This document shows positions 1 through 64,000 of a DNA stretch of 64,000 nt, in pieces. How positions within the stretch are numbered: position 1 is the first letter of the stretch; the number at the start of each line of letters is the position of its first letter. Position numbers and translations under genes: made by a program. The DNA is from Heptranchias perlo (lineage: Eukaryota), in contig NC_090356.1 of NCBI RefSeq assembly GCF_035084215.1, forward strand, positions 13,206,001-13,270,000, written 5' to 3'. The notes beneath the pieces were generated by a model. It was given only the letters and a program-made list of their open reading frames with translations, ran no database searches and was not told where the DNA came from.

Positions 1-905
1 CTTGGAGAATGCTTACCCGAAGATCGGTGGCTGAATGTCCTTGACTGCTAAAGTGTTCCCTGACTGGGAGGGAACCCTCCTGTCTGGCGATTGTCACGCA
101 GTGTCCGTTCATCCGTTGTCGCAGTGTCTGCATGGTCTCGCCAATGTACCATGCTCCGGGGCATCCTTTCCTGCAACGTATGAGGTAGACAACGTTGGCC
201 TAGTCACAGGAGTATGAACCATTACCTGGTGGGTGGTGTCTGTGTCGATGATCTGGCATGTCTTGAAGAGGTTGCCGTGGCAGGGTTGTGTGGTGTCGTG
301 GATGCTGTTCTCCTGAAAGCTGGGTAATTTGCTGCGAACGATGGTCTGTTTGAGGTTGGGTGGCTGTTTGAAGGCGAGTAGTGGAGGCGTGGAGATGGCC
401 TTAGCGAGGTGTTCGTCGTCATCGATGACATGTTGAAGGCTGCGGAGAACATGGCGTAGTTTCTCCGCTCTGGGGAAGTACTGGACGATGAAGGGTACTC
501 TGTTGGTTGCGTCCCGTGTTTGTCTTCTGAGGAGGTCTATGCGATTCTTCGCTGTGGCCCGTCGGAACTGTCGATCGAAAAGTCGAGCGTCATATCCCGT
601 TCTTACGAGGACGTCTTTCAGCTGGACATTCTCTCTCTCTCTCTCTCTCTCTGCCTTTCGGGTCTCTTTCTCTCCTTGTCTGTGTAATTTGACCCTTGTG
701 TATTCAGTATACTGGGACATACTGTTTTCCGTGGCTAACCTGTCTGAACACCAACGACACCTTTGATTCCCAGCCTAATATAAGATATGCGATTTGAGAA
801 CCTCTCATTCACTCACTCACCTGACGAAGGAGATAATCTCCGAAAGCTTGTGATTTTCAAATAAAACTGTTGGACTATAACCTGGTGTTGTAAGATTCCT
901 TAGAT
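1..905 (-). mobile_element. Penelope-like retroelement fragment (RT C-terminus/GIY-YIG endonuclease on - strand, with inverted terminal repeat on + strand)
   Basis: The - strand encodes ...RVPFIVQYFP...PPLLAFKQPPNLKQTIVRSKL...PCHGNL.KTC and, after a frameshift, GSYSCD*ANVVYLIRCRKGCPGAWYIGETMQTLRQRMNGH (GIY-YIG). 625-905 is an oppositely oriented terminal segment with a hammerhead motif. Confidence 0.88.
817..853 (+). ncRNA. Minimal type I hammerhead ribozyme motif (Penelope-associated)
   Basis: TCAC-CTGACGA-A-GGAG-ataat-CTCC-GAAA-GC-TT-GTGA: CUGANGA and GAAA core, stem II GGAG/CTCC, stem I TCAC/GTGA, palindromic AAGCTT in place of stem III. Confidence 0.75.
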
Positions 906-1018
906 CTTTTAAACGTGAGTGTTGATGCTGAGATAATCTGGGAAGCTTGAAATTGAGTGAGAAAGAACCAGTTAGAAAAACATATGTAGTACTTTAATTC
1001 TTCTTCTAACAACATAAT

Positions 1019-3498
1019 GGGCCAGAAATTGCTGCAAAGACGCAGCTCGCGGCGAACAGCATTAATTGGACTTTTTACCTCACCGTTCACATCACTTTTC
1101 CTCCCCTCGAAGCAACATCAGGAATCCAATTCCCTGATCCCAACCGACATGTCGAGTGGAGAGATTGTGTCCTTGGCACAAGGGTTCATGGACATAGAGG
1201 GGCGAGACATAAGAGGGAATAGGGTGCCCCGCTCGTACAGAGTCCACCTCCTCCTGCTCAGTCTCACTCACAGCTGACCCTCACGCACATTTGTAAGGGT
1301 ACAATTGTACAACACTTGTAAATAGTTTCACCTGTTTCTATTATTGTTCTTCTTACCTTTGTTCTTGTTGGTATATTATTTATTACTCTTGATGTTATTG
1401 TTGTTGCTGCTGTTAAATAATTCTGTGAGAAGTCGTTTTAAACTTTTTGATACTTCAAAATGTTTATAACTTTTGAACAAATCAACATTTACAATTGTTG
1501 CCAAAGAAGCAATATAGCTCTACTTTAAAAATTAACTACTACTTTAAATTGACGACCTCAAACCAGTGTTACTGCTGCTGCTCAGTTCACAGGCAGTGAT
1601 GTATACACGCCCACTGTACAATTTGCACTTGGCACTGTTATTAAAGTCCTGTGACTTACGTTTTTTGCACTATTTTAAAGATATACACTACTTATTTGTC
1701 AATTCTGGCTGATGAGACTGCACAGTTTTTGTTCCCATCTGCATTAATTTGTTGAATGTTGTTGTTTTAAACCGTTGCACCAAATAAAAGTTCCACTGTT
1801 TCACTTTAAATCTTGCCGTGTTGTGCATTGAATGTGAAGATAAATATTATGTGATGTGGCCAATGAACATGCTTTACCATTTGCCTTCCTTTTGTCCACC
1901 CCACGATGGGGAATCATTCAACGGACAAGTTCAGAACTTCCTGGTCCACCTCAATTCTGCTGGTGGAGTCCTGGGGGGAGGGGCATGGGTGCATCTGGCG
2001 GCTATCATTGTCCAAATACCTGAGCTACCAGCTGCACTCTAGCCGCCCTGCCAGCTGCAGACGTGCCTTCCTCGGGAGGAAGGGGAAGGGCATCATCCAT
2101 GGCCCCAAGGACATCCAGGCATCTCATTTGCCATGTTAAGGGTCAGCCCTTCCTGCAGGGCAATGTTGTGCAGTATGTAGCAGACCACCATGATCTTCGC
2201 CGCTTTGCTAGGCAAGTACTGTAAAACACCCCCCAACCTGTCCAGGCCCTGGAAGCATGAATTGAGCACCCCTATTGGGCCGAATGGCCTGTTTCTGTTC
2301 TGTTAATTCCATGCATGTAATTCTATTGTCCTCTCCACTACTTGTCGTGTACACAGTTGTACCTTTCCTTTGCTGTGTTTTTGGATGCGGAAAGGTGTCA
2401 TCAGCCACGGCTTCAGTGGATAAGCCTTGTCCCCTAAAATTCATCCATCTCCTTGTATCTCCCTGGTGAACAAGTCGTGGATGTTGGAGTGATGAAGAAC
2501 AAAAGCATTATGAGCACTTCCCCAATGTTCTGCAGGATGCTCTGCTAAGCATCGCAGATTATCATGACATTCAATGAATGGTAGTCTTTCCTATTGATGA
2601 GCGTGATAGTTTCATCAGGTGGTACACGTGGGTCCAGATGTCACCAGTGCCTGCCTGAAAAGAACAGCATGCGTGGAAATTTGAAGGCTGCCGACAACTT
2701 CATGGCCACTGACAAGGCCGTGTGGGAGGTAGACCAAGACTGCCGGTCCTCTTTTAGGATGTCACAGAGGTGGCCGATTTCCTCCTTGCTGAAACAAAGC
2801 CTCTGACATTGTCTTGAAGGACATTCTTTCCCTGTGGACTCTCTGTTTGGAGGGAAAGGGGGTGGGGGCGTATCAGTTAGTTCTGTTCAGTCTCCGGCCA
2901 TGGTGCATCACCCACTGGGCCTGCTCCTTCTGCTCCTCTTCCAAGTTGTCTATTAAGATTAGGAACAGTGGAACACCAAGTGGGTACGCCATTTCATTTC
3001 TTTAACCCTCTTCTGAGTGTCAGAATAACTTTGTGTCAGGAGTGTGGATGTCAAGGGATATCACAAATAAGCTGCTGAGACAGATTTAAGGCATAGAAAA
3101 CCCTTAGGAACAATTCACTACTAGCTGGAGAGAGAATCCACCACTTCACTGTTCCCTTTCTGGTCCTCCATGGTTGAGTGTCATATGAAGACCAAAAATC
3201 ACGCCATTGATCAGGTCCTCTACGACATTAATTACCAGCCCTAAATGGCTGAGGCGGAAATAATTTGTATTAACAATTTCATGATTGCAATTATCTTCAC
3301 TGGGGAGCCTCATGGCAAGAAGGTACTTTTATCGGCTTTGGCAAGGCTATGGCAGAGCAGCACAAATCATCCAGCAATTTGTGGAGAATCAGAGCTCAAG
3401 GCATATCTATTTTACATTGCAAAATGCTGGATTCTTTTATGAATTCATAATGGCAAACGCCGTTAATGCGTCATTATTATCTCAGTAATTTCTGGCCC
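1019..3498 (-). mobile_element. PIF/Harbinger DNA transposon relic with decayed DDE transposase
   Basis: TIRs GGGCCAGAAATTGCTG (1019-1034) and CAGTAATTTCTGGCCC (3483-3498), 15/16 match. The - strand peptides FQGLDRLGGVLQYLPSKAAKIMVVCYILHNIA (about 2160-2255) and INRKDYHSLNVM (about 2562-2597) match Harbinger/HARBI1-type transposase motifs. Confidence 0.8.
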
Positions 3499-4498
3499 GT
3501 TATTGACTGATGTTACTCTCCTAGGCATCTTTATTGTACTATAACAGGTACTGATGAGGTAAAGGGATTTACAAGGCTGATATGTTTTTTCTTTAATATA
3601 TAAAAATGAATTGGGTTAACACAGGTCGGTGCCAATGTTTTCAATCTCTTTCACTGTTGAAATCCTTTCTCTCATGTAGATAGTTACAATTTTCTTTGTT
3701 GAGATTTCTTTTCACTTCGATACCGTATATATTAATTTATTTTCTTCTATTTTCTAAGTTTTATTCTCTCAGTTTTTTGCACCTTCCTCTGCTGGGCCAT
3801 GTACCTGACTGGCACAGACTTCTTCCAACCCCATTATGAACCATTACTGGGTGCACGAGGGGCACTTTCCCTCTGGTGTCTTTCCCTCCTTCCTCCCCCT
3901 AGGAAGGTGCCCATTTGTTTTTATGAACTAATAGTTTTACTTCATCATACTGCTCATACTGTTGAGGAACTTGCACTTTTAGGAGGGTGATGGTAAGCAT
4001 TGTTGACAATACAATTAAAGATTTATTTTGCTTTGCTATAAATTGATCAATCTGGTGTGTGACAGGTTTCAGAATCAGTCCACAAGACTGAGAATTCACA
4101 ATCTTGTTGGCTAATTCTAAAACTTGTTAACAGCAAACCCAATGCTAGGAAATACATAGAAGTTACAAGGATATCTCTCTATATTGTAAGACACACGAGC
4201 CAGGAAATTGCACTGGACCAATTTTCATGCAAACAGATGAGATTTCTGTACCAGGATGTATGGTAACTAATGGAGGTGTGTTAATGTTTAGTCTGCAATG
4301 CCATTGACTCTGAACTGGGGTAAACCAGCTGTTCTTGCCAGGATAATGAGTGTTTCACATGTAGTTGTTAATCACTAAGAATGACTGAGATATGCCCTTC
4401 AAGTGCATACAACAAAACAGCCTCATTGTTTGGAGGGAGCTTCCCATTCTTGCATTCCTTAAGTTCAGGTCTGAGCTCAGAACTGAAACAAAAAGCTT

Positions 4499-5313
4499 GA
4501 GGGTAATTTTAACCTCAAAGTATGGGTGGGTTGGGGTGGGTGGGAGGTTAAAAAGCAGCTTTTTGAAGCGCGACCGCAACCCGACTCTAATGTGCCCACT
4601 TCCGGGTTTAACCCAGGCCCATTTGGATGCGCGCACATCCGAAATCTGGCAGTCCCGTCCCCACTTAATGCCAGCAAATGGATTGTTAAAGGGGCAATTT
4701 ACCTTATTGAGATAAATGAGGTACTTAATTTTTTGTTGATTCTATGGCTGAAACTAATTTAACCTCACCTACACGGATTTCCCCAAGGCTTCTGAATCTC
4801 ATGTGAAAGGAGGCGAAAAAGGCTGAATTCATGAGGTAAGTGCTTTTATTGCACTGCTTGTGGGCCAGGAGGAACAGGAGTGTGCCCTCCAGGCCCAACA
4901 AGCTTACCTCCCGCGATTGGACCTCCGCGGCCGGCCGAACCCCCCCACCCCGACCTCTGAATCTAATCTGATATCCAACCTCCGACCCAATCGCCTTCCT
5001 GCCATCATCTTCTCCAGAGCCCCCCTTCCCACCCCGTGTTCTCCATGCACCCCCCCCCCCCCCATGTCCTCCACGGCCCACAATCTCTCCCTCCCTCTCT
5101 CCTCTCCGATTGCAGGCTCCTTTTCCTCCCTCCCGACAGCCACCCTGTCAATCTGGCTGGCTGGCTGGCTGTCGCACGGGAAACCCAGAAGCAAATAATT
5201 ACCTTAAGTTGACTTGCGATCTCAGATTCCGATGAACTCACTTCACTTCCGGTATTCCCACGAGTAAATCTACCCACCCGCTGAGTTCTCGGCTCCAAGT
5301 AAAAATCATGCTC
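4499..5313 (+). mobile_element. MITE-like non-autonomous DNA element (family shared with 15403-16104)
   Basis: Colinear similarity with 15403-16104: gggtaattttaac..., cccacttccgggtttaacccagg, catgaggtRagtgcYtttattgcactgcttgtgggccagga, cggctccaag..aaaatcatgc. Confidence 0.75.
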
Positions 5314-5834
5314 AAGATTCTGACCCTGATGGAGAGTATTAGCCAGATCTAGATTAGTTGATTGACTTTTGATCTTCAAACTCCTCCTGTAATTTAGAAT
5401 ATATTTTCAGTAAAAATTATGAATAATTATTCAGTGATTTGCAGAAATTCTATATTTTTCTTCCTTAGGGAATGCTGTAAAGGCTAAAATGGGTGACTCA
5501 CAAAGAGGTGTTGCAGTGCAAATAATTACCAAACAACCTGGTTTAGACTACAGCTAGAATTCAACAGCAGCCAGCCATGAGGTCTATTAAGAATTGGCAG
5601 GAAGAAGGAACGTCTGACACATATAGAGTATCGGAGACGCCGTGCAAAGTGAATTTATTTGGACATTTACTCTTATTTGACAGCCTTTGAATATTACCAA
5701 CTACCAGATAAAAAGTGTGGATTTGATTGCCCCCTTTAAGAAAGTTTATGCTTCATTACTCCAGTGTATGGCTGGAGCAGGTTCTGCGGTGCATTCTTGC
5801 CAATTTCAATGGGAGATTGTGCCATGGAGACAAA

Positions 5835-7753
5835 GGGCCCGATATTACCATGGCGGCGGGTTCGCGGCGGGGGGTCGATTGGGTGTGTGGGTAACGCGCC
5901 CGGTGAAATCAGTCTGCCCCGTGCACAATCGCAGGCTGATTGGATCCACTTACCTGTTGTTCCGGGTTCCCCGCTGCTAAGCTGCGCGGCGGGCGGACTG
6001 CGCATGCGCAGTAAGGTCTGTCAGCTGGAGGAGCTCTATTTAAAGGGGCAGTCCTCCACTGACTGATGCTGCAAGAAATAGGAAAAATTACAGCATGGAG
6101 CAGCCCAGGGGAAGGCTGCTCCCAGGTTTAATGATGCCTCATTCCAGCTCTTATTGGATGGGGTGAGGAGGAGGGGGAGGACAGAGATCTTCTCCCTGGC
6201 GGGCGGGAGGAAGCGGCCTGCCTCTGCCACCAAGAAGGCCTGGCTTGAGGTGGCAGAGGAGGTCACCTGCACCACCAACATATCGCCCACCTGCATACAG
6301 TGCAGGAGGCACTGCAATGACCTAAGTAGGTCAGCCAAAGTGAGTACACTTACTCATTCCCCTACACTCTGTCTGTCACATCACCCCTCACACCCACTCA
6401 AACCTCATCCTCATCTTACCTGCACTTACTCACCTCGCCACTACTCATCCCGCCACTACCACTCAACCCAATCCTCATACAATCTCATGGCTCTATCTCA
6501 TACTCACCCTCTCATACATCTCTTTCACAATCAGCCTCACTCAACCTGCCACTACCTGTGCTGCAGCCACAGGGCATGCATCACATATGTGCAGTAGGAA
6601 GCATAAGGCAAACGTGTCGTGAGCATGAAGGGGATGCACAAGGGTGTTTGAGAGTTTGTCATGGTTTTTACTTATATTTAATTTCTGATCAACTCACATT
6701 ACATATTATATTGTCACCACTACTGCCATGTCTTTGCGAATCTTGTCTGGTTTGTGCAATAATGCCCATTTCCTGAGGATCACTATGAAGACCCACAACT
6801 GATGCCACCCGTTGTGTCACTGCAGAGTGGGTATAGGTGTATTTGCAGGGCTCTTTTGTGCAGACGACTGAGAGACGACGGCGATGTCCCCGGTTGCACC
6901 CTGGAAGGATGCGGAGGAGAAGTTGTTGAGGGCAGCGGTGACTTTGACAGTGACAGGTAAGAAGATGGTGCTCGGGCCAACCGGGAGCAGCTCGGCATGA
7001 AGGAGGCTGCAGATGTCCACGACTACATGTTGAGTGACTCTGAGCCTTCGTGTGCTCTGCTGCTCAGAGAGGTCCAGGAAGCTGAGCCTCGGTCTGTGGA
7101 CTCTGTGACGCATCTCTCTCTGCGGTTGCCCTCCCTCCTGCTGTGCAGGTGGATGTGTCACAGCACTCTGTTGTGGAGCTCCACATGTCAGAGGTGGATG
7201 GCGTGGCCGGCGAGGCTGGTGACGCTGTTCGCCCTCCGAGGAGGTCTTGACTGCAGCTACGGCGGCCCCATCCGGAAGATGCACATCTGAGGGGGTCCGC
7301 AAGGTAGGTACATGTGTCTGGACACTGGGGTAAATGTGCAAGATGGTGAGTTTTATTGTTAGGAGGAGGGTGGTGGAGGCCAAACTTTGTCCAAGGTGAC
7401 AGAGTGGCCTCCTGCAATGAGTGAGGGTCTCCTCCACCCCCCCCCCAACCTGTCAAATGGACCTTTGCCACACGTCCATTTGAACTGGGAGTGTTTCCCC
7501 CAGTACGGGAAACAGTCCCAGTTGTTTGCAAAATCCCAACCCTCCTAAAATATCATGTTAATCAGGTCTCTAAACGACCTGAAATACCTAAATAAATACC
7601 TTAAGTGGCACCACATGCGGGGGCTGCGCGCGCATGTCAGCGCGTCAGTGGGGAGCCCGGAAAATGGGGCGGGTTGGAGCCGCCCCGGTAATCCCCGATT
7701 TTCGTAGCCCCCCGACAGGAACGCACCCGATCGCGGGTGCTAAAATCGAGCCC
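5835..7753 (+). mobile_element. Non-autonomous PIF/Harbinger element carrying a Myb/SANT-like DNA-binding exon
   Basis: TIRs GGGCCCGATATTA / TAAAATCGAGCCC; 3-bp target duplication AAA. ORF from ATG 6095 reads MEQPRGKAAPRFNDASFQLLLDGVRRR...ATKKAWLEVAEEV...CIQCRRHCNDLSRSAK and ends at an AAA|GTGAGT donor. Confidence 0.82.
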
Positions 7754-8944
7754 AAAGACACCAAATCCAAGATGAGAGCAGCCATCATATTTTTAAAAGT
7801 TTTAGGAACCAGAATCAGTGTGGTGGCTTTGTACCTTGGAGCTTTAACAGGCAGCATCAAAGAGTGAGAAGACAATAACCCCAATTTTCACTGGGGGTGT
7901 GAGTGCAGTATGTGGGGGCCAGGGTGAGAGGGAAGCAGCAATGATGGCGCAGGTGTGAGGCTGACGCATTTTAACTACCACTATCTTTATTACCATGTTT
8001 TAGGAAAGACTCCTGTCAGAACCCTGCAGGAACTATGAGGAGACCGGGCGGGAGGAGGAGCAGGATTTTGTGTGAAATGAGGCCACTACCGGGGACTCGC
8101 GGGAACGGTCCCCGGCAGAAGATAAATGAGGGGGAATGACAGGAGGCGAACATGGTCGATGAAGGGGGAGTAAAGCCCGAGACAGGGAAGGCCCAAGGTT
8201 TCCTTGTAGAGCCCGAAGAAGAACTCCTTAGTCTGGGCCCATTTTGGTCCCACTGCTAAATTGGTACACTTTGCGTCCATTTTATGCCCAAAAAACTAGT
8301 GCAATGCACACTAATTTGTACCGCTAAGAATCAGCCACACAAAATGGGACTGGAGACACATGTAGGCCAAGTAGAGGTGGCAGCTTCCTTTCCTCGAAGG
8401 AGATTAGGGAACTGGATAAGCCCTTGAAATGAAAAAAATTTGCAGGGCTACAGGGAAAGGGCAGGGGAGTGGGACTAGCTAGATTGCTCTTGCATAGAGC
8501 CGGCACCGACTCGATGGGCCGAATGGCCTCCTTTCGTGCTGTAACCTTTCTATGATTCTAGTGAACCAGTTGGGTTTTTATGACAATCTGTTGGTTTTCT
8601 TGATTTCTTTTTTCTAGAACTCTCCTACAAAAAGAACATGAGGGGTCAGATAAAGATAAAACTACATCTAAAAAGCTTGGTTTTCTCTTTTGCACGAATC
8701 ACTTTTTCTCCCCTCAATTAAGCCTAATTTTCTATGAATTTAAGCATGCTTCCTTTACATATTTCTGATAATTCTCCTACAAAAAAGGAAGCATGTAGTC
8801 CAATCCCACCCTAAGCTGGAATTCACTATTTCATTGTTAATACTTGACCTAACCATGGTACCAAGTATATATCTGTGATAATTCTCCTACAGAAGAATGT
8901 GAGGCATTTGATAAGGATAGTTTTTAAAAAAAAATAAATTAGGA

Positions 8945-9440
8945 AGAGTGTCAAGGCTTTGAAGAGAGTGCAGAGGAGATTTACTAGAATAATCCCAGGG
9001 ATGAGGAACTTCCGTTATGTGGAGAGACTGGATAAGCTGGGATTGTTCTCCTTAGAGCAGAGAAGGTTAATGGGAGATTTAATAGAGGTGTTCAAAATAA
9101 TGAGGGGTTTTGATAAAGTTTTGACCCCCCCCCCTCCACCACTGGCATGAGTGTCGGTAACCAGTGGACAGATTTAAGATAATTGGCAAAAGAACCGAGG
9201 GGAGATGGGGAGACATTTTTTTACGCAGCGAGTTGTTTTGATCTGGAATGCGCTGCCTGAAAGGGTGGTGGAAACAGATTCAGTAGTAACTTTCAAAAGG
9301 GAATTGGATAGACTTGAAAAGGAAACATTTTCAGGGCTATGGGGAAAAAGCAGGGGAGTGGGACCAATTGGATAGCTCTTTTAAAGAGCTGGCACAGGCA
9401 CAATGGGCTGAATGGCCTTCTTCTGTGCTGTATGATTCTA
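8945..9440 (+). mobile_element. CR1 LINE 3' fragment
   Basis: KRVQRRFTRIIPGM...YVERLDKLGLFSLEQRRLMGDLIEVFKIMRGF followed by the typical tail gggctgaatggcct.cttctgtgctgtatgattcta. Confidence 0.9.
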
Positions 9441-10558
9441 TACAAATTCAATGCACCTGAATCAGCAGCCAGAATAATAAGTTTTCATGGCAAAAGCCAT
9501 CCCTATCTGATTCAGATGCTTTATTTTTTTTAAAAAGTGCTTTGTTTTTATTTTAGAAACCTGACATTGCGAAGACTGAACTGTTAAACAAGGAAAAACT
9601 TGCTAGCTGGGCATGTGAACTAGCAACAGAAATAATGGGAGCATGCGCAATAATGTATTCTTTTGGTGCCTGCAGCAAAGGCACCAGCAGTATAAACAGG
9701 GCAACACTACTAAAACAGGAGGCAGTCACTGCAAATACTGAGCATAGATTACGGTGCTGCAGTTCAGCGTATTCCTAACAGATCACTGAAATTGTTTTCC
9801 AGGGATGTTGATTTCTCTTAGGGGGTAAGTACAAATTTTGAACAATAAAAATTTGCTAGTATGAGAGGATTCACATTGTTAACTCTTTACAATGTAATGA
9901 ATTACACTCGAGTCATTTGCTTTCAAGAAAAGTAATGAAAAATGCAGCAAAGTGGTGAAGTTTAAAAAATAAAAGTAGACTTCATTGGATAGCAGATGCA
10001 CAGAGGATAAAAAGGTTTGAGGTCACCTGAGACCATCATGGCACTATAGCAGAAGAAAAAATTCTGAACAGGCGTGTTTGTGGCTGAGTGGGAAGAAGCT
10101 GTAAAATTTGGAAATGCTGTGCCAAAATCAGGACAGAGTTGAAATCAAACTGCAAAATTAGGACAGCCCAGGGCTATCCCATCGCATAGAAATAAACCGT
10201 GGTCTTTGCTAAAGCTATTTTCCTAGTAAAATCTTTATTTAAATATTTAATTTTATTCAAATATTTGATTTACAACTGGCAAGATTCAATGGTTAACAAC
10301 AGAGAAAAAATAAATAAATAGAAGAGTACAGCAGAGAGTTGGAGAGTGAATGGTGAACAGGGCAGAGGCCTGTGCAGGGTCGGAGCAGACATGCGGAGAT
10401 CATTTCCTATTTATGTGTTGTTTTTCTTTACCATTTCCACAGTTCGAATTATCCTGCCTTTATATAACTGTGATGTGGAGATGCCGGTGATGGACTGGGG
10501 TTGACAATTGTAAACAATTTTACAACACCAAGTTATTGTCCAACAATTTTATTTTAAA

Positions 10559-10599
10559 ATCCACAAGCTTTCGGAGGCTTCCTCCTTCCTCAGGTGAAT
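10559..10599 (-). ncRNA. Minimal hammerhead ribozyme motif (intact stems)
   Basis: Reverse complement reads ATTCAC-CTGAGGA-A-GGAGG-aag-CCTCC-GAAA-GC-TT-GTGGAT. Confidence 0.75.
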
Positions 10600-10606
10600 G
10601 TGGAAC

Positions 10607-10647
10607 ATTCACCTGAGGAAGGAGGAAGCCTGCGAAAGCTTGTGGAT
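10607..10647 (+). ncRNA. Minimal hammerhead ribozyme motif (one stem II mismatch)
   Basis: ATTCAC-CTGAGGA-A-GGAGG-aag-CCTGC-GAAA-GC-TT-GTGGAT. Confidence 0.65.
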
Positions 10648-11446
10648 TTTAAAATAAAATTGTTGGACTATAACTTGGTGCTGTAAAATTGTTTACAATT
10701 TATATAACTGTACATTAAAATGCACTGAGAAAGTATGGAAAGAATTACATTATTGATACTTTGTTAAAAGTAAAGAAATAAAGTGTGATTCCATACTCGG
10801 TCAGAGATAGAGCTACAACATTGTAGGTCAATTTCAACTCGCGCTATTGTTGAAATTAGTTCCCCACCGGAAGCGGGATTGTGGAATCACCCCTACAATC
10901 TGTTAACTCTGTATCAAAGACTTCCTACTTTTTTATATACTGGACACAGAATTTTCAAGCAATAATAGATATTAAAAATAACTAAAGCACCCTTCTGGCA
11001 ATACAGTCCTGCTGTTTGCTGGTATTTATTCCTTGCTAAGTTTCAGATTCTAATTGCTGAGTTCTACTCTGCATTTTAATATGACCTTGGAACATTTTGT
11101 AATGTCCTACATTAGGAACGTGATCATTTTATCAATGGTCGTTATTTTAAAACTATTACAAAGAACTAGTAGTTACTGTATTGTAAAATTGTACATCACG
11201 TTGGTGTCCTGGAATTGTAACCATCTGTGTCCTGGCTTTGGTTTTAGAAAGATTATTAAGTTTGTGCTGATAACAGCAAGGAAACTTGGAATGATTATGA
11301 TGGGTTTTACATGTTGTGAAATATCTATTTTCCTGAAACTCTGACGTCCTTGCATATGATGCAAAGCACAAATGTTATAAAGCCCGACTCCATCCAGGAC
11401 TTGAGCAGTGCTCCCATATCTGGGGAGGCTCTTTTAGAACCTCTCC

Positions 11447-11532
11447 CTGACGAAGGAGGTAAGCTCCGAAAGCTTGTGATTTTCAAATAAAACTGTTGGA
11501 CTATAACCTGGTGTTGTAAGATTCCTTACATT
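11447..11532 (+). mobile_element. Short Penelope terminal fragment with a hammerhead core
   Basis: CTGACGAAGGAGgtaagCTCCGAAAGCTTGTGAttttcaaataaaactgttggactataacctggtgttgtaagattcctta, nearly identical to 821-902; the 5' strand of stem I is missing. Confidence 0.85.
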
Positions 11533-11719
11533 ACTCCTAGACAAGATACAGAAAGAAGCTTGTCACACATAATTAATCTCTTTCTGACTGTGAATTATGG
11601 TTAGAGCTCCTTCAAAATTTCTTCTCTTGTTCCTTTCAAACTCCAAATCCACTGTCCGACACACTCTTCCTGCATCCCCATTGTGTGGAAATTAGGACTC
11701 ATTTGCACATCTTAATTAA

Positions 11720-12481
11720 CTCAGGAGGCGGGTCGGGCCTTAAAACCTTGCAAGGTGGCTTCAGGCCTTCATTTTCCTCGAATTCCCGATTTCAACCCCG
11801 AGAGTGCCAGGATTCCCGGTCCTTCTGTTTTACACTTCATGAAAGAAGGTGAGAAGGCCCGTGACTAACAGGTAAGTGCCAAGAAAGGCACAGCTTGTGG
11901 GCTCGGAGGAGCAGGAGTGCTACCCCCAGGCCCAACTAGCGTACCTGCATTGACCCCCTCCCCCCCCGATCATGGACACCCGACCCCCGATCGCGGTCAC
12001 CTGACCCCCGATCGCAGACCTCCTGCCTCCTCCCCTAATGATCCCCCACTCTGATCCTCCCATCTCCAACCCCCAATCCTCCCCCCCCCCCACTCTGATC
12101 CTCTGACCTCTGATCCTCCTCCTCAATGATCGCAGACTCCTACAATTACCCCCGATCCCACCCCCCATGACTCAAGACCCCCATGCCAACCCATGCCCAT
12201 CTGTGCCAACCTATGCCAACCCATGCCCACCCATGCTCCAGTGCCCGCCCATGCCCCCCCCTCCACATCCATACAAACAAGGAATTACCTGCAGACTTAC
12301 CTGAAGACGTCCTCTCCCCGGCTGGTCTCCCGTCAGACTGAGACCAACCTGTCAATCAGGCCGGTCAGTCGGACGGGAAACCGAAAAAAAAAGAGGTCCT
12401 TACGTTAAAATCATACTAATGGGTTTCCCGACTTCAATTTGACCCCCCACCCCCTTCTTGGCTCGGTTTTAAAATTGAGCC
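11720..12481 (+). mobile_element. MITE-like element related to the previous family, with an internal C-rich/CCATGCC repeat
   Basis: Shares aggtaagtgc...gcttgtgggc..ggaggagcaggagtg...ccaggcccaac, a C-rich core and an aaaattgagcc end. Confidence 0.6.
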
Positions 12482-13289
12482 TCACCAGTCCAAACCTACA
12501 CTCTGGCTGGGAGCTAGTGACTTGTGAACAGCTGAATGCCATGTCATTTCTTCTTGATGCAAGCTTTTTCCCTAAATTTCCCCCTATATTGATACACAAG
12601 TTGTTTACATCTCAGGAAGAGTACTTTTCCTGACTCAAGCAATTTAGACTTCTGCTTATTCAGAGGAGCGCTTTCACATTTGTGTGTTATTTCCCAATTC
12701 CATGGTCATTTATAAGATCAAACATTACCTCATGCATGATCAGCATGTGGTCAGAACTTTTTGTACCTTTCCATCCTATACATTATTTTCAACTCAATTT
12801 TTTTTACTGTGACGCATTGTTACACTTTTCATTTTTTATTGCATTCCTACACAAAATGTGCACCCAATTCCAATAATTTCAACAAATGATCAATACACAA
12901 CATGACGATGAAAACATAATCATGTATGTAACTGGCCACTGTCCAGGAAGCAACCATAATGCCTTCATTGTGCGGTAGTCCACAGTATTCACATTGTTTG
13001 AAAGAGAAGAAATGTTGGAAGGATGACTCTCCGGGTTATCCGCTACAAAATTGACTGCTGACCCCACTGAGAAACCACCTAACCAGCAGCAGAGCACCTT
13101 GGCCTGGACACCTCAGCGTCTGTTTGAATTTTCTCAGCTGCCACCTTCACTTTAGAGAAAAGTATGCTTTGCAGCTTAGGCACAATGAAAGAGTCTGCAA
13201 AAAAGTGACGGTGATACACAGTGCTTGAAATAGTACCTCCGAGATGGTGCATTAGTTTCTATCGTGCTTTATGGGACACACATAAGTGA

Positions 13290-13530
13290 GGAGAAATCTA
13301 ATGTTCGTCTTGCTCCTGATACCAAAACAATTCTTCCTCATTTGCAGCCAGGTATGAGAGCTAGGTGACTGCATTGACTTAATTGCTATCTCCCTCCATT
13401 CAGCTGGTACCTTTATTGGAGGGTGGCCTTCAGCTTCACATAGGACCACCCACTTTTGGTGCACATCCTGCAGCAAGACCTCCAATTCTTCAGCATCAAA
13501 GAGAGGAGTGTTGCTCATATCTCTCCACAA
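13290..13530 (-). pseudogene. Decayed Harbinger Myb/SANT-like domain fragment
   Basis: PLFDAEELEVLLQDVHQKWVVL...AEWREIA...HTWLQMRK, the same F..E.LL..V / W..IA / TW.Q.RK pattern as the ORF at 6095. Confidence 0.6.
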
Positions 13531-13855
13531 CCTGTTTGCTGCATTGTGATGTAGATGATTACAAAATCGAGGCTTATTTGTTACCTTGATCTCAGAGAAC
13601 AGGTAATGTACCGGTGAGAGTTAAGCATTGTACGGCTATCTTATCTGCTGATTTAAATTGCTTTTGTGTATACTTTCTCATAAGATGAAACTTTTTTCAA
13701 AAATTTGTGCCTCTCAATCAGACTGAAATATTTGTTCTTTTTTCAATCTGTATCCAGTACCAGGGAGGTGGAGTGCAATACAAAAACTTTTCTAATTACA
13801 TTTTTGTTTTAGAGTTTGAGCTAACGCCTGGATTTCGAACACACGTGCATGAAAG

Positions 13856-13870
13856 ATGGGACACTCTGAA
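13856..13870 (+). CDS. TNFRSF-like coding exon 1 (MGHSE); the exon probably starts at 13813
   Basis: Acceptor tttttgttttAG at 13811-13812, then ATG GGA CAC TCT GAA and a GTGAGT donor. Phase 0 matches the next exon. Confidence 0.6.
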
Positions 13871-16800
13871 GTGAGTTATTTGATGCAGTGAACTTTGACA
13901 ATTTCTTTAATTATTTTCCTGACTGTATTGCAGCAGAATTATTCTTTGAACCAGTCTAAGTTATCATTAAAAACAAATATTTTATTAAATATAAAGCTTT
14001 TGGTCAAAAATATTTAATAGCATCAAAATTAAAACACTTAACAGTTTTTCTGAGAAGCTGAAGGGTCCACTTGGTCCTGCTGGCATAGCTCCGTGATGTT
14101 TCTTCCCCATTCCCTTCAAGATACTCAACTGATTTCAAAAGAGAGTCTATGCACACAAAGGGTTAACATCTTGTTAAAAGGAAATATCTGTTTTGTATTT
14201 TTCAATACCAGACTTCCTTCTTCAAATGCACATGACATGTGAATGACTCATTCTTCACCAAAAAAGAGGATGTGGTGATCTTGCACCAAATTACAGCACA
14301 TTTACATTACAGTACAGCTAACACCATAAACCTGAATTCAGCAGCAGTACTAGCCTAACGACTCTGAAGGAATGGAGGCTCTCTACATTTTTTTGGCCGT
14401 GGGCAGGTTGAACACTCAGCTCATGCATAAAAGCCCGTAAAAAGATTTTCTGCTTGCTGGCCTATATGAACTTTTCTCATGCAATGGGGGAAGTTTGCAA
14501 CCAGAAATTAAAGTTACAGTTGCTGCTTTCTGACAACTGCTCATCTGCAAGCTTGCATATGCAATGGCAAGCGTTAATAGCAACATGGATGTAGTAGATA
14601 TTTCCCTTTAGGTCTTTTGAACTCCAACATGTTAAACCTTTGCCTATTGGTAGCACTCTAGAATGAGTTAGAAGATTGTGGGTTCAAGCCTCACTCCAGA
14701 GACTTCAGCACATAATCTAGGCTGGCATTTCAGTACAGTACTGAGGGAATGTCTTTCGGATGTGACGTTAAACTGAGGCCTGATGTGCCCTCTCAGGTGG
14801 ACGTAAAAGATCCCATGGCACTATTCAAGGAAGAGCAGGAGAATTCTCCCCATCGTTCTTATCCATAATTATCCCCCAATCAACATCACTAAAACAGATT
14901 ATCTGGTCATTATCTCATTGCTGTTTGTGGGACCTTACTGTGTGCAAATTGGCTGCCACGTTTTCTGCATTACATCAGTGACTACACTTCAAATGCACTT
15001 CATTGGCTGTAAAGTGCTTTGGGACGTTCTGAGGTCATGAAAGGTGTTATATAAATGCAAGTCTTTCTTTTAAGGAGCAAGCTTCAGGCTACAGAATATA
15101 GGTTGTGACCAATTGTTATTTTATTGATGGAAATATAGTGGAGATCAACAAAATCTTTTGAATGGAAATGAATGAATCTGGGGAAATGTCAAAGCAAACT
15201 CTACTAGGTCAGCCCACAAAGATGGTTCCCCCCCATAGCTGCCACATGAAAATTTGCCATCATACATCAGCACCTTGTATACAATAAGATCCTTCTCCGG
15301 TTATATGAAGCATGGCTTCCTTCTCCTATTCTTCAACCAGCCCATTTTTAAAATTGTGTTATGTTAAGTTATTGTGCAGTAACAAAGGGATCAAAGACTT
15401 TAGGGGTAATTTTAACTCCCAAGAACGGGTGGGTTGGAGGCAGATGGGCAGTAAAAAGTTTGATTTTAAAGCGGAACTGCATCCCGGCTCCACGTGCCCA
15501 CTTCCGGGTTTAACCCAGGCATGTTAGCATGTGCACGCGCAGCAGAAACCCGGAAGTCCCCTCCCTACTAAAGCTGACGGGCCGATATTTAAAGGGGCAA
15601 TGTACCTCATAGCGATAGTTGAGGCATTTAATTTTTTGTGTATTAGAAATGTCAACCAAATTTAACCTACCTGTTTGGGTTTCCCATCGCTTCTGATTCA
15701 CGTCGGGGAAAGCAGGCGAGACGGGCCGGATCCATGAGGTGAGTGCCTTTATTGCACTGCTTGTGGGCCAGGATGAGTAGGAGGGCTTCATCCACGCCCA
15801 ACAAGCTCACCTGGTGTGATCGGACCTCAGCGATCAGCCGACAACCCCCCCACCCCACCCCTGATCTCTTCCACAGCCCACGATCTCTTCCCCCCTCCCT
15901 CCCCCCTCTCCAATATTCGCAGCTCCTTCCCTTCCGACAGCCTGTCAATATGGCTGCGCGGCGTGTGGGACACCCGTAGCACAAATACCCACTTTCATTC
16001 GAGTTGCGATCACAGATTGAGATGCACTCACTTGACTTCTGAGTTCCTCACGCTAAGATCTACACACGTGCTAGGTTCCCGGCTCCAAGCTAAAATCATG
16101 CCCCTCACGTCTGAATTGTTAAGTTAATGAACACAATTATTGGAGCCTTTTTCTGAATTATCATCTTAATTTACCATTGGACATAAATATCACATGGAAT
16201 TGTAAACAATACTGTACTTATTGCTAAGCAGTAAATATTTACTATTGGCGCCTGTTTATTACCAAAAGCGTGCTACTATGTCCCATATCGGATTCGCCTC
16301 TTATGTTTATGGGAATGCCACTGTTCGCTTCCCCACCTCCACGTAGGACAGTGAAGAGAGTATTTATTAAGTGAGTCTTATTTCCATTTAGATTTGTTGC
16401 ATCCTCTTATTGATCTTTAACTTGCAACTGGTGACCAGTTGTGGCTCAGAAGAATATAATTTTCAGGAATTGTGCTGTCCCATGTGCCATTCAGGTGAGT
16501 GACAACAACCTTTTTGAATGAATGTTGCCACACAAACTTCTGTAAGTTTTCAGCTGTTTTAAGAAGTGGTAATATTATGGTTTTGCTAATATAAGAATTA
16601 ATATAAGAATTACATCATATATTATGTTTTTTTCCCTTTTAAAAACTTTCATATGTGATATTTAAGATGTGTAATTTGGAAAGTTTAAGCAAAACTTAAA
16701 GAAGTAGTATATCAGCACTGTGCAAGCACCTTCTTGTGCCAAGACTTGTCCCAACATCTTCAATAAAAGTCATCTTCAGATTTTGGGTAGATTCTGAGGA

Positions 16801-19800
16801 ATGCTACACAGTGGTCTTGATCAGTTTTACAGCTGGAGATACCAGTACAATATATATTGTATATACGCCTGGATATAAAGAAAAAGGGAAAAGACTTGCA
16901 TAACTTTGGTTTCCTGGCTAATTTCACACAAATATTGTCTCAGTTTCCATCAACAACTAGAACCACTCATAATGGAAAAGATTTCAAACCCAGTGCTGCA
17001 CACAGACCTGGTCATGAAGTTCAAATTCTAACCTATTATTATCAATATGAAACATAACATCTGTAATCTGCTACAAATTTTAATTAAAACCTTGGTGATA
17101 CTGCAGAAGTGTCATCATATCCTGGGAATATGTAATGCATCTGATAAGGACAGAAATTCTAATCTCTAATGTTAGAATATTAACCATACATTATATAATA
17201 GAGATTAGGACAGACAATGGAGTGAGATGAAAACAGTAATCTAATCTCAGAGTTCAGATGTCATTTAAAAACTAATTTTGTTGCAGCATTCTGGTTGACA
17301 CAGCTACCTTGTTTTTCCTGAGTATCTGTTCTTCTTATGAAGATGATTACATTTTCTGTTGTAAGCTGTATTTGCATGGTTTTCTTTGATTTTCTACAGT
17401 GAAACTAGAAGAATCTAACATGGCAATTCTGTGACTCCAGCTTTACCTTTTGCAAGTAATGCTCTAGCTTTTTAATTTTTCTTTTTATTGCAGGTACTCG
17501 TGTTTTGAAACACTGTACATCAGCATCATCTACCACATGTGTTCCCTGTGCTCGTGGAACTTTCACAGACCACCCAAATGGTTTCGAAAAATGCTTGAAG
17601 TGTAAATATTGTGATCCTGGTAAACATTTAGTAACAATTCTTTTAACATGTTTTCATAATCTAAACTTTTCCCATGAAGGTTTATCCAATTGCCTTTAGG
17701 AATACACAGAACTGAGCAAAATGGACTAATTTCTAAATTTCTTTAAAGAATTAGTTGTATTCCTCTGCTACTTTGTACGTTTTAGAAAATTTGAACAATC
17801 AAATAAGTTGATTTTTGACCAAGGTATTTTATAAACGGTATTGTGGTTCGAAGGGTCTGTGTCAGAAACTTAGCTGAGTGTCTGACACAAACAGAAACCC
17901 ATGGCTACTGTTGAATTTAGTCACTTCCCACAATATGGCTACAGTAGCATGAAATTGAAATATCTGGTTATTCGTATTCAGTTGCGTAAATGTGATATAG
18001 AACCAGTAATTAGTCTTAAGATTTGGTGGAATAATTAACAGCTGTGAAGGGGAAGAGCGTATTTGTTTAAGGTTATGTAAAATTAAGTTTCCAACGCTAA
18101 CCCAGTAACAAAAAGAAACCTGGTTTTTATCATACCGCTTGTTTTGCTAAGTTGTATTGAGTATGAAATTCTATGAAATAAAAGAGTAGCTTTTATTGTT
18201 TCATGTTTTGCTTGCATCCTACAACCCTTAAGACCAAGGTTGATGTGGGTGACAACAAATTTAATTTATTTGAACCTTAATGATTTTTTTAAAATTGTAG
18301 AGCTGGGACTTGAAACTCTGAAAGAATGCAATGACACTCAGAATGCATCGTGTGACTGCAAAGATGGGTATTTCTGCTTAGCGAGAACAAAAGATGGATG
18401 TCACATGTGCACAAAATTTATCCCACATATTTTCAACGAAAATACAAAAGCCAAAGGTATGACATTAGATTGATAATTGTTTCGTGGTGGATCATGCAAT
18501 ATTGCAGGTCAGACATACATTGATTGAATATGTATATGTGGCCACAAACTATGGAGTTAGTAACAATTGGTTATGGTGCGTTTTCGGATCCATAACCGAA
18601 AGCAGGCACGGAACACACGCTCCAACTGGGAAGCCTGAGGCTGGCCCGAAAATGGGCCTTAGGCCTCATTTCAATAAATTAAGTGAGCTGCCAGAACCTG
18701 TCATGCCTCCATAGGCAGGTTGCCTAGTTCAGGCTTGCTAGCACTGTCGACGACACCTTCCACCACTTTGCTGATGATTGAGAGTAAACTGATGGGGTGG
18801 TAATTGGCTGGATTGGATTTGTCCTGCTTTTTGTGGACAGGACATACCTGGGCAATTTGCCACATTGTCAGGTAGATGCCAGTGTTGTAGCTGTACTGGA
18901 ACAGCTTAGCTAGAGGCATGGCTAGTTTTGGAGCACAAGCCTTCAGCATTACAGCCAGGATGTTGTCGGGGCCCATAGCCTTTGCTGTATCCAGTGCACT
19001 CTTGATATCACATGGAGTGAATCGCATTGGTTGAAGACTGGCTTCTGTGATGGTGGGAATCTTGGGAGGAGGCCGAGATGGATCATCTACTCTGCACTTC
19101 TGGCTGAAGATGGTTGCAAACGCTTCAGCTTTGTCTTATGCACTCACATGCTGGGCTCTGCCATCATTGAGGATGGGGATGTTCATGGAGCCTCCTCTTC
19201 CCATTAGTTGCTTAATTGTCCACCACCATTCATGACTGGATGTGACAAGACTGCAGAGCTTTGATCTGATCCGTTGGTTGTGGGATCACTTAGCTCTGTC
19301 TATAGCATGCTGCTTCTGCTGTTCAGCACCCATGTAATCCTGTGTTGTAGCTTCACCGGGTTGGCATCTCATTTTTAGGTATGCCTGGTGCTGCTTCTGG
19401 CATGCTCTTCTACACTCCTCATTGAACCAGGGTTGATCCCCTGGCTTGTTGGTAATGGTAGAGTGAGGGATATGCCAGGCCATGAGGTTACAGATTATGG
19501 TGGAATACAATTCTGCTGCTGCTGATGGCCCACAGCGCCTCATGGATGCCCAGTTTTGAGCTGCTAGATCTGTTCTGAATCTATCCCATTTAGCATGGAG
19601 GTAGTGCCACACAACACAATGAACGGTGTCCTCAAATTGAAGACGGGACTTCGTCTCCACAAGGACCGTGTGGTGGTCACTCCTACCAATACTATCATGA
19701 ACATGTGCATTTGCGACAGGTAGATTGGTGAGGACGAGGTCAAATAGGTTTTTCCCTAATGTTGGTTCTCTCACCACCTACCGCAGGCCCAGTTTGGCAG

Positions 19801-21350
19801 CTATGACCTTCAGGACTCAGCCAGCTCGGTCAGTAGTGGTGCTACCAAGCCACTCTTGGTGATGGACATTGAAGTCCCCCACCCAGAGTACATTCTGTGC
19901 CCTTGCTACCCTCAGTGCTTCCTCCAAGTGGTGCTCAACATGGAGGAGTACTGATTCATCAGCTGAGGGAGGGCGGTAGATGGTAATCAGCAGGACGTTT
20001 CCTTGTTCATGTTTGACCTGGTGCCATGAGACTTCATGGGGTCCGGAGTCAATGTTGAGGACTCCCACTCCCTGGATAGTTACATAATTTGTATTATGTA
20101 ACAATCCTCCACTCATTGCATTTTGCTGGAGAAATAATCCTGTTGTACTGGGTTTTTATAGAATCATAGAAGTTTACAACATGGAAACAGGCCCTTCGGC
20201 CCAACATGTCCATGTCGCCCAGTTTATACCACTAAGCTAGTCCCAATTGCCTGCACTTGGCCCATATCCCTCTATACCCATCTTACCCATGTAACTGTCC
20301 AAATGCTTTATAGAAGAGACTCTGGTGTAGTAATAGACTGGTGAGTAAATAGACTCTGTTTGCTGTAGTTTATGAGTAAATGAAAATCACAAGTCCTGCC
20401 CCTCCACCTCGTTAGCTGATAAAGTGGTGTCAATATTCACATTGTAAGAAAAAATTAATAATGTTGTCTTCACAATGCTCTGATAATTCCAGAACTTTCA
20501 TTAATGTTTGTACGATTAATGTTGGTAATAATAGCACCATTATTTTAGCCCATATTACTCTGGTCACAGTTATTTTTTTATAATTCATATAGGTAATCAT
20601 AGGCAACATGAAGTGAGACCAACATCAGAGTCTGGAATAACTCACGGCGACACCATCATTAAGTTTATGGGTCAGGATGAAGCACAGAATCCATCACCAC
20701 TTGGGAACAAAACCCAAAGGAGAAAAACTATTTCTAAACCAGAAATATCAGACACATTCTCAAAGGGGGAGTCAGCTTCAGAAACAATTCCAGGGAAACT
20801 CAAGTTTGGGCACAGACAGGACCCTGTAACAATAACAAAAACACTAACGGCACTGATGCAAGAAATTGATCAGGCATTTCCAAAAGAATCTTTAAAGCTG
20901 CAGGAGGCAGGGAACACAGCCACTACAAAATTACAAAATACTGTGCAGACCAACTTGACAAACATTCAAAGTGTTTTGCAAACTGGGCTAGCAGATATTC
21001 GAATTACTATTCAGACTGGCATGGCAGGTCTGCAAAGTGCTATGAAAACTGGCATGACAGACATTAAGAATGCACTGCAGATTGGAATGACAGGCATTCA
21101 AGAAGCTATAAAGTCTGGAATTGCTGATATCAAAGGTATCACTCAGGTTGACAATACTCTGAAACAACAACAGGCAAATTCACAGTCTAACATGATACAA
21201 ATGACCAAGCAGATTGGTTCACTGGTCACCCTATTGACAAAACTTGCCTCGAACCAGACAGTCTCCTTCATTCAACTTAAAGATATTACTTGTAAGCCTT
21301 CTATTAAAACAGAGGTGGTGCAACTGCAAGGAACGGAAAAGCAACCTTAA
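13856..21350 (+). CDS. TNFRSF14 (HVEM)-like TNF receptor superfamily gene, 5 coding exons: join(13856..13870,16392..16494,17494..17619,18301..18456,20593..21350), 385 aa, apparently lacking a transmembrane domain
   Basis: All introns are GT-AG with compatible phases (0,1,1,1). Total 1158 nt = 385 aa + stop. Protein: MGHSE|ICCILLLIFNLQLVTS (signal peptide) CGSEEYNFQELCCPMCHS|GTRVLKHCTSASSTTCVPCARGTFTDHPNGFEKCLKCKYCDP|ELGLETLKECNDTQNASCDCKDGYFCLARTKDGCHMC..., which has TNFR cysteine-rich-domain spacing. Exact orthology is not resolved. Confidence 0.8.
14645..15070 (+). mobile_element. DeuSINE-like (SacSINE1/AmnSINE1-related) SINE
   Basis: tRNA-like head (tggtagcact...gggttcaag), central gatgtgacgttaaactgagg...aaagatcccatggcacta, tail ...aaggtgttatataaatgcaagtctttc. 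Related copies at about 31140-31430 (+), 50170-50370 (-) and 61640-61690 (+). The family name comes from recall. Confidence 0.75.
15403..16104 (+). mobile_element. MITE-like element in TNFRSF-like intron 1
   Basis: GGGGTAATTTTA ... TAAAATCATGCCCC imperfect TIRs; colinear with 4499-5313. Confidence 0.75.
16392..16494 (+). CDS. TNFRSF-like exon 2: signal peptide and start of CRD1
   Basis: tttccatttAG acceptor; encodes ICCILLLIFNLQLVTSCGSEEYNFQELCCPMCHS; G|GTGAGT donor. CCxxC is typical of TNFR CRD1. Confidence 0.85.
17494..17619 (+). CDS. TNFRSF-like exon 3: CRD1/CRD2
   Basis: Long polypyrimidine tract + cAG; 126 nt encoding GTRVLKHCT...TTCVPCARGTFTDHPNGFEKCLKCKYCDP; GTAAAC donor. Confidence 0.9.
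18301..18456 (+). CDS. TNFRSF-like exon 4: CRD2/CRD3
   Basis: ttgtAG acceptor; 156 nt encoding ELGLETLKECNDTQNASCDCKDGYFC...GCHMCTKFIPHIFNENTKAK; G|GTATGA donor. Confidence 0.9.
18735..20070 (-). mobile_element. LINE ORF2 internal fragment (APE endonuclease to RT N-terminus) in the last intron of the TNFRSF-like gene
   Basis: YRPPSADESVLLHVEHHLEEALRVARAQNVLWVGDFNVHH; PVHKKQDKSNPANYHPISLLSIISKVVE. Same family as 57340-60245; contains stops and frameshifts. Confidence 0.92.
20593..21350 (+). CDS. TNFRSF-like terminal exon: polar linker plus 11-residue-repeat amphipathic helical domain
   Basis: Acceptor ...tttttttataattcatatAG at 20591-20592 puts the phase-1 junction (G+GT) in frame with the 245-aa ORF 20613..21350. 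Several AATAAA follow (21484, 21642, 21684, 21781). Confidence 0.72.
20943..21140 (+). repeat. Coding tandem repeat, 6 x 33 nt (11 aa)
   Basis: VQTNLTNIQSV / LQTGLADIRIT / IQTGMAGLQSA / MKTGMTDIKNA / LQIGMTGIQEA / IKSGIADIKGI. The DNA units align at a 33-nt period (e.g. attcagactggcatggcagg, atgaaaactggcatgacaga, ctgcagattggaatgacagg). Confidence 0.9.
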
Positions 21351-21483
21351 GTTACACTGAGGCCCATGAGACAGACCTTGGGTAGGTTTCCAGCTCTGGT
21401 TCCTCAGCTCCACACAAAGGAGCATCCATTAAGGATACATAGCCTGGAAGGTGAAGCACACACCCAACAAATATCAAAAAGTT

Positions 21484-21489
21484 AATAAA
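21484..21489 (+). terminator. First candidate polyadenylation signal of the TNFRSF-like gene
   Basis: AATAAA about 130 nt after the stop codon, followed by U-rich sequence; more hexamers at 21642, 21684, 21781. Confidence 0.5.
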
Positions 21490-22514
21490 TACATTTATTT
21501 TTCTGGACGGCACTTTCCCCTTTTAGTTTCTTCCTATAACTTAACATAATTCATCTTGGCTTTTGCATTTTTCTCAATTCTTTTCAATAATGCTGGGCTC
21601 CAAGACTTTCTTTTGACAGAGTTTACTTTGACAGATGTTGTAATAAATGAAATGCTGTTTAAATTGAATATTGCATGAATGTCAATAAACCTATCACACA
21701 ACATTTCACGGAATTCTGTAAGGAGTGCATGTCTTCAAAGAGTTGCTTAGATGGCTTGGCCTAAGAATGTGCATTGTTATAATAAACCGTGTTTGGCATT
21801 ATGTAACAAAAAACTTGCCTACAGTCTACTATGTGGTGCATTGTGCGAGGAAAGTACCTGACAGCGTGTGCTCATATTAATAAACTGCTTTATTCCATCA
21901 GATGTTTGGTGCACTCCATTCCAAGTTGGGGAAAGAGTCATATTGAATGCAAAAGCTAAATGTTCAGCATAAACCTACCTGACAGCTGCTATTACATATG
22001 GGACACTTTTTATTGTAATTGTGGGTTTTCATGCAAGCACTTTCTGTTCTCTACACATGGAGATAATCAGCAAAAGACGCCAGGAAAAAGCTTACATTTG
22101 TTGAGTTGTGATACTTTTCCCCTCCATTTTTCTACCCTAAAGGCACTGGGGGTATTGTTTGCTCCTGGCATGAGATCAAAGTGTTTCATGAACACAGAAT
22201 TGCTCCTCTGCCACTCCTTCCCCTCTGCATTCCCTAGTGGGGAATAGTGCCAACTGGGGAAAGGGATTGGGTGGGTGGGGGGGGGGGCACGATTCTGGAG
22301 AAAGGGAGTATGGCTGAAGGAGGTGAATCGGAGAGATCAGAACCAGAAAGTGGCTGAAGAAAGGGGAAGGGCAAAGATTTGTTGCTGCAGCCAATATACG
22401 CACTCAAATAAACACAGAGGGAGACCTTAGATCACACAGACTAGTGCAAAAGAGCTCGACGTGGCAAGGAAGGTCCTTACAGTAGGGACCTGGTAAGATG
22501 AGGCAACTTTTCAA

Positions 22515-36200: not shown

Positions 36201-39200
36201 CTAGTGAGAGGTGGTATATAGTAACTGGCCAACTGCTACTTGTGTTAAACAAACATTTTTTAATAAATAAAAATTGAAATATTTTGATTTCTGTTTTATA
36301 AATATTAAAATGTTAAATTCTTAAAAGTAATGTTTCTATCAATAATTTTAATACGTGTTTGTATATATAATATATCTTTAAATGTTTGATTAGAAGCAAT
36401 TATGTAATGGTTCTATTTATTGATTGCTGTAATGGAAGAAAACCTAATCAAAGACTGTTAATGAGACTGTTGAAACTCTTCTGACTGTTGTGCAGCACCT
36501 GTGATATCTTGCAGCTTCTCAATTTCTGATTTGGCTGAATCTTGATTACTGGAACTGAGCAAGAAGAATTGTTCTGTACCGTTGTCGCTAAAGAAGACTG
36601 GGGAGAATTGAAAGTGCTTTCACTGAGTATTTGCTTCAAATGTTACCGAGAAGAGCATTTCCATAATATTTGATTGCGTGGCCCATAAAATTGGATAAAG
36701 ACTGATTTCAAGTGTACAAAGAATCAAGTCACATTGATCTTTAATCTGTACAGGCTTGAGAAGATATCAGTGACTGGAATATTGCCGGTGCATGGAAAAA
36801 CTGTTATTTTTTGCGATTTACATGCGTTTGTGAAGAAGTTTGACAAGAAGTTCAGATATTCTAGCATGGATCATTATCTCGAGACTTTCATTAAATATGG
36901 ATGTTTTAAGTACGCCTTAATTTTACATTGCATGTCTTGAGTTGTATTGGTTTATCACGAGAGCAGGCCAGTGAGTAGATCAGCACGGAGGTTAAAATGG
37001 GTTCTCTGCGTTTTTCTTTTTTTTTCTTGTGTTCATTACCATACAGGGATCAAAATGCTTATTTGTGCAGTACATGCAGATTTTTAAAAATGGCTTACCT
37101 AACATAGCTGTGGAAGTATAAATTGGCATAAAAGATGCTGTGGGGTTATACCAGAGTTTTTAATAAACGACATTACCATTTCACGAAAAACCCAATGTAA
37201 TCCATGTATGTGGGGATCTGGTCTTCAGTGACTTTAATGGTCTGTTTTTGGCAACCTGATAATTCTTGCACAGTATTGAAGTCGATTCTGAATGTCTGGG
37301 TTTGAATTCCTGTCTCAACTGCTATTTGAATATGGTTAACTTCTGGCCAAATTATGGCAATTGCTGAGATTTTAGTTGGGGAATCTTGCACTTTTGGAAT
37401 ACTAATTCTCAGGGGAGGGATGCTGTCTTGTGAGACTTAATTCATCTCAGTAAATGTTCAGTTTTCTAGTATAAAGTGACGTTGATAACTATGGAGAAAT
37501 CTGCATTTCATATTGGCCTGCATACTTGAAAGAAGGTGAATAGGAAAATAGAAGTTGAGAAAGTGTCATGTAAAAACTGCATTTGGATCAGAGCATTGGA
37601 TCTAAATGTACTTTAAAGCAGCTAGAATTGACAGTTAAGTAATTCTGCTTGTCTTGACAATGTTGAATCCCTGGAGCTGTGCTTTGGTTACAAACTGTAG
37701 TTTCTCATCAAGAAATAAATTGTAATGGTGTTTTGATCTGAATTGACGTAAGTTTATGGACTAGCCAATCTGCATCTTTGGCAAAAAGCATTTGGTCATC
37801 TCCAGATTCTTTAAATTGTTCATTTTTGTTTTTTCATTGTTCTACTTTTGGTTGTGCTACAAAAGTAACAGAAAATTGAGCATTTTGAACCCTGTGTGGC
37901 TGTTTAACTTTTCATTTTAAAGCATTTACTCTCAGAAATTAGCAGTATATTGGGTGGGTTGCCGCAACGTTTTTGTTGTCTTTTTCAGGAATTATATGAA
38001 TGACAGCCTGCGGACAGATGTGTTTGTCCGGTATCATCCAGAGACCATTGCCTGTGCGTGTATCTACTTGGCTGCTAGGGCACTTGAGGTTGGTGAACAT
38101 CTGCTTCCTCCCCACAAACACACACTTTTCTCTCCCCTATTGAATGTTTTGTCTTGCTGGGATGTGGTTCTACAGTTTCTGGCCAGTTGTCCAGTCTCAC
38201 AGCCAAGTAGCCATTCTTCATATGTAAGTCAGGCACTTCAACTGCAGAGGAAATCATAACCAATCTTATCAAGCAAGAAGTCATCGGTTGTGGTTGTGAT
38301 CCCCGACTTCTCTTTTTAAAAAAAAATCTTGCTTCCTCTGCCACACTGACCCAAAGGCGATAGAAACCTATTGCCCTGGCTAAGACCAGCAAATGGAGCA
38401 CAGATTAAATCTGGGTCCTTCTGGCCTATATGGTTTAGTACTACTCTGGGCAGTGACTTTACCCTGTAGGTCATTGGAGGAATGAATGCAGTCTTTAAAA
38501 GGAGTGTTAAGTATAGAGGTTGACTATATGCATGCAACTTTTAGTCACTAGTTTGTTTGACTCTGCAGAGCCAGTAACCATAAGAATGACCTGGGTACAG
38601 TGTTTGTAATCCATTTTGTCTAGGTTAATGGAAGTATTTTGAGTTGCATTGAGAATGCTAAACTCAAGTAAGTTAATTTATTCAGCATGTAATCTAGTTT
38701 AACTGTTTTGCAGATTCCACTTCCAAATCATCCCCATTGGTTTCTACTGTTTGGAACAAGTGAAGAAGAAATGAAGGAAATCTGTGTGAAAATCTTAAAG
38801 CTCTATACCAGGAAAAAGGTCTGGATCTTTGAGATACAAATTGTTTGTATTGCCTTTTTTTTTCTTTCAATGATAATGAATACAATGGGACTTGCTCTTA
38901 ATTTAGAGATTCAACTATTCTTGCAGGCAAATTTGGAATACCTTGACAATGAAGTTGAAAAGCGGAAGGTGGCTCTTCAAGAAGCGAAAGCTAAAGCCAA
39001 GGGTCTTTTGCCAGATGGTACACCAGCGTTAGATGCTCCACCTAGCTTCTCGCCGTCCTCAAAACCAGGTGAAAACTTTTATTTTGTTATGTTTTGTGAA
39101 ACTAAAAGCAACTTGATTGGATTGCCATTTGTCCTGCTTCTAGTCACCTGATAGTTTTTAGCACTTAACCAGTTACTTCAAACTTAATGTGATAACTCAC

Positions 39201-42200
39201 CTTGTGATATAATGATTCCAGTTATTTACATGTATAATCTGTTTTGTGTTAATAACTAATCAAATGACTTATGAAGCCCTCAATGTTAATTAAATTATTG
39301 CTTTGGCCTACATATGTACTTCTTAAAAGAAATAGGTGAGAAAATTGCAGGTGCTTTAATCATAATTTTTCAAAGCTCTCTAAATTCAGGAATTGTGCCT
39401 CTGGATTGGAAAATTGCAGAAATCACTCCATTGTTTAAGGAGGGAGGGAGAAACCAGGTAACTACAGACCTGTCAGTTTAACATCAGTTGTGGGAAAGTT
39501 ATTGGAATCTATCAGAGACAAGAGTGATTGAATACTTGGACAAGTAGCAGCTGATCAAAAAGAGTCAGCGTAGATTTGACGGGTAGGTCATGTCTGAGTA
39601 ATCTGGTCATGTCTGACTAATTTAGTTGAATTTTTTGAGGTCACTTGCATGGTGGATAGGGGAGAGTCTAGGGTTATTGTCTATATGGTCTTCTAGAAGG
39701 CATTTGATATGGTTTCGCAAAAAACATTAGCAGAAATGAAAGCGCTTGGAATTGGAAGTAGCCTCGTAACGTGAGTTGGTAATTGATCAGGGGATAGGAG
39801 ACAGAGTGGGGATAAATAGAATGTTTTCTGATAGTGTGACGAGGTGTTCCCCAGGGATCTGTACTGGAGCCTCAGCTTTTCGCTATATGTATTAATGACT
39901 TGGATGAAGGAATAGAAGTTAGGTGGCACAATAAACAGTGTAGATGGGAGCAGAAAGTTGTAATGGGATATCGATAGATTAATGGGCAAAACTGTGGCAG
40001 TTGGAGTTCAATGTGGGGAAGTGTGAGGTTATCCACTTTGGATCTAAGAAAGATAGATCAGAGTATTTTCTAAATGGTGAGCAGCTAGGAACTGTGGAGG
40101 AGCAGAGATTTAGAGGTCCAAGTACAGAAATCACAAAGTTTAGTGGACAGGTACAAAAAAAATTTTAAAAGGCTAATGGAATGTTGGCCTTTGTCAATGG
40201 GGCTGGAATACAAAGGGTGGAAGTTATGTTAGTTATATAAAGTCTGGTTAGACTCCATTAGAGTACTGTGTTCAGTTCTGGACACTACACCTCAGGAAGG
40301 ATATACTGGCCTTGGAGGAGGTGTAGTGCTGATTCACCAGAATGATACCAGGATTAAAAAGTTTAAATTATGAGGACAGGTTGTATAGACTAGGCTTGTA
40401 TTCCCCTGAGTTTAGAAGACTCAAATGAGCTGTTTAAGATTAAAGGATTTGATAGGGTAGATAGAGAGAAACTATTTCCTCCGGTGGGGGAGCCCCGAAC
40501 AGGGGGCATAGCCTTAAAATTAGAGCTAGGCCATTCGGGGTGATGTCATGTAGCACCTCTTCACACAAAGGGTAGTGGAAATCTGGAACTCTCTTCCCCC
40601 AAAAAGCTGTTGAGGCTAGGTCAATTGAAAATATCAAAACTGAGATTGATAGATTTTTGTTAGACGTCGGTATTAAGTGCTACGGGACCAAGGCGGGTAG
40701 ATGGAGTTCAGCCATAATCTAATTGAATGGCGGAACGAGTTCGAGGATCTGAATGGCCGCCTCATGTTCCAGTATGATTTGCTAATATTTTCTCCAATAA
40801 TCTGTTCTTTATAGATTCTCCCAAGGATGGAAAGTTTGAAAAACCTTCACCGCTATCTGTTCAGGCAATGAAAAATGTTAGAAGAAAACTGGATGAGGAA
40901 GAAAAATGGCCCCGATCTACTAGTCCGTTTAATGGGTGAGTAAGGAATATACCATACATGTTTTCATTGATGCTGAATCTCATTCTGTAGTTAGAGTAGT
41001 GAATTTAAATTGTTAACAAAGATTTATTGTTGACCAGTTATAAATGATTCTGAATAAGATGCTGAATACTATAAGATAACAGGAAAATTGCCTCATGTAA
41101 GAAGGGGTCTTGTAACTGCCCCAAAAAACTCACCCACAGGACAGCACCGTATTACCAGAATTTTCCTCATCTGACTTCTGAAGAAAATCTGTCCGAGTCA
41201 GTTTCGTTGTTAATATAGGTTTGTACTTTATAATTACAAAAAAATACTTTTGTGTTTCTAGTGTTCAAAAAGGGAAGAGTAGCAGAAGTCGAAGCAGAAG
41301 CAAAGGTCGGAGTTACTCAAGGTCTCGCTCCAGATCACATTCCCCTAGGAGGCGGTAAGTGAAACATTTTAAAATGCCAGAATTTCACTGGCTTGTGTTA
41401 TGATTTTCTGCCTGTGCCAGACATTTCTCTCATGCTTGTGCAAAAGATCACACCAGTAAGCAAACGCCTCACTCTATGAACCAAAGTGATTTTATACATA
41501 CAATATCTGGTAAAGTAGTTATTGCCAGGTGTTGAACAAAACACCCTTTACAGTTACTGGCTCACTGGAAATGCCACAAGCTCTGTCATGCTGTAGTCTG
41601 CACATAGCAGAAGAACAATCACTGTCAGAATTCATGCCTGAGGCTGTAATCAAGTCCCCGTTTTTCCAAGATTTCATAGCCACTGAATTTCCACATGGCC
41701 ACAGAATTGACTGTGCTCGATGCTCCCCTACCTCTAAGAAGGTTTATTTTCAAAATCATAGTGAATAACAGCAGGCAAAAATAATAGAAAAATGCTTTTC
41801 TTCTGTGGAGAATCGCATATGATGACAATCAGTCAATTAGTGCCTTGGCATGAATCTTAAAATTTATAGGAAAAGGGACCAGAAGTTTGACTTCTTGAAC
41901 ATAAAGTGCTCTGCTCCTATTCACATGCTCCAATTCATCAGAGGATTTTCTGCTTCAAGAACCCTTTGCTTGCTGCCCTTGTCATCTTTATTTTAGCACT
42001 GGTTATTTTCTTAATTTGGTGTTTTGATCAGGTAAATGTTTTAATATTGTGTTAAATAGGGTTTTATATTTGAACTCGAGAACTTGGGTCTGATTTTGCT
42101 TTGTTTTTGAGGCTCTGTTCCTTGTGTTGAGCCTTATTCTGCAGGAGCAGGGATTGAATAATCTGGCATGGAGGTCAGACCTTCCAATTTCCAGATAATA

Positions 42201-44453
42201 AATAACACCACAGATTGAGTGGACTGATCTATTGTGTCATTCTCCAACCTGTGTTCCCTTAGTGTGAGACGGCACAAAACATCTTGTGTTTAAATAACCT
42301 TTTTTCTTTTGTCATGCTGTAAGAGAATTTGTTAGAATTTACCAATTTGTTGCTGTTTTAAGGATGTATTAAGACCGTGAGTTATGTTGGTGTTGAGTGA
42401 TTTCCACTCCACAACGATGCTAAACTGGCAGTATAAATCAGAAGTCAGGCCCAACCTGACTCTGGAGCAAAGCATAGTGAGACTCTGGAGTAGATAGGCT
42501 CTCACTATTTTGGTTTGCATGGCAGAATACATGCAACATGGTGTCAAACCTGGTTTGCAAAGTGCTCAGGAGTTCATTGAATCCTCTGGGCACTTTGTGA
42601 AGCTACTGGAACTTAATTTAAATGTTGAGAGCAGTGATTCTCTCTTCCTGGCTCTCTAAACATGTACATTTCTAGCTTCTGAGAGAGAGTTCTGTCTGTA
42701 TCTGGGTATATACATGTAGAGTTCTGGCCAAGGAGTTAACAGTGTAAACAGAGTTCTGCCTTGTTGAAACCTGAACTGCTGTTAGTAGTCTCAGACTGGT
42801 TGTTACAATATAAATGTAACCCAAATTAACAATTAGAAATTGGATAGACCCGCTGCAGAATCTACATTTTCCTTTTAAGAAAAATTGACCCTAGCTACCC
42901 TGGAATCTACAAATCTGCTTTATCAAAACCTCAACAGATTTAATCACTTTACAACATTTAACTTGCAAATTTGTGGTCAAATAATAAAAGTGGCAACTCT
43001 TCACAAACTCTTTTAAGAGAACTGAACTTGGACTAGTGTCTGTAACTCAAGCTTGTACATGAGGTTGAGTCCATCCTGTTGAGCCTTTACCTGTTCACTT
43101 CCACAGCTTTTCAAAAAAAAAAGTCATAGGAATCTTTCTATTACATTAAAAGTTTTCCAATTTGTCAATGTATTCTAAGACGAACCACATCTCTTTTTTA
43201 AAAAAAAGCACTAGGAAACAAATGACAGTGCCTGGAAAGACTTCAACCCCCTCGCACCTTATTTCTTAGAAAACTTAAAGCAATGAGCAGGCGGGTGGAT
43301 GTTCAGGAGAGCAAGGAAGAGAAACCTTTTTCATACCTACGTGAGCTGGATTGGAGTCCATATATGTTACCGTTACAGACTATTAGTACTGAAAGTTGGC
43401 AAACAAGAGTGCCGTCAGTGTGCCATTAGCACTACTACTGACTAACTACTAGGCTACTATTTCAAAAATGAATTTCTTGGAGTAGTGTGAGAGCATTTGT
43501 AGTGGATTTTTCTAGTTTTAGTATTTCTATTGACCTCATTAAAAGATTCTCAAGATGTCCTGAGATGGCAGGACTGTCTTATGAGGAGAGATTCACTCGA
43601 GTTTAGAAGAATGAGAGGTGATCTCATTGAAACATATAAAATTCTGACAGGGCTAGACAGACTGGATGCAGGGAGGAGGCTTCCCCTGGCTGGGGGTTCC
43701 AGAACGAGGGGTCACAGTCTCAGGATACGGTTAGGACATTTCGGACTGAGATGAGGAGAAATTTCTTCACTCAGAGGGTGATGAACCTGTGGAATTCTCT
43801 ACCACAGAAGGCTGTGGAGGCCAAGTCACTGAATATATTTGAGGAGCTAGATAGATTTCTAGACACAAAAGGCATCAAGGGGTATGGGGAGAGAAAGGGA
43901 ATATGGCTTTGAGATAGAGGATCATATTGAATGGCGGAGCAGGCTCGAAGGGCCGAATGACCTACTCCTCCTATTTTCTATGTTTAAAATCCATTACTTC
44001 ATATTACTAAGTGTTTTTAGATTGTACTTTGATACTATTTGTGTTCTGGGACTCTTTGTTTAAACAAAAGTCTGCTCTGTCAACAGAAGAACAAGAAGTC
44101 GTTCTGCATCCAACAGCTCTCGATCCCGCAGCCACTCAAGAAGCCGCAGTGATTCCCCTCCACAACGACACAAACGAAGCTCACCTTACATTGGCAGGCC
44201 AAAAGCCAAAGAATATGATGATATGCGAGAATACAAATACAATTCCCATAAACACAGGCGATCGCACAGCAGAAGCTACAGTAAAAGTTTGTCAAGATCT
44301 AGAAGCAGATCCAGAGAGCGTTTAGATTTTCCTCGAAAGCACAAAGAAAGTAGGAGCCATCATAGAGAGCGAAGGCACGATCGATCACGATCTTACGAAA
44401 GGTCCACAAAACATCACAACAGTCATTCTAGCCATAGCAGACACCGGCGGTGA
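27072..44453 (+). CDS. CCNL2: Cyclin L (most likely cyclin L2), 11 coding exons: join(27072..27272,28940..29014,31780..31889,32960..33080,35371..35435,37989..38088,38714..38818,38927..39068,40815..40935,41262..41354,44087..44453), 499 aa
   Basis: All introns are GT-AG; 1500 nt open frame. Cyclin box [81 protein letters not shown], and a C-terminal RS domain. [15 protein letters not shown] and LEIPLPN resemble recalled CCNL2 more than CCNL1. Cyclin L identity is near certain; the paralog call is less so. Confidence 0.9.
28280..28640 (-). mobile_element. tRNA-headed SINE copy in cyclin L intron 1
   Basis: tttattgcccatcc...tggagtcacatgtaggtcagacc...tttcccttccctgaaggacattagtgaacca...ataaccactatg, same family as 57016-57339. 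Confidence 0.7.
28940..29014 (+). CDS. CCNL2: Cyclin L exon 2
   Basis: [25 protein letters not shown]; AG acceptor, GTAAGT donor; 75 nt. Confidence 0.95.
31780..31889 (+). CDS. CCNL2: Cyclin L exon 3
   Basis: [36 protein letters not shown]; GTAAGT donor; 110 nt. Confidence 0.95.
32960..33080 (+). CDS. CCNL2: Cyclin L exon 4
   Basis: [40 protein letters not shown]; 121 nt. Confidence 0.95.
33652..33790 (-). mobile_element. Degenerate Penelope-type terminal repeat (second family) in cyclin L intron 4
   Basis: The - strand reads ttCTGAcagagtcatagacctGAAACGTTaac...ctccacatatgctgcctga...ccagcattttctgtttttatttcagatttccag, a decayed hammerhead core with a palindromic AACGTT. Confidence 0.5.
35371..35435 (+). 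CDS. CCNL2: Cyclin L exon 5
   Basis: [21 protein letters not shown](W); ttccAG acceptor, GTAAGT donor; 65 nt. Confidence 0.95.
36072..36213 (+). other. CCNL2: Alternative poison exon of cyclin L (introduces a premature stop; beta-type isoform)
   Basis: Strong polypyrimidine tract + AG at 36070-36071. In phase with exon 5 it reads (W)VDPDGK* (TGA 36091-36093). It sits at the position of the known stop-containing alternative exon of mammalian cyclin L genes. The 3' boundary (GTG|GTATAT) is tentative. Confidence 0.75.
37989..38088 (+). CDS. CCNL2: Cyclin L exon 6
   Basis: [33 protein letters not shown]; 100 nt. Confidence 0.95.
38714..38818 (+). CDS. CCNL2: Cyclin L exon 7
   Basis: [35 protein letters not shown]; 105 nt. 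Confidence 0.95.
38927..39068 (+). CDS. CCNL2: Cyclin L exon 8
   Basis: [47 protein letters not shown]; 142 nt. Confidence 0.93.
39322..40772 (+). mobile_element. CR1 LINE (decayed RT and 3' end) in cyclin L intron 8
   Basis: [44 protein letters not shown]-like segments and a CR1 tail. Confidence 0.9.
40815..40935 (+). CDS. CCNL2: Cyclin L exon 9
   Basis: (D)[39 protein letters not shown](G); GTGAGT donor; 121 nt. Confidence 0.9.
41262..41354 (+). CDS. CCNL2: Cyclin L exon 10 (start of RS domain)
   Basis: [30 protein letters not shown]; GTAAGT donor; 93 nt. Confidence 0.92.
43538..43984 (+). mobile_element. CR1 3' fragment in cyclin L intron 10
   Basis: [26 protein letters not shown]...[10 protein letters not shown]; tail gggccgaatgacctactcctcctattttctatg. 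Confidence 0.9.
44087..44453 (+). CDS. CCNL2: Cyclin L exon 11, coding part (RS domain to stop)
   Basis: caacAG acceptor gives the frame [27 protein letters not shown]...HSSHSRHRR*, continuous with ORF 44223..44453. Confidence 0.92.
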
Positions 44454-45480
44454 TGGACTGAGTCTATATCTATGTAGTTTACATAGCTTTGTATTATTTC
44501 ACGACTTACACATAATCTCTTAACTTGTTAAGGAGATTTAAATGGAGGATTGAGGGTTAGTTCATGTAAATTGCACTGCTTGTTTTGTAGTTTTCTGAAG
44601 GCAGATGTAGTGGCTCCTGCTGACATCGTAATCAGTTTTTGATAGTATCTTACCAACTGCTGATTTCATATTAAATATTTTCTGATAAACTTTGGTCGTG
44701 TACAGTTTACACAGCCTTGTATTGTTTCAGGGTTTCTAAATTATTTTTTTTAAACTTGCCTGTGTTAAACGTGACATTTAAGATTTGCTTTCCTGTTAAA
44801 TGTTTGTATATAAGGCTGTAAACAGAAGTACATGTGCAATGCACTTGGGGGGGTAGGTGGGGGGGAAGGGGGGAGAGTGAGAGAGAGAAATGCCCTCTTT
44901 GGTACAGTCACTTGCATCTGGCTTGAAACTACATTTTGTAGACAATGTTGTCTCGGCACATTTGAAGGGGTGTGCAGTCAGGTGCCAATTTCATATAGCA
45001 AAATTAAAAATAAATCCCTTTTGAATGTGTGAATACTTATCACCTGTTATGTTGTACTCGGTCCAAACTATTATACTTGGATTGACGGCGATATGGTTTT
45101 TAAAAAAAGATACATGGCTACTTTTTTTGCTGCTGCATACACTAATGTATTTTTCAGAAAGTAGCCATGCTCTTTGTAGTTATGTAAAGTACTTTAAACA
45201 TTTTTTCTTCGGGAAGTAATAATGTACCTATGATAGTGTGGTTATTTGTAATTTGTAAAGAGATTTTCAATTTTTTTTTGAGAGGGGAGGAAGGTTATTC
45301 ACAGCTGATAATTGTCTGTCTGTTCAAGTGTACATGTTCTGTCCTATTAAGATAAATTGCTTAAAACCAGGAGATACTGTATATAAACCAGCCTTTTAAT
45401 GTAGTGCAGCAAACATACATGTGCCTTGAATATGTAAGTTTTATGAACTACAAATGGAATTTGAATATGCATATACTGTA

Positions 45481-45486
45481 AATAAA
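45481..45486 (+). terminator. Candidate polyadenylation signal of cyclin L (3' UTR about 1 kb)
   Basis: AATAAA preceded by several TGTA elements and followed by U/GU-rich sequence; an alternative AATAAA lies near 45009. Confidence 0.6.
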
Positions 45487-47129
45487 TTTTTTTTACAAAG
45501 AAAACTTGCTAGTGCACTTTTGGTTTTGGAATTGTGCCAATTTCTAGTAGGCCTTTGCACTTAATGGTCATTACCATGACTAGTCATTAATATCTTAAAT
45601 TATTAATCCAAGCTCAAAACAAAATACCTTTTTGTTGATGTTTGCAGCCAGGCCTGATACAGTGGAAGACGATAGGAAATCACTGCACGCGCATTATGGC
45701 TGCACAAGGTAGTAGGAGTCTTAAGTGTTACAAGAAAGAAACCGTATGGAAAATCCATCTCTTTCCCTGTAATTTAAGGCCTGATTCAGACAATTCATAT
45801 AATTTCCTTTTTTAAGTCCTCCATGTTAATTTGTTTTCTCTGCTTCAACTATATCAGTTTTCACCAATGGCTTGCTGCCTCTTCTGTGAATGAACTCTGG
45901 ATGTAAAGAAGTTGCTCTCCATGTGCTAATACTAAGCGTTTTAGTCTGCTATTCTACCTAAATAATTTGCATTGAAGGGTATAATATTTGCTATTTTTCT
46001 TCTGTGAATTAAATGGCAACTGCATTAAGTGCTAAATCTGGATGCTTTTTGAGCAGTTGTTCCCAAAAAACATTGTTTTTTTCACAAGTGTCACTGACTG
46101 CAAATATTCACACAACAGCCTCATTCAATATTTAATAGCAGGACCAACATAGTTGGTTGGATCTAACCAGTTAGGTCAACTACTATGTTGATTATCATAT
46201 TTCCAAGTTAGGAAATTCTTCTCACAGTTTACAATATCCTTTCCCTTTTGAAAGATGTTATGTCAAATTCTTTCTAAAAGTTAAAGGGAACTATTGGTCC
46301 TGTTCAAGTGCTGTAAATGAGTGAACGAGCAGCAAAAAGCCTTTTTTTGTGGAGGACTGCAACATTATGATAGACTTTTGAAACAGATGTCACTTTTGAA
46401 GAATATTTTTCCTTTCAAGGGCATTTTCTTGGGTCAGTCAGTTTGAGAGAATAGCCTAGACATTGTGCCCCTTGGCCCCCCCCCCCCCCCCGGTTGATTG
46501 GGATACATCACTGGGGGAGGAGGAGCAGATTTCACCTGCCATGGACATGTGCTCCTGATGCCAGCTGACGATCCGACTTTGGGGCCACTTAAATGCTGGA
46601 GGTGGGCTCCTTGTCCTCCACTGGGGCGTCCCACCAAAATGCAGGCGCGGGCCTCGAGACCAATTAGGGATGCTGGCATCTTGAAAATGGAGACCACAAT
46701 ATGATTAGGTTTGAGAGGGAGAAGAGAGTCACAAAATAAGGTTTTAAATTTAAGGCAAACTTCGAAGGAATGAAAAATAAATTGATCACAGTAAACTGGG
46801 CTGAAATGTTAATGAGTAATCCTACAGACAGAAGTATTTGGTACACAAAACCTGTACATAACCCAAAAAAGGCAAAGGCTCCACTTATCAGCAAATGAGG
46901 TACGAGACCGTATTAAGCTAAAAGAAAATGCTTCCACAAATGCAAAGAAAAGTGGAAATCCAATGGACAAGAAGAGCAATAAAAAACAACAATGGGGTAC
47001 AAAAAGTAATAAGGTGCAAAAGGTAAATATGAAAGAAAACTTCCAAGGGATATCAAAGTAACAGTAAAAGCTTTTATAAATACATTGAGAAAGGGGAATG
47101 TGGACCCATTAAAGACAGATGCAGAAGAG

Positions 47130-47483
47130 ATTTTTTTTATATTCGTTCATGGGATGAGGGTGTTGCTGGCGAGGCTAGCATTTATTGCCCATCCCTAATT
47201 GCCCTTGAGAAGGTGGTGGTGAGCCGCCACCTTGAGTCGCTGCAGTCTGTGTGGTGAAGGTTCTCCCACAGTGCTGTTAGGGAGTTCCAGGATTTTAGCC
47301 CAGTGACGATGAAGGAATGGCAATATATTTCCAAGTCGGGATGGTGTGTGACTTGGAGGGGAACGTGCAGGTGGTGTTCCCATGTGCCTGCTGCCCATGT
47401 CCTTCTAGGTGGTAGAGGTCGCGGGTTTGGGAGGTGCTGTCGAAGAAGCCTTGGCGAGTTGCTGATGGTACACACTGCAGCCA
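47130..47483 (-). mobile_element. LINE 3' end (57-60 kb family)
   Basis: Reverse complement of about 59870-60245, including the tail. Confidence 0.88.
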
Positions 47484-47523
47484 GGATGGTGTCGAGCTTC
47501 TGGATAATGGATAATAAGAAAAT

Positions 47524-48125
47524 GGCAGTGTCCTAGGCCCAACCATCTTCAGCTGCTTCATCAATGACCTTCCCTCCATCATAAGGTCAGAAATGGGGAT
47601 GTTTGCTGATGATTGCACAGTATTCAGTTCCATTCACAACCCCTTAGATAATGAAGCAGTCCGTGCCCGCATGCAGCAAGACGTGGACAACATCCAGGCT
47701 TGGGCTCATAAGTGGCAAGTAACATTTGCGCCAGACAAGTGCCAGGCAATGACCATCTCCAACAAGAGAGAGTCTAACCACCTCCGCTTGACATTCAACG
47801 GCATTATCATCATCGAATCCCCAACAATCAACATCCTGGGGATCACCATTGACCAGAAACTTAACTGGACCAGCCACATAAATACTGTGGCTACAAGAGC
47901 AGGTCAGAGGCTGGGTATTCTGCGGTGAGTGACTCACCTCCTGACTCCCCAAAGCCTTTCCACCATCTACAAGGCACAAGTCAGGAGTGTGATGGAATAC
48001 TTTCCACACGGACTGCAGCGGTTCAAGAAGGCGGCTCACCACCACCTTCTCAAGGGCAATTCGGGATGGGCAATAAATGCTGGCATTGCCAGCGACGCCC
48101 ACATCTCAGGAACAAATTAAAAAAA
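47524..48125 (+). mobile_element. LINE RT fragment and tail (57-60 kb family), internally deleted
   Basis: GSVLGPTIFSCFINDL...MFADDCTVF...; jumps from VMEYF directly to the 3' tail. Confidence 0.9.
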
Positions 48126-48714
48126 TGGCAGTCTTGTTAAATGAGTATTGTGCTCATTTTCACAGTGGAAGACAAAGGACAATATATCAGTGGTAAAAGG
48201 GAACTTAAAAATAAGTCAAGGGGAGGAACTTGGTGGATTTAATATAAGTAAAATAAATTATAATAGGGCTTAAGAGAGACAAATCTCCAGAACCTGGGAA
48301 TTAAAAGAAATGTGAAGAAATTGCAGATGCTTTGGTCATAATTTTCCAATGCTCTAGATTCTGGAATTGTGCCTTTGGATTGGAAAATTGCAAATGTCAT
48401 TCCAATATTTCAAGAAGGGAGGGAGAGAGAAACCAGGAAAGTACAGGCCTGTCAGTTTAATATCAAATGTGGGGAAGTTACTAGAATCTATCATCAGAGA
48501 CAGTGACTGAGCACTTGGATAGGTATCAGTTGAGCAAAGAGTCAATGTGGATTTGTGAAGGATAGGTCAAGTTTTGACTAATCTAGTTGAATTTTTTGAG
48601 GAGGTCACTGGCATAGTGGATAGGGGAGTGTCTGCGGATGTTATCTATATGGACATTCAGAAGGCATTTGATAAGGTTTGGCACAAGAGATTATTAGCAA
48701 AATGAGAGCTCAAT

Positions 48715-49045
48715 TTTGTGTGCAAATCCCTTCATGGCCTGCCCCTACCTATCTCTCTTCCTACAACCTTCCAAGAACTTTACATCCCTTTAACTCTGGC
48801 CCATTACGCACCCCCACTTCCCTCACACCGCCATTGGCAGCTTTGCCTTCAGCCATCTAAGCTCTGGAATTCCCTCCCTAAACCTCTTTAACTCTCTCCC
48901 CTCCTTTTAGACCATCATTAAAATCTACCTCTTTGACCAAGCTTTTAGTCACTTCTAATATCTCCTCCTTTGCTCGGTGTCAATTTATGTCTGATTACGC
49001 TTCTGTGAAGTGCCTTGGGACATTTTCCTACATTAAAGGCATTTA
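48715..49045 (+). mobile_element. L2-type LINE 3' fragment
   Basis: ctctggaattccctccctaaacctct...ctctttgaccaagcttttagtcac...gtgaagtgccttgggacatttt. Confidence 0.65.
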
Positions 49046-51919
49046 GATCTAGTTGTTCCGTTTTATGCAGCACCCCTCCAGTTTAGTATCATCTGTTTTC
49101 TCTCAAATCATTTATTTACAATGTAAATAATAAGGGCCCCAGCACTGATTCCTGGGGCTCCCATTGATCACCACCTTCCATTCTGATACGGTTCGAAGTA
49201 CAACTACGATTTGCATCCTCTGAATTTTTGATGCACTCTAGAAGCTTGTCACTTCCACACTTGCTAACCTTGTGGACCAATTTACTGTGCAGTACTGCCT
49301 CAACACACTGTGTGAGCCTAGACAATGAATGTCAGTAGGTTATTAGTTTGTCTCACATGCACTTTTCAGCAGAGATCATTAAATAGGAACAAAACCCCTT
49401 CCTAGCTCTGAGGCTATATATATTTCTGGGTGCAGCTGGATCAAAGTAGGTGGTCCTAAAGTGACCATAGGACACCGCTGTAGGCCTCCAGGTCAGGGGG
49501 TTAACCAGGCGAGATACTTTGTGCAAATATTAAAAGGGTACAGAACTAGGTAGAGTATGTATGATGGGGCATTTTAATGACCAAGGTTATTCAGTGGTAT
49601 GATAGTGGTCAGCCAAGTATTGAGGATGGTAGGACTGAGATATTTGTGAGTAATTAATGATTGTTTTATCAAACAGCATGTGAGAGAATACTAGGGAAAA
49701 TCAATTATTGGACTTAACCTTTAGCAGTAGCCCTGAGATGGTACCTGACACTCATTTGGTGGAATATATGGGGAACGGTGATCATATCAGATTTAAGCTG
49801 ATTAGCCAAGTCACTACTGCAAATCATTTAATGTTAGTACCAGATTTGCTAAATTTACAAGAATGTGGACTCAAGTAAAGTGGATTGAGGAGTTGGGGGT
49901 GGGGGGGGGGGTGGCACGGGTACTAGATGGTGATCACAGCAGAGCAGATGACAAATGGAGGGCTTTTAAAAACATCTTTATATTCAAGGAAGCCATATAT
50001 GTCCCTCAGATTAAAAGGAAGATGCATGGTAAAATGAAACCAGAATGGCTTGATTGTGATGTTCAAAGACAAACTAAAGCAAAAGTATTTTACCATACAC
50101 AAGAAAAATAGTTCTCAAGAAAATAAGGATAAAAACATGATGTAAAACAGGATTCTGGAAAAAAGAAAAGAAAGACTTGCATTTATATGGTGCCTTTCAC
50201 AACCTCAGGACATCCCAAAGCGCTTTACAGCCACTTTTGAAGTGTAGTCACTTTTGTAATGTAGGAAACCTGCCAGCCAATTTGTGCACAGTAAGGTCCC
50301 ACAAACAGCAATGTGACAATGACCAGATAATCTGTTTTTTAGTGATGTTGGTTGAGAGATAAATATTGGTCAGAATAGGTATGGCAATGATTGCAAGTCC
50401 TTTTTTCAGTTATGTTACAATTCAGAAAGTGACCAAGGACCACATGGCTCTTGAAGGATCCTACAGGCCATATTAAGGTACAGTGCCAAGATATGGCTGA
50501 GGGATCCTGCAGGGCAAATTTAGGTATGGCTGAGGTGTTAATGGTGGTTACTTTGTATCTGTTTTCACTATCAAAGATGATGGCTGAGTTGCCTGAGCTG
50601 ATAGATAGATGTGATGTAAATTGAACCCATTGAAGTTGATGTAGAATTAATCTTGGCTAGGATTAGGACTCAAGCCGAATTAGGATGCTTCCCTAATGAC
50701 ATTCACCCTGTCATGTATTATGCCAGTTGTTGCCTTACATTTTTAGCAATTTTTTGAGGTCTAGGATTATTCCATGGAATGTAGGAGCTATAGAAGGTAG
50801 ATGGGGTTAGCATTGACTCGTTTTATCAGTTACTACAGTGTCCTGGAGCTTGCTGAATTTTTTTTCCTTTTATTTTGCCTTTCCCAGGAGATTGCGGGAC
50901 TGACAGGATGGGTTGATGGTTCACATAATGCTGCACCATTTCTGAATGGGACAGGTTGGATGGACCAGCTGTTTTTTTCTAGCTTTTTTTGTATATTTGT
51001 ATATTCCTATGCCACCCAAGTGGACATTAGCTAATTCTGGATAGACCTAGGATCAAACTTGGGAACTTCCTGATTTATTAGGCTCAGTTATTTACTGGAT
51101 AGACTCACTAAGGCTTACCTCTTCCCTCCCTGCTATGAAAAGCCTTCCAAAAACTTTCCTTTTCACCTGCTTTTTCAACTATCTTCAAATTTCTTTTCTA
51201 CTAGTTCTTCCATCCTGCTTGGTGTATATATTCTTCACTGCTTTGAAACATTCTGAGATGTCTTTCTGACAGTAGGTACGCCAAATAAATGCAGGTCCTT
51301 GTTGAGCCATTGGGAGATCTTGGGGATATAATTTAAAATTGCAAAAAGGCTTTATGCTAACAGAAAAGTGGGGTTATGCCAAAGCAGGGCCACTAGGTGG
51401 CAGGATATGCTGATGGTTTTGTTTTTCTATCAAGAAACTAGCAAATTAATTTTGCCTCATATAAAAGGACCCCAATGATTGGAGATTTTGGATGAAGAGA
51501 CCTTTAGAACAAAATATTTAAAATGTAATTCATTTAATTTTTGTGTGTAAGTAAAATCTGTCATTTTGTAAATGTAATCTTGATGTTGTTAGATAAAGGA
51601 AAGGAAAGAGTTTGCTTTTATATAGCGCCTCAGGACATCCCAAACATTTGAGTCCTCCATGTTCGGTGAAAAAGCAGAGACATTATTTTTTGGAAGTTGG
51701 GGCACCCTTTACCCACTGAGCTACTTTTCCAACCTTCTTCCTCAAAGTACTGCTCCTACCCTCACCAAGCTTTTTTCCACCTCCCACCTGCTGAAGTACT
51801 TTTATAAATCCCTCTGTCGAGATACGTTTCCAACCCCCCAGCAGAGAGAATGTTTCACCCCTCCCCCCACTGAAGTATTTTTCTTACTTCCCCCTACAGA
51901 AGTAGTTTCCTGGCTACTC

Positions 51920-52110
51920 CCGGCCTCTTTCCATTCTCTCCTTCCCTCCTGCCCCTCTCCTCATTCTCACCCTCCAGTTCCTCATCCTTCCTCTTCCCTC
52001 CCTCCTTCCATTCTTCCCTGCTTCCCTCCTCTCCACTTTCTCCTCTCCCCCAAGCCCTTTCCTCTCCTCTTACCCTCCTTCCTCTATCTTGGTTAATTAA
52101 TCTCTCTTCC
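51920..52110. repeat. Polypyrimidine low-complexity tract
   Basis: About 190 nt almost entirely C/T on the + strand. Confidence 0.8.
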
Positions 52111-53099
52111 CTTTAATCTTGCTTAATCTGAAGACAACACTTAGCCTTGACTACCCATGTGCAATGCCATGGGAGATTGACCAGTTATATTAAATTATTA
52201 TAAATAAAGCATTAACTAGGAACTTACCAAATTGTTGTTTAAATTCTGAAATCTTTGTGTTGTTATTGCATATGTGCATGCATCTCATTACGAACGATGT
52301 GACAACGGTGAGTTATGAAAAGTATATTGGTGTTTTGAATCATATTTTGTTCCACACCAATTTAATCCAAATCACTTTAATGCAACGCACTGCAATCCAC
52401 ATTCAAATATAAATCAGAGATGCTGGAAGAGATAGTATCATTAAAATCATAATCAGCAATGTAATGATTCCCATGGACAGACTGACTCACAAATGCTGGG
52501 ATAATAGTGCAACCATGACCTGACTGTCAAAGCATATTGCAATATAGGCCTGAACTGCTACCTTCAAAACTGTAATGCAACTTCCCATTTTTAGGATGTT
52601 GACATCAATGACATCCAGTATAACTTCCCTAAACTATAAAACTTAATGCTGATGCTTCCATGATGGCTCCGTGAGTTTACCCAATGAATAGACCAGGAAT
52701 ATTGCACGTTAAACCTCTGTGCTGAGTTAGCTGATCTCAGCCAGATTGGTTGGGGCAAAGCAAATGGCTTCAATGCCCTGGAATTGGAAGGGGAAGTTCA
52801 GCTATAGTTTCCACTCCTGATTGTTATTCGGTTATTTCTGCTGAAAATATCTGTATATAGAGGATGGGAGAGGATAGGATCAGGTTCAGCTATGATGTCT
52901 CCCATAGTCAAATAGGCTACCAACACTCAACATCAAGGCTTACCCAACAATAATGGTTACATCAGTGAGATACTAAAGGGTAACTCGTCCCTGTGGAACT
53001 GTGTCCTAGCAAAGATCAATGCCTTCAGCAGAAGAGGTGAGGAGAGAAAATTTGTAGAGAAAACTGGTGAGAAATTTTAAAATGTGATTATGGAATACA

Positions 53100-53375
53100 T
53101 TAGTAACATAGGAAAATAAATAGTTCCTTCAGTCCCTCATGGCTGATCTGTACTTCAACTCCATTTACTTGCCTTTGCTCCATATGCCTTGATACCCTTA
53201 CTTAATAAAAATCTAACCATCTCAGTCTTGAAAATTTAAGTTGACCCAGCATTCACAGTCTTTTTGGGGGGAGAGTGTTCCGGATTCCCACTACCCTTTG
53301 TGTGAGAAAAAGTGCTTTCTGATTTCACTTCTGAATGTCATAGCTCTAATTTTAAGATTAAGCCACCTTTTTCTG
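53100..53375 (-). mobile_element. CR1 3' fragment
   Basis: Reverse complement of 40500-40730-like sequence (ttcacacaaagggtagtgg.aatc.ggaac.ctct.ccccaaaaag). Confidence 0.75.
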
Positions 53376-53939
53376 GAAGGATGGATTCCAAGCAGGATTT
53401 GGAGGAGTTCCCTCAGATACGTCTGCGTATGTAAAGGAATTTTATCATTGGAAACGAGCCGGCAAAGTCAACTCAGAACAAGTATTATTTATAAGGTAAA
53501 CAAATTGGTTTGTCAGTGTAGCAATTCCACCCCCAACACCAACACCCCCCCTCAACCACGATCGGTAGTCTTGATTAAAGCATTTATCAGAAATACAAAT
53601 GATACAAGTAGTTTTGAAAATGTTCTAGTTTTTAAGTAAAACACGACGCAAAATTCAATGTAAAAACAATACTCCCATAGTGATATTTTAAAACCAGTAA
53701 AATCTAGTTTGCTTTCTTTAGTTTTAATTTGGATGAAAGCTAATCATATATTCAAATTTATTTATCGTTAACTTGTTGTACACTATATAAAGCTAATGAG
53801 TGAACTGTTAATTTCCTTCAAAACTGTTTTAGGAAATTGAATATTCCGAGTTGCATTCTGCCAAGTTCGATCAAAACATGTAACTGCATTAAAAATGTTA
53901 ACCAATGTACAATTAATGAACCGGAAAAGATATAAAGTG

Positions 53940-54630
53940 ATTGCAAAAAGCCACCGAGGAAAAACGACGCAACGCCTTAAGTCAGAGAGGAAGCTTCAGT
54001 TTCATCAAAAGAGAAATGAAATGAAATGAGGTGAGAGAAGAGACTAAACGCCAGGCGTCGCGCAAGGGTCCGAATTAACAGTAACACGCTCCTGAAACCG
54101 CTCTATGTGGGTCAGCGAGGCGCTCCCTCCAATTACAGCTTCCCCCGAAATCATTAGCCCCAGTCTGCCGAGTGCGGCGTCCTGACAGCGGCAGGAAAGA
54201 GGAAGAAGTCCCCGTCCCCAAATGGCAGGTCAGTGAAAATGAAGCATTTTCGGTTTTTGGTTTATAACAAGCGAGTGGGATTTTCCGCTTGTGTGTGAAA
54301 TGCGCGGTGTTAAGCGGCAGTGAGCGGACATGTCGCTGGTGTGGGTGAGGGCGGGAGGGGGATGAAGCCAGGCCGCCGAAAGAGGCCTCGAGTCCTCACC
54401 GTCTTGTCAGCGAGTTGTCGCCTTTTGGCACAATTACAGCAAAGTGGAAACAGATTTCCGATTTACCAGATGTTTTCTGTCGGGGAACGTTCATTACTTA
54501 ATTGGATTAAAAAAAAACCAAATGTCAAAGGCTGATGGTGAAAACCCGATAAACTCACGAGGTCATGGGGAACCCCGTCAATATATTTTTAATTTTTTTT
54601 CTAAAATTAAAGTGACCGCGGTAAGTTCTA
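53940..54630 (+). promoter_or_regulatory. CpG-rich promoter and probable first exon(s) of a downstream gene
   Basis: Abrupt CpG enrichment in non-repetitive DNA; candidate donors CAG|GTCAGT (54229) and GCG|GTAAGT (54621). No recognisable coding exon follows inside the window. Confidence 0.6.
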
Positions 54631-56069
54631 ATGGTTAATACGGCAGTGAGGAGAATCCCACAGAGCGGTAGGGGTGGGAAGAGGCCTCTCCTCAATGTAT
54701 CACTGGGTAGCTGTCTTTATCGATATATGGTTGGACTGAGGGTAGTGGACCCGGTCGCCTTCTGCATGGACAAACATATTTTGTATGTATGTGTATTTAT
54801 ATATAAATAAATAAAATCCATCAACTATGCCACCTTTATGTGTTTTTTTTGAGGATGATAGTTGAGGTTGGTCAACTTTGTCAGATGTCAGTGATATTAA
54901 TTTGTGACACTCTGTAGTTTCTTCTGTATAAAGTTGTTTTTCTTCTTCAAAATACCATTTTTCTTGTCCGCTGTGCAGCAGATTGGGGTTACAGAGTTGT
55001 AGCTTGGCCCATTCATCCCTTTGGGTTTGTCATACTGATGAATGAGTAAAATTATTTAATTCAAAGGTAATGTGAAACCTGAATTAAAAAGCACCTTTCT
55101 CTGCACATGGAGAAAATGAAGGTTGACCGCTCCATGGAGAGATGTGAAGTTTACAGTATAAAAGCTGACCTCTAACTCTGCATAAGTTGAAAGCTGACCT
55201 AAGGATGGACATTTTACGGCAGTTGCAAACTTCTGCTACCTGACTTTAAAACAGAAAACGTGACTTTCCTGAGAGCGAAATGTGACAGTCAGTATTAATA
55301 ATGGATAGATTGTAGCAGAGTCTTGAGGCTTTGCTTGTTCTGTTTGGCTTCAAAGTTTAAAAAAATCAGCATCAAAGCCCTGTTCTAGCCTAATAGTATG
55401 TTGTTTGTACTTCATTCAGCCAAATACAGTTTACATGGCTGGAAGCTTGCTCACTGAATTGGCATTTTAGTATAATTGCCCACTTGATTTAGATTGATAG
55501 CTGTTGCATCAAAGCTCAATTTTGTTAGACCAGGGTTTGAAATAAGGATTGTGGGCCCATTTGACAACAGGATCCATAACTCAAAATAATAGTGAACTTG
55601 TGGGTTTTTACAACAGTCCTGCAGCTTTCATAGTCATTTTATCTTGTGCCAGCCTACAAATTATCAGATTTATTGAATTCGCAACTTGATATGGTGGGAT
55701 TTGTCGACACAACCTCTGGTTTGCTAGTTCAGCACCACATCTGCTATACCAGGGTACCCAATATTCCCTAGTGTTAAGTTACAGAGTGCCATAGGTAAAG
55801 GTAAGTTGTCCAGTCCAATGAAGGGGAAGAAATTAGCAAATTTATTGGTGATGTTTTAACAGACCGCTGTTGATTTCCTGTCGTTAGACTCCTAATTTTA
55901 TTTCTTGGCAAAAATCTCTCCTTTAACGAATAGATTTTAAACTACAAGTATAGTTAATTGAAATGAAAAATGTGATAAAAGTTGGATAAAGATGTAAGAA
56001 AACATGGAGAAATGATCCTGTGGGCCATCAAGCCGGTAAGCCAGTTCCTTCTGCAGATCCTGTACAATT

Positions 56070-56446
56070 TGGGTGTGGTAGTGTAGTGGTTATGATACTG
56101 GACCCCCAACCCACAGCAAGCTGTGAAATTAAATTCAATAGATCTGGTAATTTGTGGGCTACCATCAGAAAAAAAGACCCAAGATTACTGGGTTTAAAAA
56201 CTCAACTGATTCACTGAAGCCCCTCAGGGAAGGGAACCCACACCCCACCAAGTCTGGTCTGCATGTGATTTTAGTCCCACACAATGTGGTTTTCTCTTAA
56301 TACCACCTGAAGTGGTCTAGCCGGCTACTCAGCTATAAAACAAGTCTCTAAAGAAGAAGGTCCACCATCAACTTATCAGAGCAACCAGGAATGTGCAATA
56401 AAATGGCTTTGCCAATGTCGCCCACATCCCAAGAGCAAAAAAAAAT
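56070..56446 (+). mobile_element. tRNA-headed SINE with LINE-derived tail and poly(A)
   Basis: Head ggtagtgtagtggttatgatactggac; tail gcaataaaatggctttgccaatgtcgcccacatcccaagagc(A)9. Confidence 0.7.
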
Positions 56447-57015
56447 TGCTTTATTGTGGATTCAACTCAATTTATTTTGTAATCCTTTTTTTATTCATCC
56501 CTAAATGATCCCTGCATTGCTCTCCTTGTTCTGTTAGAGGCTGAAAAAGGACAGGCCTTCTTATAAAATGGTGCACTTAGATTTTTCAGGTGTGCATCTT
56601 GGACTGCATTTCTTCCTTTTGATACTGATTGTGACCAGGGGACTTCAGTTGAATGTTGATGAAATACAGAATATTTGTGACCATCCATTTGCATCAATGC
56701 CAAAGCAATAATTGTTTTGCTACCAAGCATATTTAATTTATGGTTGTCGATGAATGTGGTTAACTGTATTTGCCAGTTTCCTTGTGCATTAGTCTCTGGT
56801 ATCTAATTGAAATTGTTCGGTTGCAGCAAGTGTATAGTGCAGCCTGCATGGTTATAAAAATATGTTTTCAATGTCTGACTTCTGTGCACTTTTAAATTGT
56901 ACTTGCACATCTCCTATGGCATTGCTCATGGTAAATTTGAGGGTACGTTGTTCTGATGCGTGACCATGCAGATATTTTTCTTGGTTTTGTCTTTGTGGTA
57001 TAAATATATATTATA

Positions 57016-57339
57016 TTTGAACAACTGAGTGGCTTGCTAGGCCATATCAGAGGGCAATTAAGAATCAACCACATTGCTGTGGGTCTGGAGTCACATATAG
57101 GCCAGACCGGCAGGTTTCCTTCCCTAAAGGGGATTAGTGAACCAGATGGGTTTTTACAACAATCCAGTAGTTTCATGGCCACCATTACTGATACTAGTAT
57201 TTTAATTTCAGATTTTTATTTAATTAATTGAATTTAAATTCCCCAGCTGCTGTGGTGGGATTTGAACTTATCACACCGAATTATTAGTCCGGGCCTCTGG
57301 ATTACTAGTCTAGTAACATAACCACTATGCTACTGCATC
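57016..57339 (-). mobile_element. tRNA-like head segment (SINE body or inverted 5' end of the adjacent LINE)
   Basis: The - strand begins GTAGCATAGTGGTTATGTTACTAGACTAGTAATCCAGAGG...AAGTTCAAATCCCACC (A-box/B-box like) and lacks the SINE tail. Confidence 0.75.
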
Positions 57340-60245
57340 CAGTTGTACAAACTTGCTAAAAAAAAAGTCATAATAAGAATAAAACCGGACAGACCACCTG
57401 GCATCGAACCACTAGGCACCGGACACGACAAAGGCAAACCAAGCCCAGTCGACCCTGCAAAGACCTCCTCACTAACATCTGGAGACTAGTATCAAAATTG
57501 GGAGAGCTGTCCCACAGACTAGTCAAGCAACAGCCTGACATAGCCATACTCATAGAATCATACCTTTCAGCCAACGTCACAAACTCTTCCATCACCGTAC
57601 CTGGGTATGTCCTATTCCACCGGCAGGAGACTCACCAGAGGTGGCGGTACAGTGATAGTCAGGAGGGAGTGGCCCTGGGAGTCCTCAACGATGACTCCGG
57701 ACCCTATGAAATCTCATGGCATCAGGTCAAACATGGGCAAGGAAACCTCCTGCTGATTACCACCTACCGTCCTCCCTCAGCTGATGAATCAGTCCTCCTC
57801 CATGTTGAACACCACTTGGAGGAAGCACTGAGGGTAGCAAGGGCACAGAATGTACTCTGGGTGGGGGACTTCAATGTCCATCACCAAGAGTGGCTCAGTG
57901 GCACCACTGTTGACCGAGCTGGCTGAGTCCTGAAGGATATAGCTGCCAGACTGGGCCTGCAGCAGTTGGTGAGCAAACCAACACATCCTCACCAATCTAC
58001 CTGTCGCAAATGCATCCATCCATGACAGTATTGGTAGGAGTGACCACCGCACAGTCCTCGTGGAGATGAAGTCCCGTCTTCGCACTGAGGACACCATCCA
58101 ACGTGTTGTGTGGCACTATCACCGTGCTAAATGGGATAGATTCAGAACAGATCTAGCAGCTCAAAACTGGGCATCCATGAGGCGCTGTGGGCCATCAGCA
58201 GCAGCAGAATTGTATTCCAGCACAATCTGTAACCTCGTGGCCCGGCATATTTCCTCACTCTACCATTACCAACAACCCTGGTTCAATGAGTGTAGAAGAG
58301 CATGCCAGGAGCAGCACCAGGTGTACCTAAAAATGAGGTGCCAACCTGGCGAAGCTACAACTCAGGACTACATGCATGCTAATCAGCGGAAGCAACATGC
58401 TATAGACAGAGCTAAGCGATTCCACAACCAACGGATCAGATCAAAGCTCTGCAGTCCTGCCACATCCAGTCGTGAATGGAGGTGAACAATTAAACAGCTA
58501 ACAGAAGGAGGAGGCTCTGTAAACATCCCCATCCTCAATGATGGTGGAGTCCAGCATGTGAGTGCAAAAGACAAGGCTGAAGCGTCTGCAACCATCTTCA
58601 GCCAGAAGTGCCGAGTGGATGATCCATCTCGGCCTCCTCCCGATATCCCCATCATCACAGAAGCCAGTCTTCAGCCAATTTGATTCACTCCATGTGATAT
58701 CAAGAAACGGCTGAGTGTACTGGATACAGCAAAGACAACATCCCGGCTGTAGTGCTGAAGACTTGTGCTCCAGAACTAGTTGCGCCTCTAGCCAAACTGT
58801 TCCAATATAGCTACAACACTGGCATCCACCCGCCAATGTGGAAAATTGCCCAGGTATGTCCTGTCTACAAAAAGCAGGACAAATCCAATGCAGCCAATTA
58901 CCACCCCATCAGTCTACTCTCAATCATCAGCAAAGTGATGGAAGGTGTCATCGACAGTGCTACAAAGCGGCACTTACCAATAACCTGCTCACCGATGCTC
59001 TGTTTGGGTTCTGCCAGGACCACTCAGCTCCAGACCTCATTACAGCCTTGGTCCAAACATGGACAAAAGAGCTGAATTCCAGAGGTGAGGTGAGAGTGAC
59101 TGCCCTTGACATCAAGGCACCAAGGAGCCCTAGTAAAATTGAAGCCAATGGGAATTAGGGGGAAAACGTTCCAGTGGCTGGAGTCATATCTAGCACAAAG
59201 GAAGATGGTAGTGGTTGTTGGAGGCCAATTATCTCAGCCCCAGGACATTGCTGCAGGAGTTCCTCAGGGCAGTGTCCTAGGTCCAACCATCTTCAGCTGC
59301 TTCATCAATGACCTTTCCTCCATCATAAGGTCAGAAATGGGGATGTTCACTGATGATTGCACAGTGTTCAGTTCCATTCGCAACCCCTCAGATAATGAAG
59401 CAGTCCGTGTCCGCATGCAGCAAGACCTGGACAACATCCAGGCTTGGGCTGATAAGTGGCAAGTAACATTTGCGCCAGACAAGTGCCAGGCAATGACCAT
59501 CTCTAACAAGAGAGAGTCTAACCACCTTCCCTTGACATTCAACGGCATTACCATCGCCGAATTCCCCACCATCAACATCCTGGGGGTCACCATTGACCAG
59601 AAACTTAATTGGACCAGCCACAAAAATACTGTGGCTACGAGAGCAGGTCAGAGGCTGGGTATTTTGCGGCGAGTAACTCACCTCCTGACTCCCCAAAGCC
59701 TTTCCACCATCTCCAAGGCACAAGTCTGGAGTGTGATGGAATACTCTTCACTTGCCTGGATGAGTGCAGCTCCAACAACACTCGAAGCTCGATATCATCC
59801 AGGACAAAGCAGCCTGCTTGATTGGCACTCCATTCACGACCCTAAACATTCACTCCCTTCACCAGCGCACTGTGGCTGCAGTGTGTACCATCCACAGGAT
59901 GCACTGCAGCAACTCGCCAAAGCTTCTTTGACAGCACCTCCCAAACTCGAGACCTCTACCACCTAGAAGGACAAGAGCAGCAGGCACATGGGAACACCAC
60001 CACCTGCACGTTCCCCTCCAAGTCACACACCATCCCGACTTGGAAATATATCGCCATTCCTTCATCGTCGCTGGGTCAAAATCCTGGAACTCCCTTCCTA
60101 ACAGCACTGTGGGAGAACCTTCACCACACAGACTGCAGCGGTTCAAGAAGGCGGCTCACCACCTTCTCAAGGGCAATTAGGGATGGGCAATAAATGCTGG
60201 CCTCGCCAGTGACGCCCACATCCCATGAATGAATTTAAAAAAAAA
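57340..60245 (+). mobile_element. Near-full-length ORF2 LINE (APE + RT; CR1/L2-group), inactivated
   Basis: QQPDIAILIESYL, YRPPS, GDFNVHH, SDHRTVL (APE); [32 protein letters not shown] (RT); multiple stops and frameshifts; 3' tail ...cccacatcccatgaatgaattt(A)9. Confidence 0.93.
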
Positions 60246-63200
60246 TTGAAATGATGCAGTATGGCGTCACTTTGAGAAATACTTAGTGAAATATTTTCAA
60301 AATGTGTACTATTTGTTCTAGAATCATCCAGAAGAAATTACTGGATTCTCCCAAACTGTAATTGCTTTTGGTTGCTAAATGGCTTGGTATCTATACTAAT
60401 AAAATTACTTAAACCTTCTTCTGGTATTGTGTCACAAATTTTCAATTTTTTAAAGAAAAGGCACTGGAAACCTCTTTCTCCTCTATTTGTGTGCTGATTA
60501 ACAAAGTTGCCTGAAGCATCACAGTTCCCACTAAGTGAGGTAGATCTTGACTTTGTGCGACAGTGTAAAATGGCAAATAGCAAGTCGGCAGCCCGTTTTA
60601 CATCTCTCCTGATTTTTATTTCCATTGAAGTCAATCATCTGTTTATCACACAAAGTCAAGATCTACCCCGATGACTTTTGACAGGTAATGAAAGGTGGTG
60701 AACATCGGGGAGCACAGGTGGGCTGGGGGATTGCCCAGAGATTGTGAGAGGTAGCAAAGAAGACAGTGAGGAACTTAGGTAGGCAAGATTCAAGTAGTGG
60801 GGGAAAATAGGTAGGTCTTAAATCACTCAGGCTCCAAGAAGTGGTGTAAATGGAGTTTTGCTTGGCGTTCACTATGAACAGGTTTTACTCTACTAAAGAA
60901 AAGTGGGCACTTGGTAAGATGATTGGAAGCCATGAGAAGCAGGTGGTCAGTGGGGTGCTCAGAGGCTGTGAGAAGTGGAAAGAGAAATGGGCAACTGCTG
61001 TGGAAGGAGGATGGGGAAGCAGCAGGAAGGTGGGCAAGTGAGGCTATTGCAAATACAGGGTAAGGGAGATGCTTGGAAGAGGGATGAAGTGGCAGCAGAG
61101 ATGAAAAGAAATGGGGAGGCTAAGGTAGATGGGTGTCAGAAAAAGAAAATGGTGGGGTGGGGGCAGAGTTGGGCAACAAATGCTGCAGCTCCCCCAGTAG
61201 TGGGAGGACTGAGTAGCAGGTGTTACAGTGTTACTTATTAAAAATAATAGAAGCAGAAGTTATTGTTACAGTTTATGGTTTACCTCTTGGTATTATCAAT
61301 GTTACAAAAGTGGTACTAAATTGTGACAGCAGGAATTAGGCATGAATAACAGAAAGTCTACCATGTAGGGGATAACATCAGTGCCACTGATTTACAGTGA
61401 CTGAATAAGTCAAATTCCATTTTTCCTGATGCTTTGGGGATTGAATTCCACAACTCTAACCACTAGTCTGAGAAAACTGTAAATGGCCTTTATTTCATAT
61501 ATTCCTTTACCTATGTATTTGATTTTTATCCCTTACCATTTTTAAAGGTGAGTGTACAGGGCAAGGTGGTATGCAAGAGGCAAAATTGGAGGTAGATATT
61601 TGGGTCCTGAGATTCTGTGCGAGCTCTCATGGTCCTCTGCCGCACTTTGGGACATCCTGAAGTCATGAAAGGCATTATATAAATGCAAGTTCTCGCTCTT
61701 CATTGTGTCAACATAACATAGGTAATAATCAGGTGATAATTGGAGGCTGTTTGCTTCAAAATTCAACTAATTTTTAAAAAATGAACTCAAATTAAGAAGA
61801 GAAAAGACACTTTGTGTCTCTCAGCTTATACACTTTCTGAAGTTTATAGAACACAAAACAAAAATTACAACAGGTGTGTATCAGTGGTCTGGCACACACA
61901 TCTGTCGCTCATGCATTCTTTGTTTTGAATAACCACAGCCTGTCTGTTTTTTAAAAAAACACTCAACCTTTATTCACATAAAATTTATTTTTTGAAATTT
62001 GACTAGTAGCTTTGTTTCAAATAATCTTGAAAAACAACTGAGCAAAAAATATTCCAGTCGTCCAGCATCCTGAGGAACTGAGTATAAGCCCAGATTGCAC
62101 ATTCTGAATTTCAGTGACCAATGTCACAGCTCTGACCAAAAACATCAAATCTAAGCTCAGGCTAGTGGTAGAGATGAATGCCTGCAAGTAAAATTGAAGG
62201 CATTAAAAGACGCAAAAGACAATGACGTGAATAAATGTAGTAATTTTATTGTAAAATATGTGTTTTTTGATTTCCCCCCCCCCTCCCCCTTTTTTGATGT
62301 TTTGGTTATTAGAAATTTTAGTTACTGAGGAAAAAGTGGCACACACAACATTTTCAGGAAGTCATTTGAGTGATTTCTGGGGGAAATTTAGTAGTCACCT
62401 CAAGGCCAGAGGCTGTAATTGCACACTGACAGAAGCTAGTTTACATCATAGACATAAGAATTTACATAGAAAAAAGTGACAACAGTTTGTAGGTTTTGTA
62501 GAGAGGCATTGTAAAGAGATGTACGATTTATAACAAGATATAGATAAATGCTGATCTCGCACTTCATTTAATCTCATTTTTGTTGGTAAGGTATTACAGA
62601 TTTGTTTGTGGCAGTTATATGCACTCACACTCTAGTAATTAATTCTTGCATGCATCATTATCTTTTTAGCAGCATTAAAGCAGTGAGCATACTGTGATAG
62701 AGTACAGAGAGTGAATGATAAAGTCCCTCCACAATTTTAACATTTGGCTATTTATCATGTGTACAGAACACATTTTTGCAAAAAAAAGTTTAGTACAGTT
62801 CAGCAGGCATAGAGGCTCATATTTTTACTCCTGTTGGATGCAGCCTTAAAACTGTTTAGCTAGTTAAATGTCATTGCTACTTAATGATTTTTGACTTCCC
62901 CCTTTGCTTTTCTTCCTTCTTCCCAATGCCATATATAATTTTCTAAGCTGAGAGAACAGGTACACAGCTGGTCACCCTTTACTAGTGCTGCTGTGCAAAT
63001 GACTGTGTATGGGAATGACCTAAGGCTCCCCTGTAAATCTTCCTTCCCCCCCCATTAGAAAAGTGCCTTGAAGATCACCTAGGTGGCTCACTGTGCTAGA
63101 ACACCAGTGAGCCATTGTATGCTTTTCCTGTTTATTTTGATGGCTGTGGGCTACTGAAGAATAATCATAAGTTTACAATAATGGAGAAAGTACCAGTTTT

Positions 63201-64000
63201 GTTGCATATTTCTGTCACAAGCCAGTTTTTTATTTTGAATGAACGTCATCATTTTAGTGATATGGATGAATAAAGCTTGTCTCAAATTGCCTCTTAACTG
63301 AATTACTTTCTGGTAGTACAACACAAACTTGACTCTCTCTATACAAACAGGGCCACAAATCCACTCAATTCACACTGAAAATAATAGAATGTTCTGAAAT
63401 TCCAATGAATAAAATAAAAATGCATAAAACAGTTAATGTTCCTTCATCTAGTAGCAATACAAACAATGCTTTTTTTTCTAAAGCTGCAATAAATGACGAG
63501 TACAAGTTTAAGTAATTTACATTCATATAGCTCCTCACATAAAAGAAACCATTTCAAACACTTTTCTAAATTTCATATTGGAAGAAATTAGGTGAGAAAC
63601 ATCCATGTGGTTCAATTATATTTGGGCTACTTGATCAGTTTTATTAGAATGTATTTTTAAATAGATTCTTCCATTAGGAATTGCTAATAGGTTGTTTAAT
63701 TGTCTCTTTTATATATCTGTTGTACTGCATGCATGAAATTCATTGAATCATTGATTTTTAAAAAAAAGGTAATGATATTGGAAAGATACAAATACTTGGT
63801 ATTATCATGCGAAATGACACCAACTGGACAGCAACTGTCTCACTGTATTGTGCTTTCTGGGTTGTCTGTCTTTTAATCCAAGTAGATGGTAAATTGGATT
63901 ATATTCGGTTGTCACTTTGCTGAGTTCAGACACCCAACCTTGAAAACAGCATGTGGTAATCTATTTCTGAAACCACATTCAATAATTGGCCATGGTAGAA

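Follow-up and report, generated by a model that had tools for sequence, protein, structure and literature searches.

What protein does a TNF-receptor gene encode when an exon of 11-residue repeats takes the place of its membrane anchor? Such a gene lies in the window examined here, a 64,000-nt stretch of the Heptranchias perlo genome (NC_090356.1, positions 13,206,001 to 13,270,000), whose own numbering is used below. Since an exon for a predicted long repeat helix replaces the membrane anchor, the product is likely a secreted, self-clustering trap for TNF-family ligands. A first-pass annotation had proposed a soluble decoy at this locus; it missed three features, namely transmembrane-bearing parent genes directly upstream, a conserved unpaired cysteine (Cys367) and the presence of tail-exon homologues in two unrelated genes.

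Gene structure and transcripts

The proposed 385-aa model is sound: five coding exons with AG/GT ends join in frame without an internal stop and match RefSeq protein XP_067826184.1 ("uncharacterized protein", 385 aa, Heptranchias perlo), to which the tail is 100% identical. The features of the gene, including its cysteine-rich domains (CRDs), are as follows.

~13497-13602, + strand: non-coding 5' exon; first contig base 13504 in run X1 and 13497 in run X2; GT..AG splice to 13813
13813-13870, + strand: start-codon exon, ATG at 13856, 5 codons (13856-13870)
16392-16494, + strand: signal-peptide exon, predicted signal peptide (hydropathy 1.96) and first half of CRD1
17494-17619, + strand: 126-nt exon, completing CRD1 and supplying the first half of CRD2 (Pfam TNFR_c6, HVEM alignment)
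18301-18456, + strand: 156-nt exon, rest of CRD2 and a short CRD3; final TNFR-derived exon
20593-21899, + strand: terminal exon, phase-1 acceptor; coding until 21350, then 3' UTR
20709-20726, + strand: conserved basic cluster in the flexible linker, aa 173-178
20823-21251, + strand: continuous helix predicted by AlphaFold2, aa 211-353 (143 residues)
20931-21128, + strand: six 11-residue repeats with a 22-residue super-period, aa 247-312
21291-21293, + strand: Cys367, sole tail cysteine, unpaired, after the helix

The splice into the terminal exon (18456->20593, GT..AG) was present in assembled contigs of all four runs, as the first-pass annotation had predicted, and the three upstream coding joints in contigs of 2/4, 3/4 and 4/4 runs. 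No alternative splice to a transmembrane exon occurred among the joints listed, where exon 4 had a single supported joint. The sequence around the ATG has A at -3 and G at +4. The 3' UTR carries AATAAA at 21879, and contigs of the four runs end at 21813, 21885, 21889 and 21899, placing the transcript end at ~21885-21899 in three of them. The four runs represent a single sample of one study, their RNA nature is a guess, and this one sample, the source of all read-based evidence for expression, is possibly that underlying the RefSeq model. The locus is a transcribed, spliced HVEM-like gene, and it is common to sharks and skates.

The repeat tail and its relatives

For the tail, AlphaFold2 with a 23-row alignment predicted a single helix that is not folded back over model residues 7-149 (block pLDDT 79-97 for model residues 11-140); at 0.15 nm per residue it would be ~21 nm long. 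A whole-protein prediction with 10 rows (mean pLDDT 33) was not used, and a three-chain prediction of aa 210-375 without an alignment (score 0.02, mark 0.32) is no evidence either way. The six repeats noticed at first pass hold for H. perlo, while in most orthologues 4 extra residues complete a seventh. Across aa 247-312 the hydrophobic period is 3.63 and self-identity is 0.30 at lag 11 and 0.40 at lag 22; shuffles gave 0.083 +/- 0.033 at lag 11, with 0/20,000 reaching the observed 0.30. Identity of the repeat DNA at lag 33 is 0.58.

A hendecad coiled coil has an 11-residue period and an a-d-e-h hydrophobic core. Large aliphatics occupy repeat positions 1, 5 and 9 in 77-100% of cases, and position 8 is small (Gly, Ala or Ser) in 77%. 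The tail therefore fits an a-d-e-h core, and in both period and core its sequence has the hendecad coiled-coil pattern. Small residues line one flank of the repeat helix, large and basic ones the other, and indels among copies of the helix (4, 4, 8 and 11 residues) roughly preserve the register of one face. The repeat region is rich in Thr, Gly and Gln and has almost no charge (8 of its 66 residues are charged, net 0), and its 7 Gly in 66 residues are many for a soluble coiled coil. The restriction of Lys/Arg to one flank also counts against a coiled coil, the same arrangement being described for the lipid-binding Plin4 helix (PMC8064757).

The main alternative is accordingly that the tail lies flat on lipid as a perilipin- or apolipoprotein-like amphipathic helix, clustering being supplied by a lipoprotein or vesicle particle. 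The 11-residue repeats with their period of 3.63 are compatible with it, as are hydrophobic moments of 0.22-0.45 (windows starting 210-309), weak matches to Pfam Apolipoprotein (E 2e-5 to 2e-3), and the low charge, abundant Thr/Gly/Ala and one-sided basic flank, which recall Plin4. However, the Apolipoprotein (PF01442) matches, at 18.5-24.8 bits, fall short of the 90-bit cut-off, and aa 231-353 contain no proline, so that the Pro-punctuated 22-mers of an exchangeable apolipoprotein are lacking and that identity was rejected. Membership among the perilipins was likewise rejected, since no Perilipin/PAT family is listed by Pfam at E<=1 for XP_067826184.1 and records P0002 and P0009. No perilipin-sized vertebrate relative appears among the 7 matches at E<1e-30. 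The 143 helix residues include one aromatic, and each repeat carries three large aliphatics, whereas the helices of perilipins 2-4 are described as without large hydrophobics. The sequence pattern favours a coiled coil over a perilipin-like helix, and we consider the lipid-bound arrangement unlikely.

Cys367, present in 10/10 species models that reach its position, is a candidate inter-chain disulfide; the matching 35 residues of the Ig and five-transmembrane copies described below contain no Cys in 7/7. The basic cluster, found at its site in 11/11 species models (10 with K-T-x-x-[RK]-K and Pristiophorus with a shortened form), is a candidate heparan-sulfate site; a furin site there was rejected, since 6/11 models have no Arg.

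Elsewhere in the H. perlo genome, two genes carry a homologue of the tail exon, a relationship new to this analysis: it ends an Ig and five-transmembrane (Ig-5TM) gene and lies inside a TRIM ligase gene. All three copies have phase-1 acceptors, as expected if the exon spread by shuffling, in part at least earlier than the shark/ray split. The repeats were rejected as evidence of homology by themselves, since generic 11-mer proteins score up to 134 there and the shark copies 103-115. In the 45 residues after the repeats, the shark copies score 62-68 and 143 generic 11-mer proteins at most 54; since the generic match is limited to the repeats and falls off beyond them, that likeness is probably convergent. 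Neither residues 210-246 nor the start of the exon matched the paralogues significantly. Of 10 matches within the H. perlo genome, seven were not counted as homologues: L005-L010 are 33-bp minisatellites, and L004 has 5 stops within the match and lies among LINE pieces. Loci with Harbinger Myb/SANT-like frames, considered as a source of the exon, had the tail module in 0/30 and 0/30 cases (1.5 kb each side), although those inspected looked internally deleted, making this a weak test of transposon origin. With the tail model, Foldseek returned 0 matches and VIA-align generic long helices (Z 7.1-8.3, identity 4-12%), which are uninformative; the ESM Atlas gave, for either tail, no usable match by features and weak structure rows only.

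We tentatively suggest, at somewhat less than even confidence, that this is a portable elasmobranch clustering exon used in three unrelated genes (the HVEM duplicate, Ig-5TM and TRIM), and that in the HVEM copy it yields an independent secreted, disulfide-locked trimer or tetramer decoy beside OPG and DcR3. The three shark genes share an undescribed protein module whose bearers are labelled "uncharacterized" or misnamed in databases. The misnomers are "TNFRSF11B-like", the automatic name of the skate orthologue, and "TNFRSF16-like". Should the helix self-oligomerise, it would be a new natural clustering tag.

The ectodomain, its neighbours and its orthologues

The ectodomain matches Pfam TNFR_c6 at 37.2 bits (cut-off 29.4), and among its solved-structure relatives (HVEM, E 4.5e-23; CD40, 1.3e-15; DcR3, 3.7e-8; OPG, 1.3e-8) HVEM is the best. 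All 16 cysteines of CRD1-3 align with HVEM and are kept in every species model that has those exons. The earlier estimate of about three HVEM-like domains was right in kind and can be refined to HVEM CRD1-3, of which CRD3 has two disulfides; by this cysteine pattern and by closest relative, the sequence fits the HVEM/TNFRSF14 lineage. The predicted signal peptide has a likely cleavage site between S21 and C22, and its 19-residue Kyte-Doolittle mean of 1.96 compares with a best value of 0.97 downstream, in keeping with the reported lack of a transmembrane segment in the tail. Pfam lists no death domain, again as first proposed, and a search downstream of the gene found no transmembrane or CRD4 exon. 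By hydropathy only, then, the protein has a signal peptide without a membrane or GPI anchor, as in soluble TNFR decoys. According to PMC13612297, the first three CRDs are needed for ligand binding, and all are within the stretch kept here.

Two HVEM-like genes (A and B) lie directly upstream in tandem, both retaining CRD4 and a transmembrane exon, and B is headed by a signal exon similar to 16392-16494. The gene is probably a tandem duplicate of these two. It lies beside cyclin L2 as well as the tandem genes, and human TNFRSF14 and CCNL2 are both on 1p36.3. The duplicate would have shed the CRD4 and transmembrane exons of its neighbours and acquired a copied phase-1 exon at its 3' end. Tandem duplication and a last-exon swap would make the path by which a membrane receptor became a decoy traceable.

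It is also conceivable that the oligomer is itself the signal, cross-linking BTLA/CD160-like receptors or membrane LIGHT (reverse signalling), or carrying or stabilising a ligand. CRD1, which in human HVEM is the BTLA/CD160 face, is kept and is as conserved as CRD2, and HVEM Gly60 is invariant in the models. However, Tyr61, described as critical for BTLA and CD160, has given way to Thr, Ala or Ser in every model, and Gly72 is likewise absent; we regard such a role as rather improbable. Since both membrane neighbours are also without Tyr61, its loss does not single out this gene.

Orthologue models with an open terminal frame were found in sharks and skates, and the gene is restricted to elasmobranchs among the records searched, both in agreement with the proposal of a lineage-specific decoy. 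The named hits and the 7 strong hits (E<1e-30) include no holocephalan or bony-fish record, which is weak evidence of absence. The tail helix matches the CRDs in conservation: shark and skate are identical at a fraction of 0.61-0.68 of helix positions and 0.61-0.64 of CRD1-2 positions, against 0.41 for the linker. The models of two lamniform sharks look damaged and count against a decoy: that of Carcharodon ends at 315 aa and lacks 2 residues of the helix, and Cetorhinus isoforms skip exon 4 or start inside it (models only in both cases). These would suit a fusion that is tolerated as a by-product, with a chimeric protein that is not secreted or not functional and a tail that does nothing, but this is very improbable given the helix conserved above the linker, the CRD cysteines kept throughout and a frame open in both sharks and skates, where a substitution-only simulation at 0.2 changes per site left the exon open in 0.9% of 2,000 copies.

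A probable clustered decoy compared with known systems

The product is probably a decoy that is secreted, captures ligands of the LIGHT/lymphotoxin type and owes its multivalency to a parallel hendecad coiled coil. We infer secretion, oligomer state and ligand, the ligand being assigned by likeness to human HVEM alone; sharks are reported to have LIGHT (PMC7674686). The signal peptide would export the protein from the cell, and the 143-residue helices would zip into a parallel coiled coil of 11-residue period, most likely of three or four chains, which Cys367 would likely lock by disulfide. The 75-residue linkers would let several CRD1-3 heads engage one LIGHT/lymphotoxin-type trimer in competition with membrane receptors, and attachment to heparan sulfate may come from the basic cluster. 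If this is correct, a separately evolved soluble decoy joins the TNF-receptor family, and does so in cartilaginous fish, which of all animals with antibody- and T-cell-based immunity are the furthest removed from mammals.

HVEM is the closest known system, as best solved relative, in CRD1-3 cysteines and in its tandem and cyclin L2 neighbourhood; this gene differs in having no CRD4, transmembrane or cytoplasmic exons and no Tyr61, and in adding a long helical tail. Perilipin 4, CCDC90-like and phage tape-measure proteins, which make up the weaker hits of the profile search, have the same 11-residue period and resemble the tail in the repeats only.

Among soluble receptors, DcR3/TNFRSF6B, which binds LIGHT, has four CRDs and a short, basic, heparan-binding tail with no repeat helix. 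The tail here has 251 aa, and identity with DcR3 was rejected on this length and on E 3.7e-8. OPG/TNFRSF11B (osteoprotegerin) has four CRDs. It is a secreted-type receptor that dimerises and binds heparan sulfate by its C-terminal part and has one terminal cysteine, features with predicted or candidate counterparts in this gene; it dimerises through Cys400 (PMC9464236), to which Cys367 would be the parallel. OPG has two death-domain-like regions, whereas here Pfam finds no death domain, the tail is one predicted helix and the CRD likeness is far weaker than to HVEM (E 1.3e-8 vs 4.5e-23), so identity with OPG was rejected. Since the tail is an unrelated helix, the decoy would have originated separately from OPG.

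Soluble TNFRs, mostly monomeric, act as high-avidity decoys only once an oligomerising domain is supplied (PMC7905041), and engineered TNFR-Fc and other oligomer-fused receptors accordingly join an ectodomain to such a domain. This is a natural gene in which the oligomerising role of the tail is predicted; if that role is real, a natural trimer or tetramer matched to a trimeric ligand would have the architecture that is engineered for drugs through fusion.

Structure, transcripts and neighbours of the gene

The gene under study comprises five coding exons (13856-13870, 16392-16494, 17494-17619, 18301-18456 [exon 4] and 20593-21350 [terminal exon]), all with canonical splice ends, and its stop-free frame, computed from the sequence, encodes 385 aa, which database protein comparison equated with NCBI XP_067826184.1. 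The first-pass annotation had proposed that the HVEM-like exons are spliced in frame to the terminal exon. Contigs assembled from four public runs of one sample and mapped to positions 11500-27500 bore this out, since the 18456->20593 joint was present at GT..AG in all four runs. Among the joints listed for these runs, none connected exon 4 to another exon, although contigs lose rare isoforms. A non-coding 5' exon was present in contigs of two of the four runs, and transcripts ended at 21885-21899 in three of the four, directly past an AATAAA at 21879. Read by eye, the 5' leader holds two short upstream ORFs, at 13555-13824 (spliced) and 13849-13869, the second being out of frame and overlapping the main start codon.

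A profile search aligned residues 20-121 to human HVEM without gaps, as the top match among 29 solved matches at E<=1e-6, and 16/16 cysteines were preserved in each species model possessing the CRD exons. Other HVEM-like genes of the H. perlo genome (G000) are as follows:

G000:C35:13131439-13152560, same strand as the gene under study, upstream: gene A, with CRD4 exon and transmembrane exon
G000:C35:13189429-13201230, same strand, upstream: gene B, with CRD4 exon and transmembrane exon
G000:C49:15459810-15471460: further HVEM-like gene, with transmembrane exon

These are membrane-type, HVEM/CD40-like genes, and A, B and the gene under study form a tandem cluster on C35. Since DNA identity to A and B is 67-89% at exons and flanking intron edges, sequence comparison supports an origin of the gene under study by tandem duplication with A and B. 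Downstream of it, neither an exon scan nor tblastn (best E 0.012, no coherent exon) found a CRD4 or transmembrane exon. The next downstream gene, cyclin L (best match L2), extends from 27072 onward on the same strand, 5.7 kb past the stop codon; another exon-like frame lies at 38693-39151, downstream of the cyclin L start. Mobile elements in the window include:

6082-7552: Harbinger-type element remnant, with a Myb/SANT-like frame (plus strand) and a transposase-like fragment (minus strand)
19286-20060 and 57360-59966: LINE fragments, with Pfam RVT_1 in the one at 59100

The element at 6082-7552 has a very high copy number, with 52,496 first-pass candidates, the best 150 of which scored 90-100% identical.

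Conservation among elasmobranchs

A search with the tail, i.e., the terminal-exon product, returned 10 proteins out of 238 candidates (identity 56-69%), comprising the window's own protein, eight further records from sharks or skates, and another that barely differs from the skate one; a cluster look-up yielded additional species. Among 11 species models, shark-versus-skate identity was 0.64 in CRD1, 0.61 in CRD2, 0.41 in the linker and 0.47 in the C-terminus, and within the helix it was 0.64 (aa 210-246), 0.61 (repeats) and 0.68 (aa 313-353). The white shark and basking shark gene models (P0010, P0003, P0019) are shortened or lack exon 4, which may reflect erosion of the gene in Lamniformes or faulty assembly. 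The gene is real and conserved, and apparently undescribed: titles and abstract openings of the top literature matches held no prior description, while supplementary gene tables of shark genomes may list the loci.

The tail module in two other genes

Three reciprocal searches of the H. perlo genome, with the best 150 candidates scored in each, returned the same three loci: the gene under study, L002 (G000:C42:1310890) and L003 (G000:C14:47009132). The two other hosts are:

G000:C42:1280557-1311640: uncharacterized gene containing L002 (with L011-L013 and L038), module in the last exon
G000:C14:47008922-47009851: L003, in a RING/B-box/coiled-coil TRIM ligase gene, exon extended past an internal donor

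In the product of the L002 gene, a signal peptide precedes a single Ig domain and five hydrophobic segments, a layout resembling that of CD47, the prototype of the Ig plus five-transmembrane (Ig-5TM) arrangement; a Thr-rich linker, the 11-residue module and a basic C-terminus follow. Hydropathy predicts its tail to be cytosolic, and orthologues occur in sharks and the ray Narcine (P0026-P0031). The L003 exon has its internal donor after about 65 codons, and read-through gives a predicted 313-aa frame including the shared module; in Chiloscyllium and Scyliorhinus, two further sharks, this extension is conserved at 68-71% identity. The acceptor is in phase 1 at all three loci. L002 and L003 agree at 27/45 of the first exon bases (0/20,000 shuffles reach this), and the exon start of the gene under study shares 14-15/45 bases with them, i.e., chance level. 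The case for homology of its module to the other copies lies in non-repeat aa 313-357, which match them with scores of 62-68, a level reached in 0/500 shuffles and above the maximum of 54 among 143 generic repeat proteins. At E<1e-30, seven representatives among 1.84 billion were found, six named elasmobranch records and one skate-like, and the first match beyond them reached 100 bits versus 188. In an unrooted tree of 19 rows, copies fell into three groups by host gene (support 100/99, 89/89 and 97/97). Batoids are nested in two of them, which places the origin of at least the TNFR and Ig-5TM copies before the shark-ray split.

The predicted tail helix and a possible multivalent decoy

The protein has a predicted signal peptide, and AlphaFold2 (23 aligned rows; mean pLDDT 78.7, pTM 0.35) predicted one helix across aa 211-353. 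The 11-residue periodicity of the tail is well beyond chance, with large aliphatic residues at repeat positions 1, 5 and 9, mainly Gly at position 8 and Gln/Lys/Arg at position 2; one flank of the helix carries basic residues, the other acidic or small ones. Core positions of a hendecad, a coiled coil of 11-residue period, are named a, d, e and h, and in the register a=5, d=8, e=9, h=1 the repeats of the tail have such a core; the small-versus-large flanks would fit a parallel bundle. Indels among copies measure 4, 4, 8 and 11 residues, the sole exception (2 residues) being in the truncated Carcharodon model. Cys367, C-terminal to the helix, is present in 10/10 models extending that far. Within the corresponding segment, Cys is absent from 7/7 Ig-5TM copies, and in the two TRIM copies examined it occurs at differing sites.

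Alternatively, the helix may bind lipid as perilipins do, considering that the Plin4 helix likewise has basic residues on one side (PMC8064757); however, perilipin 2-4 helices are described there as devoid of large hydrophobic residues, unlike the aliphatic positions of the tail. Loci L005-L010 were rejected as module homologues, being 33-bp minisatellites with frames that mimic 11-residue amphipathic repeats, and such minisatellites are possible raw material for these repeats. Salamander paralemmin-3 (P0032, P0033), the best non-shark profile match, contains a long insertion of 11-residue repeats, a likeness that is likely convergent.

Published accounts state that soluble monomeric TNFRs bind weakly and require an oligomerising domain (PMC7905041), that osteoprotegerin's solution is its C-terminal domains plus Cys400 (PMC9464236), and that LIGHT is present in sharks (PMC7674686). 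On these grounds we infer a multivalent decoy: the protein would be secreted, its chains would join through the tail as a parallel oligomer, possibly with an inter-chain disulfide, and it would bind a TNF-family ligand and act against it. A clustering role makes sense both in the extracellular setting of the gene under study and in the cytosol for the L002 and L003 hosts. By architecture, the protein is a variant of the soluble TNFR decoys, DcR3 with its basic tail among them, and would presumably function as one.

Follow-up and report, generated by a model that had tools for sequence, protein, structure and literature searches.

DcR3 and OPG carry four cysteine-rich domains (CRDs) each, and OPG has a lone C-terminal cysteine; we know of no coiled-coil-like 11-mer tail in either. 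Poxviruses encode secreted proteins, CrmB and CrmD, in which a TNF-receptor head is followed by the SECRET domain, a chemokine-binding β-sheet module. Mammals are described as having two secreted TNF receptors, DcR3 (TNFRSF6B) and OPG (TNFRSF11B) (PMC6001812), and cartilaginous fish as having an expanded set of TNFSF genes in which TNFSF14 is present (PMC11762692). Here, we analyzed a 64-kb stretch of Heptranchias perlo DNA (the window), in which an earlier note had called six 33-nt coding repeats. The gene that hosts them was missed by that note and, judged by sequence, is an HVEM (TNFRSF14)-like TNF receptor that lacks a transmembrane (TM) segment.

The gene lies on the forward strand and has six exons. 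Exon 1 (13497..13602) is non-coding; RNA contig pieces starting at 13497 or 13504 and ending at 13600 join it to later exons (contigs X1 and X2), and its donor was placed from the sequence. Exon 2 (13813..13870) contains the ATG at 13856 and, together with 2 nt from the end of exon 1, fills a 60-nt gap in the X1 contig. RNA contigs and the gene model define exon 3 (16392..16494), which encodes a signal-peptide-like segment and the start of CRD1. Exon 4 (17494..17619) covers CRD1/CRD2 of the HVEM-like ectodomain, as indicated by RNA contigs, structure-sequence matches and the gene model, and exon 5 (18301..18456) encodes the end of CRD2 and the first half of CRD3 (Pfam, RNA contigs, sequence matches and gene model). 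Terminal exon 6 (20593..21899) encodes a linker, a helical module and a tail, with coding sequence to 21350 and a 3′ UTR that has AATAAA at 21879; it has no TM segment. The splice from exon 5 to the terminal exon was found in contigs of all four runs with 0 differences, transcript support that comes from one sample of one study and from runs whose RNA status was guessed. The translation of the GT-AG gene model (385 aa) is identical to database protein P0001, the gene has three phase-1 introns, and gene models from 14 species agree with the spliced structure. In one spliced mRNA, the exons for the signal segment and the CRDs run directly into the sole terminal exon, which has no TM or signalling part, and the same layout is retained in sharks and skates.

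Contig depths indicate that the introns are repeat-dense. We asked whether a hydrophobic in-frame stretch upstream, at about 20490-20590, might be a frameshifted TM exon; the contigs splice at 20593, so this idea was rejected. No convincing TM or extra CRD exon was found among 44 acceptors scanned upstream of cyclin L2, nor were further TNFR exons found elsewhere in the window; a TM-bearing splice form of the gene may exist. The downstream neighbor is a cyclin L2-like gene with its first coding exon at 27072..27272 on the forward strand (E 1.7e-24 to cyclin L2). Cyclin L2 and TNFRSF14 both lie in the human 1p36.3 region.

From N to C terminus, the product comprises a signal-peptide-like start, 2.5 HVEM/TNFRSF14-like CRDs, a linker and a helical module of ~130 residues. 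Pfam TNFR_c6 scored 37.2 bits (cut-off 29.4), placing the protein in the TNF receptor superfamily. Among 60 TNFR-family chains listed, the best solved match to the ectodomain was HVEM (E 4.5e-23, residues 20-130, gap-free), seven orders better than CD40 (E 1.3e-15), with DcR3 at 3.7e-8. By sequence comparison, HVEM is the closest solved ectodomain. The matches to DcR3 and OPG (E 1e-8 to 4e-8) are far weaker and rank far below HVEM, CD40, DR6, LTBR and Fas, arguing against orthology to either. The resemblance to HVEM includes the cyclin L2 neighbor and the residues on the LIGHT side, which are given as H86, L90, L94 and D100 in a paper that lists G72 and V74 on the BTLA/CD160 side (10.1101/2021.06.16.448617). 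The LIGHT-side residues are largely kept: the equivalent of L90 is L in 13/14 proteins, L94 is hydrophobic in 14/14, D100 is D in 11/14, and the H86 position holds H, R or Q, with H itself in 6/14. By contrast, sequence comparison indicates that the BTLA/CD160-side residues are mostly lost (G72 in 1/14, V74 in 0/14). Compared with HVEM, the shark protein is also missing CRD4, the latter half of CRD3, the TM helix and the cytoplasmic tail that binds TRAFs, and it has an 11-mer module in addition. Because half of CRD3 and all of CRD4 are missing and H86 is present in only 6/14, ligand binding is possibly weakened or altered.

The protein does not have the layout of a type I membrane receptor. 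Beyond residue 45, no 19-residue window exceeds a hydropathy of 1.29 in any of 26 family proteins, and exon 5 joins directly to the terminal exon. An N-terminal hydropathy peak of 1.5-2.2 is present in all eight full-length family proteins (1.96 in Heptranchias perlo); signal peptide and TM calls were made from hydropathy alone. In the linker, an N-glycosylation sequon at residue 172 precedes a basic cluster (20706..20729, forward strand); the sequon is found in 14/14 proteins and the cluster pattern in 13/14. Tail sequons are kept in 14/14, 13/13 and 12/13 proteins, and two of the three sites vary the middle residue or swap S and T, as expected for a luminal protein. A lone cysteine in the tail, Cys367 (21291..21293, forward strand), is retained in all 13 proteins that reach the position and is a candidate for an inter-chain disulfide. 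With a signal-peptide-like start, conserved sequons and no membrane anchor, the protein is probably secreted. It shares the signal peptide, CRDs, lack of a TM segment and basic cluster with DcR3 and OPG as these are described in PMC6001812 and PMC5477258, and differs from them in having no death-domain-like region. AlphaFold2 returned a pLDDT of 33 for the full-length protein.

The six repeats (20943..21140, forward strand; residues 251-316) lie in frame within a single stop-to-stop frame, 20535-21350, and have a hendecad a/d/e/h pattern with Gly at d. Much of what the earlier note had read from the letters held up: the repeats are real and coding, their exon is spliced into mRNA, and the checked translation has hydrophobic residues at positions 1, 5 and 8 in 6/6 units and Gly at position 4 in 5/6. 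The DNA has diverged (pairwise identity 14-22 of 33 nt) and there are no indels among the six units. Protein-level constraint on the repeat, also proposed there, was borne out. Lag-33 DNA identity is 0.594, compared to 0.289 ± 0.035 in codon shuffles, and was reached in 0 of 20,000; differences between units at codon positions 1, 2 and 3 are 0.50, 0.25 and 0.51, lowest at position 2. When the suggested check of the 3/11 helix was run, the hydrophobic moment was maximal at 98.5° per residue (3/11 = 98.2°), with 0.354 at the 3/11 pitch versus 0.081 at heptad pitch, a level that 8 of 10,000 residue shuffles reach. Tandem Repeats Finder did not report the array.

A decayed 11-mer pattern extends one unit upstream and about two units downstream of the six. 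Four residues just after unit 6 are absent in Heptranchias perlo and present in all eight other aligned proteins that reach this point. Across the family, 46 of 60 units have Gly at d, and L, I, M or V occupies a in 54, e in 58 and h in 60. K and R occur in the repeat at b and i only. Odd and even units differ slightly, giving a weak super-period of 22 residues in which charge at positions 7 and 9 falls almost only in even units. We examined g and i for regular paired salt bridges and rejected them, finding pairs at unit 6 in 10/10 proteins, at unit 4 in 3/10 and at unit 2 in 1/10. The repeat is Pro-free in 9/10 proteins and has a moment of 0.33-0.42, no aromatics and 12-15% charged residues.

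The array is part of a longer helical module shared among elasmobranchs (~residues 229-358; 20877..21266, forward strand). Judged by pairwise and reverse-profile tests and hhalign, this module is homologous to a segment in two other elasmobranch protein families, one with Ig and multiple TM segments (family B) and a third, family C. The hhalign alignment to family B spans 134 columns (probability 97.9%, E 4.5e-13), and the modules of the receptor family and of families B and C have the same register and length at ~29-37% identity. When the tail profile was cut into thirds, the flanks scored weakly for families B and C (E 0.015-0.57). In family B, three of four proteins have four hydropathy peaks above 1.8 and one has five, the module follows the multi-TM region, near a membrane, a Thr-rich region precedes it and N-x-S occurs at its end in 5/6 rows. 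No signal peptide was seen in family C. The earlier suggestion that the module arose by duplication or exon capture fits its confinement to a single terminal exon and its sharing with two shark families.

Beyond elasmobranchs, just generic 11-mer look-alikes were found, and many of the profile matches are CCDC90-like stalks or phage tape-measure proteins. CCDC90-type stalks are parallel trimers. Some CCDC90-like (DUF1640) and phage hendecads have units nearly identical to units 2-4 (P0049, P0093). We regard this likeness as analogy and not homology because it does not reach beyond the repeat; outside the repeat, the module scores 61-74 in the shark families versus 33 ± 5.5 in the look-alikes. 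AlphaFold2 modelled the tail as one continuous, proline-free helix of 120 residues (pLDDT 85.6), which, with the moment peak, supports the previously claimed 3/11 amphipathic helix at the level of prediction. Foldseek found 0 matches to the single-helix model in the PDB; in the ESM Atlas, the tail gave leads below 0.9 at most and P0030, a known member, gave no usable match. Prediction of three tail copies, in which the alignment was not used, scored 0.01 and 0.02, values that weigh neither way on a trimer. Across proteins, identity is 0.50 in the linker, 0.67 in the repeat and 0.73 in both flanks of the repeat. We had first taken the repeat for the most conserved stretch of the tail, which these values contradict.

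Databases contain orthologues from 14 named shark and skate species, annotated as uncharacterized or under loose names. Two automatic database labels, ‘11B-like’ and ‘16-like’, conflict with the HVEM best match. Intact orthologues span sharks and skates, which argues against a high-copy, frameshifted genomic repeat. Protein searches returned no chimaera or bony-fish member, a weak negative in that one search missed P0030 and P0062, known members in its length range, and one masks anything clustered at 50% under P0008.

How might the module act? We give about an even chance to a reading in which the protein is a secreted, elasmobranch-specific decoy derived from HVEM, the repeat forms the center of its C-terminal module and the hendecad tail oligomerizes as a coiled coil; oligomeric state, secretion and ligand are inferred. 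The ~120-residue helix would assemble with further copies in a parallel hendecad coiled coil, most likely a trimer and possibly a tetramer, with a core built from a/e/h aliphatics and d-position Gly and with Cys367 perhaps locking the chains. Hendecad bundles are described as needing a small residue where the core position faces the axis (PMC9858780), and the repeat has both the 11/3 hydrophobic periodicity and a small residue at that position. Several ligand-binding heads would be displayed on flexible 90-residue linkers, gaining avidity for trimeric TNF-family ligands of the LIGHT or lymphotoxin type, which would be neutralized or buffered, a role that DcR3 and OPG fill in different ways. 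The terminal exon would have been acquired, before sharks and batoids split, by duplication of the module also used by the Ig/multi-TM and third proteins. CrmB, CrmD and engineered TNFR-multimer fusions similarly join a TNFR head to an unrelated C-terminal module; the shark gene differs from CrmB and CrmD in being host-encoded and spliced, with a helical 11-mer module.

The bulk chemistry of the repeat stands against this coiled-coil reading, since its values lie among those listed for helices of perilipins 3 and 4 (PMC5889406). The earlier note had proposed a lipid-binding or oligomerizing module and hinted at perilipins, apolipoproteins and synucleins. A module with 3/11 chemistry survived scrutiny; the homology did not. 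Perilipins, which are cytosolic and have a PAT domain and a C-terminal four-helix bundle, gave no Pfam match at E ≤ 10, and the shark protein has a signal-peptide-like start, a TNFR head and a predicted single long helix; Pfam Apolipoprotein scored 20.6 bits where the cut-off is 90, and apoA-I E ≥ 0.47; synucleins gave no match in Pfam (E ≤ 10) or PDB sequences (E ≤ 1). From these searches, the protein is not a member of any of the three families. Exchangeable apolipoproteins are further set apart by Pro-punctuated 22-mers and basic residues on both flanks, neither of which was found. A TM-less HVEM-like host would make the repeat extracellular and exclude lipid droplets and synaptic vesicles as its site. 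Lipid-surface binding, the chief rival to the coiled coil, is nonetheless chemically compatible with the module, and it is conceivable, if doubtful, that a 3/11 helix acting in the manner of perilipin 4 or an exchangeable apolipoprotein attaches the receptor to cell surfaces, vesicles or plasma lipoproteins, each particle then displaying many heads. Like the lipid-binding families, the repeat is 3/11 amphipathic, Gly/Thr/Ala-rich and poor in charge, and its moment, hydrophobic fraction and absence of aromatics resemble perilipin helices. K and R fall on one flank, as described for perilipin 4 (PMC8064757), and the super-period, the sub-threshold Apolipoprotein match and the membrane-proximal module of family B point the same way. 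Against this, the array has just 6-8 units, and perilipin 4 is described as requiring >66 residues for droplet targeting (PMC5889406). In addition, the large-aliphatic stripe, larger than in the lipid-binding families, is narrow and the Gly invariant, as is typical of bundle cores. The module also differs from those families in being fused to TNFR domains.

A role in interaction or polymerization, with the modules of families B and C or mucus or matrix fibers as partners and the receptor heads serving as scaffolds or as agonists that cross-link membrane ligands (reverse signalling) instead of neutralizing decoys, would explain why three families keep equal register and length, and we consider it quite improbable. 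The N-x-S motif and Thr-rich region of family B make its module possibly extracellular if there are four TM segments; however, charges around the hydrophobic segments would favor five and a cytosolic module, and family C has no visible signal peptide. Still less probable, in our estimation, is cleavage at the basic cluster, after which the tail would act alone as a peptide or chaperoning pro-region and the head would be a small monomeric soluble receptor. The cluster is conserved within an otherwise variable linker, and a basking-shark isoform model begins past most of the cysteine-rich region. Yet the cluster is often all-lysine with no constant R-x-x-R, the adjacent sequon would shield it, and by its sequence it could equally bind heparan sulfate. 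Repeat-dense introns and a lineage-restricted, mobile module, like captured element genes, recall a transposon or virus relic or a model artefact without selected function, an explanation to which we give almost no credence: the open frame, register and sequons are kept across sharks and skates and the transcript is spliced. The transposon origin raised earlier found no support, as 143 of 144 non-family profile matches had no transposon domain by Pfam (P0065, 7465 aa, was left out) and the window holds no second copy. Of 93 pattern matches in viral contigs, one passed, a weak, repeat-driven phage ORF.

The gene itself is not new to databases, as NCBI already has automatic gene models. Full-text searches of an open-licence library, from which most subscription journals are absent, turned up no description of the architecture or the shared module, and six locus or protein identifiers occurred in none of its papers. 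A study of nurse-shark plasma lists one uncharacterized protein whose best match is TNFRSF3-like (PMC9207270), and the main text on Greenland-shark plasma (PMC13701976) names no TNF receptor. It is rather unlikely, in our view, that a mobile elasmobranch 11-mer module with at least three architectures was grafted onto an HVEM ectodomain to give a third independent secreted TNF decoy that rides plasma lipoproteins or forms multivalent particles. If true, this would be a natural receptor-apolipoprotein-like fusion tying shark lipid transport to neutralization of cytokines or viral glycoproteins. The locus defines a protein module new to Pfam and provides a natural hendecad scaffold with a Gly core that might be used to multimerize receptor traps. 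An HVEM-derived secreted receptor that carries a multimerizing tail and is retained in sharks and skates alike would, if confirmed, represent a separate evolutionary answer to the buffering of TNF ligands in the oldest adaptive-immunity lineage, and the gene offers a way to test directly how the LIGHT axis is controlled in cartilaginous fish.

An earlier note had read 20943–21140 (+) as six 33-nt coding repeats of an 11-residue helix, and this pattern was borne out. The six units read in a single frame; positions 1, 5, and 8 are hydrophobic in every one of them, and five have Gly at position 4. Their lag-33 DNA identity was 0.594, compared to a codon-shuffle mean of 0.289, and was reached by 0 of 20,000 shuffles. 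Unit-to-unit differences were half as frequent at codon position 2 as at positions 1 and 3. The pattern is not due to chance. The hydrophobic moment, which the note had proposed as a check, peaked at 98.5 degrees per residue and was 0.354 at 3/11 pitch versus 0.081 at heptad pitch; 8 of 10,000 shuffles reached 0.354.

A cysteine-motif scan revealed TNFR-like exons upstream of the repeat. The repeat-bearing frame is a 100% match to a 385-aa NCBI protein of Heptranchias perlo (P0001), and a GT-AG gene model translates to P0001 exactly, with coding exons (all +) at 13856–13870, 16392–16494, 17494–17619 (exon 4), 18301–18456 (exon 5), and 20593–21350 (coding part of the terminal exon). Contigs from 4 of 4 runs joined the last three with 0 differences, and those of two runs also reached the non-coding first exon. 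The runs derive from one sample in one study and are only presumed to be RNA, but spliced joins are what mRNA yields. Orthologues of P0001 were found in 14 named sharks and skates, with 56–68% identity across the tail; in databases they are labelled uncharacterized or hypothetical, or bear automatic names that conflict. Their mean identity to P0001 was 0.72 in the cysteine-rich domains (CRDs) and 0.50 in the linker; the six units averaged 0.67, and the stretches on either side of them 0.73 each. The white-shark model ends where the repeat ends. Protein searches, a weak test of absence, yielded no chimaera or bony-fish member. The repeat is a real, conserved, and expressed feature.

Downstream, the neighbouring gene is cyclin L2-like; in human, cyclin L2 and TNFRSF14 share the 1p36.3 region. 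Low-depth unspliced contigs just 5′ of the first exon (12961–13410) and 5′ of cyclin L2 (26169–26918) are possibly promoter-associated transcripts or DNA. Contig depth was very high over repeat-like DNA in the last intron (18700–20155, −, and 20159–20300), which we take to be fragments of LINE-like endonuclease/RT together with a SINE-like repeat. The segments at 1900–2900 and 6090–7600, presumably decayed Harbinger-like transposase and Myb-like fragments, had no tblastn match to module-bearing proteins. In houndshark and catshark orthologues (P0007, P0170–P0177), a low-complexity 4-residue repeat expansion rich in K/E/A/G/Q is added past Cys367.

P0001 comprises CRD1, CRD2, and the first half of CRD3, followed by a variable linker of ~90 residues and the helical module; a short tail completes it. 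Residues 20–130 best matched HVEM/TNFRSF14 (E 4.5e-23), followed by horse ELR1 (2.1e-22), CD40 (1.3e-15), OPG (1.3e-8), and DcR3 (3.7e-8). A six-frame search of the window detected no further CRD exon. Past residue 45, no 19-residue hydropathy window exceeded 1.29 in 26 of 26 family proteins, while full-length members had an N-terminal peak of 1.5–2.2. The 44 acceptors scanned from exon 5 to cyclin L2 yielded no convincing TM exon, although a few pyrimidine-rich frames near 25300–26500 were hydrophobic. In isoform models (P0013, P0003, P0010, P0170), exon 5 is either omitted (basking shark) or extended to a farther donor, which adds four residues; all lack a TM segment. Three tail-exon N-glycosylation sequons were kept in 14/14, 13/13, and 12/13 proteins, the third being absent in Heptranchias perlo, and the lone Cys367 in 13/13. 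From the missing TM segment, the N-terminal peak, and the kept sequons and cysteine, we infer that P0001 is secreted. Using HVEM residue labels from the consulted part of 10.1101/2021.06.16.448617 and an ungapped P0001–HVEM alignment, we found that LIGHT-side L90, L94, and D100 are largely kept among 14 family proteins, and that H86 is H in 6, R in 6, and Q in 2. On the BTLA/CD160 side, G72 was kept in 1/14 and V74 in 0/14. Shark genomes carry TNFSF14 and expanded TNFSF sets (PMC11762692, excerpt), so candidate ligands exist. A nurse-shark plasma study reports an uncharacterized protein, possibly a member of this family, with a TNFRSF3-like top match (PMC9207270, excerpt).

A tail profile searched against 1.84 billion representatives gave 145 matches at E <= 0.001, with P0001 and its orthologues (family A) at 292 bits and the next at 83 bits and lower. 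The majority were generic 11-mer proteins, including phage tape-measure, CCDC90-like, and axolotl paralemmin-3 proteins; CCDC90-type stalks are trimeric. Six matches, all elasmobranch (6 of 10 looked up), aligned as a single long stretch. Family B (P0025, P0028/P0165, P0029, P0164, P0168, P0169), uncharacterized proteins of sharks and an electric ray encoded outside the window, combines one Ig domain with four or five hydrophobic segments in a CD47-like layout, then a Thr-rich region and the module. Its ray isoform P0166 ends without the module, which suggests an alternative terminal exon. Another family-B gene model, P0181, is probably a read-through artefact, continuing into what we take to be LINE reverse-transcriptase sequence. 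Family C, two hypothetical shark proteins from outside the window (P0030, P0062), starts just before the module, has an 8-residue insertion within it and acidic C-terminal tails, and may consist of partial gene models. The post-repeat part scored 61–74 against seven B/C proteins (an eighth, without that part, was left out) and 33 ± 5.5 (maximum 54.75) against 138 other matches. A profile from B alone ranked C and A above every generic match, and hhalign aligned 134 columns at 97.9%. These comparisons argue that the three modules are homologous beyond the effect of periodicity alone. At 21140–21141, after unit 6, Heptranchias perlo lacks four residues present in other orthologues and family A is one residue shorter than B and C, placing two register changes at one junction. 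Module identity was 0.73–0.80 inside families and 0.29–0.37 across them; since A and B each include sharks and batoids, the module duplication is older than the shark/batoid split. Scans of profile matches and viral contigs revealed no transposon or viral donor. A 380-aa phage ORF on viral contig L001 (1350–2492), which starts like a lipoprotein and has 11-mer repeats that contain Gly, has a 7-residue word in common with unit 5, which we take as convergence. The paralemmin-3 proteins P0020, P0167 (axolotl), and P0031 carry a very long 11-mer repeat that, at 95.4 and 90.8 bits, exceeds the cut-off of the Pfam Apolipoprotein profile; this is an independent 11-mer expansion in vertebrates.

With the three-family alignment, AlphaFold2 predicted one continuous 120-residue helix (pLDDT 85.6, pTM 0.41), which would require a partner surface, either itself or lipid. 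Among 60 units from 10 orthologues, hendecad positions a, e, and h held large aliphatics, d was Gly in 46, and k was mostly Ala, Thr, Val, or Ile; K/R were confined to b and i, with acids at g and j. Binding to lipid surfaces is the main rival reading, less likely than a coiled coil. The moment of the repeat (0.33–0.42), its lack of aromatics, and its 12–15% charged residues do lie inside the range tabulated for perilipins 3 and 4 (PMC5889406, excerpt), and the basic residues of perilipin 4 are likewise confined to one flank (PMC8064757, excerpt). However, the closest look-alike units come from coiled-coil stalks, and Gly at d fits hendecad bundles, whose axis-pointing position has to be occupied by a small residue (PMC9858780, excerpt). 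By profile matches and anatomy, the protein falls outside the perilipins, apolipoproteins, and synucleins to which the earlier note had likened it. A role of the module in hetero-assembly or as a scaffold is unlikely, cleavage of the tail from the receptor head very unlikely, and a relic most improbable.

We give roughly even credence to a coiled-coil decoy, an HVEM-derived receptor with a self-assembling hendecad tail. Poxviruses encode TNF-receptor decoys, and OPG dimerises. In presumed mode of action the nearest systems are the secreted receptors DcR3 and OPG (PMC6001812 and PMC5477258, excerpts); by contrast with both, the shark receptor is HVEM-derived and was not orthologous to either, and, without TM segment and signalling tail, it is not HVEM proper. 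The gene is already in databases as automatic models, but the combination of a TM-less HVEM head with an 11-mer module appears undescribed: within the incompletely covered full-text literature, we found no description of it or of module reuse across three elasmobranch families. In such a decoy, joining weak monovalent receptor heads through a parallel oligomeric tail would create an avid ligand trap, because 3:3 is the stoichiometry of TNF ligands and of the HVEM:LIGHT complex (10.1101/2021.06.16.448617, excerpt).
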